From: the human T2T-CHM13v2.0 reference genome, Homo sapiens
Length of the DNA stretch: 64,000 bases
Assembly (NCBI RefSeq): GCF_009914755.1
Contig: NC_060940.1
Direction: 5' to 3' (one strand)
Part shown: in pieces, positions 1-64,000 of the stretch
Numbering within the stretch: position 1 is the stretch's first letter
How the letters are laid out: each line of letters begins with the position of its first letter
The notes under the pieces: generated by a model
Told to the model about the DNA's origin: nothing
Databases searched by the model: none
Seen by the model: the letters and a program-made list of their open reading frames with translations, nothing else
Translations under genes and position numbers: made by a program

Positions 1-65
1 TGATTATGCCACTGCACTCCAGGCTGGGTGATAGAGTGAGACACTGTCTCTAAAAAAAAAAAGAA
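1..65 (+). mobile_element. Alu 3' end (cut by window edge)
   Basis: ccactgcactccagg…gagtgagac + A tail. Confidence 0.9.
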
Positions 66-336
66 ATTCATCATGATACTCTTGGCCTCAGGCATAGCTA
101 CATCCAAGTGTTTAGATTATGTAATCAAAATCGACTATTCTCCATTTTCTATACCCTCGTTTTCCCATATTAGAGCCATTCTCAGGCAGGTACTTCACTT
201 GCAGTGGCCAAGACAGCCAGGAAAAGCCCCTACGTACATCCTACCTAGAAGCATTAGGTATCTTTCCTAATGCTTCCAGCAAAAGTGCTGAGGAAGGTTC
301 CCATTGGCCTGGCATGGGCCCAATTCCATCCCAAGC

Positions 337-755
337 TACGTTAGGCCATTTTTGCATTACTATAAAGTAACAGCTGAGACTGGGTAATTTATAAAGAGAA
401 AGGTTTCATTGGCTCACGATTCTGCAGGCTGTACAGGAAGCATGGTGCCGCCATCTGCTTGGCTTCTGGGGAGGCCTCAGGGAGCTTGTATTCATGGCTG
501 AAGGCAAAGTGAAAGCAGGCACATCACATGTTGAGAGCAGGAGAGAGAGGGTGGGGGGGAGGTGCCACACACTTGTAAATGGCCAGATCTTGGGAGAACT
601 CACTATCGCAAGGACAACATCAAGGGGATGCTGCTAAACCATTCATGAGAACTCTGCCCCCATGATTCAGTCACCTCCCACCAGGTCCTACCTCGACACT
701 AGGGATTACAATCCAGCATGAGATTTAGAGGGGTCATACATCCTAACTATATACA
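337..755 (-). mobile_element. MaLR solo LTR, MST family (MSTB-like)
   Basis: gagactgggtaatttataaag…ggcttctggggaggcctcagg…cacctcccaccagg. Confidence 0.85.
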
Positions 756-1422
756 AGCCAATCACTCCCTGTGTCTGGTGAGATGGCGCAGTCTACTGGC
801 CGTTCCTTGGCCACCCCACTAAATTGTGCAGTGGAGTCAGTTTCACCCGGTGGAGTCAGTTTCATGGAGTCAAAGAAGGAATGGTGCTGTACCCAGTGGA
901 GATCTGAGGGGCTCTGTTTGGAAGATGGGGGAGATTCCTGGCCAGGCAGAGAGAGCAGGTGTCCACCACACAGCTCTTACCCTTGAAGAACTCCCCAGTA
1001 GTGGCAGGGTGAGCGCAAGGCCACCTATAACTATGACAAAAGAAGCAGAAAGTGATTGTGTGCTCCAGGAGAAGACTGGGGGCAGGGAGTAGGGGGACAG
1101 AGTCTGGAGATGTGACAGCCTTGCCTCACTCCTGCAGAAACCCTGCCAGCTGCCTGTCCCAGTGGACTCTGAGTGATTCTTGTCACTCAACCTCATGAAA
1201 GAGGTAATCATGCCCGACAAGATTCATAAAAGGGCAGGCGGAGTGATCAAAGGGCTGAGTGATGAAGATCGACTGAGAAGATGAGGGCCCTTGTATCTGA
1301 AGAGGTGACAGCAGAGAGGGGCTGTAATATACACCTCTAGACTGCAGGGGGTAGACCCAGATTTGCTCTCCAGGTCCAAGAATCCAGCAATGCTGTGATC
1401 ATTTGGTCCTTGAGAAAGGTCA

Positions 1423-1714
1423 TTCAAGGGAAACTTACAGGAAAACTTGCCCACAAAAGTGCTGGGCCTGCAGCCCCAGGAGAAGATCCAGGCAGAAAGA
1501 AGGAAGGAGAGAACCAGCATCACTGGGGGCCTCACCTGGACCTTTGTCTGAGCCAGCGCTTTAACCCAGTCTATCCTTTTGTCCTCATGGCAGCCCAGGG
1601 AGGTGCCGGCATCTTTAGTCTCCTGTTACAGAAGAGGAAACAGACCCCAGGGAGGTTTAGGAACTTGCTCAAGGTCATGCAAGCTGGGGAAATGGTGGAG
1701 TCTCTGGCAATGAG
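1423..1714. repeat. Inverted duplication, left arm (contains a MIR fragment)
   Basis: Reverse complement of 2675-2967; 5 substitutions + 1 indel by manual alignment. Confidence 0.97.
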
Positions 1715-2176
1715 CTCCGTCCTCCACACTCACCTCCTCCACCTGCACAGATGCTCTTATGTGCAGCTCTGTGGAGCATCCTAGGTGACCTACAGGTTCT
1801 GGGGAGGAATGGCAGGCTTCTTTTTACACCCCTGCCCTCCCTGTCTTCACCCTTCAAGACTGGACTCAAATGCCACCCCCTCCAAGGAGCCCCCAGTTGC
1901 GAGCCAGTGCTCTCTCCTCTGACCTCTTCTTGCTCAGAGCCTCTGTGATGCCTGGTGCTAGAGGCAAGAAACAGCAGGAAGGAGCAGGGGAGAGCACAAG
2001 CACTGCAGCCCCACGGGCCAGAACTCAAATCCAGGTTGGAGGTTTCCTTGGCTCTCTGGCCTTGGGCAAGTTCATTTCTAAAACAGGCCAACAGAACCTC
2101 AGTCCCAGGATCACTGAAGGGTGAAGTGAGACAAGGCCCTTGAAGGCCCATAGCAAGCCCCCTACCCAACCCAGTA

Positions 2177-2402
2177 TTCATCATCATTATCATCATCATC
2201 ATTATCATCATTCAGTTATTGACTGATTGATTGATTGATTGATTGAGATGGGGGTCTCACTCTGTTGCCTAGGTTGGAGTGCATTGGTGTGATCATAGCT
2301 CACTGCACTCTCCAACCCCTGGACTCAAGCGATCCTCTTGCCTCAGATTCCCTAGTAGCTGGGCCTACATGTGCGGGCCACCACATCCAGCTAATTTTTT
2401 TA
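2177..2402 (-). mobile_element. Alu right monomer (AluJ/FRAM-like) with adjacent (ATC)n/(GATT)n microsatellite
   Basis: gagatgggggtctcactctgttgcc…cagctaattttt. Confidence 0.85.
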
Positions 2403-2674
2403 ATGTTTATTATTATTATCATCCTTTCGATATAAATGCCTTCTCCCCAAATTGACATCCAGGTAATTCTTGAATGGCTGATCCTTGGGGAAACCCCTCA
2501 GGCGACCTGAGATGACCGAGATCTGGAGGAACCATGTGGTTCATCTATAGTGCCATGGCAGCCACACCACTCAGAGACCACTCAGTCATAAGCCTAGTCA
2601 CAATTAAGCCGCTGCCCTCTGAGAACACAGTGACCTGCCCTTTGTGTTCAAAGGGCCCTTGTGTTCAAAGGGTC

Positions 2675-2967
2675 CTCATTGCCAGAGGCTCTGCCATTTC
2701 CCCAGCTTGCATGACCTTGAGCAAGTCCCTAAACCTCCCTGGGGTCTGTTTCCTCTTCTGTAACAGGAGACTAAAGATGCCGGCACCTCCCTGGGCTGCC
2801 ATGAGGACAAAAGGATAGACTGGGTTAAAGCTCTGGCTCAGACAAAGGTCCAGGTGAGGCCCCCAGTGATGCTGGTTCTCTCCTTCCTTCTTTCTGCCTG
2901 GATCTTCTCCTGGGGCTGCAGGCCCAGCACTTTTGTGGGCAAGTTTTCCTGTAAGTTTCCCTTTGAA
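2675..2967. repeat. Inverted duplication, right arm, flanked by direct repeats
   Basis: Reverse complement of 1423-1714; ctttgtgttcaaagggcccttgtgttca at 2640-2667 and 2969-2996. Confidence 0.97.
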
Positions 2968-3133
2968 ACTTTGTGTTCAAAGGGCCCTTGTGTTCACTGG
3001 GTCCTCCTTGCCATCTAGGTCCCTGCCCCGGTGGCCCACGAGGAGGAGACTCCTCCCCGAACCACCCCAGCCCCAGCCATGTCAGGTCCCTAGACTGCCT
3101 CATCACACCCTGTACTCCCCACTCACTCCTTCA

Positions 3134-3865
<732 letters not shown>

Positions 3866-4581
3866 TTATGCAAAGTAGGCTATCAATTTTTAAAAAACAC
3901 TTTTCTTTGATGCCACCTGGATATTACTGATGCACTCCATTGCAGTAGGGGAGTTCCTTTAGCAATTCCTTTCCAGTCTGAATAATTATCTCCTAATTTA
4001 TCAGTTTCATAAATCTACATTTTCATAAATCATTCTGCCTAAGGAGGGGCACCCGTGGACTGCCAGTCTCAGATCCTGGATAGCTGGATGCCGTGACTGT
4101 TAACGTGGCATCAGAAGGCAGGGAGAGAAGTTGAGGCAGGCTGTCTGCCTGGGTGATCAGATTCCCCACTCTGCCCCGCCACAGGCCTCCCAGGACCTAG
4201 GCTCCTGCTCCCTCCCTGGAGACTGACGGTGCCTACATTGTCCCTTGATTGTTTGCTCTTGCAAGCGTAGCTATTGCTGTGTTTGGAAATTGTCTCTTAG
4301 TTACTTGTGTTTTTCTTCCGTTTTATGTTGTTGCCCAACAATCAGGCATCTCCCAGGCTTCCAAGGCTGGCAAGAGATAAGCAGCCTGTAATAAATGTTC
4401 CTGCCACAATTGGTGAAAAGATGAATGTATCAGCTGCTAAAGAAACATTTAAAAAATAAACAAAGAAATCACCCACAATGCCACCACCTTCCCTCAACAA
4501 CTCATTTCATGTTACATTTATCACCTTCCACACTGGGTCCACAAACACACAGTTTTCCAACATTACCTTTACTACATATGC

Positions 4582-4924
4582 CTTTTTCTTTTCATTTCAT
4601 TTCTTTTCTTTTTTCTTTCTTTCTTTTTTTTTTTGGAGACAAGGTCTCTGTCTGTCACCCGGGCTGGAGTGCAGTGGCATGATCATGTCTCACTACAGCC
4701 TCAACCTCCCCAGTTCAAGCCATCCTCCTGCCCCAGCCTCCCAAGTAGCTAGAACCACAGGTGCACGCTACCACGCCCAGTTAATTTTTATATTTTTTAT
4801 AGAGACGGGGTTTCACCATGTTGCCCAGGCTAATCTCAGAACGCCTGGGCTCAAGCAGTCCAGTCTGCCTGCCCCAGCCTCCCAAAGTGCTGGGATTACA
4901 GGCATGAGCCACTGTGCTCTGGCC
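4582..4924 (-). mobile_element. Alu (AluJ-like)
   Basis: T tract followed by reverse Alu dimer. Confidence 0.92.
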
Positions 4925-5299
4925 TCTGTATCATTTTTATTCTGCCTTTTTCATCACCACTCCCCCGCCCCCCACTGAACAGATCACAGTCCCCCATGTT
5001 TCTATAGAGTCTTCATAATGATAACATCTGTGTAATAGCAGCTTCCACTTCTCTGGTGTTGGACATTTGGGTTGCTTCCAGAGTTTTGTTATTACTGAAC
5101 ACTGACTATCTTCTTGCCCAGAGTTCATATGCTTAGGAACAATTTGCCGGAATGTGCTTACTGGGCAAAGACCAAACATATGGCATTTTCTATATTTTCA
5201 TACTACTTCTGAGAAGGTTCTATGAATTACCAGCGATGTCTAAGTTTGCCAGTTTCAACATCATCTTGCTAGCTTTACAAGTTGTCTTCGTTTTGGTGT

Positions 5300-5437
5300 A
5301 GACTCTGGAGCCAAATTGCCTAAGTTTGCATTCTACCCCTGCCGCATACTATAATAGCTATGTGACCTTGGGCAAGTTCTTTAACCTTTCTATGCCTTAT
5401 ACTCCTTATCTACTAAATGGAGATAATAAAAGTGATT
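5300..5437 (+). mobile_element. MIR, interrupted by the next Alu
   Basis: tgtgaccttgggcaagttctttaacc core. Confidence 0.75.
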
Positions 5438-5438
5438 A

Positions 5439-5748
5439 TGGCCAGGCACAGTGGCTCACGCCTGTAATCCCAACACTCTGGGAGGCCGAAGTGGGCAGAT
5501 GGTCAGGAGTTTAAGACCAGCCTGGCCAACATGGTGAAACCCTGTCTCTACTAAAAACACACGCAAAAAAAAAAAATTAGCTAGGTGTGGTGGCACATGC
5601 CTGTAGTCCAAGCTACCTGGGAGGCTGAGGTAGGAGAATCAGAATCGCTTGAACCCCAGGAGGTGGAGGTTGCAGTGAGCCGAGATCGCACCACTGCACT
5701 CCAGCCTGGGTGGCAGTGCGAGACTCCGTCTCAAAAAAAAAAAAAAAA
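5439..5748 (+). mobile_element. Alu (AluS-like)
   Basis: Full dimer; TSD aaaagtg(a/g)tta. Confidence 0.92.
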
Positions 5749-5789
5749 GTGGTTACCCTGTAGGATTATTGTGAAGAGTAACTTCTTCA

Positions 5790-6418
5790 TATCGTTGATC
5801 ATCATTATTCTCTGACTTTCTGTCTGTGAATTTGTGTCATCATTAAAACTGATCTGTAACCCCACAGTCAATACTTGCTGCATTTTTGCGGTCACTTGCA
5901 GACACGTGCAGAGAGGCAACATCTTTAGTCCCCCGATACACACGTTCCCAGCTGATATAGAACAAGGCAATTCTCTGCCTCTCATACTATAAACAAGTGT
6001 CCTTTTTGCCTTGTACGTAGTGCCATGTTTTTCACATTTTTGTGCTTTCTGCTGGTGATTTCGTTGCTTAAACTGGCCTTATACATAGTGCAGAAATGCT
6101 GTTCAGTGTTCCTAAGCATGAGGCTGTGATATGCCTTATGAAGAAAATACATATGTTAGGAAGCTTTGTTCAGGCATGAGTGATAGTGCTTTTGGCTGTG
6201 AGTTTGGTGTGAATGAATCAACGGCGTAATAAGGCATCTTTAAACAGAAACACACATACACAAGGTTCTGTGTTGATTGGTTCATGAAAATGTGAACAAA
6301 GACTCACAGGCACCTGACCCTGTATTTCCTCTAGAAGCAGTAGTTCCAAATTCTCTAATTCAGAATTCACGGTGACTTTCTAGACCGCTCGTACTGCGAA
6401 TAATGAGAATCGACTTTA
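5790..6418 (+). mobile_element. MER82-like TcMar-Tigger DNA transposon fossil
   Basis: Terminal inverted repeats (gttgatcatcattattc … gaataatgagaatcgac); internal cacgttcccagctga…gaacaaggc. Confidence 0.8.
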
Positions 6419-7428
6419 GGTTTTTAGAACAGAGTTTAGCATACAGTATGCACCTTTTATGTGATTGCTATTATTTTTTAAAATTTAAATTTTGCTAATT
6501 TGATTGGCACTTATTTAATTACTGAAGAAGAGGCACACTTGTTGCTAGGTTGGCTGGTTGTCTGTATAAATGTTGTTGATGTAGGAGTGTCTAAAGCTGT
6601 GTATAAAATGCAGGCGAGTCTGGCGTCCAATGGAAGCAGTTCTCTGGGGGCTGAAGAAGACACTGTACTCTGCATATGGCAGTGTGACATCAGGATTGGG
6701 TAAAGGACCAGGCCCAAGGTGTAAGGATGGGCTTCAGTGAAAGCTAAATTAGGGACCTGGCAACACTCCTGCCTTTTAGCCAAAAGATGTGATAATCCTA
6801 TTGTTAACCTTGAACCAACGCCTGCATTGATATATTTTTTAACTGCATTAGAATATGACATGATGGCCTTTGAAATATCAGGGGTGAGTGTTTTGAGAAC
6901 ACATCTATTCACTGAAGCAAAACGTTAGCCCACCTGGTCTGACGAAAGCTGTTTTCTGATTTGTAAATGGGTGGTATGAAATCTCTCTCACAAAGCCTGA
7001 GAGCCTAAAAACCCCTTTTTGTTACACATCAAACAAAGTTTCACACAAAGTGAAATTGCATAAAATTGGGATCTTTTCAGAAAGCCCAGGCTGTATGATA
7101 GCAGTGTGTAAACACACGCCTCCTCTCTGCCTTGGCCAGCACGGGGCATGAACTGGGTGTGTTCTTTTTCGCTAATGTGTATTTGAGCCTCAGAATGAGA
7201 GCTGCAGAAACTTCCCTGTAGGGCCCCAAACTGTCTGCCCCTCGTGGCTTCTCTAAGTGGGTAATGGGCCTGTCAGAGGCTGTTTGTAGACAAACAGCTG
7301 GGCACACGCCCCCTGGGCTCTGATTAGAGACGCTTCACTGTGGGAACAGCAGTTCACTCCTGGCTTGGGGGTACAGCAGCCCAGACTCTCAAATGATGAG
7401 GAGGAACAACCCACCGTTTCTCTTTCAG

Positions 7429-7598
7429 GATATTAAAGCATTTGAAAAGCAAGGACCCCGTGCAATTGAGGCTGGAGCACTTGGAGCAAGGTTTCTCTGT
7501 CTATGTCAACGGTGCCAATTCGGAGCTGAAATCATCACCGCGGAAAGCTATTCACTCTGACTTCTCCAGAAGTGCCTCCCACACGGAGGGGACACACG
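7429..7598 (+). CDS. KATNIP: KATNIP coding exon (likely exon 4), 170 nt, phase 2 to 1
   Basis: tttctctttcag|G acceptor, CACG|gtgagc donor; encodes (R)ILKHLKSKDPVQLRLEHLEQGFSVYVNGANSELKSSPRKAIHSDFSRSASHTEGTH(D), recognised as N-terminal KIAA0556. Confidence 0.96.
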
Positions 7599-7637
7599 GT
7601 GAGCACAGGCCCTCCAGGCTGAGTCTCAGCTCTGTTA

Positions 7638-7952
<315 letters not shown>

Positions 7953-8498
7953 TAGGGATTATGGAACCACATCCTGTGCATGTGAACAACGAACACAAGT
8001 TAACTACACCCGCATGGCCAGAAAGAGAGCATAAGAATGAGAAAGAGAAATCCTGTTTTATTCCTGTTTAAACTAGTCTTGGCCTCTACTACCCCAGAGC
8101 AAAGGCAGCCAAAGCAGTAAATTTCTAGCTTTTACATTTCCTGGGTCTTAAGTCAGTACTTTAAGGAAATGTCTAGGGAAATTTTGGATTATATCTGATT
8201 TTTCACTTAGTATGTTTTAACTTTAGTACCTAACCCCTGTGTAATATTTGATTTTACCACTCATTTCTGTATTTAGTTAATCTATACTGTGCATACTTTA
8301 AATGGATTTCACGTGCCCTATAAGAAAACCACAGGAAGCTTGTGTGTAATAGAAAAATTCCCAACCCAGCCTAGCATAGACACGGAAAATGATTGGGCAG
8401 TTGAATGAATGAAACAGCAGAGCACGTGGAGTCAGGATACCATGGGGAAGCCACTTAGTCTCTCTGTGCCTTTGTTTGCTCATCTTTAAAATGGGACT

Positions 8499-8812
8499 CA
8501 GTTAGACATGGTGGCTCAGGCCTGTAATCCCAGCACTTTGGGAGGCCAAGGTGGGCAGATCGTTTGAGCTCAGGAGTTAGAGGCCAGCCTGGGCAACATA
8601 GTGAGACCCTGTATCTGCAAAAAATACAAAAGTAGCTGGGCATGGTGGTGCATGCCTGTAGTCTCACCTACTCAGGAGGCTGAGGCAGGAGGACTGACTG
8701 GGCCCGGGAAGTCAAGGTTGCAATGAGCTATGACTATGCCACTGTACTCCAGCCTGGGTGACAGAGCAAGACCCTGTTTCAAAATAAATAAATAAATATT
8801 TAAAAAACAATA
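8499..8812 (+). mobile_element. Alu (AluJ-like) inserted in a MIR
   Basis: TSD taaaatgggact on both sides. Confidence 0.9.
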
Positions 8813-8929
8813 ATAAAATGGGACTGGCGAGACTGCTTATCCCAAGTAGCTGTCAGAATGCCTTTAAGGTAGGCTGCCTTGTTGGAGAGGCCAGTGTGCT
8901 ACCAAGCAAGTTACAAGAAGATCTGGAAT

Positions 8930-9110
8930 GAGGCAGACTGGATTTGAATGAACCCTGTTCTGCCACTTTCTGGCTTTGAGACCTTAGGCAGTTAGGACCT
9001 CTCTGACCCTCAGTTTCCTCTTGCATAAAATGGGAATAATTATGCCCACCTTGCAGGCTTGCTGGGAAGATTAAATGATGTAAGAAATGTAAGCTGTCTG
9101 TCACACAGTA
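8930..9110 (+). mobile_element. MIR
   Basis: gaccttaggcagtt…ctcagtttcctc…aaaatggg. Confidence 0.75.
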
Positions 9111-9832
9111 ACTGATTTGTGTTATTCTAATCTATGGCCTCACAGACATGGTAAGATCCCAAGCCATTAATATATAGTAAAAGTCAAAACAACAACAAAA
9201 GGGCAAGAAGAGAAAATGATTCCTGAAATGGTTTCCTAGGAGAGCCACTACAGTTGAACTCAGAGTGTAGCTTGAGCTCCCCAGCCCCCAGGGCAAAGAG
9301 GGAAACCAGTGGCTCTCCTAGTTTTCACAGTGGAGGCAGACCTGCTGCTGCTAGTAAGGAGAATTCAGCTTTTCCTGGTCCAGGTTTCAGGGAGGAACAG
9401 ATAACAGGATTCTGTGTACTTGGAACACCAGCAGTACCTTCATTCATTCATTCATTCATTCAGCAAAGAGATTCACCCTCTACACTCTTTTACACAAATG
9501 GTGACCTCTTGTACCTACTGTCCTGAACCTTGTCTCTGTAGCTTAGAGACTCTTCTCTGTATATACAGACCTGCCTGATCCGGCCATATATTATACATAT
9601 TATTCCATGGCATGGATATATATACTGGAACTTATTTACCCATTCCTTTTTTGCTCAACATTTAGCTTGTTTTCTGATGTCTTGTTGCCACAACCGCGCT
9701 GTAGTCAATGTCCTCATACACAAGACTTTGGGCACACTGATACGCATTTTAGACATGAGTTACAAACCAACCCAGTACTGTGAGCTTGTCATCAGTGCCT
9801 CACCAAGTCTCCTTCCCTCGTCTCTGGTGCAG

Positions 9833-9930
9833 ATTATGGACGAAGAACTCTGTTTCGAGAAGCTGAAGAAGCCTTAAGACGCAGTTCACGGACAGCCCCC
9901 AGTAAAGTCCAGCGCCGAGGATGGCACCAG
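9833..9930 (+). CDS. KATNIP: KATNIP coding exon (likely exon 5), 98 nt, phase 1 to 0
   Basis: tctctggtgcag|AT acceptor, CAG|gtctgg donor; (D)YGRRTLFREAEEALRRSSRTAPSKVQRRGWHQ, in frame with the previous exon. Confidence 0.95.
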
Positions 9931-10024
9931 GTCTGGAGACTGTGGCCCCAGCCCACGCTTTAGAATACAGAGTGTGGGTGGCTGTGGGAATAGAAATACA
10001 ATCAGAGCATTTAAAACCCCCATG

Positions 10025-10328
10025 GGCCAGGCACAGTGGCTCCTTTATGCAATCCCAGCATTTTGGGAGGGTGAGGTGGGAGGATCACTTTGAGCCCAGA
10101 AGTTCGAGACCAGCTTGGGCAACAAAGTGAGACTTCATCTCTACTAAAAATAAAAATAAAAAATTCGCCAGGTGTGGCAGCACGTACCTCTAGTCCCAGC
10201 TACTCAGGAGGCTGAGGTGGGAGGATTGCATGAGCCCAGAAGTTTAAGCCCGCAGTGAGCTACAGTTGCACCACTGCACTCCAGCCTGGGCAACAGAGCA
10301 AGAGCCTGTCTAAAAAAAAAAAAAAAAA
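10025..10328 (+). mobile_element. Alu (AluJ-like)
   Basis: Full dimer + poly-A. Confidence 0.92.
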
Positions 10329-10499
10329 CACCCTATGGGGAGTAGGTGGGTCTGGCTGGGCATGGTAGTGTGCCCTTTCTGCATGTGGAACTGACCTTTG
10401 GAGAGACCGCTCTGCTGCACGGCCCTCCCCTTTGGATGTGGCCACTCCAGCCCCACTTGGGGGTATAGGAAGGTCAGACTCAGAGTCCCATCATGATGA

Positions 10500-10610
10500 C
10501 TCATTCATTCAGCTATTTTTTTATTGAGTACCCACTATGTGCCAGGCACAGTTCTGGATGTCAGGGATACAGTGGGTGCATATGACAAAGCCCCTGCCCC
10601 ATGGAACTGA
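10500..10610 (-). mobile_element. L2 3' fragment
   Basis: tcattcattc…tattgagtacccactatgtgccaggcac. Confidence 0.7.
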
Positions 10611-10924
10611 GATGCCATTTTGGGTTGCAGCTGGTGTGCTGATGTCAGGAGCTTGCATTTTGGAGCATCTACCCCAGGTACCACACGTAGGCTCAGCTCC
10701 CATGTAACTCGTCTCCTTTGCCCTCCCAGCAGAACTGTAGAGTATGTTCCAATATTGTCCCTCTTTATAAGGAGCTGAAGAGATGGAGGTTCAGAAAAGT
10801 TCAGTGAGTTTTCCAAGGTCAACAGCTAAGAAGTGGCAGAATCAAGAGTCAGTCTTAGATCTTTTGCCCCAAATTCTGTGTTCTTGCTCATATAGTTCTG
10901 GATATTTTACCTCATAGTCACTCA

Positions 10925-12017
<1,093 letters not shown>

Positions 12018-12234
12018 CCCTGACTGTACATTTAAATGGCCTAGGGAGGTTTTAAAATATAGATGCTCAGGCCCCACCCCCGGAGATTCTGACTTGCTGA
12101 GGCTTAAGCAGTGTTATTTTTTAAATTACTGTAATTTTTTCTCTTTAAAATTTATTTTTGTACTATATTTTTTATTTTTTATATAAAATAAAAATTTAAA
12201 TACATTTTTATTTATTTTTATATATTTTTTATTT

Positions 12235-12358
12235 TTTTTTTACTTATTTTTATTCACTATATTACCCAGGCTAGTCTTGAACTTCTGGCCTCAAGTGATC
12301 CTCCTGCCTCGGCCTCCCAAAGTGCTGAGATTTCAGGCATGAGCCTCCACGTCAGGCC
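12235..12358 (-). mobile_element. Alu left monomer (FLAM-like) with AT-rich tail
   Basis: cccaggctagtcttgaac…ctcccaaagtgctg. Confidence 0.8.
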
Positions 12359-13555
12359 TGTTGTTATTTTTTAACTTGTGTTCACCAATATTGGGAACTA
12401 CTACCACATACGATTTCACACTGTACTAAATGTATGGGTCTATAGTTAAATGCTTTCATACCCTTTATCAGCCCACCCACAATAATCCTGTAGGTCAGAA
12501 AATGTCCTCATTGTGCTACTGAAGAAATCAAGGCCAAGAGAGGTAAGGTGACTTCCTTAGAGTTGCATAGCTACTAAGGAAGAGGGCAGGCTGGGATTTG
12601 AACTCTGGGCTGTGGTTATAAACCCAGTGATCTTTCTGCCTCCCCACAGGGGCATCTTCAAGTCATTGATTAACTGGGGAAGGGTGTCCCTGCCTGATCT
12701 CAGTGCTGAGGAGCAAGGCCTGGAGGACACACAGCCTGGAGGCCTCCTTTTGTCCCCTGCAATGAATATTAATTTGTTGCTAATGAGGCCTTTCTTCACT
12801 TCTCACTTAAGACAGTTCTTCTACTTGTTTTGAGAGCCTTCTATTATCAGGAGCCATATTTGTGTCTTAGATTGTGGCTTAATAGCTGGCCCTAGAGTCT
12901 GTGCAATTTAAAAAACTTGGCCTAAGATTAATTAGCATCCTCCTCAGTCTCTCCTTGTGGTCCCACACTTCACAGGGCCTAATCATAGCTAATTTCCTGA
13001 TTTCCTGATGCCTCGAGGGCTGTAATTGTCCTTCTACACTGTATCAGTCAGGGGTCAGTCAGTGCCTAACAGCAGAGACCACTCAGGCTATTTTAAGCAG
13101 AAACAAATGCAGTGCAGGGAGTCGGGTGCTTACGAAGTCCTTGGGCTAGCATGAGGAGGGGACTCTGGGCTGGGCCTCTAGGAATGGTGCCTCAAAAGCA
13201 TGGCCACTTAGCCTGGGCCTGCCAGGAGAGCGGCTGCCTAGGACACCATTGGGAAGGTGGGGTATCAGCATCAGGAAGGTGTCACCTTAGCTGCAATCCA
13301 GGAATCAGGGAGTTACTGCCCCAGCTGTTGGCCTCAGAGTGACTCCATGCCTGCTGGGACAGCGCTATGAAGACCCTGCCCCGCAGCCTGGCTAGCCAGT
13401 CAGGAACATTATGGAAGAACTCCATGCCCTGTGCTTAGCACTGAAACAGCCAACATCTATCCCCCTCCTCTCCTCACCTCACTTCTGCTTTCCCTGGCTC
13501 GTGTGAGGCCATCTGATTGGCTGAACCTAAATCACACCCAGAACCCAAGCCAAAA

Positions 13556-14078
13556 TGTAACCATAATAGGTCCATTGCACGATGCTGGCAAGTCTATACA
13601 CATAGACCCTGGGTTTCAGCAGAGAGAGAGATTTAATTGTAGGGCCGCCAAACGAGGAGATGGAAGGAAACCTCAAATCTGTCTCCCGGAGGAGTTTGGG
13701 GCCAGTGTTCTTAAGGGTTTTGGAGTAGGCTGATGTGTGGAGATCATTGATTGGTGGAAGAGTGCAGGGGGAAGTCACGGGACAGGGAGATGAAGAAGCT
13801 GTGTTCTCACGCAGATCCCGTTCTTCTGTGGGGGGCCTTCAAACTGGCTAGCGTGAGTTGTTTTGCTGGAATTTAAGATCTGAAAAACATCTTAAGCAAT
13901 TCTTAAACAAAAGCCTTAATGATTCTACAGTCAGAAATCTATAAGGAATAATGGGAATGCTAATGGTCAGTATCCAGTGAATTTCAGTTACAAGGAAGTG
14001 GGTCAAAGTGCAGTGATTAATGCTGAATTATAACTATATTCTGTGAGAATTCTTGTTAACCCTGTGAGGACAGCTTTA
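13556..14078 (-). mobile_element. ERV1-class solo LTR (LTR8/LTR26 group)
   Basis: tgtaacc…ctcaaatctgtctccc…gaattcttgttaaccctgtgagg. Confidence 0.65.
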
Positions 14079-14638
14079 GAAAGGGAGTCTGGGAAATGCA
14101 GTATTTGGCTTTCTGGCCTCTACCCCACAGAAAGGCTCCCCAGGAGGAGTGTGGGATGGGTACCGAGAGCCGGCCCCCTCCAGTCTAGAGCATGGACTCT
14201 GCTCCACACACCCAGGCTTTTGGGAACCAACCTTAAAGATAGACACAAACCAGGGAGCATTCAAAAGTGGTGAATGAACTACATGTGTCATGAATGAAAT
14301 CATCTGTTAATTTAACAGACATGTATTGATACCCAGCAGGGCCCAGGCACTGTGCAAGGCTCTAGGGTTCAAAAAAAAAAAAAATTCAAGAAGGCTCAGT
14401 TCCTGCCTTTGAAGCTCGGGCTGTGAAGACATGGGGACTGCTTAACTGGGAGGAGGGTGTGACACCTGACTTCAAATACATGGATGGCGGGCCTGGCGGG
14501 GTCCAGAAGTTAACCACTTGAAGCCTGTGGGTCAAACTTGCCCCCAGATAATGGTTGTTGGGCTCATACAGCTTTTAAAAGACTTTTCGAAGCTTGCCAA
14601 CATTTAAATTAACAAGATTTTATATTAAAAATATATCT

Positions 14639-14931
14639 AGCCAGGTGCAATGGCTCATGCCTCTAATCCTAGCACTTTGGGAGGCCGAGGAAGGAGGATC
14701 ACCTGAGCTCAGGAGTTCAAGACCACCCCAGGCAACATAGTGAGTCCCATCTCTACTAAAAATAAAAAAATTAGCCAGGCATAGTAGCGCACACCTCTAG
14801 TCCCAGCTACTGAGGAGGCTGAGACAGTTAGGATCGCTTGAAGCCAGGAGTTCAAGGGTGCAGTGAGCCATGACCGCACCACTGCACTCTAGCCTGGGGG
14901 ACAGAGCAAGACCCTATCTCAAAATCAAAAA
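14639..14931 (+). mobile_element. Alu (AluJ-like)
   Basis: Full dimer. Confidence 0.9.
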
Positions 14932-15246
14932 TCTAGATCTCTTCTTCCCTGGAAAAAATGGAAAAGTCTGGCCCCCACGCTGGGCCATCCTCCTCCCCAC
15001 TAGGCAGCCAGCAGCAGGAGCCAAGTCCAGCTACTGCCTTTGGATAGGGCATGAGCTTTCCTGTTTGCCAAAGTCCCCACCACTCCCCAGAGCTTCAGTG
15101 GTGAGGCTGAGTGGTAGCTGTGGTTTATTATCAGATTTAGGCTATGATTTCTCTTATCTCGTGTTTCCATTTCCCGTCTGGTTCTTTGGGGCATTTGAAT
15201 TTGTAGCCCCTGGAGAGTGGAAGGAGTAGGCTTTGGACTGCTCACT

Positions 15247-15570
15247 GGCTGTGTGTCCTGGAGCTGGCTGTGTAAACTCTCTGAGCTATGTACGTGTAAC
15301 CTCTGTGAGCTGTGTGCCCTGGAGCTGGCTGTGTAACCTCTCTGAGCTGTGTGCCCTGGAGCTCTCTGTGTAACCTCTCTGAGCTGTGTGTCTTGGAGCT
15401 GGCCATGTGACCTCTCTGAGCTGTGTGCCCCAGAGCTGGCTGAGTAACCTCTCTGAGCTGTGTGTCTCGGAGCTGGCTGTGTAGCCTCTCTGAGCTGTGC
15501 ACCCCAGACCTGGCCATGTAACCTCTGTGAGCTGTGTGCTCTGGAGCTGGCCGTGTAACCACTCTGAGCT
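15247..15570. repeat. 37-bp minisatellite, ~8.5 copies
   Basis: Unit ctggagctggctgtgtaacctctctgagctgtgtgcc (units start at 15319 and 15356). Confidence 0.95.
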
Positions 15571-17602
15571 TTGGTTTCATCATCAATGAAACCTCCCAGG
15601 GCTGCTGGAGGGGAGCATGTGCAGCGTGCATTACAGGTGGTCTCAGCAGGGGCTGCCTGCTGCTTCAGGTGGGAACAGGTGACAGACAAGTCCAGAGGAA
15701 TGGCTAAGAGCATAGACCCTGGAACCTTCCAGCAGCCCCAGTGCAAAGCCTTGGCTCCGCCTCCTGCCAGCTGCACAGTGGCTAAGACGCTTAACCCCTT
15801 GGTGCCTGCGCTCTCATTTGTCATGTGAGGTTGGTAATGGTAATTAATGAGGGCAATTAATGAGGATCAGTGGGGTCTGTGTTTGGAGAGAAGCTGAAGC
15901 AGTGCCTGGCACAGGAGAAATAGTGAATGGTGCTGCCTGTTGTTGTTTTAATCACAGAGGGGCAGATGGGGAGGGCAGCTCAGCCTGGAGGCCTCAGGGC
16001 TCTTCACTCTAGTATGTTCCTTTGCTCACTCATACTTTACTTCTTTCATTCCGTGCTCATGTATTGAGCACATACTCAGTTTTGGCACTTACAGATGCCG
16101 GGTTCCAAGCAATAAGTGAGGCCAGCCCTGCTCTCCTGGAGCTCATGTTGATGGGGAGCGGGTGGGGAGGTTGGGAAGGCAAAGGACCAAAGGCAAGCAA
16201 GGGAGTCGGAAGACAGTGCTACGAAGGAAGGACAGAGGACAGCAGCCTGAAAGAGAAGCTGTCGGGGGAGCGCTCCTTCAGCGAAGGTGGGCAGCACAGC
16301 CTCCCAAGGGGCCGCATCGCAGCCAGGGCCTGAGAGTTACCTGGAGCCAGCCCCGGAAAGATCTGTGGCTGGGGGAGGCTTTCAGGTGAGGGGACAGTGA
16401 GAGCAGCGGGCACTGGGCACAGGCTGAGAGGAGGCAGGGCGATCAGGACAGGGTGGCAGAAAGGGTGGGGATGAGGGTGTCAGGGTTGCAAGTAGGAAGA
16501 ACCGGCCATGCAGGGCCTAGAAGACCACAGGAGGAAGTTTGGATTTCAATCTAAATGTGAGAATTTCCAAGAGGGTTGAAACAGTAGAGCGCCACGTTTG
16601 GGTTCATATTTTGGGTTCATGTGTGCAGAAAGGACCGCCCATGGGAGCAAGGGGCTACAGGAGGACCAGGAAGCCTTTGAAGCAGGGCTACGTCTCTCTC
16701 CACCAACCTTCCCCAGCCCCCGTCCTTGCACTTCTGTTCCCTGTCCCTGAGCTGCCGCCAACTCGTAGCTTCAGTGTTCTCCTGATCCATCGTGCCTTCT
16801 CCACACACGGTTTTACACTCCCTCCATATTTGTTAGTTGAAAGTTTCCAAGACAGAGACAGTCTGAATCTCTCAGCTCATCCCTTTCTCAGGGCATGGCC
16901 TGGGCTGCTGCTGCTTAGCCTGGATGAGGCACCCCCTCCTACCTCCATCGGCTATGACTAGAGCCCCTCAGAGACCAGTTCATTTGGTGCAAACCCTGCC
17001 TGCCCTGGCCACATGAGCAGGAACCATGAGTCCTATAGCTTCTTGTCAAGAAGGCTGGAGGTAGCAGAGTGAATAGACTGGGGGTGCCAGCTATACCATT
17101 ATTACCGTCATGAGGAAGACAGGCTGGATTGGTTTGCTCTGGCTCCAAGAAGTGGAGTTAAGTCCAAAGTTTCTCCATGGTAGACAGTCCATGGAGACAG
17201 AGTCTTGGGTCCATGGGATGGAGAGGAAGACAATCTTTCTATCCTAACCCTTTTGGATGGGCTCCTGCCATGCTTAGGGGCAGCCAAGGTAGGCAGAGTG
17301 GTCAAGGCAGCCAAGTCCCCAGTGGCCAGTGGCCAGTTCTCAAAAGCTGCTCCACCAAGAGAGGGACCACAGTCCTCTCCCGGTCTTGGGGTTTCACTTG
17401 TAGGGCCATGCCAACCAGGAGGTATCAGTGGGGCCACACGGTCGCCTTGTGTATTCACATTGGTCAGCAGGGGACACCGTGGTGGGATGCAGTGGTCCCA
17501 GTGCACAGTGAGCACCTGCAGTCCCAGCCTTATTCACAGTCCACACAGCCCCCTTGCCTCCCCATTCACCCTCTGTACTCTCCTCCTGGCTGTCTTGCTG
17601 GA

Positions 17603-17743
17603 TTTTTTTTTTTTTTTTTTTTTTTGAGACAGGTTCTTGCTATGTAGCCCACACTGGTCTTGAACTCCCGGGCTCATGCGATCCACCCACCTTGGCCTCC
17701 TAAAGTGCTGGGATTAACAGACGTGAGCCACTGCGCCCAGCCC
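17603..17743 (-). mobile_element. Alu left monomer (FLAM-like)
   Basis: Poly-T + monomer. Confidence 0.85.
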
Positions 17744-19482
17744 TGAAACTCTCTTGAATCACACACCCTGTTTCTACTGACCAAGCCCAATCCATTCACC
17801 GCCTCCAGGAGAACAGGTTTCTCTTCTTACGGTCTCACCCAACAATAAGAAAGCACATTTGGGTAGAGCTGCCCTGACAGGAGGGGCTGCGTCAGGTACA
17901 CTGGCCTCCAGATCCCTTGACCAGAAGGTCACAGAGTCATCCCAACTCTGGCTCCTGGCCAAGAAGCCGATGACTTCCACCTGTAAAACCCTTCCCAAGC
18001 CCCTCAGCTTCCTGGGGGTTTGGGGAGGATCATGGCGATGGCTGTGTTGGGCTCCCGAGCTGCCACCTTCCCTGTGGAATGGGCTGGTGGTGATGTATGG
18101 CCTCTTGTTCATACTGTCCTTTTCCCCCCACCACTTCTGGGCCTTAGATCTTTATGCTGCTATCTGTGGATTAAGATTTATGGCTTCCTCAGCCTTGTAA
18201 TACTTGGGTGGACAGCGGCCTAATCAACAGAGCCGTCGTTTACCAAAATGCTGTCAGATTTGATGAACGTCATCGGCTCTTAGCATTAAATTGCTAGTGA
18301 AGGGATTGGCCTTCCAGCAATTTACTGTGGGGTGGGCGTTCCTTAAAGGTCTCTAAAGCAAGTTCATTGCAATTATTAAAGCAGAGGCTTTGCTCTCACT
18401 CAGCCACCATATCCTGTGTCCTGTTGTGGCCTGTGCAGCTTCAGCACCTTCAGAAAATCTCACAAGTAAAAATGGGAAGTGTTGGGGGCCCTGTCTCTTG
18501 TTATCTTCCTTCTGAGTTCTGAAACCCTTGCAGTGAGGACGACAAATGAAACAAGCCGTAAAGCATTGGCCTTTCCAGTGACCTTGCACAACACAGACTG
18601 TCAGAGTGGGGAGCACTGCTATTTCTAAGAGATCAGACAAATCAGGGATGAACACATCAAGTCAGCCGGACCTCCCAACCCTAGACCTACCTTTGTCAGT
18701 GTTTTAGAGCTCTCGTACCTCTAGAGGGAGCCATTTGCATACTGCACAACCCACACAACCATATGGGGCAGCCCCCAGCCTTGCTCTTTTTTTCTACTTG
18801 ACAATAAGCTTTAATGCACACCTTTTAAAACAGTTTGCGAAGAGGGGTGGCAGATATGAACAAATAACTCTAGGCATGAACTGGGCTGAGTGTGGGCCAG
18901 GTATGAAATAAGCTGGCCTTGGGTTGCAAAAAGGAACATGGATTTGGGGATGTCACTGCTTTTAAATCCTCCTCCCGCATATGATTGATACTGCAAGGGT
19001 CTACCCAGGTCTGGGTGCTGCAAGTAGGCAAGAAAGAGCAGCCGCTTTGAAACACCCACTCAGGTACAGCAGCGTGCCAAGCGGGGAGCTAGCCAGGTGC
19101 ACAGTCATCATCCCTTGCAAGGGCGTGGAGGTGGGAGGCAGGGAGCCATGCACGGCCTGGGGGGCTGGGTTGGAACCTGCCAGCCTGGGCTGCTCACTGG
19201 AGGTGAGCCTTCCGTGTGGGCAGGGCTGCTTTCAATCTCCTCCCAGTGGTGGCAGAGGAGCCTCCCTGGGGCTGGGGGCGGGAGAGCAGGCCAGATGGAG
19301 GGACTATTTATTCCCCTCTCCAGCACCCACTCAACATTAGAAACTCTTTCTGGACCACATTAATTTTGTCACATGTTGCTTCATAAACACATTCTCCCAT
19401 TATGTGTGCTGTGTGACCTCCTTGAGGGCAGGGCATTGGTTTTTAATTTTTTTTTTTTTTTTTGTATCTTCCTGTGTTTTCA

Positions 19483-20390
<908 letters not shown>

Positions 20391-20464
20391 GCAACGGCTT
20401 CCACCACAAAGCCTTGTCGATCTCCTGATCTTATGCTATTGGAAATTGAATGTGCGTGCGTGTA

Positions 20465-20590
20465 AATGACCTGGGATACTGCTCAGGTTTACATTCTGAT
20501 TCCCAAGGCAAAGGAGGGGCCTGGAATTCTGCATTTCTCACAAATTCCCAGGAGATACCAATGCTGCTGGTCCGTGGACCACACTTAGAG
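20465..20590. mobile_element. MER5A hAT-Charlie fragment
   Basis: tctgcatttctcacaaattcccagg…gctggtccgtggaccacactt. Confidence 0.75.
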
Positions 20591-20853
20591 TAGCAGGGCC
20601 CTAGTCCAGGCCCCCTTTTTCTGGACAAAGGACTAGAAACCCATGGGGAGGCCAGGCCGCACCCTAGGCCCTGGCCGGTGCTGGTGAGTCAGGCAGCTCC
20701 TCAGGCCTGGGCCCCGTGCCCCGTGGTCCCTCCTCCTTGCCCCTTCTCGAGCCATCTCTTCCCCGGCTAGAAGGCCTCCTGGTATTTGGATGTAAATTGA
20801 GTAGTTTCTGGGGAGGAGGGAGGAGCATGCTCTCCTGGGAGGTATGGTAGAAA

Positions 20854-21229
20854 ATTGCGGCACTATTCACAATAGCAAAGACTTGGGACCAACACAGATG
20901 TCCAACAATGATAGATTGGATTAACAAAATGTGGCACATATACACCATGGAATACTATGCAGCCATAAAAAATGATGAGTTCATGTCCTTTGTAGGGACA
21001 TGGATGAAGCTGGAAACTATATGTCCTTTGTAGGGACATGGATGAATGCTGGAATCATTCTCAGCAAACTATCGCAAGAACAAAAAACCAAACACCGCAT
21101 GTTCTCACTCATAGGTGGGAATTGAACAATGAGAACACATGGACACAGGAAGGGGAACATCACACACCAGAGCCTGTTGTGGGGGGCCTGCTGTGGGGCC
21201 TAAAACTTAAAGTATAATAAAAAGAAAAA
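20854..21229 (+). mobile_element. 5'-truncated, rearranged L1PA (PA3-5-like)
   Basis: ORF2 end and 3'UTR; internal duplication and deletion; TSD-like agaaaa(a)tt. Confidence 0.92.
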
Positions 21230-21518
21230 TTCAAATCAATGATGAACTTCAAAGCCGTTACAGCTTCATCCCAGTCGAGGTAGGAAGACCTCCAGGAATC
21301 TCCGGGCCTGGAAACCCCCGGTTTTGGTTATATGTTCCGGGTAGTGCTTTCCCTCCACAGCCCTAGCGCCGAGGGTAACACATGTGCTAAGACCGAGTTG
21401 ATAGGGCCTGGGAGGAAGCTGCGCCATATGTGGAGCTGGAACCCAGGGCAACATGGGACACCAGGGAAGTTCTCTAATCCCAGTCCAAAGGCCACTATAG
21501 CCCAGGCTGGACACATTG

Positions 21519-21675
21519 TTTTTTAATTTTTAAAAAATTTTTTTTTTTTTTTTTTGTGGAGACAAGGTCTCACCGTGTTGCCTAGGCTGCTCTCAAAATC
21601 CTGGCCTCAAACAATCCTCCCACCTCAGCCTCCTGAAGAGCTGGGATTAGAGGTGTGAGCCACCACACCCAGCCC
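21519..21675 (-). mobile_element. Alu left monomer (FLAM-like)
   Basis: TSD ggacacatt. Confidence 0.85.
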
Positions 21676-21737
21676 AGGTGGGACACATTTATTCTTCAAC
21701 ACGCCTGCTGGGGGCAGTACAGCATGGTGATTTAGAA

Positions 21738-21958
21738 CAAGAGTTCATCCACAACTACAGCCCTTGGGCCAAATCTAGCCTCAGCCCGTATTTGTAAATA
21801 AAGTGTTACTGGAACACAACCGTGCCCATTTCTTTAGTCATTGCCTGTGGCTGCTTTTGAGCTGCAATAGGATTGCTGAGTATCCTAACAGAGACCATAT
21901 AGCTTGCAAAGTCTAAAATCCTTCTGGCCCTTTACAGGAAATGTTGGCCCATCTTTGG
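21738..21958 (+). mobile_element. MER58A-like hAT-Charlie
   Basis: gggccaaatctagcc…tttgtaaataaagt…ctggccctttacag. Confidence 0.8.
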
Positions 21959-22075
21959 TTTAGTGTCAGGCCTGTGATTAAGCTGTGCAACTTCCTCGCT
22001 GTGTGGCCTTGGGCAAGTGGCCTACACCCTTGTGACTCAGTTTCCCCCTTGGGTTGCTTTGAGAACTAAATGAGC

Positions 22076-22510
<435 letters not shown>

Positions 22511-22766
22511 CTACTAGAGTTTGGTAGGTCAGTAAGACTCTGACATCATTTTCTTCATCATCTAGATAATCCTTATGTTTACTAAACCTGCAGGGAATTG
22601 AATATTACAAGGGGTGAAAGGTTCTAACCCCAGGGCTTCAAGGGAAATGCATGCCCTAATTACCACCACCACCACCACCCCTTTTTCTTTTTTATTTATT
22701 TATTTTTTTGCTGCTTCTAGGACCAGTTCTAGGAAATTGCTTTTTCTAGGGCCAATTCCTCCCTAG

Positions 22767-23096
<330 letters not shown>

Positions 23097-23281
23097 TAAT
23101 CTTGATCATGCCGTCCCCAGCCCCTCTTAGCTCCAGAGCCTCCTATAATAACAGCCCTCGTGGGCATCTGGCTGGGTGCCAGCCCCATTCACAGGCTCCC
23201 ACGGAGACCTTGTCTCTCAATTTCCTCCTGCATCATTTTTCTTTTAGTCACTTGTCCTTCTCTGAGCCCTTCTTTGCTCAC

Positions 23282-23576
23282 TTTTTCTTTAGAGACAGGA
23301 TCTCGCTTTGTCACCCAGGCTGGAGCATAGTGACGTGATCATAGCTCACTGCAGCCTCGAACTCCTAGGCTCAAGTGATCCTCTTGCCTTGCCCTCCCAA
23401 GTAGCTGGGACTACAGGCACGTATCACCACGCCCGGCTAATTTATCTATTTATTTTTTTAGAGATGTGGTCTCACTATGTTGCCCAGACTGGTTTCAAAC
23501 TCCTGGACTCAAGCAGTCCTCCCATCTCAGCCTCCCAAAGTGCTGGGATTACAGGCAAGAGTCACCTTGCCCAGCC
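23282..23576 (-). mobile_element. Alu (AluJ-like)
   Basis: Full reverse dimer. Confidence 0.9.
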
Positions 23577-23655
23577 CCTAAATACCCTTGAGTACCCCTT
23601 TTGTGAGTCTTGGAGTTCATGCACATACTCTGTGTCCTGTTCTATCTTTCAGTAA

Positions 23656-23816
23656 CAGGGCCAGGAGAGGGTGAGGTAAGTAAGGCACCTGGAGCAGAAT
23701 ATTAAAGGAGGCCTCATGCTCAGATTTGTGCATGGACAGGTTGGTGCCTGAGAGTGAGACTCCCTTAAATATCACACCCTGGGCACCTTGCTCCCCTCAA
23801 GCCAGCCCTGGCCCTG
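23656..23816 (+). mobile_element. MER96-like hAT MITE
   Basis: TIRs cagggccagg … cctggccctg; internal aatattaaaggaggc. Confidence 0.75.
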
Positions 23817-26114
23817 CTTACTGAGTCCAACACAGCCAGCTTTACCTGTGGCCTTGGAGCAGGTGGCAGTTTCTCTGGTTCACTACCAGAGGACATGGTT
23901 GGCTGGCTTTTGGGGGCTATGCCGAATGAAACATATACCTGAGAGGCAGTCTGGTGACCTGTGCAGAGTTGATGCCGTGTAAATAGGTACAGCCCTGTGG
24001 TGCTGTGTGCCAAAGCCCCAGCCGAGGGCTCACCTGCGTCACTGCGTGTCATCTTTGTGGCAGCTCTCTGATGAAGATTCATGAGTGCTGTCTTAACAGA
24101 TTTGGAAACCGGGCTCAGGGAGGCTAGATGACTTGCTCAAGGTCACACAAGGAGTAGGCATCAGAGTTCCAGGAATCACGTAGCATGCCGGAGTCTAGAA
24201 CCTGGGCCCTTCACCACACAGGAGCCACGGTAACAGAAACACAAAAGTAACAAGTGCCCAGAGTGGGTTAGCAAGTGGGATGGAGTTGAGCTGCTTGCAA
24301 CAGAAACTAGATTGCTGCATCTTAGAGAACATGGCTCCTGTTTTCCTCATTTGTGAACAGTGCATTTGGAGGCAGGCTGGTGGCATGGGTGGGTGGTGCC
24401 ACCAGTAACCCAGCTTCTCTGTTGCGCTGGGCCATCTTTGGTGTGTGGCTTTCTTCCTCATTCTCACAAGATGACTGCTGTGTTCCCAAACATCCCATCC
24501 ACATTCCGGTCAGGAAGAAGGGTAGAAGGGTAAAGGGCAGAAGTCCTGTCTGCACTGAGTCTCTCCTGATTACCAGGAAAACAGAGTTTTCTCTGAAGCT
24601 CTGCCTCGTAGACTTCTAACCACTAGCATTGCCACACCTGGATCTCGTGGCCATCCCTAGCTGCAAGGGCCCCCAGCAATGTGACCGTCTTAGTGGGGCA
24701 CATGGCCACCTCAGTAGAGTCAGGCAGCTGACAGATACCAGGTAGGCAGAGAGCATTGTCTCCAAAGCTAGGTAGGGTTTGGATGCATGGAAAAGATTTG
24801 GGAAAATGGCATTCAGATTGGGAGAATAGCATAAGCAGAGGCACAGAGGTGGGAGAGTTCAGGGTACAAGGGAGGGCCAAGACTGTCACAAATAACTTTA
24901 ATCCTCTTCACACTGGTGTAAGCAAAAAGGAGAATGTTTCAGTGGGGCTCGCTTCAGGTGCAGCTGGATCCAGGGCTTCTAAAACCCATCAGGACTCTGC
25001 TTCATCCTCTCAGCTCTCTTTGCTCTTTCTGTTAGGGACAGGATGGTCCCCAGCAGCTCCTGATAGACTTCCCTCTAGCTTCACATCCCTCAAGAAGAGA
25101 GCACCTCTTTCCCACGGCTCTAACAGGAATCCAGGGCTGTTCTCATTGCTGCCTTAGGTCCGTTTCTATCCCTGGACTGGCTGGCCATAGCATGTTATAA
25201 GGGTGGAATAGGTGGATTGGCCAGGCCTGCCTCAAATCCCCACCATGGGGCCACATGTGGACTGAGAGTTGGGAGGAAATTGGGCCCCAGAGGAAAACAA
25301 GGGAGGTGTTTCCTGAAGGACACAGCCTGGATGCTGGACTGATGAAGCTGCAGATCCTCGCAGCCCCAGAAGCCCTTTGTTTGGCCTAATTATCAGGTGT
25401 GTGGTTGTCTGTGCAGCAATCAGGGCAAGAAGGTGGGCTGTGGCCACATGGTAGGGAACCTTGCGTGCCAGGTACATCAGTTAAGGTACAGGTTTGGCTG
25501 CTCCAGCAGGGAGACACAAGTAACAGTGGCTTCAACAGCATGAAAGCTGTTGTCTCTGACACAACACTGCTTAGATGGGAGCACTCGCCCTTGCTCCATG
25601 AGGTCACCCAGGAACCCCTGTTACTCTGACCATCCTCCAGATGTTGCTTTCCTCCCCCCAGCACCAGTCAGCTCACTCCCACCTCCCCATTGCAGCTGGC
25701 AGAGGAAGCTGCAGGGCCTGGGGAAGCTGGCCCCTGCCCTTTGAGGAAACACCTAGAAGATGCAATGCACATCCCTCCCTCCCACCCACAGCTTGTGAGT
25801 CAGAACGGGTTCACGCGGTTCCTCTTAGCTGCAGGGGAACCTGGGACTCCATGTGCACATCTGGAACTACAGGCAGTAGAAGCAGGGGAAAGTGGACATT
25901 GGAGGGGAGTCTGTAATCAGCCACACCAGGCCAATGAGTTTCCTTCCCAAAGAACGATCCAAAGGATACTAGAAGAAAGAGAGGCCCCAGTCCAGAGTGT
26001 CTGCAGTCCAGAAAGTTTGGGAAATGTCCCATGCTGTGTTTCATTTTAGGATATCTGCAGTGTGAGTATGTAGGCCAGGGTTTCCCAAACAAGTCTAATC
26101 ACAAAGCCCCCCCC

Positions 26115-26720
<606 letters not shown>

Positions 26721-26781
26721 ACAAGTCCTTTTTGAGAAGTTTAGCACCTACTAGAAGTCTACTGATAAAGAATTTCCAACC

Positions 26782-27077
26782 GACTGGGCATAGTGGCTCA
26801 TGCCTGTAATCTCAGCACTTGGGGAGGACGAGGTGGGTGAATCACTTGAGGCCAGGAGTTGAAGACAAGCCTGGCCAACGTGGCAAAACCCCGTCTCTAC
26901 TAAAAATACAGAAATTTGCCGCGTGGTGGCAGGTGCCTGTTGTCCCAGCTACTCAGGAGGCTGAGGCAGGAGAATTACTTGAACCTAGGAGGTAGAGGTT
27001 GCAGGGATCCAAGATCGCACCATTGCACTCCAGCCTGGGCAACAGAGTGAGATCCTGACTCAAAAAAAAAAAAAAAG
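26782..27077 (+). mobile_element. Alu (AluS-like)
   Basis: TSD-like agaatt(t/g)ccaacc. Confidence 0.92.
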
Positions 27078-27372
27078 AACAGAATTGCCAACCAAAAAGT
27101 TATTTTTAAAAATTCTCCTGCACGTTCTTTGGACAGCAAGAAACAGTAGACTCTTGAGCGAGGCGGCATGGCCCATCCAGTGCTGGCCCGGATGAGGAGG
27201 AGGCCTGTGGCCCATGCTCATCATGACACCACTGCTGTTGCATGCAGGCACACCACCCCATGGTATCTATGCCCATAGATCCTGGCTGAACCTCTCCAGT
27301 GCCAGTCCCTGCCCCGCAGAGGAATGAAGACCTCATTCCACCTTATCTGAAATGGCCTGCATTTTTGTACAG

Positions 27373-27504
27373 AAATCTGTGCAGATCAGAACAGAAGCTG
27401 GCCCACGGCTCCACATCGAACCTCCTGTGGACTATTCTGATGATTTTGAGCTGTGTGGGGATGTGACTCTCCAGGCAAACAACACTTCTGAGGATCGTCC
27501 GCAG
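27373..27504 (+). CDS. KATNIP: KATNIP coding exon (likely exon 6), 132 nt, phase 0 to 0
   Basis: tttttgtacag|AAA, CAG|gtaggg; KSVQIRTEAGPRLHIEPPVDYSDDFELCGDVTLQANNTSEDRPQ. Confidence 0.95.
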
Positions 27505-28249
27505 GTAGGGATGGCCTTGGCCTTGTGCTCGGGACACCTGAAGGACGGCGAGGCTCGGTGCTGCAGTGGCCCCTCGGGGCACTTTCTGACAGTTATTTAT
27601 TCTGTCCTTCACTCGCCGCTGTGTTCCTTCACTCTTGCGTTCATTTCACACAGTTTGATGAGCAGACCTTGGGCTAGAGGTCAGCATTCAGAGGCACCCG
27701 GTGACCAGGGGTCGGTGAGGCTGGGGTCTGACTTCTAAGGGTCACTAGCACATAGTCCCTGTACAGGGAGAGAATGCAGAGAGGTTGGGGCAGAGCATGG
27801 CGCAGACAGAGGAGGGAGAGGATCCCGGAAGGCTTCCTAGAGGGAGTGACTTTTGTCCTGGGTCCTAAAAGCTGGGTAAGAGTTTGAGGGGCAAGTTGGT
27901 GAGGGCAGGCAGCAATTGCTGATGCTCAGCCTGTCCACACGTGTATACATGCACCTGATAAATATTTCGAATACCACCCGCAGGGCGGCAGGAGCCACAT
28001 GTTTAAAAGCCTAGAGGCCTATGCAGCTTTGGCTTGGAGTCCATGTCGGTTTAGCAGCTTACAGGGTTGACAACAGGACATTTTACTCCCCATCCTCAGA
28101 TTGCCATTTCATTCCTGAAGTCCTTTGAACTGCAAAAGTATATCCCAGTCCTTCCTTCCACAAGCATTTGTTAAGCACCTCTCACTGACCATCAGGCTCT
28201 GTCCCAGGCACCAGAGATTCAGAAATGAACAAAACTGAAGAGGTGCCTA

Positions 28250-28419
28250 TACTTTTTTATTTTTGTATTATTTTTTAAAGACGGAATTGTGCTCTGTTAC
28301 CCAGGCTGGAGTGCATTGGTACAATCATAGCTCACTGCAGCCTTGAACTCCTGGGCTCAAGCCATCCTCTCACCCCAGCTTCCTGAGTAGCTGGGATTAC
28401 AGGCATGGGTCACACCCAG
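28250..28419 (-). mobile_element. Alu right monomer within an L2 remnant
   Basis: TSD gaggtgcct. Confidence 0.8.
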
Positions 28420-28631
28420 TGAGGTGCCTGTTCTTAAGCAACCTGTGCTCCAAAGGGGAGACAGACAATGAAGAAAAAAGGAAGAAATAAACGATGAGAT
28501 CATTTCAGGTATCAGTAAGTTCTCTGAAGAAAACAGAAGAGAAAGATGGGATAGCAAGATGGTGTGGGAGAGAAGGCAGTGTTAGCCAGGATAGAGAGAG
28601 AAGGAAGGCCTCTTTCCAGCATGACATTTCA

Positions 28632-29153
<522 letters not shown>

Positions 29154-30484
29154 TTACTCCAAGGGCATTATTTTTATAAATAGAATGAGTACATCATCTC
29201 CATAGTTATGTAGAAGCAAAATTATCCAGAGGTGGTAGGTCAAAGTCAAGTTGCTAAGCCAGACCCTGCCCCGCTTGCCAGAGTGGCATTTGTTCAACTC
29301 TGGGCCCCGGCTGCATATTCAGTGACGTCACCGCAAAGGCAGAGTCTTGCTTCTACGTATCGCTTTTATGAAGTGAGAAGGACTCTTACTGGAGATGGGA
29401 ATGCTGTCCAGGAAATGTTCCTCCGATTTTGCTTTCATGCTTGTACTTCCTTATTTGCTGATAAAGGAAAGACAGATAAAGAGCAAGGATCACTTTGTTT
29501 CACATCTTGGTTGTAAAATACCCGAGTATGTTGGAAATTTTTGTTTCCCTAAAACAGAATATAAAAGTCGTTTTCTATGGAATGATCCAATGACTTTGTT
29601 TCTCTGCCCAGTCCATTAAAGTGGGGTTAAACAGTAGGCAAAATTGTGGACTTTATTACCTTTAAAACTCAAATCCCAAACAACACAGACAATTTGCTTT
29701 TGAACTAAACAGCCCCCTGCTCAGGATCAGTCTGTGCAAAACAGCCATCAATTTCTCTTAATTGGGAGGCTGGTTTTTAGCCAAGCATAATATGTTACAG
29801 TCCCAGCCCCAGATATGTATGTGCCCTTCAAGCAAGAGGCCATGGTAGTTTGCCTTTGGTCAAGCATTGGGCACCTCTCGTTAAATTAACATATAGCCCT
29901 TCCTTTGTGAGCTCTCAAGCTCCCTACAACACGGGACAGCAGCATTAAGTCCCATTAGCATCCTTTTGTGCACATACTCCGCATAGGCATGGCTGCTGCT
30001 CCGCCAGCACTTAATTTTCTCCACTCTGAGTGCTTGATTATATTTCTCTCTTTTCTTTTTTTTCCCCATCTTGAGGGGGCACTCCATAAGGCTTCACAGT
30101 CAATTTCCTCTTGGAGTTATTTTCCTGCAAAGTGTAAGAGTAAAATGGCAATGCCAGTTTTCAGCAAAGGCAGAAGTCTTAAGAGATGCAATCTGAACAG
30201 GGAAAAAAAAAAAAGGCACGTGGCTAAATATACTCAGCCACCTCACACTGTTTGCAAGCGCAACCTGAAATGGAGCAAGAGGAAATGCATGTCCGCATAT
30301 GTACTTTTCATCTGACCTTCACTGTTGAAACACACCAGCCTCTCGCCTTTAATCACATCTTCCGTGAAGTTCAATTTCATAGCTTCTCTGAGTTCACAGA
30401 CTGGCTTGCTGCAGACATGTTCTGTTGCCCTCCACCCCGTTGACTTGTACATTGCTTTTAAAAGATGTGAATTACTAGCTGACA

Positions 30485-30901
<417 letters not shown>

Positions 30902-31307
30902 TGAGGATAAGGCAGAAGAGAAACAAGTATATAATGTGTCAGGAGACAACAGGGCTGATAAGAAAAATAAAATAGGAAGGGGATAGAGAAAAATGGCCAG
31001 GGGCTGCTATTTTATATGGAGGGTGCAGGGGCTTCCCCTTGATGAGGTGATACTTAAGTAGAGGAGAGGTCAGAGAAGCAGCCATGGGTCAGATTGCATG
31101 GGGCTTGAGGGCAGAAATAAAGATACGGGATTCTCCTTAAGTTTGAGGGGAAACCATCATACCTGTTTTACATCTCTGGTGAAAGGAAGACACCGCTTTC
31201 CAGAGAGTTCTGCCAAAGTGGCAAGTCTTAGTTATGTTGGCTTTCCTGGGCACATGGTTGTATGCTGCAATGGATGATATGTTCACCGTTTAAGTGGTAT
31301 TGTCTCT

Positions 31308-31591
31308 TGCTGGGCGCTGTGGCTCACATCTGTAATACCAGCACTTTGGGAGGTGAAGGGTCGCTTAAGATCAGGGGTTCGAGACCAGCCTGACCAACAT
31401 GGTGAAACCCCATCTCTACTAAAAATATAAAAATTAGCCAGGTGTAGTGGCACACACCTGTAATCCCAGCTACTCAGGAGGCCGAGGCAGGAGAATCACT
31501 TGAACCTAGGAGGCAGAAGTTACAGGAGCCGAGATGGAGCCACTGTACTGCAGGGGCAGAGTGAAACTCCATCTCAAAAAAAAAAAAAAAA
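31308..31591 (+). mobile_element. Alu (AluS-like)
   Basis: TSD tattgtctct. Confidence 0.9.
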
Positions 31592-31699
31592 TTATATTGT
31601 CTCTGTTGATGTATCAGGAATGAAACAAAGTTTACGTTTTAAAAAATTATGATACTTATTTTCCTGATAATGCATAATTGATATAAAAAATTCAAATGA

Positions 31700-31782
31700 C
31701 AAGGCTACCATAAGCGATGATTATGCCACTGCACTCCAGCCTGGGTGACAGAGCAAGACCCTGTCTCTAAAAGAAAAAAAAC
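31700..31782 (+). mobile_element. 5'-truncated Alu (last ~80 bp)
   Basis: TSD aaaaaat(t)caaatga on both sides. Confidence 0.85.
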
Positions 31783-32425
31783 AAAAAATCAAATGATACA
31801 AAGAAAACAAAAGTCCTTTCATAATCCCACTGCCCCAGAGATAATTATTGTGAGTAGATGGGTAGATAACCATCCGGACTAAAAATGACATATTTCATTA
31901 TATCCAAGAAGAGATCATTGATCCAGAATATCCTGGACCTGTCTCGTTCCCAGTGAGTGGTATCTCCCAAGTTTAGTTACCTCTGAAGTCCCTGAGAGCG
32001 TGATACGTGACAGGAAGACAGGGCCACCCTGACGTCTTCTGGAATGCCTTCTGAGTGTTCTTTCCATTGGGTGGATGGTGGCATGGGGTGAGTCTGGTTT
32101 TTTCTCACAGTAACAGTTCAGTGTCTTAAAGTGGTTATTGCTGACATTTATAAACGACTAAAGACCACCATCCTTGGCCAGCCCACCCCAACCCTGCCCC
32201 CAGCCAGACTCTGCAGCACATCCCTTCAGTCTTCCTTCATTCGTTCCAGTGATGAGACTTAGGGCAGTTTCAATGCGTGGGGTTTACCACAGCAGGAACT
32301 TAGGGCAGTTCCTGCTGTTTGGGGTTACCATATAAATGACCTCTGAGTGGGTGCCTTTTTAACATTTTTAATGGTTATTTTCACATAAATGGGATTATAC
32401 CATCCATGCTATTTGATTTTCCCAC

Positions 32426-33044
32426 TTTTTTTTTTTTTTCTTTTTGAGACAAAGTCTCGCTCTGCCACCCAGGCTGGAGTGCAGTAGCACAATCACAGCT
32501 CATTGCAACCTCTACCTCCCAGGATAAAGCAGTCATCCTGCGTCAGCCTCCCGAAGAGCTGAGACAACAGGAACTCACCACCACATCCAGCTAATTGTTG
32601 GGGAGTTTTTTGGTAGAGATAGGGTCTCATATCCCACTATGTTGCCCTGGCTGGTCTTGAACTCCTGGGCTCAAGCAATCCTCCTGCCTCAGCCTCCCAA
32701 ATTTCCAGATATTACAAGGCTAAGCCACCATGGCCAGCCCCATTTACTTATTTATTTATTTAAAGACGGAGTCTTGCTCTGTCACCCTGGCTGGAGTGCA
32801 GTGGTGAGATCTTGGCTCACTGCAACCTCTGCCTCCTGGGTTCAAGCAGTTCTTCTGCCTCAGCCTGTCATGTAGCTGGGACTACAGGCACGTGCCAACA
32901 CACCTGGCTAATTTTTGAATTTTTAGTAGAGATGGGATTTCACCATGTTGGCCAGGCTAGTCTCGAACTCCTGACCTCAGGTGATCTGCCCGCCTCAGCC
33001 TCCCAAAGTGCTAGGATTACAGATGTGAGCCACTGTGCCTGGCC
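32426..33044 (-). mobile_element. Two tandem Alus (32426-32740, 32742-33044)
   Basis: Two consecutive reverse dimers. Confidence 0.9.
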
Positions 33045-33376
33045 TCCCATTTTTTAAAAAAACTCAACAACATACCTTGGCCATCTTTCTACACTGGTAC
33101 TCACTCAACTGCCATACAGCTCCATGGTTCAGAGCACTGTTTTAGGAGTTGGTGGCCTGAGTTTGGATCCTGGTCCATTGACTGGCTGTGTGCCAGCAAT
33201 GGTGTTGATGTAGCAGGGATGAGAGTGATCAGATCCACTTTAGGAGCAAGAGCAGAGGGTGATTTAATGAGGAGAAGATGGGAGGCAGGGAGACCAACAG
33301 AAGAGCGAGGCCCCAGCATGTCTTCAGGGACAGGAAGTTGTTTTTACCATGCCCAGTTTTCTGTGCTTGTCCCTAG

Positions 33377-33505
33377 GATACCAAATCTCCCACCAGTACC
33401 AAGCCCTGTGGTTTTAACTTCTCCCTTCTGAATGCATGTGGACATTCTGACCCTTCAAGCAGCGTGGACAAAGAAAGGATCCTCTTAACTATTCAGGATG
33501 TGATG
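33377..33505 (+). CDS. KATNIP: Candidate alternative in-frame KATNIP cassette exon, 129 nt / 43 aa
   Basis: ttttctgtgcttgtccctag|GAT acceptor, ATG|gtaaga donor, stop-free in phase 0 (the host intron phase): DTKSPTSTKPCGFNFSLLNACGHSDPSSSVDKERILLTIQDVM. Confidence 0.65.
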
Positions 33506-33616
33506 GTAAGATCAGTTTTCAGCATCCTAACCCCTAAGGGCTGGGGATCTTTTCCGTAGCCAAGCAGCTGTGCCTGCCTTAAGATGGACTCCGTGAGAGA
33601 GTCTAGGAAAACCACA

Positions 33617-33920
33617 GGGCGGGCACGGTGGCTTATACCTGTAATCCCAGCGCTTTGGGAGGCTGAGGCAGGAGGATGGCTTGAGCTCAGGAGTTAGAGA
33701 CCAGCCTGGGAAACAGCAAGACCTTGTCTCAACTAAAAATTTTTAAAATGTGCAGGGTGTGGTGGCATGTGCCTGCAGTCCCAGGTACTTGAGAAACTGA
33801 GGCCGGAGGATCACTTGAGTCCAGGAATTCAAGGTTGCAGTGAGCTATGATTGTGCTACTGCATGTCTGCCTGGATGACAAAGAGAGAAGCTGTCTCAAA
33901 ACAAATATACAAACAAAAAC
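33617..33920 (+). mobile_element. Alu (AluJ-like)
   Basis: Full dimer. Confidence 0.9.
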
Positions 33921-33944
33921 CGCTGGGCTGCTACCCCCTAGAAT

Positions 33945-33946
<2 letters not shown>

Positions 33947-33994
<48 letters not shown>
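33947..33994. repeat. Perfect (AT)24 microsatellite
   Basis: 48 bp uninterrupted. Confidence 0.95.
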
Positions 33995-33998
<4 letters not shown>

Positions 33999-34163
33999 TT
34001 TGTTTGTTTGTTTAAAGAGATGGAGTCTTGCTCTGTCTCCCAGGCTAGAATACAGTGGTGCAATCATGGCTCACTGCGGCTTTGAACTCCTGGGCTCTAG
34101 TGATCCTCCCACCTCAGCCTCCCAAGTAGCTGGGGTTACAGGTACGCACCACCATGTCCAGCC

Positions 34164-34195
<32 letters not shown>

Positions 34196-34314
34196 TTGAG
34201 AGACAAGGTCTTGCTTTATTGCCCAGGCTGGTCTCAAACTCCTGGCTCAAGTGATCCTCCTGCCTCAACCTCCCAAAGTGCTGGGATTACAGGCATGAGC
34301 CGCTGCGCCTGGCC
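33995..34314 (-). mobile_element. Alu (AluJ-like)
   Basis: Reverse dimer with (TTTG)n tail. Confidence 0.9.
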
Positions 34315-34719
34315 AGAAGATGTAAAACAATTCACAAGAGATTTGACTTAATGATGTTACATTTAAATAATAAGAGCTCACGTTAAATGAGCACTTACCG
34401 AGTGCCAAGCACCATGTTGAGCATGTAACATCCATCACGACGTTAACCCTGTGAGTTAAGTTCTAGGGATTTTCATTCCCATGTTATGGTTTGAGGAAAC
34501 TGAGGAATAAAGAAATAATGTTGCTCACCCAGGCCTCAGGGAAGCCCCTGCTGGAAGCCCAGGCTCATGACTCCTTGTTCCTTACAATTCACAGTCACAG
34601 GCGGGGAATATTGCACTCACCTGGTTTTGCTCAGAATGTGCCACAGTCTGTTGTGAATATTATTGATGTTATACCCAGGAGCAAGGTATTCAGAGGTGAC
34701 CATCCATCAGTTATGCTTA

Positions 34720-35712
<993 letters not shown>

Positions 35713-36210
35713 TCCTAAAAAAAAACACAATAAAGGCAGTGTGATGAGATCCTAGGGGTGTGAGGGAGAGGAATTGCTACATAAAAGGAGAATTTTGGAA
35801 AATGAATGAAATTTGAGATGAACTATATTATATTAGATAATATTGTATTGATGTTAAATTTTCTGAGTTTGATAGTTACATTGTGGCCATGTAAGAGAAT
35901 GTCCTTGTTCTCTGGAGACACATGCTGAAGTGTGCAGGCATGAGGGGCTGTGCATAAATGGGTCAGGATCAAGAATATGTGTGTACATATTGAGAAGGAA
36001 AAAGTGGGAGGGGAGAGAAGGAGAGAAATGTGGCAAAATGTTAACAACTGGTGAATATACGTGAAGGGTATTTGGGTGTTCATTATACTAGCATGATACG
36101 TTTTCTGTAGGTTTTACATTTTTTCAAAATAGAAAAAGCTAGCACATTAAAGAGGAGAGGAGCTGCTCCAGTAGAACTAAGCATCACCAAAAGAAGAAAT
36201 AGAGAAAAAT

Positions 36211-36737
<527 letters not shown>

Positions 36738-37514
36738 TTATGCTGTAGTTATACAAGGTATTACCATTGGGGGAAACTGGGTGAAGGGTACATGGGCTCT
36801 CTCTTTATTTTTCCTTACAAATGGCATGGGAAATCTATAATTAGCTCAACATAAAGAGTAAAAATTAAATAAAAACACAAATACCCAGGTCTTACCACTC
36901 AGAGGATCTGATTCTGGGTTTGCACTCAGCCATTGTTCCCTTTTTTAACGTCCTTATGTGACTATAATTTGTCGCAATGTTTGAGAACCATAGTTATAAG
37001 GAAAAGATAAAGCTGCAGTTCTCAAAGTTGGATATGCATAAGAATCGCTTAGGATATTTGTTTAAGACGCATTTTTTAGGTCTGAACTTTTAAGCTAATA
37101 GAATTTGTAGATAGGAGGTAGCACATTTTTAGCAAAAGAACTCCCAGTGATTCTGAACCAGAGACCTGAAGATTAGAGCACACTTCCAATGGAAGGAGCA
37201 TCTTTTAAGTTACTTTGGACTTTTTGGCTTAGATTTGAGGACTGTAAAAAAGGGATATTTTAAAAAATCAAAATTAAAAGCTTTTCTACATTGTACAAAG
37301 TTAAGATGACCAACCAGTTAAAAAGCAACAAAAATACAGAGTTTCACCAAGGTCAGAAAGGTACAGGATGGAAGGTGGGGTCTGCCCTTCTCTTTGGAAC
37401 CATATTCTGCACTTCTGGAAACCTGGAGGGGAGACGATGTCCCTTAAAAAAATAACAGATGGAAGTACAGAAGCAGATAGCCCCTAAAAATATCTCCTGT
37501 ACTATAGGTCAATT

Positions 37515-37832
37515 TGTTTTTTGTTGTTGTTGTTGTTTGTTTGTTTTTTCAGAGTCTCACTCAGCTGCCCAGGCTGGAGTGCAGTGGCATGATCTCAGCT
37601 CACTGTGACCTCTGCCTTCCGGGTTCAAGCAGTTCTCATCCCTCAGCTTCCTGAGTAGCTGGGATTACAGATGTGTGCCAGCATGCCCAGCTAATTTTTT
37701 TTTTTTTTCCCAGTAGAGACGGGGTTTCACCATGTTGGCCAGGCTAGTCTCAAACTTCTAACCTCAAGTGATACACCTGCCTTGGTCTCCCAAAGTGCTG
37801 GGATTACAGGCGTGAGCCACCATGCCTGGCCT
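37515..37832 (-). mobile_element. Alu (AluS-like)
   Basis: TSD taggtcaatttgt. Confidence 0.92.
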
Positions 37833-37995
37833 GTAGGTCAATTTGTATCCAAAATATTGACCATTAATATCAAAAAAAGACTGAATTATGTTCAGCATAG
37901 TCTTTTAAGAAGACAAGGAAGTATTCATATATTTTCAAAATATTTACATACAGAATAATTTGTTTAGGTTTTTTACTATTTAAATGGGTAAATTT

Positions 37996-38291
37996 GGCTG
38001 GGCTCAGTGACTCATGCCTGTAATCCTGGTGCTTGGGAGGCCGAGGCAGGAGGATCACTTGAGGCCAGAAGTTGCAGATTAACCTAGGCAACATAGTGAG
38101 AATTCATCTCTATAAAAAATTAAAATTAGCTGGGCATGCTAATCTGCACCTCTAGTCCCAGCTGCTCGGGAGGCTGAGGTGGGAAGATTGCATGACACCA
38201 GGAGTTTGAGGCTCCCCTAAGCCATGATCGCACCACTACCCTCCAGCCTGGGGGACAGAGCAAGACCCTGTCTATACAAAAAAAAAAAAAA
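37996..38291 (+). mobile_element. Alu (AluJ-like)
   Basis: Full dimer. Confidence 0.9.
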
Positions 38292-38943
38292 GTGAATTTT
38301 AGATAAATAGAAAATTAATTTTGCATTGTTATTATATTAAGACAGTACTATGTTATGAAAATAAATATGTACCCATCCTATTTGGTTTTTCTAAGTTTGG
38401 TTACATTTTAAAATGTGGCTCAAACTTGAGAAAAAACAATGCAGAGAAAATAGAGGCATGTAGGAGAGGCTTTCTGATTAGGTATGACTTGAAAAAATAT
38501 GCTAAAATGCAGGATAAGGATAGAAATACACTGAGGAATGGGAGGGAGTGTGGCCAAACTGAGGGCTCAGATTCGTGACTAGAAGGGCCAGCTTCAGCTC
38601 ACAGATGTGTTCTGTTGGCCGGTTTGGTGGCACGCCATGGTTATCATTGTTGCTGTTTGACTTGGACTTAGAAAACTTTTCTTCTGAGCATGCACCCCCA
38701 GTTTGGCCTGGTCCCCACTACCTATTGTACAACACTGTGGTTTATTTGATAGTTTATATAACATTACGCCTCCTGAGGATGTCGGAGTTTGCGAGTCTTG
38801 TTTTAGGGAGGAGAAATACCAAGTGACAGATTCCGCAAGCCTGGGAAGGTAGCTTGGGTTTTTCCATAAACATTCTGGGGCCTTGGCTAAGTCATACTCC
38901 TCTGGGGCCCCCATTTCCTCCTTTAACAAGAAGCGGTGAATTA

Positions 38944-39566
<623 letters not shown>

Positions 39567-40127
39567 ATTGCTCTAGGTCTTTTGCAAGTTCAGTATTTAG
39601 GGCCTCAAACACCTTCCCCCATCCCAGATCTAAGCTTCATGATAGCAGAATGTGCTCCGTCTCATTGCCTGCTGTGTCTCTTGTCCCTAGAAAAGTGCCT
39701 GGCATAGAGTTGGTCTGCAAATAAATCTTCATTGAGCAAGTGGATTGAATGATTGAATCAATGAGTGAGTGGTATAGCTGTTGATTAGGCACCCTGACCA
39801 GCCCACACAAGGGACTTCAGTCATCACATCACTGAGTTATGATTACAGTGAGTGTTTTCCAAACTGTGAATCAGGACACATAATCTAACAAGGAATTTTT
39901 GTGTTGCTTGGGGTAGAAGAGTCAGTTTGAGATATGTAGTTTGGATCCTGAAATATTGGGATTTCTGGCACATGTTCTTAATGTGAGAGAATATTTTAAA
40001 TCACCTGAGTGAGGCAGGTGGGTCAGTCAGGGCATGCAGGGAATGGTGGGGATAGTAGCAGACAATCACAGTGGACTGTCATCGTGTAGAAATATGGGCC
40101 TAGTGGTGCCAGGCTTTTTAGGTTTAA

Positions 40128-40458
<331 letters not shown>

Positions 40459-40514
40459 TGGGTTTCTTTATGTTTGATTTCCCCCAATTATTTCTATGTT
40501 GGCAACTAATTTAT

Positions 40515-41005
<491 letters not shown>

Positions 41006-41904
41006 TAATTCACAATTTCCTGTGGACCAAACAAAATATACCTGCTGGCCAGATGTGGCCTTTAGACTACCAACTTGCAACTTCTGGTTTAGATAATGAA
41101 AGCTTTGTCAGTTCCTGATGAGACAGGAGGAAGAGCTCTTTCTCCTTGACAGTGGCTCTTGACCTAGCCCGTCTGTTACCCAGAAACATCAAAGGCCCCC
41201 AGGGATGACCAACTGGACAGCTCAGACCAAAAGACGGCTGGCTTGTGGCATTAGAAAGGGCCCTGGGCAGGTGGGTCAGACAGCACAGGGCAAGCTGAGC
41301 AGGAATAATTTGGTGATGAGCATGAATGATGTGAAATGATGCTGAACAAGCACTAAATGCCCATGAATTACAGGTCCAGAAGTAAGAGATGTAGTGATCC
41401 CATCCCTCAGTAGGGTGTTTCTACAAATGAAGGTGCCAGATGAATTGAACTTAATAAAGCATATTTTTCAATCTTAATGAAAATAAAGATTAACTTCTGA
41501 ATCAATATTAGAATAACTTTAATATCTTGCATTTATAGCCGACCTAGAATTTCTTAGGTATGATGTGAAACAATTTTTACATTATTTTGTATCATTTTAT
41601 CTAACACCTAATACATGGGTGCCTTCTCATTTAAAAAGATTCAAACAGTTTAGAAGTAAGTTGAGTATAATATGAAAAGCTGTCTATATCTACCCAGCCA
41701 AACCATCTCCAGCTTTTACTTTTATTGAGCAAGTATACGTTATTTATTTAGTCATCCATTCATTCATTTACTCATTTATTTATTTTTTTTTCAGCTTATT
41801 TCTGCTTTCATCTTAATTCCTCTCTTAAACTTTTTGGTATCACATTGGTTCTCCCTGACCTCCACCACTGTAACCTGACTTAAGTTAAATGTTTAATTTA
41901 TTTT

Positions 41905-42896
<992 letters not shown>

Positions 42897-43897
42897 TAGG
42901 AGAGTTTTCCCAAACGTTCTAAGTAAACAGTTTTTTGTTTATCTAGTTTTGTATTTTTGCTATCGTTTTGTATTAGTTTCTAATTTGGCCACATTATGAT
43001 TTAAAATGGCCTAAAATTAAAGATGGTTTAATTTCTGGGTTTTGAAAGTTACTGAGGTTTTTTGTTTGTGGCCTACCAGATGATTTTTATGAATGTTCTA
43101 TGATATTTCAAAAGAATAATCATTCTCTTTTTGGTACAAAGTTCTCAATATATCTGTTAAATCACACACGATTAGTTGTAATACTTAACTGGGTGATTCT
43201 TAAAGTGTGGTCTCAGACTACCTATATTAGCATCACCTGGGCTGCTTATTAAAGCTGTGAATTCTCACACCACACCCATAGGTATAGAACTGGATTTGGA
43301 GGAGGCATGGAGTGCTCAGAGCCTGCATTTTTAATAAGCTTCCCTGGAAACTCTCATACTCATTAGCAAACCACCGCTGTAGGGCTTGACTTACTTTTTG
43401 TCTCTTTGATCTGGTTGATATCTGTGAACTTGTCAGTTTTCCCCTGCATTTGTTTTTGCCTTATATATTTCAAATATCTGTCATTCTTTGCATATAGAGT
43501 CAAAATGTTTTTTGAGAGAGTGTACCTTTCATCCATATGAATATATCTGTCTCAAAATCTTTGTCCCATTGAAAACACTAAGTGGGCCTTTTCAGCAAAA
43601 ATTTCAGGGCCGTAAAAACTTCCATAGAAGGAGCAGTGTGTGCATGTGCATGTGTAGGTGAGTTCAGCATCAAGATGTGTGACAGGGAGCCCTGAGGCTA
43701 GAGTGGGGGGCCGCTTTTAGGGCTGCAGCCTGTCCCCGGCTATATTAAGTAAGGGGCAGCAGAGAGGCTCACCCGTAGGCTGAAGCCAGGGGCATCTGCA
43801 CGCTTGTGTCTTTCTTTAGCACTGGAAATTTTTCATTTATTATTACTACTGTTATTATCATTCTCTTTCATTGTTTCTGCTCTGTTCTCCGGAGGTT

Positions 43898-44709
<812 letters not shown>

Positions 44710-45162
44710 TAGTTCTTTATGGATGTGATCTCTCCCCTCTATCTTTCAGGAATTCCTGAAATTTTCTAGTCAGCCAGTGGCATTCCTTGATATTTGGTCT
44801 TTATCCTGCTATCCCTATCCAATCTCCTTATGGATTGCTCAGCCAGGGTGATGCTGAGGGGTTTGGCCAGGGGCCCACAAACCAGGAAAGCATTGGGCAG
44901 TCTCCCAGGCCCATCTACTTCCTGAGTTCATTTTGTCTTCTATCACTCTCTTCCCTAGACAAAGATTGTTTTGGTTTTTCTCCAGTGATGCACTTTAGAG
45001 GCTGAACTCCAGGGTACTTTATAAATACACTTAGCTTTGAATTAAAATTCATGGCAGTAAGAAGGTGTCAGAAAACTAAAGATATTGCTCAGGTATTTAA
45101 AACACATGTATAATTCAAATTTTCCTAGCCTTAGTTCTATCAAAATTGATGTAGGGGAATGA

Positions 45163-45483
45163 GTTTTTGTTTTGTTTTGTTTTGTTTTGTTTTGTTTTGT
45201 TTTGTTTTTGACAGAGTCTCACTCTGTCACCCAGGCTGAAGTATAGTGGTGCAGTCTTGACTCACTACAACTTCTGCCTCCCGGGTTCAAGCGATTCTCC
45301 TGCCTCAGCCTCCTGAGTAACTGGGATTACAGGTGTCCACCACCACACCAGGCTAATTTTTGTATTTTTAGTAGAGATGGGGTTTCACCATGTTGACCAG
45401 GCTGGTCTCGAACTCCTGACCTCAAGTGACTTCGGCCTGCCAAAGTGTTGGGATTACAGGTGTGAGCCACCATGCCCAGCCGG
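45163..45483 (-). mobile_element. Alu with (TTTTG)n tail
   Basis: Reverse dimer. Confidence 0.92.
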
Positions 45484-45795
45484 TCGGGAATGCGATTTTT
45501 AAAATATGCAGAGTTAGGACAGGCATGGTGGTTCACGCCTGTAATCCCAGTACTTTGGGATGCCGAGGTAGGAGGATCACTTGAGTTGACCCTAAAGTTA
45601 GGGCACAAGCCACTTTATTATGGACGTGGACTGGCAAGCCCTAAGTTTGGGTTTTTGGCGCTCATTACTCTGGTAATCTGTTATGGATTACATAAGAGAT
45701 GTTGCCAGATTGTAGATTCCGTAAGTCTGTCTTGTTCATCACTCCATCCCTAGCACCTAGCAGTCACACCTGCTTATGGGGGACACGTATATTCA

Positions 45796-46143
<348 letters not shown>

Positions 46144-46993
46144 TCAACTAACTCTTCAGTGCTGGGTAAAAAGCCTTCATGGTCCAGGCAGATTAATAAT
46201 ATGAATGTGTAAAATGCCTCATATAGTACAAGAGAAGTTAGTGGGAATTATCACAACTAGCAATATATGCCAGACTCAAGACATTCAACTCCCAGTTTTA
46301 CAAAACTGCCAACCAAATGAGAGACATTATTGGGGTTCCAGGGGCAGGGGGTTGGTTGGGGAGGTCTGGCCTTTCTGCCTGCATGTCAGTGATCTCTACC
46401 CCCAAGACTGCTGCTAGCTCTTGAGGACTGTCTTAAAGTTTCCACTGTGGCTTCATGGTCTAAGCATCCAAGCTTCTAATAGGCAGATTCAGTAGCATCT
46501 GAGAAATAAAAGATGCCATCATCAAAATTTTAAATTTTCTGTAAAAACTAGAACCCTATTAAAGCAATCACAAAACACTGATTCTTAGCTGTTAATTTCG
46601 TTTTGACCCCTCAGCAGCCTTTTTTTTGTGAGCTAATCAGGGCACATTTTCCCATAGCAAAGGTGAGGGCTTGAAGCTCAGCAACTCACCTGGGGACACA
46701 GGGTAAACTGAGTGAGGCCCAGAACTTAGACCCAGCTCATTCTCCTTTGTAAGTAGAGTTAGGAGTTTAATGCTTCATCCACTCAAACTTAACACATACA
46801 TGAACATGTTTAGTGGCCTCAAGGCAGCTTTGTGTCTAAACCTCTTACGGGCAGGTTTATCAATTTTGTGCAAGTCAGTGGACAGTCACTGTGCCCCTGA
46901 CTTTCATCCCTCTCTGGAGACCAGTTGCTTCCAAGTTGGTACCAGGCAGGGAATAAACATGATCACATGGTTAAGAGTCTGGACTTTAGAGTC

Positions 46994-47355
46994 TGATATG
47001 GTTTGGCTGTGTCCCCACCCAAATCTCATCTTGAATTGTAACTCCCACAATTCCCACATGTGGTGGGTGGATCCAGGTGGGAGGTGATTGAATTATGGGG
47101 TGAGTCTTTTCTGTGCTGTTCTTGTGATAGTGAATGAGTCTCAGGAGATCTGATGGTTTTTAAAATGGGAGTTTCCCTGCCCAAGTTCTCTCTCTTTGCC
47201 TACTGCCATCCATGTAAGAGGTGACTTGCTCCTCATTGTCTTCTGCCATGATTGTGAGGCCTCCCCAGCCATGTGGAACTGTAAGTCAAGTAAACCTCTT
47301 TTTCTTCCCAGTCGTGGGTGCGTCTTTATCAGCAGCGTGAAAACGGACTAATACA
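46994..47355 (+). mobile_element. THE1B-like solo LTR inserted in a MIR
   Basis: tgatatggtttggctgtgtccccacc…ggactaataca, 362 bp, perfect 5-bp TSD gagtc. Confidence 0.93.
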
Positions 47356-47495
47356 GAGTCAGATGGTCATTCCTCCATACCCTGGGTCTGCCATTACTGG
47401 CCATGTGACCTTGAACTTGTACTTAAGTCCTCCAGGCCTGTAAGATGAGGAGACCTACTGCACTGGCGTGTTAGGAGGTTGAAATGAAATGAGGT

Positions 47496-47797
47496 GGCTG
47501 GGTGTGGTGGTTCATGCCTACAATCCCAGCACTTTGGGAGTCTGAGGCAGGAGGATTGCTTGAGCCCAAGAGTTTGAGATCAGCTTGGGCAACAGAGTAA
47601 GATCTCATCTCTACAAAAAAACTAAAAATTAGCCAGTTGTGGTGATATGCACCTGTAATCCCAGCTGTTCTGGAGGCTAAGGTGGGAGGATCACTTGAAC
47701 CCAGGAGGTGGAGGTTGCAGTGAGCCAAGGTGGTGTTACTGCACTGCAGCCTGGGTGACAGAGCAAGACCCTTCCTCAAAAAAGAAAAAGAAAAAGA
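47496..47797 (+). mobile_element. Alu (AluJ-like)
   Basis: TSD gaaatgag. Confidence 0.9.
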
Positions 47798-48619
47798 AAT
47801 GAGATAAGGTACATAGATAAGTCAGCTTAGTGCCTGATAATGTAACAGAAGCTTAGCAAGTAGTAGCTATTGTTTTTGATGTTACAGTTACTGATACTAT
47901 TATTGCAAAAACTTCATGTTTGATGGTCGCCTGATGTCACTTTTCCTAGTTCAGCAGAAAGAGGAAGCTCAGGCATAGAAGGCATTAATTCACTGACCAT
48001 CAAACCCCTGCTGCATTTCAGTCAGTGGTTCTTCTAGAAACTACCTTTAAGTCTTTGTATCAGCGTCCGTCCCTCCACCTTCTCCCTGGATCCCCAGTGA
48101 GGAGACCCATTTGTGTGCAGTCCCTGTCATCCGATCTCCACCTGCGGTGTTGGCAGCCTGGCCTCCATGCAGAGGGCTTTCTGTTGAAAGGGCTTGAACT
48201 TAACATTTTAAACACTGAACACTGAAATCAAATATAACAAGATTTTGAAGCAAAGCTATAAAGTATGTTTTTTCAGAGAAATTTCTGGATGATGGCTTCA
48301 CAGCACCTGGTAGATCCCACAGCATGGTATCTCTTTGAAGTACAGGCAGATTGGCTTTCAAAGCGACCAGCCCAAGGTCCTCATCTTTCCAGATGGAAAG
48401 GTTTTGAACGGCTTCCTCCAGGGAATGTTGCTCCTTAGTTTGTCTCCCCTCTGCCCCTAGGACAGATGGTTTAGATCACGTGAGCATTATAAGGGTCTAG
48501 GTTCATCCAGTGTGAGCAAATGCATTTGTTTCCTTTGCGAAGAAGCTGCCAGCCACACCGAATCTAGGCTGCTCTTTTATATATATTTTCTTTGGGGAGA
48601 GGGAATTTTTTTTTTGTTT

Positions 48620-48759
48620 CATTTTTTAAGTTTTTAAAAATAGAGTTGGGGGTCTCACTTTGTTGCCCAGGCTGGTCTCGAATTCCTGGGCTCAAGCAAT
48701 CTTCCCACCTCCGCTTCCCAAAGTGCCGAGATTACAGGCATGAGCCACTGCGCCTGGCC
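48620..48759 (-). mobile_element. Alu left monomer (FLAM-like)
   Basis: Monomer only. Confidence 0.85.
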
Positions 48760-49681
48760 TATATATATTTTGCAAATACAATCATGGCATTTAAATTTCC
48801 ATTAATTTAAAAGAAGAAAAAGAAACCAAATTGAAACAGGAGGAATTATTGAAATTCAAATTTCTTTATCACAGGAAATATTATTTCTTAAAATAGCCAT
48901 CGGTTTAATACATTAGGAAATAAGAGGTTAGAGTTGCCATTTTTAAAAAACTCTAGTTTCCATTTGAGATGCATTTGGGGTTGACTTTCTGGTGTGGAAA
49001 ATTAGGCCACCCACATTGCCTGCCCTCTCCTGATTTTTGTTAGCTAAGCTAAGGGCTTAGGTTTATAGCATTGCATTCTGGTCCATCTCCCTAATGTGCA
49101 TAAATGCCTAGTATTTATTCAAACTTTAAGTGGCTACAGCGCTTACCATTAGACCTTTGATCACAGCTTGTCCATGCCTCTATCTTTATTTTGATTTCCT
49201 CTTTCATTGGTCTGGATTTTGTCACCTGGGTGATATTTTCTGAGAAGAGCTCATGAATGCCGTCTGTATTCCCTGGGTTTCTGGCTGTTTGAGATGGATG
49301 GTGTGTTACTTTCCAGTCTGGACCTCTTGGCTGGATACTTTATTCTCGAGTTAGACAGATGCTCCTCCGTTGTCTTCCAGCATCGAGTGCTGCTGTTTGT
49401 CATTGGCTTTTGGGAACCACATGTGTTCCAGGGATAGAGATGATTTTTCCAGGCAGCTGGCTGTCCAGGGTCCTCCACTCCACCATTCCCCGCCACTCCT
49501 CTAGGGAATTTATTTATTTGCAAGAAGGAGGGACAAAATTTAAACATAAATGTAAACGTATCATTTTTTTAAATTACAAAATTGGATGCCTGCTAATACT
49601 AAATAATTTTTTTAAAAACAAAGAAGAAAAGGAAAGTCCTGGAAAGGCTGTCAGAGAGATCATTGTTAATAGTTGGGTGCT

Positions 49682-49996
<315 letters not shown>

Positions 49997-50349
49997 CTAT
50001 TTTTCCAGACTTTTTCTATGCATATATGCATACCTACATGTATAGAAATTAACAATGATTTTAAAAATTGAGTTCGTGTTATATGTACATTTTTCAACAC
50101 GCTTCTTTTTACTTAAATGTATATCTTGATATCTGCCCAAAGAAGTACAAAAGTAGAGCTACCTCATTCTTTGTAAGAGCTGCCTGGGGCTCGGTGAACA
50201 CCCGCTCTATTAGATATTTAATCCGTCTCTCATTGATAACCATGTGGACCATTCTCTATTATAAAGGATGCCTCAACGATCTTTGTGTACTTAGGACTAA
50301 AGGATACATTCCTGGAAGGGCTAGGTCAGAGGGTATGCATATGATTCAT

Positions 50350-51360
<1,011 letters not shown>

Positions 51361-52309
51361 CCTTATTGTCTTCCCCATTGGTTGGGCCATGACAGATGCA
51401 AGAGAGTCTGTGTTATGCGTGGATAATCTAGAAGGAGCAAGGAGGAGTGGCGGAGTGCAGAAGTCACAGCTATGCCACTTAATCGCTGTGAGAAGTTGGA
51501 CCAGCATAAAGGCTGGTCACAGTTCCTCAAATTTGGGGGTATCTCCACAATTCAGTCACTCAGAATGTGGGGCTGCAACATAGTGACGGTCATGAAGAGG
51601 CCAGAGGAAGTCTCCTCAACTGACCATGGGTTCAAGGGTCCTAATGCCTCATCCAAATCCTTCCTGAAACTGGCCATGTTTGGTGGCTGCACTCTGCCTT
51701 AGACATCAGTTGGGACAATTTGGGGCCCTGGAACTGAGATTTCCTGGACAGTGACAGCAGTCTCCCAGCTAGGAACGTAATCCACAGTGACTGGGCAAGA
51801 GTAGGGGCTGCAGAGAGAGGGATGTGCCCATTGTTTTCTCACCCAGCCTTTCCCCCACCCCAGCAGAACAGAACCTAAGTTGACCTTATTTGAGAATTGG
51901 GAGTTGGGCCAAGCATAAGAGCCAATAGGCTATCTTGTTTTAACTAAATTCATGTTATCCCAGGGTTTTACTCTACCTATCTGTCTTACAGGGTTTTTCT
52001 GAGCATCAAAGGAGAGAAAGGGTTGAAAATGTTTTCTAGAGTACAGAGCATTATTCTACCGTAAAGGATTACTAGTTTTACAGCTGCCGAAATTGTTGTT
52101 AAACAGCAGGTCGCCTAGGAACTCATGTTGCCCTGGGAGGAGCAGTGAATCTGTTGCCCCTCCAACTGCCCACCACTGTCAGACTTTGAAGACATAAGCC
52201 ATGACCTCAGTCTGGTTTGCATGAAGGTTGCGTGAACCAGCTCAATACACTCAATTAGGAGACCTGGTGTTATTTTTTAAAACACCAGTGGTGAACCCGC
52301 ACTTGCTTT

Positions 52310-52525
52310 AATCGTTTCTCAGCCTTGACGTTTTGGCTGGATCATTCTTTGTTGTGGGGCTGTCCTGGACATTCTGTTATGTTTAGCAGCATCCCTGGTG
52401 TCCATGTAATAGATCCCAATAGGACACCTCTCCCCCAGTTGTGATCAAAAAAATCTCAAGTCATTGCTGGATGTCCCCTGGAGTTGGGTGGGGGGACAAA
52501 ATTAGTCCCAGTTCAGACCTCTGCT
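52310..52525 (+). mobile_element. MER20 hAT-Charlie
   Basis: gtttagcagcatccctgg…cccccagttgtga…gatgtcccctgg. Confidence 0.85.
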
Positions 52526-52753
52526 TTAAAGCAATTCTGCAAGGTAGGGATTTGTTCATCTATTTTTATGGATGTCAAGATGCAAGTCAGAGGAGGTAAG
52601 TAACTTGCTAAGGGTCCCATCACCAATGTCACCTCCAAGGTACATGAGGGCACTCTGCATCTGCCCACAGCCACCACCCAGTCATCAATGGAATCTATTC
52701 AGTCATTCAGCAGATACTGGTCGAGCACCTACTATGTGCCAGCCAGTGTTCTA

Positions 52754-52909
<156 letters not shown>

Positions 52910-53092
52910 TTAATTTTATTAAATGTGTATCACCAATACTTGGTATCAAGGGATGAAAGGGGGAGAACTCTAAAAAGAGACAGCTGTATTCGTTTCCTAT
53001 TTGCTGCTGTAACAACTTGCTGCAAACTTGGTGGCTTAGTTCTGGAGGTCAGAAATCCAAAATCAGTTTCACTGGTCTAAAATCAAGGCATT

Positions 53093-53150
53093 TAGCAAAC
53101 CTGCACGTTGTGCACATGTATCCTAAAACTTAAAGTATAATAATAAAAAA
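53093..53150 (+). mobile_element. 58-bp L1 3' tip insertion
   Basis: aaacctgcacgttgtgcacatgtatcctaaaacttaaagtataataa; 15-bp TSD taaaatcaaggcatt. Confidence 0.92.
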
Positions 53151-53845
53151 TAAAATCAAGGCATTGGCGGGACTGCATTCCTTCTGGAGGCTCGAGAGGA
53201 AAGCTCATTTCCTTGTCTTTTTCAGACTGTAGAGGCCACCTACATTCCTTGGCTTGTGGCCATGTCCTCCTGTTTCAAATCCAGCACTATAGCTCACTCC
53301 TCCCTGACCTCTGCTTCCATTCTTACGTATTCTCTATTTGATGTTGATCTTCCTGCTTCTCTCTCATAAGGACGCCTATGATTACACTGGACTCACCTGG
53401 ATAATCCAGGCTCCTGTCCTCATCTGGAGATTCTTCACCTAATCATATCTTCAAGGTCCCTTTGCCCTGTAAGGCAGCATCTCCTCAGCTCCCAGGGGCT
53501 AGGATATGGACATCTTTGGGGGCTATTTATCCAGCCTACCACAGCCCACCCTCTGTCCCCCAAAGATTCACCTCCATACCACATGCAGAATACATCCATC
53601 CCATCCCAAGTTTTCCAAAACTCTCAATCCATTACCGTAACAACTCAAGTCCAGAATATCATCTAAGTCTCGTCAGCTCAAAACTCCAAAATCTCATCAT
53701 CTAAATTGGTTATGGGTAAGACCCTGGGTATGACCTGTCTTGGGGCAAAATTTTTCTCATCTGTAGATGAGTGAAACTAGAAAACAAGTTATCTGTTCCC
53801 AAATACAATGGTGGATAGGTGTAGGATAACAGTTAACAACATTCC

Positions 53846-54199
53846 TGTATTAGTCTGTTCTCACACTGCTAATAAAGACATACCTGAGACTGGGTAATTT
53901 ATGAAGGAAAGAGGTTTAATGGACTCACAGTTCCACGTAGTTGGGGAGGCCTCACAGTCATGGCAGAAGGCAAAGAAGGAGCAAAGTCACAGCTTACATG
54001 GTGGCAGGCAAGAGAGCTTGTGCAGGGGAACTCCCCTTTATAAAATCATCAGATCTTGTGAGACTATTCACTACCACAAGAACAGTATGGGGAAACTGCC
54101 CCTATGATTCAGTTATCTCCACCTGGCCCTGCCCTTGACACATGGGGATTATTACAGTTCAAGCTGAGATTTGGGTGGGGACACAGTCAAATCATATCA
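53846..54199 (-). mobile_element. THE1 (THE1C/D-like) solo LTR nested in the MaLR internal region
   Basis: tgtattagtctgttctcacactgctaataaagac…gatttgggtggggacacag…atatca. Confidence 0.9.
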
Positions 54200-55403
54200 A
54201 AATTCCCATTTAAAAGAAGGGTAAATAAAAGGGAAAAAAGAGGAATCACCAAACCCAAGCAATTTTAAAGCCCAGCTGGGCAAACTGTTAGTTTTCAAGG
54301 CCTGGGAATAATTATCTGTGGTTCGGGGCTCTGTTCTCTTGGCCCACAGCTCCATCCTTGGAGTCATTCTTCCTTTTTCAGGAAGAGCAGCCTGTGTTTG
54401 TAGATGAGCCATTTCATCAGCCAATTTCCTGCCTGTAGAATTTTGGGGAGTCTGACAACCTTTCGTTTTGTTCTTTCTTTCTCCCATTCAGTCCAAGCTG
54501 GCAGTATTTCTCCTGGTATGACATTCTCAAAAGTCATGTGGGACTCCCATGTATGTCTCTAGGATTTGCTCCATTAGACAAGGGACTCCTCTGCAAATCT
54601 TTCCTGGAAAATCCCCTCTCTGTCCTGGCTTCTGCTGAAATGTCTAAGGGGATCCATGAGCCACATGTCTAATCTCCTGAAAGAGCCCTCCATACAAATG
54701 AATACTTTGCATTTTGCATCTTTCTGAGGTACAAGAAAAAAGGTTGTCCAGCCACACCTTTAGTTTTCTCTCCATAGCATACTTTTCTGACAGTGAATCT
54801 CCTAATTTTAGAATCTTCTGCAATCTGGATAGGCTGAAAATCATCCAAATTGCCAAGTCCTGGTTCCCTTTTCCTTAACAATTCTTCCCTCAGTCTGTCT
54901 CTTTCCTCTCACATTTTACTTTAAGCAGCAGGAGAAAAACAGACCAAATCTTCAGCACTTTGCTTGGAAATCTCCTGAGTTAAATATCCAAGTTCATGTC
55001 TTACATATTCTGCTTTCCACAGCACTGTAGGACACAATTCAGCTAAGATTCTACTGCTACATAACAGGATTCCCTGGGCTCCAGTTTTCAATTACATGTT
55101 CATTTCCTGAGTCCTCACCAGTGGTGCCTGTAACATCTATATTTCTATCATCGGTCTGTATAGGATGATTTCTCTAAGATGGTAAAAGTGTTCTATACAC
55201 TCAAGGTGTTCCTCACTTCCTCCTGAGCCCTCAGGAGTTCACAGGTTCTAGGGATTAGGATGTGGACATCTTTGGGGAGCCCTTATTCAGCCTACTGCAA
55301 TAACTATTAGGTTTATTGGTCAATTATCAAAGCTTTATTGATTGCTTCCCATTTTCTTAGAACTACATTGGATACTATATAGGCTACAAGGGGTAGTATA
55401 GCT

Positions 55404-55835
55404 AGGCTGACCAAACATACTGGTTTGCCCAAACAGTCCCATCTATATATATGTGTGCATGTGTGTGTGTGTGTGTGTGTATCTCCAGGCTAGAGTACAG
55501 TGGCAATCATAGCTCACTGCAGCCTCAACTTCCCAGGCTCAGGTGATCCTCCCACCTCAACCTCCCGAGTAGCTGGGACTACAGGCATGCATCACCATAC
55601 TCAGCTAATTTTTGTTTATTTTTTGTAGAGACAGGGTCTCACTGTGTTGCCCAGGCTGGTCTTGAACTCCTGTTCTCAACCAGTCCTTTTGCCTCGGCCT
55701 CCCAAAGTGATGGGATTACAAACATGAGCCACTGTCCCAGCTCCGTTTATACTTTTTGTCCCAGTGTAAATATAGTAGTGCTCGCTTTCTCTCTGAAATG
55801 TCTTGGTTTGGGTGATTCATGTCCTGGTCACTCTA
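55404..55835 (+). mobile_element. MER94-like hAT element split by an Alu
   Basis: TIRs taggctgacca … tggtcactcta. Confidence 0.7.
55441..55742 (-). mobile_element. AluJ with (TA)/(TG)n tail
   Basis: Reverse dimer. Confidence 0.88.
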
Positions 55836-56049
55836 AATATAGATCTTAATGCTTAGCCATAAGGAATCTACAATTTCATGTAGACAAAAGAAACATGAAA
55901 AAAATCTTGAAGCAGTTGTAGTTAAGTGCTAAATAGTATGACATTTAGATGCCGCTCAACACCCTGCAATATGCAGGTCAGCCCCTAACAACTACCTGAC
56001 AGACATTTTACCATCTGGAAGTTTAGGGTCATTTGGAGGCCTTTGGGAG

Positions 56050-56190
56050 TTCATATTTCAAAGTGTGGTCCCTGGACCAGCAGTGTCAGGATCACCTTAT
56101 TAGAAATGTAAATCCTCAGGCCCCATCCCAGACCCACTGAATCAGTGGGTGGGACTCCACAATCTGTTTGAACAAGCCCCAGATTTTAAC
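56050..56190. mobile_element. MER5A fragment
   Basis: caaagtgtggtccctggaccagcag…ctcaggccccatcccagacc. Confidence 0.75.
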
Positions 56191-56500
56191 AAACCATATT
56201 GTCTGTTTCTCTCTCCCTCTCCTTCACATGTGCACTCCCCCCCACCCCACCTTCCCCCGGCATCTCCGGGATACAAACACCACAGTTAATATTAACAACA
56301 TTGCTCTGTCCAGGGAGTTACTCATTTTCCCCTGCCCTTTGTTTTCTCGTCTTCAAAGCAGTGACATCACAAGGGTTGAGATAATATTGTTAAATGTTAG
56401 TTTGGGGAGAATAATTCTTTGGTTCAAATGATCTATTTTCAAATAAGTTTTTCTCAAGGTACCATATTTATCTCTCATCTCTCTTCTGGGCTTTTTGCAG

Positions 56501-56768
56501 GAGCTGAGAAGAAGCCTGGAACTTAGTGTAAATCTACAAAGGAAACAAAAGGATTGTTCCAGCGATGAGTATGACTCTATTGAGGAAGACATACTCTCTG
56601 AGCCTGAGCCAGAGGACCCGGCACTGGTGGGCCATCCCAGACATGACCGCCCTCCTTCCAGTGGCGACTGGACTCAGAAAGATGTTCACGGGGAACAGGA
56701 GACAGAAGGACGCTCTTCTCCAGGCCCAGACACCCTCGTGGTGCTGGAATTTAACCCAGCTTCCAAAA
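56501..56768 (+). CDS. KATNIP: KATNIP coding exon (likely exon 7), 268 nt, phase 0 to 1
   Basis: ctttttgcag|GAG, AAAA|gtgagc; ELRRSLELSVNLQRKQKDCSSDEYDSIEED…VVLEFNPASK(S). Confidence 0.96.
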
Positions 56769-57122
56769 GTGAGCTCTGTCTTGTATATCATTTCTTTGCC
56801 ATTGGTGTCTCTGCATCTAATAGCAGGACTTAAACTTCCAGTGGTCCTTTGAGTTCCTCTTTGGGTAGAGTGTCTCACAGGCCAGGGAGGTATATCAGTC
56901 AGGTCTCTGTTGATTGCAAGACGCAGAGCTTCCCAAAGGCTTCCTCAGGGCCCTGAAATTCCAGATGGTAAATTCCTGGCAGATAGTTGGAGGTGTCTGT
57001 TCTGTACACTGTAAGATGTTTTGCAGCATCTACATACCAGTTGGCTAATACAGACTAGCTTAAGCTAAGGGACTATTTATTGACTTGAGTAACTGAAAGG
57101 TTCTGAGATGTAGCAAGACTCA

Positions 57123-57292
57123 TTTTCTCCCCTCTCCCTCTTCGTCTTCTTTTCCCTCTCCGTCTCCATCTCTCTCCCATCTCCCCTCTTCCCTCTCCTT
57201 TTCCCTTCTGGCCTCTTCCCTCTGTCTTCTCCCATCTCCCTCTCCCTCTTGCTCTCCTCCTTCTCTGCTTTCCTGTGTCTTGCTTCCATTCT
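57123..57292. repeat. CT-rich polypyrimidine low-complexity tract
   Basis: ~170 bp, mostly C/T. Confidence 0.85.
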
Positions 57293-57891
57293 TAGTAGAC
57301 TATCCAACATACAAAGGCAGAATTGCCTTTAAATAAGACACTGACTTTGCAACCCCTCAGAAAGTGAATTTTTCTTTCCCAAAAGGCCCAGCAAAAGTCC
57401 CAGACCTGGTTCTCCAACCCACACGGGGTCACATGCTGTCTTGGATTGGATCACCGTGGCTCTGATGGGCCAGGTCCAGCCAATAGGACTAAGGGGTGTG
57501 GTTATCACCACCCAGCCACACGATAGTGCGGTAAAGCTCTCATCTCCAAAAGAAACTCAAGGTGAACCTGAAGGAGGGAGGATGCTGGCACGCAGAGACA
57601 GCAGTGTCCAATGGAGGAAGTTTGTCAAGAAAGATCTTGGAAAGTAGAACGAGCAAAACGATTGGTGAGGGGCAGGGAGGAGAGAGAAGGACTTGATGGG
57701 GAGAGGCCTACTTGCAACAGTCTTCATCCTCTGTTCCTAAGCTTTGACTCGGGCTGGCCTGGCCTCTGCCTGCACCTCTGTATCCTATTCATGTGCACCG
57801 TCAAAGCTGGGTGTGCCAAGAGAAGACAAACTTTTCTGAACCATGATGAACCTAAGGAAAGAGAAATGAGGGAATGTTTGGAATCAGACAG

Positions 57892-58570
<679 letters not shown>

Positions 58571-59283
58571 AAAATCCACACCCAATAACTGACATCTCCA
58601 GAGAAGACATTTGTCCATCAGACATGCTCTCACCATGTTTGTTCTCACCCCAGACACTTGCTTGAGCTGTTCCCTCTGCCCAGATGACCACAGTCCCTTT
58701 CCTCTCCACTCAGAACCCTGAAACCTGGCTCTCTGCTTTTCCCTCCAGACCGCACTCAGAAGTTGCTTATTCCACAAAGCCTTCTTCACACTCCCACCAC
58801 ATCCACTTGGGCCAGCCCTCCCCCGTGCTCCCATAGCATCATCATGGCGCTGGGTTCACTGGCCCCAGTTGTCTTTCTCTCCACCCACCACACCTCCCCA
58901 CCCACCAGCCTGTGGGCACAGGCTGGCTCTTACCCTCCACTTCTCCAGCATGCAGCACACGCCCAGCACATTGCAGCCCCTCAGGGAACCTTTGTCAAAT
59001 AAACAAAGGTGTTAGGCGCACCTGCGGGAGCAGCAAGTGGTCAGGGCAGTGTTAATAATGGTCCCACGTGGGACCCACTGGGCCTGCAGACAGCATGGCT
59101 GCAGGGGAGACGGGGAGGGAGGGGACAGGGCTCTAAAGAGGTGACTGAGTCTCCACCCTGGAAAAGCAGGGGACCTGACAGTCATTCCTGGGTGTGAAGA
59201 ACCAGGCCACAGAACAGCTGATGCCAGCACAGTTCGAGTGATACTGGGGCATAAAGTGAGAAGAGAGAATTTGAATTTCTTGA

Positions 59284-59901
<618 letters not shown>

Positions 59902-60170
59902 GCCTAGCCAGGAAACATTAAAATTTGAAAACCTGTGCATGTCCTAGAATCTTTTATGTACTTACCAAAATGTGGTGCTGGGCACACCATGACTCTCAGC
60001 AAACTTGTTTCGTCGCCTGCATTATTCACATCTCTAATCCCAAACTGCACAAAGTAGTTCCGTAGACATTTGTTGAATGAGTAAGTGAATGAATGATGAA
60101 CAAATGCCTGAACAGAATGCCCAACTTGCTTGCGCTCAGCGTCTTACATGAAACAATTGTTTTCCTACAG

Positions 60171-60302
60171 GTCATAAAAGGGAAAGGAATTTGTCTGCAA
60201 AGCGGAAGGACAATGCTGAGGTTTTCGTTCCCACCAAACCTGAGCCAAACCTGACTCCCCAAGCTCCTGCTGTATTCCCAGACCAGGAGAGGATGTGCTC
60301 CA
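60171..60302 (+). CDS. KATNIP: KATNIP coding exon (likely exon 8), 132 nt, phase 1 to 1
   Basis: ttttcctacag|GT, TCCA|gtaaga; (S)HKRERNLSAKRKDNAEVFVPTKPEPNLTPQAPAVFPDQERMCS. Confidence 0.95.
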
Positions 60303-60426
60303 GTAAGAGTTCCGGGGGCCCCTGAGCAGGGGAGCAGGGCTGCGACTGGGTCACTCTCTGGGGTGCCATGATGGGAGGCCGCACTTCATTACCCTCCTTG
60401 CAGAGGGCTAGCTGCCCTTTAGCAAA

Positions 60427-60812
60427 TGTATTAGTCAGGGGTCTGCAGAGGAACAGAATGAAAAGGATATGGAGGGAGAGTGAGAGAGAGAGCTTAGGAT
60501 AAGGAATTGGCTCATGCAGTTGTGGAGGAGCGAGTGCGCTGTGCAGGAAGAGCCTATGTCAGAGGTGAAGTCCAAGGCAGTTGACTGGAGAAGTCACCCT
60601 CACTTGGGGGAGGGCTGGTCTTTTTGTTTGATTCAAGCCGTCACCTGATTGGCCGAGGCCCACTCACATGGTGGAGGGCAATCTGCCTTACTCTCCTGAT
60701 GAATATGTTAATGTCATCCAAAAATGCTCCTTCAGAAACACTCAGAATAATATTTGACCAGATATCTGGGTTTCCTGTGGCCCAGTCAAGCCAACGCATT
60801 AAAGTAACCATG
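60427..60812 (-). mobile_element. MLT2 (ERVL) solo LTR
   Basis: tgtattagtcagggg…ggagggcaatctgc…tttgaccagatatctggg…cccagtcaag. Confidence 0.85.
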
Positions 60813-61477
60813 AGAGTGATTTTCTGATTCCACCACCAAGGTGTGGTTATCATTGAAAATTTCTTTTATTTTTGTTTTACTCTTAAATGAACTTGCTTAC
60901 TTCAGATGAGTAATAATATGTGCAAATGGTACACAATTCTGAAAGTACAAAAGAGTCGATGGTGAACAGACCAGCTTTGTCTATGTTCTAATGACATGAG
61001 AGGTTACATTTATTCACTACTTAGGATGACCCAGCCACTATCGTAAGCTTTTACTTCTACCATCTCACATAATCCTTATAACTAGACTTTAAGGTAGGTT
61101 CTGCAATTGTCCCCATTTCACAGACGAGGAACTGAGGCACACAACGTGCAAGTGGCAGCTGAGGCTTTGTAGCAGGGGCTACCATGTTGGTTTACATTTC
61201 AACAAGATTCTTCTGGCTGCCACGTGGAGCCTGGCCTATAGGGAGCTGGGGAGGATGCGAGGTGACCAAGGAAGAGACCAGGTGGTTCAAGATGTAGAGG
61301 GTGGGGGCTCAGTCTCGATGTTACCAGGGGATGGATCCAGACAGTAATTGGGCTTGCTAAGGAGCCAGTTGTAGGTATGAGATTAGTTGTGACTTTCTAT
61401 CCTAAATAACCTAGGGTAAGAACCTGGGCGCTGGGGAGCCTACAGTGATGGGGGGCCATGGCTTATCATGTGGCTGG

Positions 61478-61881
61478 GTGGCATGGTTTGAATATTTGCC
61501 CCCTCCAAGACTCATGTTGAAATTTAATCCCCAATGTGGCAATACTGAGAGGTGGGCCCTTTAAGATGTGAAGAGGTCATGAAGGCTTGTCCAGTGGATT
61601 AATGCATTCATGGGTTAATGGATTAAAGGGTTATCATGGGAGTGGGACTGGTGGTTTTATAGGAAGAAGAAGAGAGACCTGAGCTAGCACACTCATCCCC
61701 TCACCATGCACTGCCTCGAGACTCTGCAGAGTCCCCACCAGCAAGAAGGCCCTCGTCAGATGCGGCACCCTTGACCTTGGACTTCTCAGCTTCTATAACT
61801 ATAAGAAATAAATTCCTTTCCTTTTGATATTACCTAGTTTCAGTTATTCTGTTATAAGCAACAGAAAACAAGATTAAGGCA
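61478..61881 (+). mobile_element. MSTC/D-like MaLR solo LTR
   Basis: ctcatgttgaaatttaatccccaatgtgg…ctgttataagcaacagaaaac. Confidence 0.85.
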
Positions 61882-62077
61882 CTGGGATAGGATTTGAGTC
61901 TGTGTCACTAGCAAAGGAGACTGAGGCAACCCAGGTCCCGGAGTTGGGATCTGTGCATGCACAAGCCATGCAGTACCAAGACCCCTGTCCTAAGTCTCTG
62001 ATCTGCATCCTGCTTCAGCCTGTAGTGACCAGGAAGAACTGTGGCTAACTGGAGCCTGCATCCCAGTGGGGCCTTCA

Positions 62078-62162
62078 AAGTACCACAATCAGAGTGGCTT
62101 AAACAATGGAAATGTATCATCTCACAGTTCTCGAGGCTGGAAGTCTAAATTCAAGGTGTTGG
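62078..62162. repeat. 85-bp local direct copy of 63357-63441 (MLT1 segment)
   Basis: 5 mismatches in 85 bp. Confidence 0.92.
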
Positions 62163-63327
62163 AGGAGCCAGACTCCAGTGGGGCAGAGCTATCCCCAAAC
62201 TGGTTCCTGGGGACTTTTTGGTGGGACCCAGAGCCTGGAAAGAGGCCTGCCTGGGGCCCGAGGAAGGTAGGAGTGGGAGGCAACCCCTGTCGGCATGTCA
62301 AGGTTCCTGCAGCCAATAGCGTCACAGAGTTGTCACATTGTTAACTAGATAATGGAGAAATGATCTGTAGGGGAAAAGAGCCAAATAGAACATGAAAGAT
62401 GTCAGAAAAGTCTGGCGAATTTTGATTCTGTCAACTTTGGTGAGATGGGAGCTGGGAAAGGGAGAGAGAGGAGAAGGAGGTATGGGGCGAGATAAAGGCC
62501 TGAGTCTGCTTTCGGAGCTCCCTCAGCAGGTGGGGAGTAGGGGTGGCAGTCCCAGGTGCCATTGTTCCTTCTGCATCTCCTAGATTGGCCTCACCGACTG
62601 CTGTTCAGGTTGACAAGCCTCCAGTCTATCCTGCTGGTACTGTCTTCACTATCTGAACCAATCTAAATGGCTTTTCAGAAGTTCCTCCAAAACAAGTTGG
62701 TAAAAAAGTATGCCACTGCACGAACCCCCCTAGAGCCCCTAGTAGGGCAGGAGTGGCACGGTGGTGGTCGTGTACCTTTCCCAGCATCCTACTGAGCTAA
62801 CTGGGACTTCCCTCCTTTGTATATGTGCCAAGATTGCTATTTTTTCCATATTCAAGTAACAAAATTAAGGGTCAGTACTTACAAAGCACTGAACTAGCTC
62901 CCAAGCTGTGTGTAGGACTACATATGTAATCTTGCATTTAATCATCCACACAGCCCCGTGCAATAGGTACTGCTATTATCAATATTATTGTACAGAGGAG
63001 ATGGAGGCACAGAGAGGTTAAGGAATCTGTCCAAGATCACACAGCCTGTAAGTGATGAAGCCAGTATTTGAGAACCTGGGCTGCAGAATCTCTGCTCTTA
63101 ATTACTCCACTATAAGCCCCTCTTGTGCCAACTAAACTATTATTTGCTTAATTACCCACATTAATTACCACTTAATTAATACCCACGTCAGCCTAGTCCT
63201 AAGCAGTAACATGCCTGAAAATCAGAGGTTTGAGTCACTTGTTATACTTTTTTCTCATGCTCATCAATATATATATATTAGTATTTTAAAAGTTGAACCA
63301 TGTATCAACTAAAATCATCTGGCATAG

Positions 63328-63741
63328 TGCATTAGCTTGCTAGGGCAGCCATAACGAAGTACCACAATCAGAGTGGCTTAAGCAATGGAAACGTATCATC
63401 TCACAGTTCTCAAGGCTCCAAGTCTAAATTCAAGGTGTTGGCAAGGGCCATTTTCTGAAGGCACTGGGGGGTAGTCCATTCCAGGCCTCTCTCCTAACTT
63501 CTGACAGTTCCTTGGCTTGTGGCAACATAACTCCAATCTGTACATGGTATTCTCCATGTATGTCTCTGTCTCTGTGTCCAAATGTGCCATTTTTATAAAG
63601 ACAGATGAATGCCCAACCTAATGACTTCATCTTAACTTGATCATCTGCAAACACCCTATTTCCAAATAAGGTCACAGTCACAGGTACTAGGGGTTAGGGC
63701 CTCAATGACCTTTTTAGGGGACACAATTCAACCCATAATAT
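63328..63741 (-). mobile_element. MLT1B/C-like solo LTR
   Basis: ctagggcagccataac…ggggacacaattcaacccataa. Confidence 0.85.
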
Positions 63742-63824
63742 ATGCTTTCATGTCTAGCACTTTGAGAAATAGAGCTTAATTAATTTATGATCTGCCTTTT
63801 TCCAAAAAGTTCTGACATGGACTA

Positions 63825-64000
<176 letters not shown>

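What the first reader, a model, noticed from the sequence alone, without database searches (positions are those of the whole stretch)
1423..2967. ~292-bp, ~98% identical non-Alu inverted duplication around a 960-bp spacer
Seen: 1423-1714 is the reverse complement of 2675-2967 with 5 substitutions and 1 indel. Three of the substitutions cluster within ~20 bp of the inner end and long stretches are identical. The arms contain unique sequence plus an old MIR piece, so shared repeat ancestry cannot explain the identity. Established: close, near-identical inverted repeats drive recurrent NAHR inversions, are homogenised by gene conversion, and fold into long dsRNA when transcribed. Inference: the spacer (1715-2674) may be a polymorphic inversion invisible to short reads, and KATNIP pre-mRNA may carry a near-perfect ~290-bp hairpin (ADAR/Dicer substrate) 4.5 kb upstream of the first exon in this window.
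Basis: partly seen in the sequence, partly recalled or inferred. Interest (0 to 1): 0.8.

Follow-up and report, generated by a model that had tools for sequence, protein, structure and literature searches.

The report
Young inverted copy-paste scar in KATNIP intron
A 283-base piece of a KATNIP intron was copied backwards and pasted about 0.9 kb downstream, leaving a tell-tale 45-base duplication of the landing site, so the near-perfect inverted repeat is most likely the scar of a DNA copying accident and not a working element.

Summary
1423-1714 is the reverse complement of 2675-2967, with 5 substitutions and 1 indel in 293 columns. The arm occurs only twice in the 3.1-Gb genome.

That repeat occurs nowhere else in the genome. 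The last 10 nt of the upstream copy are also the inner end of the arm homology. The left arm has no such flanks.

The right arm is therefore a derived, inverted, templated insertion of 1423-1704 with a microhomology junction and a target-site duplication. This is the signature of template switching during replication or repair synthesis. Six of the 8 substitutions fall within 26 nt at that junction (scan P=3e-4). The rest diverges by 0.7%, which suggests a young event.

The sense RNA is predicted to form a 289-bp stem. I could reach no expression, editing, population or ape data.

A catalogue of 612 IR-flanked inversion candidates has no entry at my estimated position. Near-perfect intronic inverted duplicates are a known class (197 human cases over 300 bp).

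Verdict: real, mechanistically neat, probably neutral. It is a new member of a known kind.

The parts
1423..1714 (.). Left arm, the inferred donor (source) copy. 1423-1704 was copied; 1705-1714 is the stretch shared with the target site (microhomology).
   Evidence: Alignment. No flanking direct repeat (score 13 against a null median of 14). One of three related old-repeat copies (L003) aligns weakly past 1714, to 1774.
1715..2639 (.). Intervening sequence between donor and target site (925 nt). It is ordinary intronic DNA with an Alu fragment and microsatellites.
   Evidence: Sequence. Sub-threshold Alu/SRP-type Rfam hits at 2248-2393.
2640..2684 (.). Target-site copy A (45 bp), upstream of the inserted arm. 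Its last 10 nt (2675-2684, CTCATTGCCA) are also the inner end of the arm homology.
   Evidence: (D5): 42/45 identical to 2969-3013. The 45-mer occurs only at these two places in the genome. It folds as a ssDNA hairpin, z = -2.77.
2685..2967 (.). Inserted inverted copy of 1423-1704 (283 nt). This is the right arm minus the microhomology.
2968..2968 (.). Single orphan base (A) at the outer junction. It matches neither the donor nor the target.
   Evidence: Junction views.
2969..3013 (.). Target-site copy B (45 bp), downstream of the inserted arm. It reads CTCCTTGCCA where copy A and the donor read CTCATTGCCA.
2668..2693 (.). Cluster of 6 of the 8 substitutions that separate the duplicated material from its templates. 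It straddles the inner junction.
   Evidence: Scan statistic P = 3e-4, or 2e-3 if the AA/CT pair counts as one event. Fisher test of 6/26 against 2/302 gives P = 3.5e-6.
1423..2967 (+). Predicted long hairpin in the sense KATNIP pre-mRNA: a stem of about 290 bp and a 960-nt loop, lying in the intron 4.46 kb upstream of exon 7429-7598.
   Evidence: Folds. In the sense RNA the three clustered differences are G-U wobbles, leaving 2 mismatches and 1 bulge.

Best explanation
The structure is the scar of one local rearrangement: an inverted templated insertion.

Shown: a 283-nt copy of 1423-1704 sits in reverse orientation at 2685-2967. It lies between two copies of a 45-bp target sequence, with a 3-10-nt microhomology at the inner junction and one orphan base at the outer junction.

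Inferred mechanism: a growing DNA end that had just copied the 45-bp site (itself hairpin-prone) came off its template. It annealed through CTC(A/C)TTGCCA to the opposite strand about 0.9 kb behind and copied 283 nt there. It then returned to the original template 45 nt upstream of where it had left, so the 45-mer was copied twice. This is a FoSTeS/MMBIR-type template switch, or the equivalent during break repair. In the four-point notation of Loytynoja and Goldman the order is 3-2-4-1.

Inferred: the cluster of differences at the junction was made at or near the event, and the event is young (interior divergence 0.7%).

Inferred consequence: the KATNIP pre-mRNA gained a ~290-bp near-perfect intronic hairpin. 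This is most likely a neutral by-product that is spliced out, and perhaps ADAR-edited, in the nucleus.
For: 1) Inverted copy, 5 substitutions and 1 indel in 293 columns. The arm is present only twice in the genome.
2) A 45-bp direct duplication lies immediately on both sides of the right arm (42/45, alignment score 75 against a null 95th percentile of 20). It is unique to these two sites in the genome.
3) The left arm has no flanking repeat (score 13) and neither does the whole unit (score 19, within the null). This fixes the polarity as left = donor, right = copy.
4) Ten nt are shared by the donor end and target copy A. Copy B differs at one of them, as expected if copy A's end paired with the donor.
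5) The target folds as a ssDNA hairpin better than 199 of 200 shuffles. The two donor ends do not (171 and 112 of 200 shuffles fold as well).
6) Six of 8 substitutions lie in 26 nt at the inner junction (P = 3e-4). The left 28 nt of the 45-mer and the outer 26 nt of the arm carry no substitutions (Fisher P = 0.009 and 0.023).
7) The interior has 2 substitutions in 273 nt, or 0.73%. That gives roughly 3.7-7.3 Myr, with a 95% range of 0.4-26 Myr.
8) Template switching is an established source of new inverted repeats and RNA hairpins in human and ape genomes (passages of PMC5453318 read; listings and abstract starts of PMC8794818/10.1101/2021.04.15.439925, PMC10710096 and PMC2621351).
Against: No outgroup or population sequence could be examined, so the empty ancestral site is inferred and not seen.

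The outer junction has no microhomology and carries an orphan base. That fits end-joining as well as a second template switch.

Loytynoja and Goldman report that event types in which point 4 precedes point 1, as here, were not observed among their short human-chimp events. Backward returns are standard in the larger FoSTeS/MMBIR literature, but that is recalled.

The junction cluster could also be the unconverted edge of an older repeat.

The test that the old interspersed repeat continues past the donor's inner end was weak: 1 of 3 copies, at low identity.

If synthesis was error-prone along the whole tract, the age estimate is only an upper bound.
Confidence: 0.65

Rival explanations
1. Same insertion origin, but old (tens of Myr). 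The interior of the arms is kept nearly identical by intrachromosomal gene conversion between the inverted copies. The diverged inner edge and the 45-mers show the true age.
For: The inner 19 nt of the arm plus the 45-mer differ at 6 of 64 positions (9%), against 0.7% in the interior. Higher divergence at arm edges is what conversion tracts that stop short of the ends would leave. Conversion between close inverted repeats is established knowledge (recalled).
Against: The excess is one-sided and tight. All 6 differences lie in 26 nt, while the left 28 nt of the 45-mer and the outer 26 nt of the arm have no substitutions (Fisher P = 0.009 and 0.023). An old age should have marked those stretches too. 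The perfect tracts are only 131 and 104 nt, a small substrate for sustained conversion.
Confidence: 0.18
2. The pair is an active element whose spacer toggles by NAHR as a hidden polymorphic inversion, and/or the hairpin is a selected ADAR or Dicer substrate that affects KATNIP.
For: Geometry and identity allow both. The predicted stem has 289 pairs. Inversions with IRs as short as 140 bp have been validated (PMC13629690). A few long near-perfect intronic duplexes are heavily edited, for example in a KLHDC1 intron (PMC7006430).
Against: No entry near the locus among 612 IR-flanked inversion candidates. No Rfam family, including miRNAs, lies on the arms. Both arms are in one intron, so no exon is looped out. 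Barak et al. find that such structures are mostly very weakly expressed and are selected against, not for. Searches for KATNIP or KIAA0556 together with 'inverted' returned 3 and 14 papers, none on this topic by title or abstract start. The origin scar explains the identity without invoking function.
Confidence: 0.1
3. Mobile-element origin: either a DNA transposon or MITE with ~290-bp terminal inverted repeats, or an L1-mediated retro-insertion of the right arm.
For: Terminal inverted repeats and target-site duplications are hallmarks of transposons. A 45-bp duplication is within the range seen for L1-mediated events (recalled).
Against: The arm has only two copies in 3.1 Gb. No duplication flanks the whole unit (score 19, within the null); the duplication flanks one arm only. 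Neither end of the insert has an A or T run.
Confidence: 0.03
4. Assembly artefact, or a private allele of the CHM13 assembly.
For: Only one assembly was examined. If all differences arose during the event, the insertion could be very recent and polymorphic.
Against: The copy is diverged (5 substitutions and 1 indel) and carries an orderly target duplication and microhomology. A mis-join would not create those. The window contains no N.
Confidence: 0.04

Closest known systems
FoSTeS/MMBIR-type replicative template switching (Hastings et al. 2009, PMC2621351; seen as a listing and abstract start only)
   Same: A copy of nearby sequence is inserted in inverted orientation. There is microhomology at a junction. 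The stretch between the return and departure points is duplicated. Point changes lie next to the junction.
   Different: The scale is tiny (283-nt copy, 45-nt duplication, about 0.9 kb jump) compared with the kb-to-Mb disease CNVs for which the model was proposed. One junction is blunt with an orphan base. This is an evolutionary event that may or may not be fixed, not a patient rearrangement.
Short template-switch mutations, four-point model (Loytynoja and Goldman 2017, PMC5453318; passages read)
   Same: A fragment 2->3 is copied as a reverse complement from nearby, which creates a new inverted repeat and a potential hairpin.
   Different: [quoted passage not shown] The order here is 3-2-4-1, and the authors say types with point 4 before point 1 were not observed in their data. 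The copy here is 283 nt.
Template switching as a creator of RNA hairpins and de novo miRNAs (Monttinen and Loytynoja, 10.1101/2021.04.15.439925 / PMC8794818, and PMC10710096; listings and abstract starts only)
   Same: One mutational event creates a perfect stem in a transcribed region.
   Different: The stem here is ~290 bp with a 960-nt loop, far beyond miRNA-hairpin size. No Rfam miRNA family matches the arms.
Long, nearly perfect intragenic inverted duplicated sequences (Barak et al. 2020, PMC7006430; passages and Table S8 searched)
   Same: Both arms lie within one pre-mRNA, in an intron, at 98% identity. This is the class considered most MDA5-like and sometimes hyper-edited.
   Different: At 292-293 bp it falls just under their >300-bp cut-off. 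It is not in their table: the table has three chr16 rows and no coordinate beginning 27633-27635 (hg19). It is not made of two mobile-element copies.
IR-flanked polymorphic inversions (Moreira-Pinhal et al. 2026, PMC13629690; abstract, sections 4 and 13, and supplementary tables searched)
   Same: An inverted repeat pair flanks a short unique segment. The size falls within their ranges (IRs 140 bp-190 kb, inversions 197 bp-4.4 Mb).
   Different: It is not among their 612 candidates. No second orientation has been observed.

Membership tests
Template-switch (FoSTeS/MMBIR-type) inverted templated insertion | The inserted segment is a reverse-complement copy of nearby sequence | tested here: met
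   283 nt at 2685-2967 is the reverse complement of 1423-1704, 925 nt away
Template-switch (FoSTeS/MMBIR-type) inverted templated insertion | Microhomology at the switch junctions | tested here: inconclusive
   Inner junction: 10 nt shared by the donor and copy A, 9 of 10 with copy B, and at least the 3 nt CTC. Outer junction: none, plus one orphan base
Template-switch (FoSTeS/MMBIR-type) inverted templated insertion | Duplication of the stretch between the return point and the departure point | tested here: met
   45-bp direct duplication at 2640-2684 / 2969-3013, found only at these two genomic sites
Template-switch (FoSTeS/MMBIR-type) inverted templated insertion | Empty ancestral site in an outgroup or another haplotype | not testable with these tools
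   No primate or other human assemblies are held. Paper reading closed before the ape SV tables could be searched
Short template-switch mutation (four-point model) | Event type among those observed, with point 4 after point 1, and a short range | tested here: not met
   The order is 3-2-4-1. The authors report such types as unobserved. The copy is 283 nt
NAHR-mediated polymorphic inversion | High-identity inverted repeats at both breakpoints | tested here: met
   98% over 289-293 nt. Longest perfect tracts are 131 and 104 nt
NAHR-mediated polymorphic inversion | Both orientations of the spacer seen among haplotypes | tested here: inconclusive
   No entry at chr16 27.60-27.65 Mb (hg38; position derived from recalled gene coordinates) among 612 candidates. 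No haplotype data were examined directly
Long nearly perfect intragenic dsRNA (Barak et al. class) | Inverted duplicate within one pre-mRNA, >96% identity and >300 bp | tested here: not met
   Identity is 98% and both arms lie in the same KATNIP intron, but the length is 292-293 bp, just below the cut-off
Long nearly perfect intragenic dsRNA (Barak et al. class) | Expressed and A-to-I edited | not testable with these tools
   No RNA-seq or editing database was available. Only a thermodynamic prediction exists
DNA transposon / MITE with terminal inverted repeats | Multiple genomic copies and a target-site duplication flanking the whole element | tested here: not met
   Two arm copies only. The whole-unit flank score of 19 is within the null
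L1-mediated retro-insertion | Poly(A) tail and an A/T-rich endonuclease site at the insert-TSD boundary | tested here: not met
   The contexts of both insert ends show no A or T run. The endonuclease consensus is recalled

The most novel reading that the evidence does not exclude
A single long-range template switch of the 3-2-4-1 type created a ~290-bp near-perfect hairpin de novo in the pre-mRNA of a ciliopathy gene, within the last few million years and possibly on the human or African-ape lineage. This type was reported as unobserved among short events. It would be a datable, sequence-resolved example of how non-transposon long dsRNA loci are born. The locus may still be segregating, hyper-edited, or occasionally flipping its 960-bp spacer.
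Probability: 0.12. Interest if true: 0.55.

Novelty: new member of a known kind. Interest (0 to 1): 0.3.

Why it matters
This is a clean, fully readable example of how a near-perfect, non-transposon inverted repeat arises in one step. Donor, target, microhomology, target duplication and junction-proximal changes are all still visible.

Such events are the raw material for long intronic dsRNA, a class that Barak et al. (PMC7006430) find to be rare and under purifying selection, and for small IR-flanked inversions that short reads miss.

For KATNIP itself there is no sign of any consequence. The structure lies deep in an intron, 4.46 kb from the nearest exon in the window. Its value is as a mutational-mechanism specimen and as a candidate for dating with ape assemblies.

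Tried and rejected
1) Repeat-family origin. The genome-wide search found only the two arms and three short old-repeat matches. Rejected.
2) Continuation of the old repeat past the donor's inner end, as independent proof of polarity. Only 1 of 3 related copies (L003) aligned beyond 1714, and weakly (110/162 overall). L004 and L005 stopped at 1685 and 1677, and the spacer's own copy gave nothing useful. Inconclusive, and not used as main evidence.
3) Transposon TSD around the whole unit, and a direct repeat around the left arm. Scores of 19 and 13 fall within the null. Rejected.
4) L1 hallmarks. None found.
5) Known RNA family on the arms. None found; there are only sub-threshold Alu/SRP and Alu-derived miRNA-model hits in the spacer, plus weak snoRNA-model noise.
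6) The 3-substitution patch as a secondary templated patch. It gives an 11-nt exact match to the reverse complement of 1935-1945, but 3 of 27 alternative triples do as well, and 1.5% of 400 random placements reach 11 nt. The source paper warns that matches under 12-13 bp arise by chance. Suggestive only.
7) Literature on this locus. The combined search listed no KATNIP/KIAA0556 paper among its top 20. 'KATNIP' + 'inverted' returned 3 papers and 'KIAA0556' + 'inverted' returned 14 (13 listed); none is on this topic by title or abstract start. The dsRNAscan preprint's main text does not mention the gene, and its supplements are closed.
8) Barak Table S8. No row for this locus, but the locus is below their length cut-off, so this says little.
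9) Porubsky et al. published version. Not held. The preprint main text has no KIAA0556 mention, and its supplements are closed.
11) Earlier scan findings.

Full report
OBSERVATION. A local alignment of 1300-1800 against the reverse complement of 2580-3100 gives 1423-1714 versus 2675-2967 over 293 columns. There are five substitutions (1557/2832, 1662/2727, 1696/2693, 1697/2692, 1701/2688) and one single-base indel, an extra A at 2964. The ungapped core reported by the repeat finder is 1426-1714 / 2675-2963, 289 nt at 98%, with 960 nt between the arms. Three substitutions sit 14-19 nt from the inner end.

The arm is not a repeat family. A search of the whole 3.1-Gb assembly returned five matches: the two arms and three short matches (55-78 nt, 78-84% identity) to arm positions 193-270. 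I take those three to be copies of an old interspersed repeat; the name MIR is my recollection and comes from no tool. In the 64-kb window, 64 inverted pairs of at least 150 nt lie within 10 kb of each other. Of the 25 longest shown, all others are 72-86% complementary. I take these to be Alu pairs; that label is also recalled.

The right arm lies between two copies of a 45-bp direct repeat, 2640-2684 and 2969-3013, which are 42/45 identical (family D5). A 100-nt query starting at 2969 finds only these two places in the genome. The last ten bases of the upstream copy (2675-2684, CTCATTGCCA) are also the first ten bases of the arm homology. The downstream copy reads CTCCTTGCCA and then runs into unrelated sequence. 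At the outer end the arm homology stops at 2967, one orphan A follows at 2968, and the second 45-mer starts at 2969.

Controls support this reading. The same alignment applied to the flanks of the left arm scores 13, and applied to the flanks of the whole 1423-2967 unit it scores 19. A null of 500 random 90x90-nt pairs from the window has median 14 and 95th percentile 20, while the right-arm flanks score 75. Neither end of the inserted piece has an A or T run.

READING. The layout target / inverted copy of nearby DNA / target again is an insertion scar. It fixes the polarity: the left arm is the source, and the right arm (net 283 nt, 2685-2967) is the derived copy. The whole event added 329 nt, made up of 45 + 283 + 1.

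The simplest mechanism is a double template switch by a growing 3' end. It copied the 45-mer, dissociated, re-annealed through the CTC(A/C)TTGCCA microhomology to the opposite strand 925 nt behind, and copied 283 nt. It then returned to the first template 45 nt upstream of the departure point, so the 45-mer was copied a second time. The mirror-image order, for a fork moving the other way, is equivalent. The A/C difference between the two 45-mers inside the microhomology is what this model predicts, because copy A's end was paired with the donor.

The target is structure-prone. It consists of two 17-bp tandem units (D5). As single-stranded DNA, 2630-2690 folds at -12.4 kcal/mol with z = -2.77, and only 1 of 200 shuffles folds as well. 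The two donor ends fold no better than shuffles. This fits a stalled or slipped fork but does not prove one. I cannot separate a replicative switch (FoSTeS/MMBIR type) from the same steps during break repair. The blunt outer junction with an orphan base would also suit end-joining.

THE CLUSTER OF DIFFERENCES AND THE AGE. Eight substitutions separate the duplicated material from its templates: five in the arm and three in the 45-mer. Placed on the right-hand locus, six of them fall in the 26 nt 2668-2693, which straddles the inner junction. The chance that any 26-nt window holds 6 of 8 is 3e-4. It is 2e-3 if the adjacent AA/CT pair counts as one event. For the arms alone the evidence is weaker: P = 0.007 for 3 of 5 in 6 nt, and 0.10 for 3 of 5 in 20 nt. 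The single indel is 4 nt from the outer junction.

Outside the first 19 nt, the arm has 2 substitutions in 273 nt, or 0.73%. That corresponds to about 3.7-7.3 Myr at 1.0-0.5e-9 per site per year, with a Poisson 95% range of 0.4-26 Myr. The rates are recalled values. If synthesis was error-prone along the whole tract, the true age could be lower.

The main rival is an older event whose interior is homogenised by gene conversion. That would also leave diverged edges. But the left 28 nt of the 45-mer and the outer 26 nt of the arm carry no substitutions, against 6 in the 26-nt junction window (Fisher P = 0.009 and 0.023). This one-sidedness favours a local, event-associated origin. I put the rival at about 0.18.

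One more detail did not reach significance. The three arm substitutions turn the patch into an 11-nt exact match to the reverse complement of spacer 1935-1945. However, 3 of 27 alternative base triples do as well, and 1.5% of 400 random placements reach 11 nt. Loytynoja and Goldman warn that matches under 12-13 bp arise by chance. I report it as suggestive only.

RNA CONSEQUENCE. The + strand is the KATNIP sense strand, and both arms lie in the intron upstream of exon 7429-7598. The 1545-nt unit folds at -947.5 kcal/mol, with 289 of 292 left-arm bases paired to the right arm. The arms alone, joined by a 4-nt linker, give -631.8 kcal/mol, and the spacer alone gives -315.9. In the sense RNA the three clustered differences are G-U wobbles, so only two mismatches and one bulge interrupt the stem. 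The antisense version has four mismatches and folds at -624.6.

This is only a thermodynamic prediction. No expression, editing or small-RNA data were within reach. No Rfam family matches the arms at E <= 1. The hits in 1000-3400 are sub-threshold Alu/SRP-type and Alu-derived miRNA models in the spacer and beyond, plus weak snoRNA-model noise. Because both arms lie in one intron, no exon is looped out.

INVERSION. The pair has the geometry for NAHR. The longest perfect tracts are 131, 104, 33 and 13 nt. Moreira-Pinhal et al. 2026 (PMC13629690) compiled 612 IR-flanked inversion candidates. Their sources were five long-read, Strand-seq and optical-mapping studies of 195 individuals, PCR-validated sets, paired-end predictions and inverted segmental duplications. 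The IRs range from 140 bp to 190 kb and the inverted segments from 197 bp to 4.4 Mb (abstract and sections 4 and 13). Their supplementary tables hold no number beginning 27621-27624, no KATNIP or KIAA0556, and no chr16 entry with a coordinate beginning 2760-2764.

My hg38 position, about chr16:27.622-27.624 Mb, is derived from recalled RefSeq gene coordinates and the offset to the annotation given with the finding, so it is approximate. The 50-kb span searched allows for that. This is mild evidence against a commonly detected inversion. It is not proof that the spacer never flips.

COMPARISON WITH WHAT IS KNOWN. Template switching that copies a nearby fragment as a reverse complement, and so creates inverted repeats and hairpins, is described for human and ape genomes in PMC5453318 (passages). 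I saw PMC7954356, PMC8794818 and PMC10710096 only as listings and abstract starts, and the MMBIR model PMC2621351 likewise.

In the four-point notation this event is 3-2-4-1. The authors state that types in which 4 precedes 1 were not observed among their short human-chimp events. So this event falls outside the short-event spectrum and is closer to small-scale FoSTeS/MMBIR, where backward returns create duplications; that last point is recalled.

On the RNA side, Barak et al. 2020 (PMC7006430) count 197 human intragenic inverted duplicates longer than 300 bp and above 96% identity. Most are intronic, 20 are expressed above FPKM 0.01, and 7 are strongly edited (passages). The present stem is 292-293 bp, just under their cut-off, and it is not in their table. 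The kind is therefore known. This locus itself does not appear in the papers I could search. 'KATNIP' + 'inverted' gave 3 papers and 'KIAA0556' + 'inverted' gave 14; none is relevant by title or abstract start. The main text of the dsRNAscan preprint has no mention of the gene.

LIMITS. No other human haplotype and no primate genome could be consulted. The search of earlier findings was not open. Paper reading closed, before the ape structural-variant tables could be searched. bioRxiv supplements are closed, and the published Porubsky et al. paper is not held. Those supplements may well list this insertion or an inversion call. Polarity and mechanism rest on the internal anatomy of one assembly.

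VERDICT. The finding is a real and unusually legible inverted templated insertion with a target-site duplication. It is probably young and probably neutral. It incidentally gives the KATNIP pre-mRNA a ~290-bp intronic hairpin. It is a new member of known kinds, namely template-switch insertions and long intronic inverted duplicates. Interest is modest (0.3). It would rise if ape and pangenome data show a human-lineage or segregating event, or if RNA data show hyper-editing.

Noticed in passing
window 2640-2673 and 2969-3002: The 45-bp target consists of two 17-bp tandem units (CTTTGTGTTCAAAGGGC / CCTTGTGTTCAAAGGGT). Both copies contain the tandem, so it predates the insertion. The unit holds short internal inverted repeats and folds as a ssDNA hairpin (z = -2.77). 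The site may be prone to slippage or fork stalling.
   Followed up: partly
window 2685-2695 versus 1935-1945: The three clustered substitutions in the right arm create an 11-nt exact match to the reverse complement of a spacer segment about 750 nt away. This could be a secondary templated patch. The statistics are only suggestive: 3 of 27 alternative triples tie, and 1.5% of 400 random placements reach 11 nt.
   Followed up: yes
window 2161-2400: The spacer holds an ATC/ATT-rich microsatellite, a (GATT)n run and an antisense Alu fragment. The Alu fragment gives sub-threshold Rfam SRP, mir-3135 and mir-1268 model hits at 2248-2393. This is ordinary intronic repeat content.
   Followed up: partly
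window 1394-1410 versus 2989-3005: A 17-nt stretch just left of the donor arm resembles one unit of the 45-bp target (13/17, score 19). This is within the null range (95th percentile 20), so it is probably chance.
   Followed up: yes
outside the window (hg19 chr16:27948233-27950054, from a table in PMC7006430): Barak et al. list another long near-perfect intragenic inverted duplicate on chr16, about 0.3 Mb away (481 bp, 97.9% identity). It is not part of this window and I did not examine it.
   Followed up: no
window 22076-23089 and many others: The window holds 64 inverted pairs of at least 150 nt within 10 kb, at 72-86% complementarity among the 25 longest shown. I take these to be Alu-Alu pairs. 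They form the ordinary background of imperfect intronic dsRNA against which the 98% pair stands out.
   Followed up: partly
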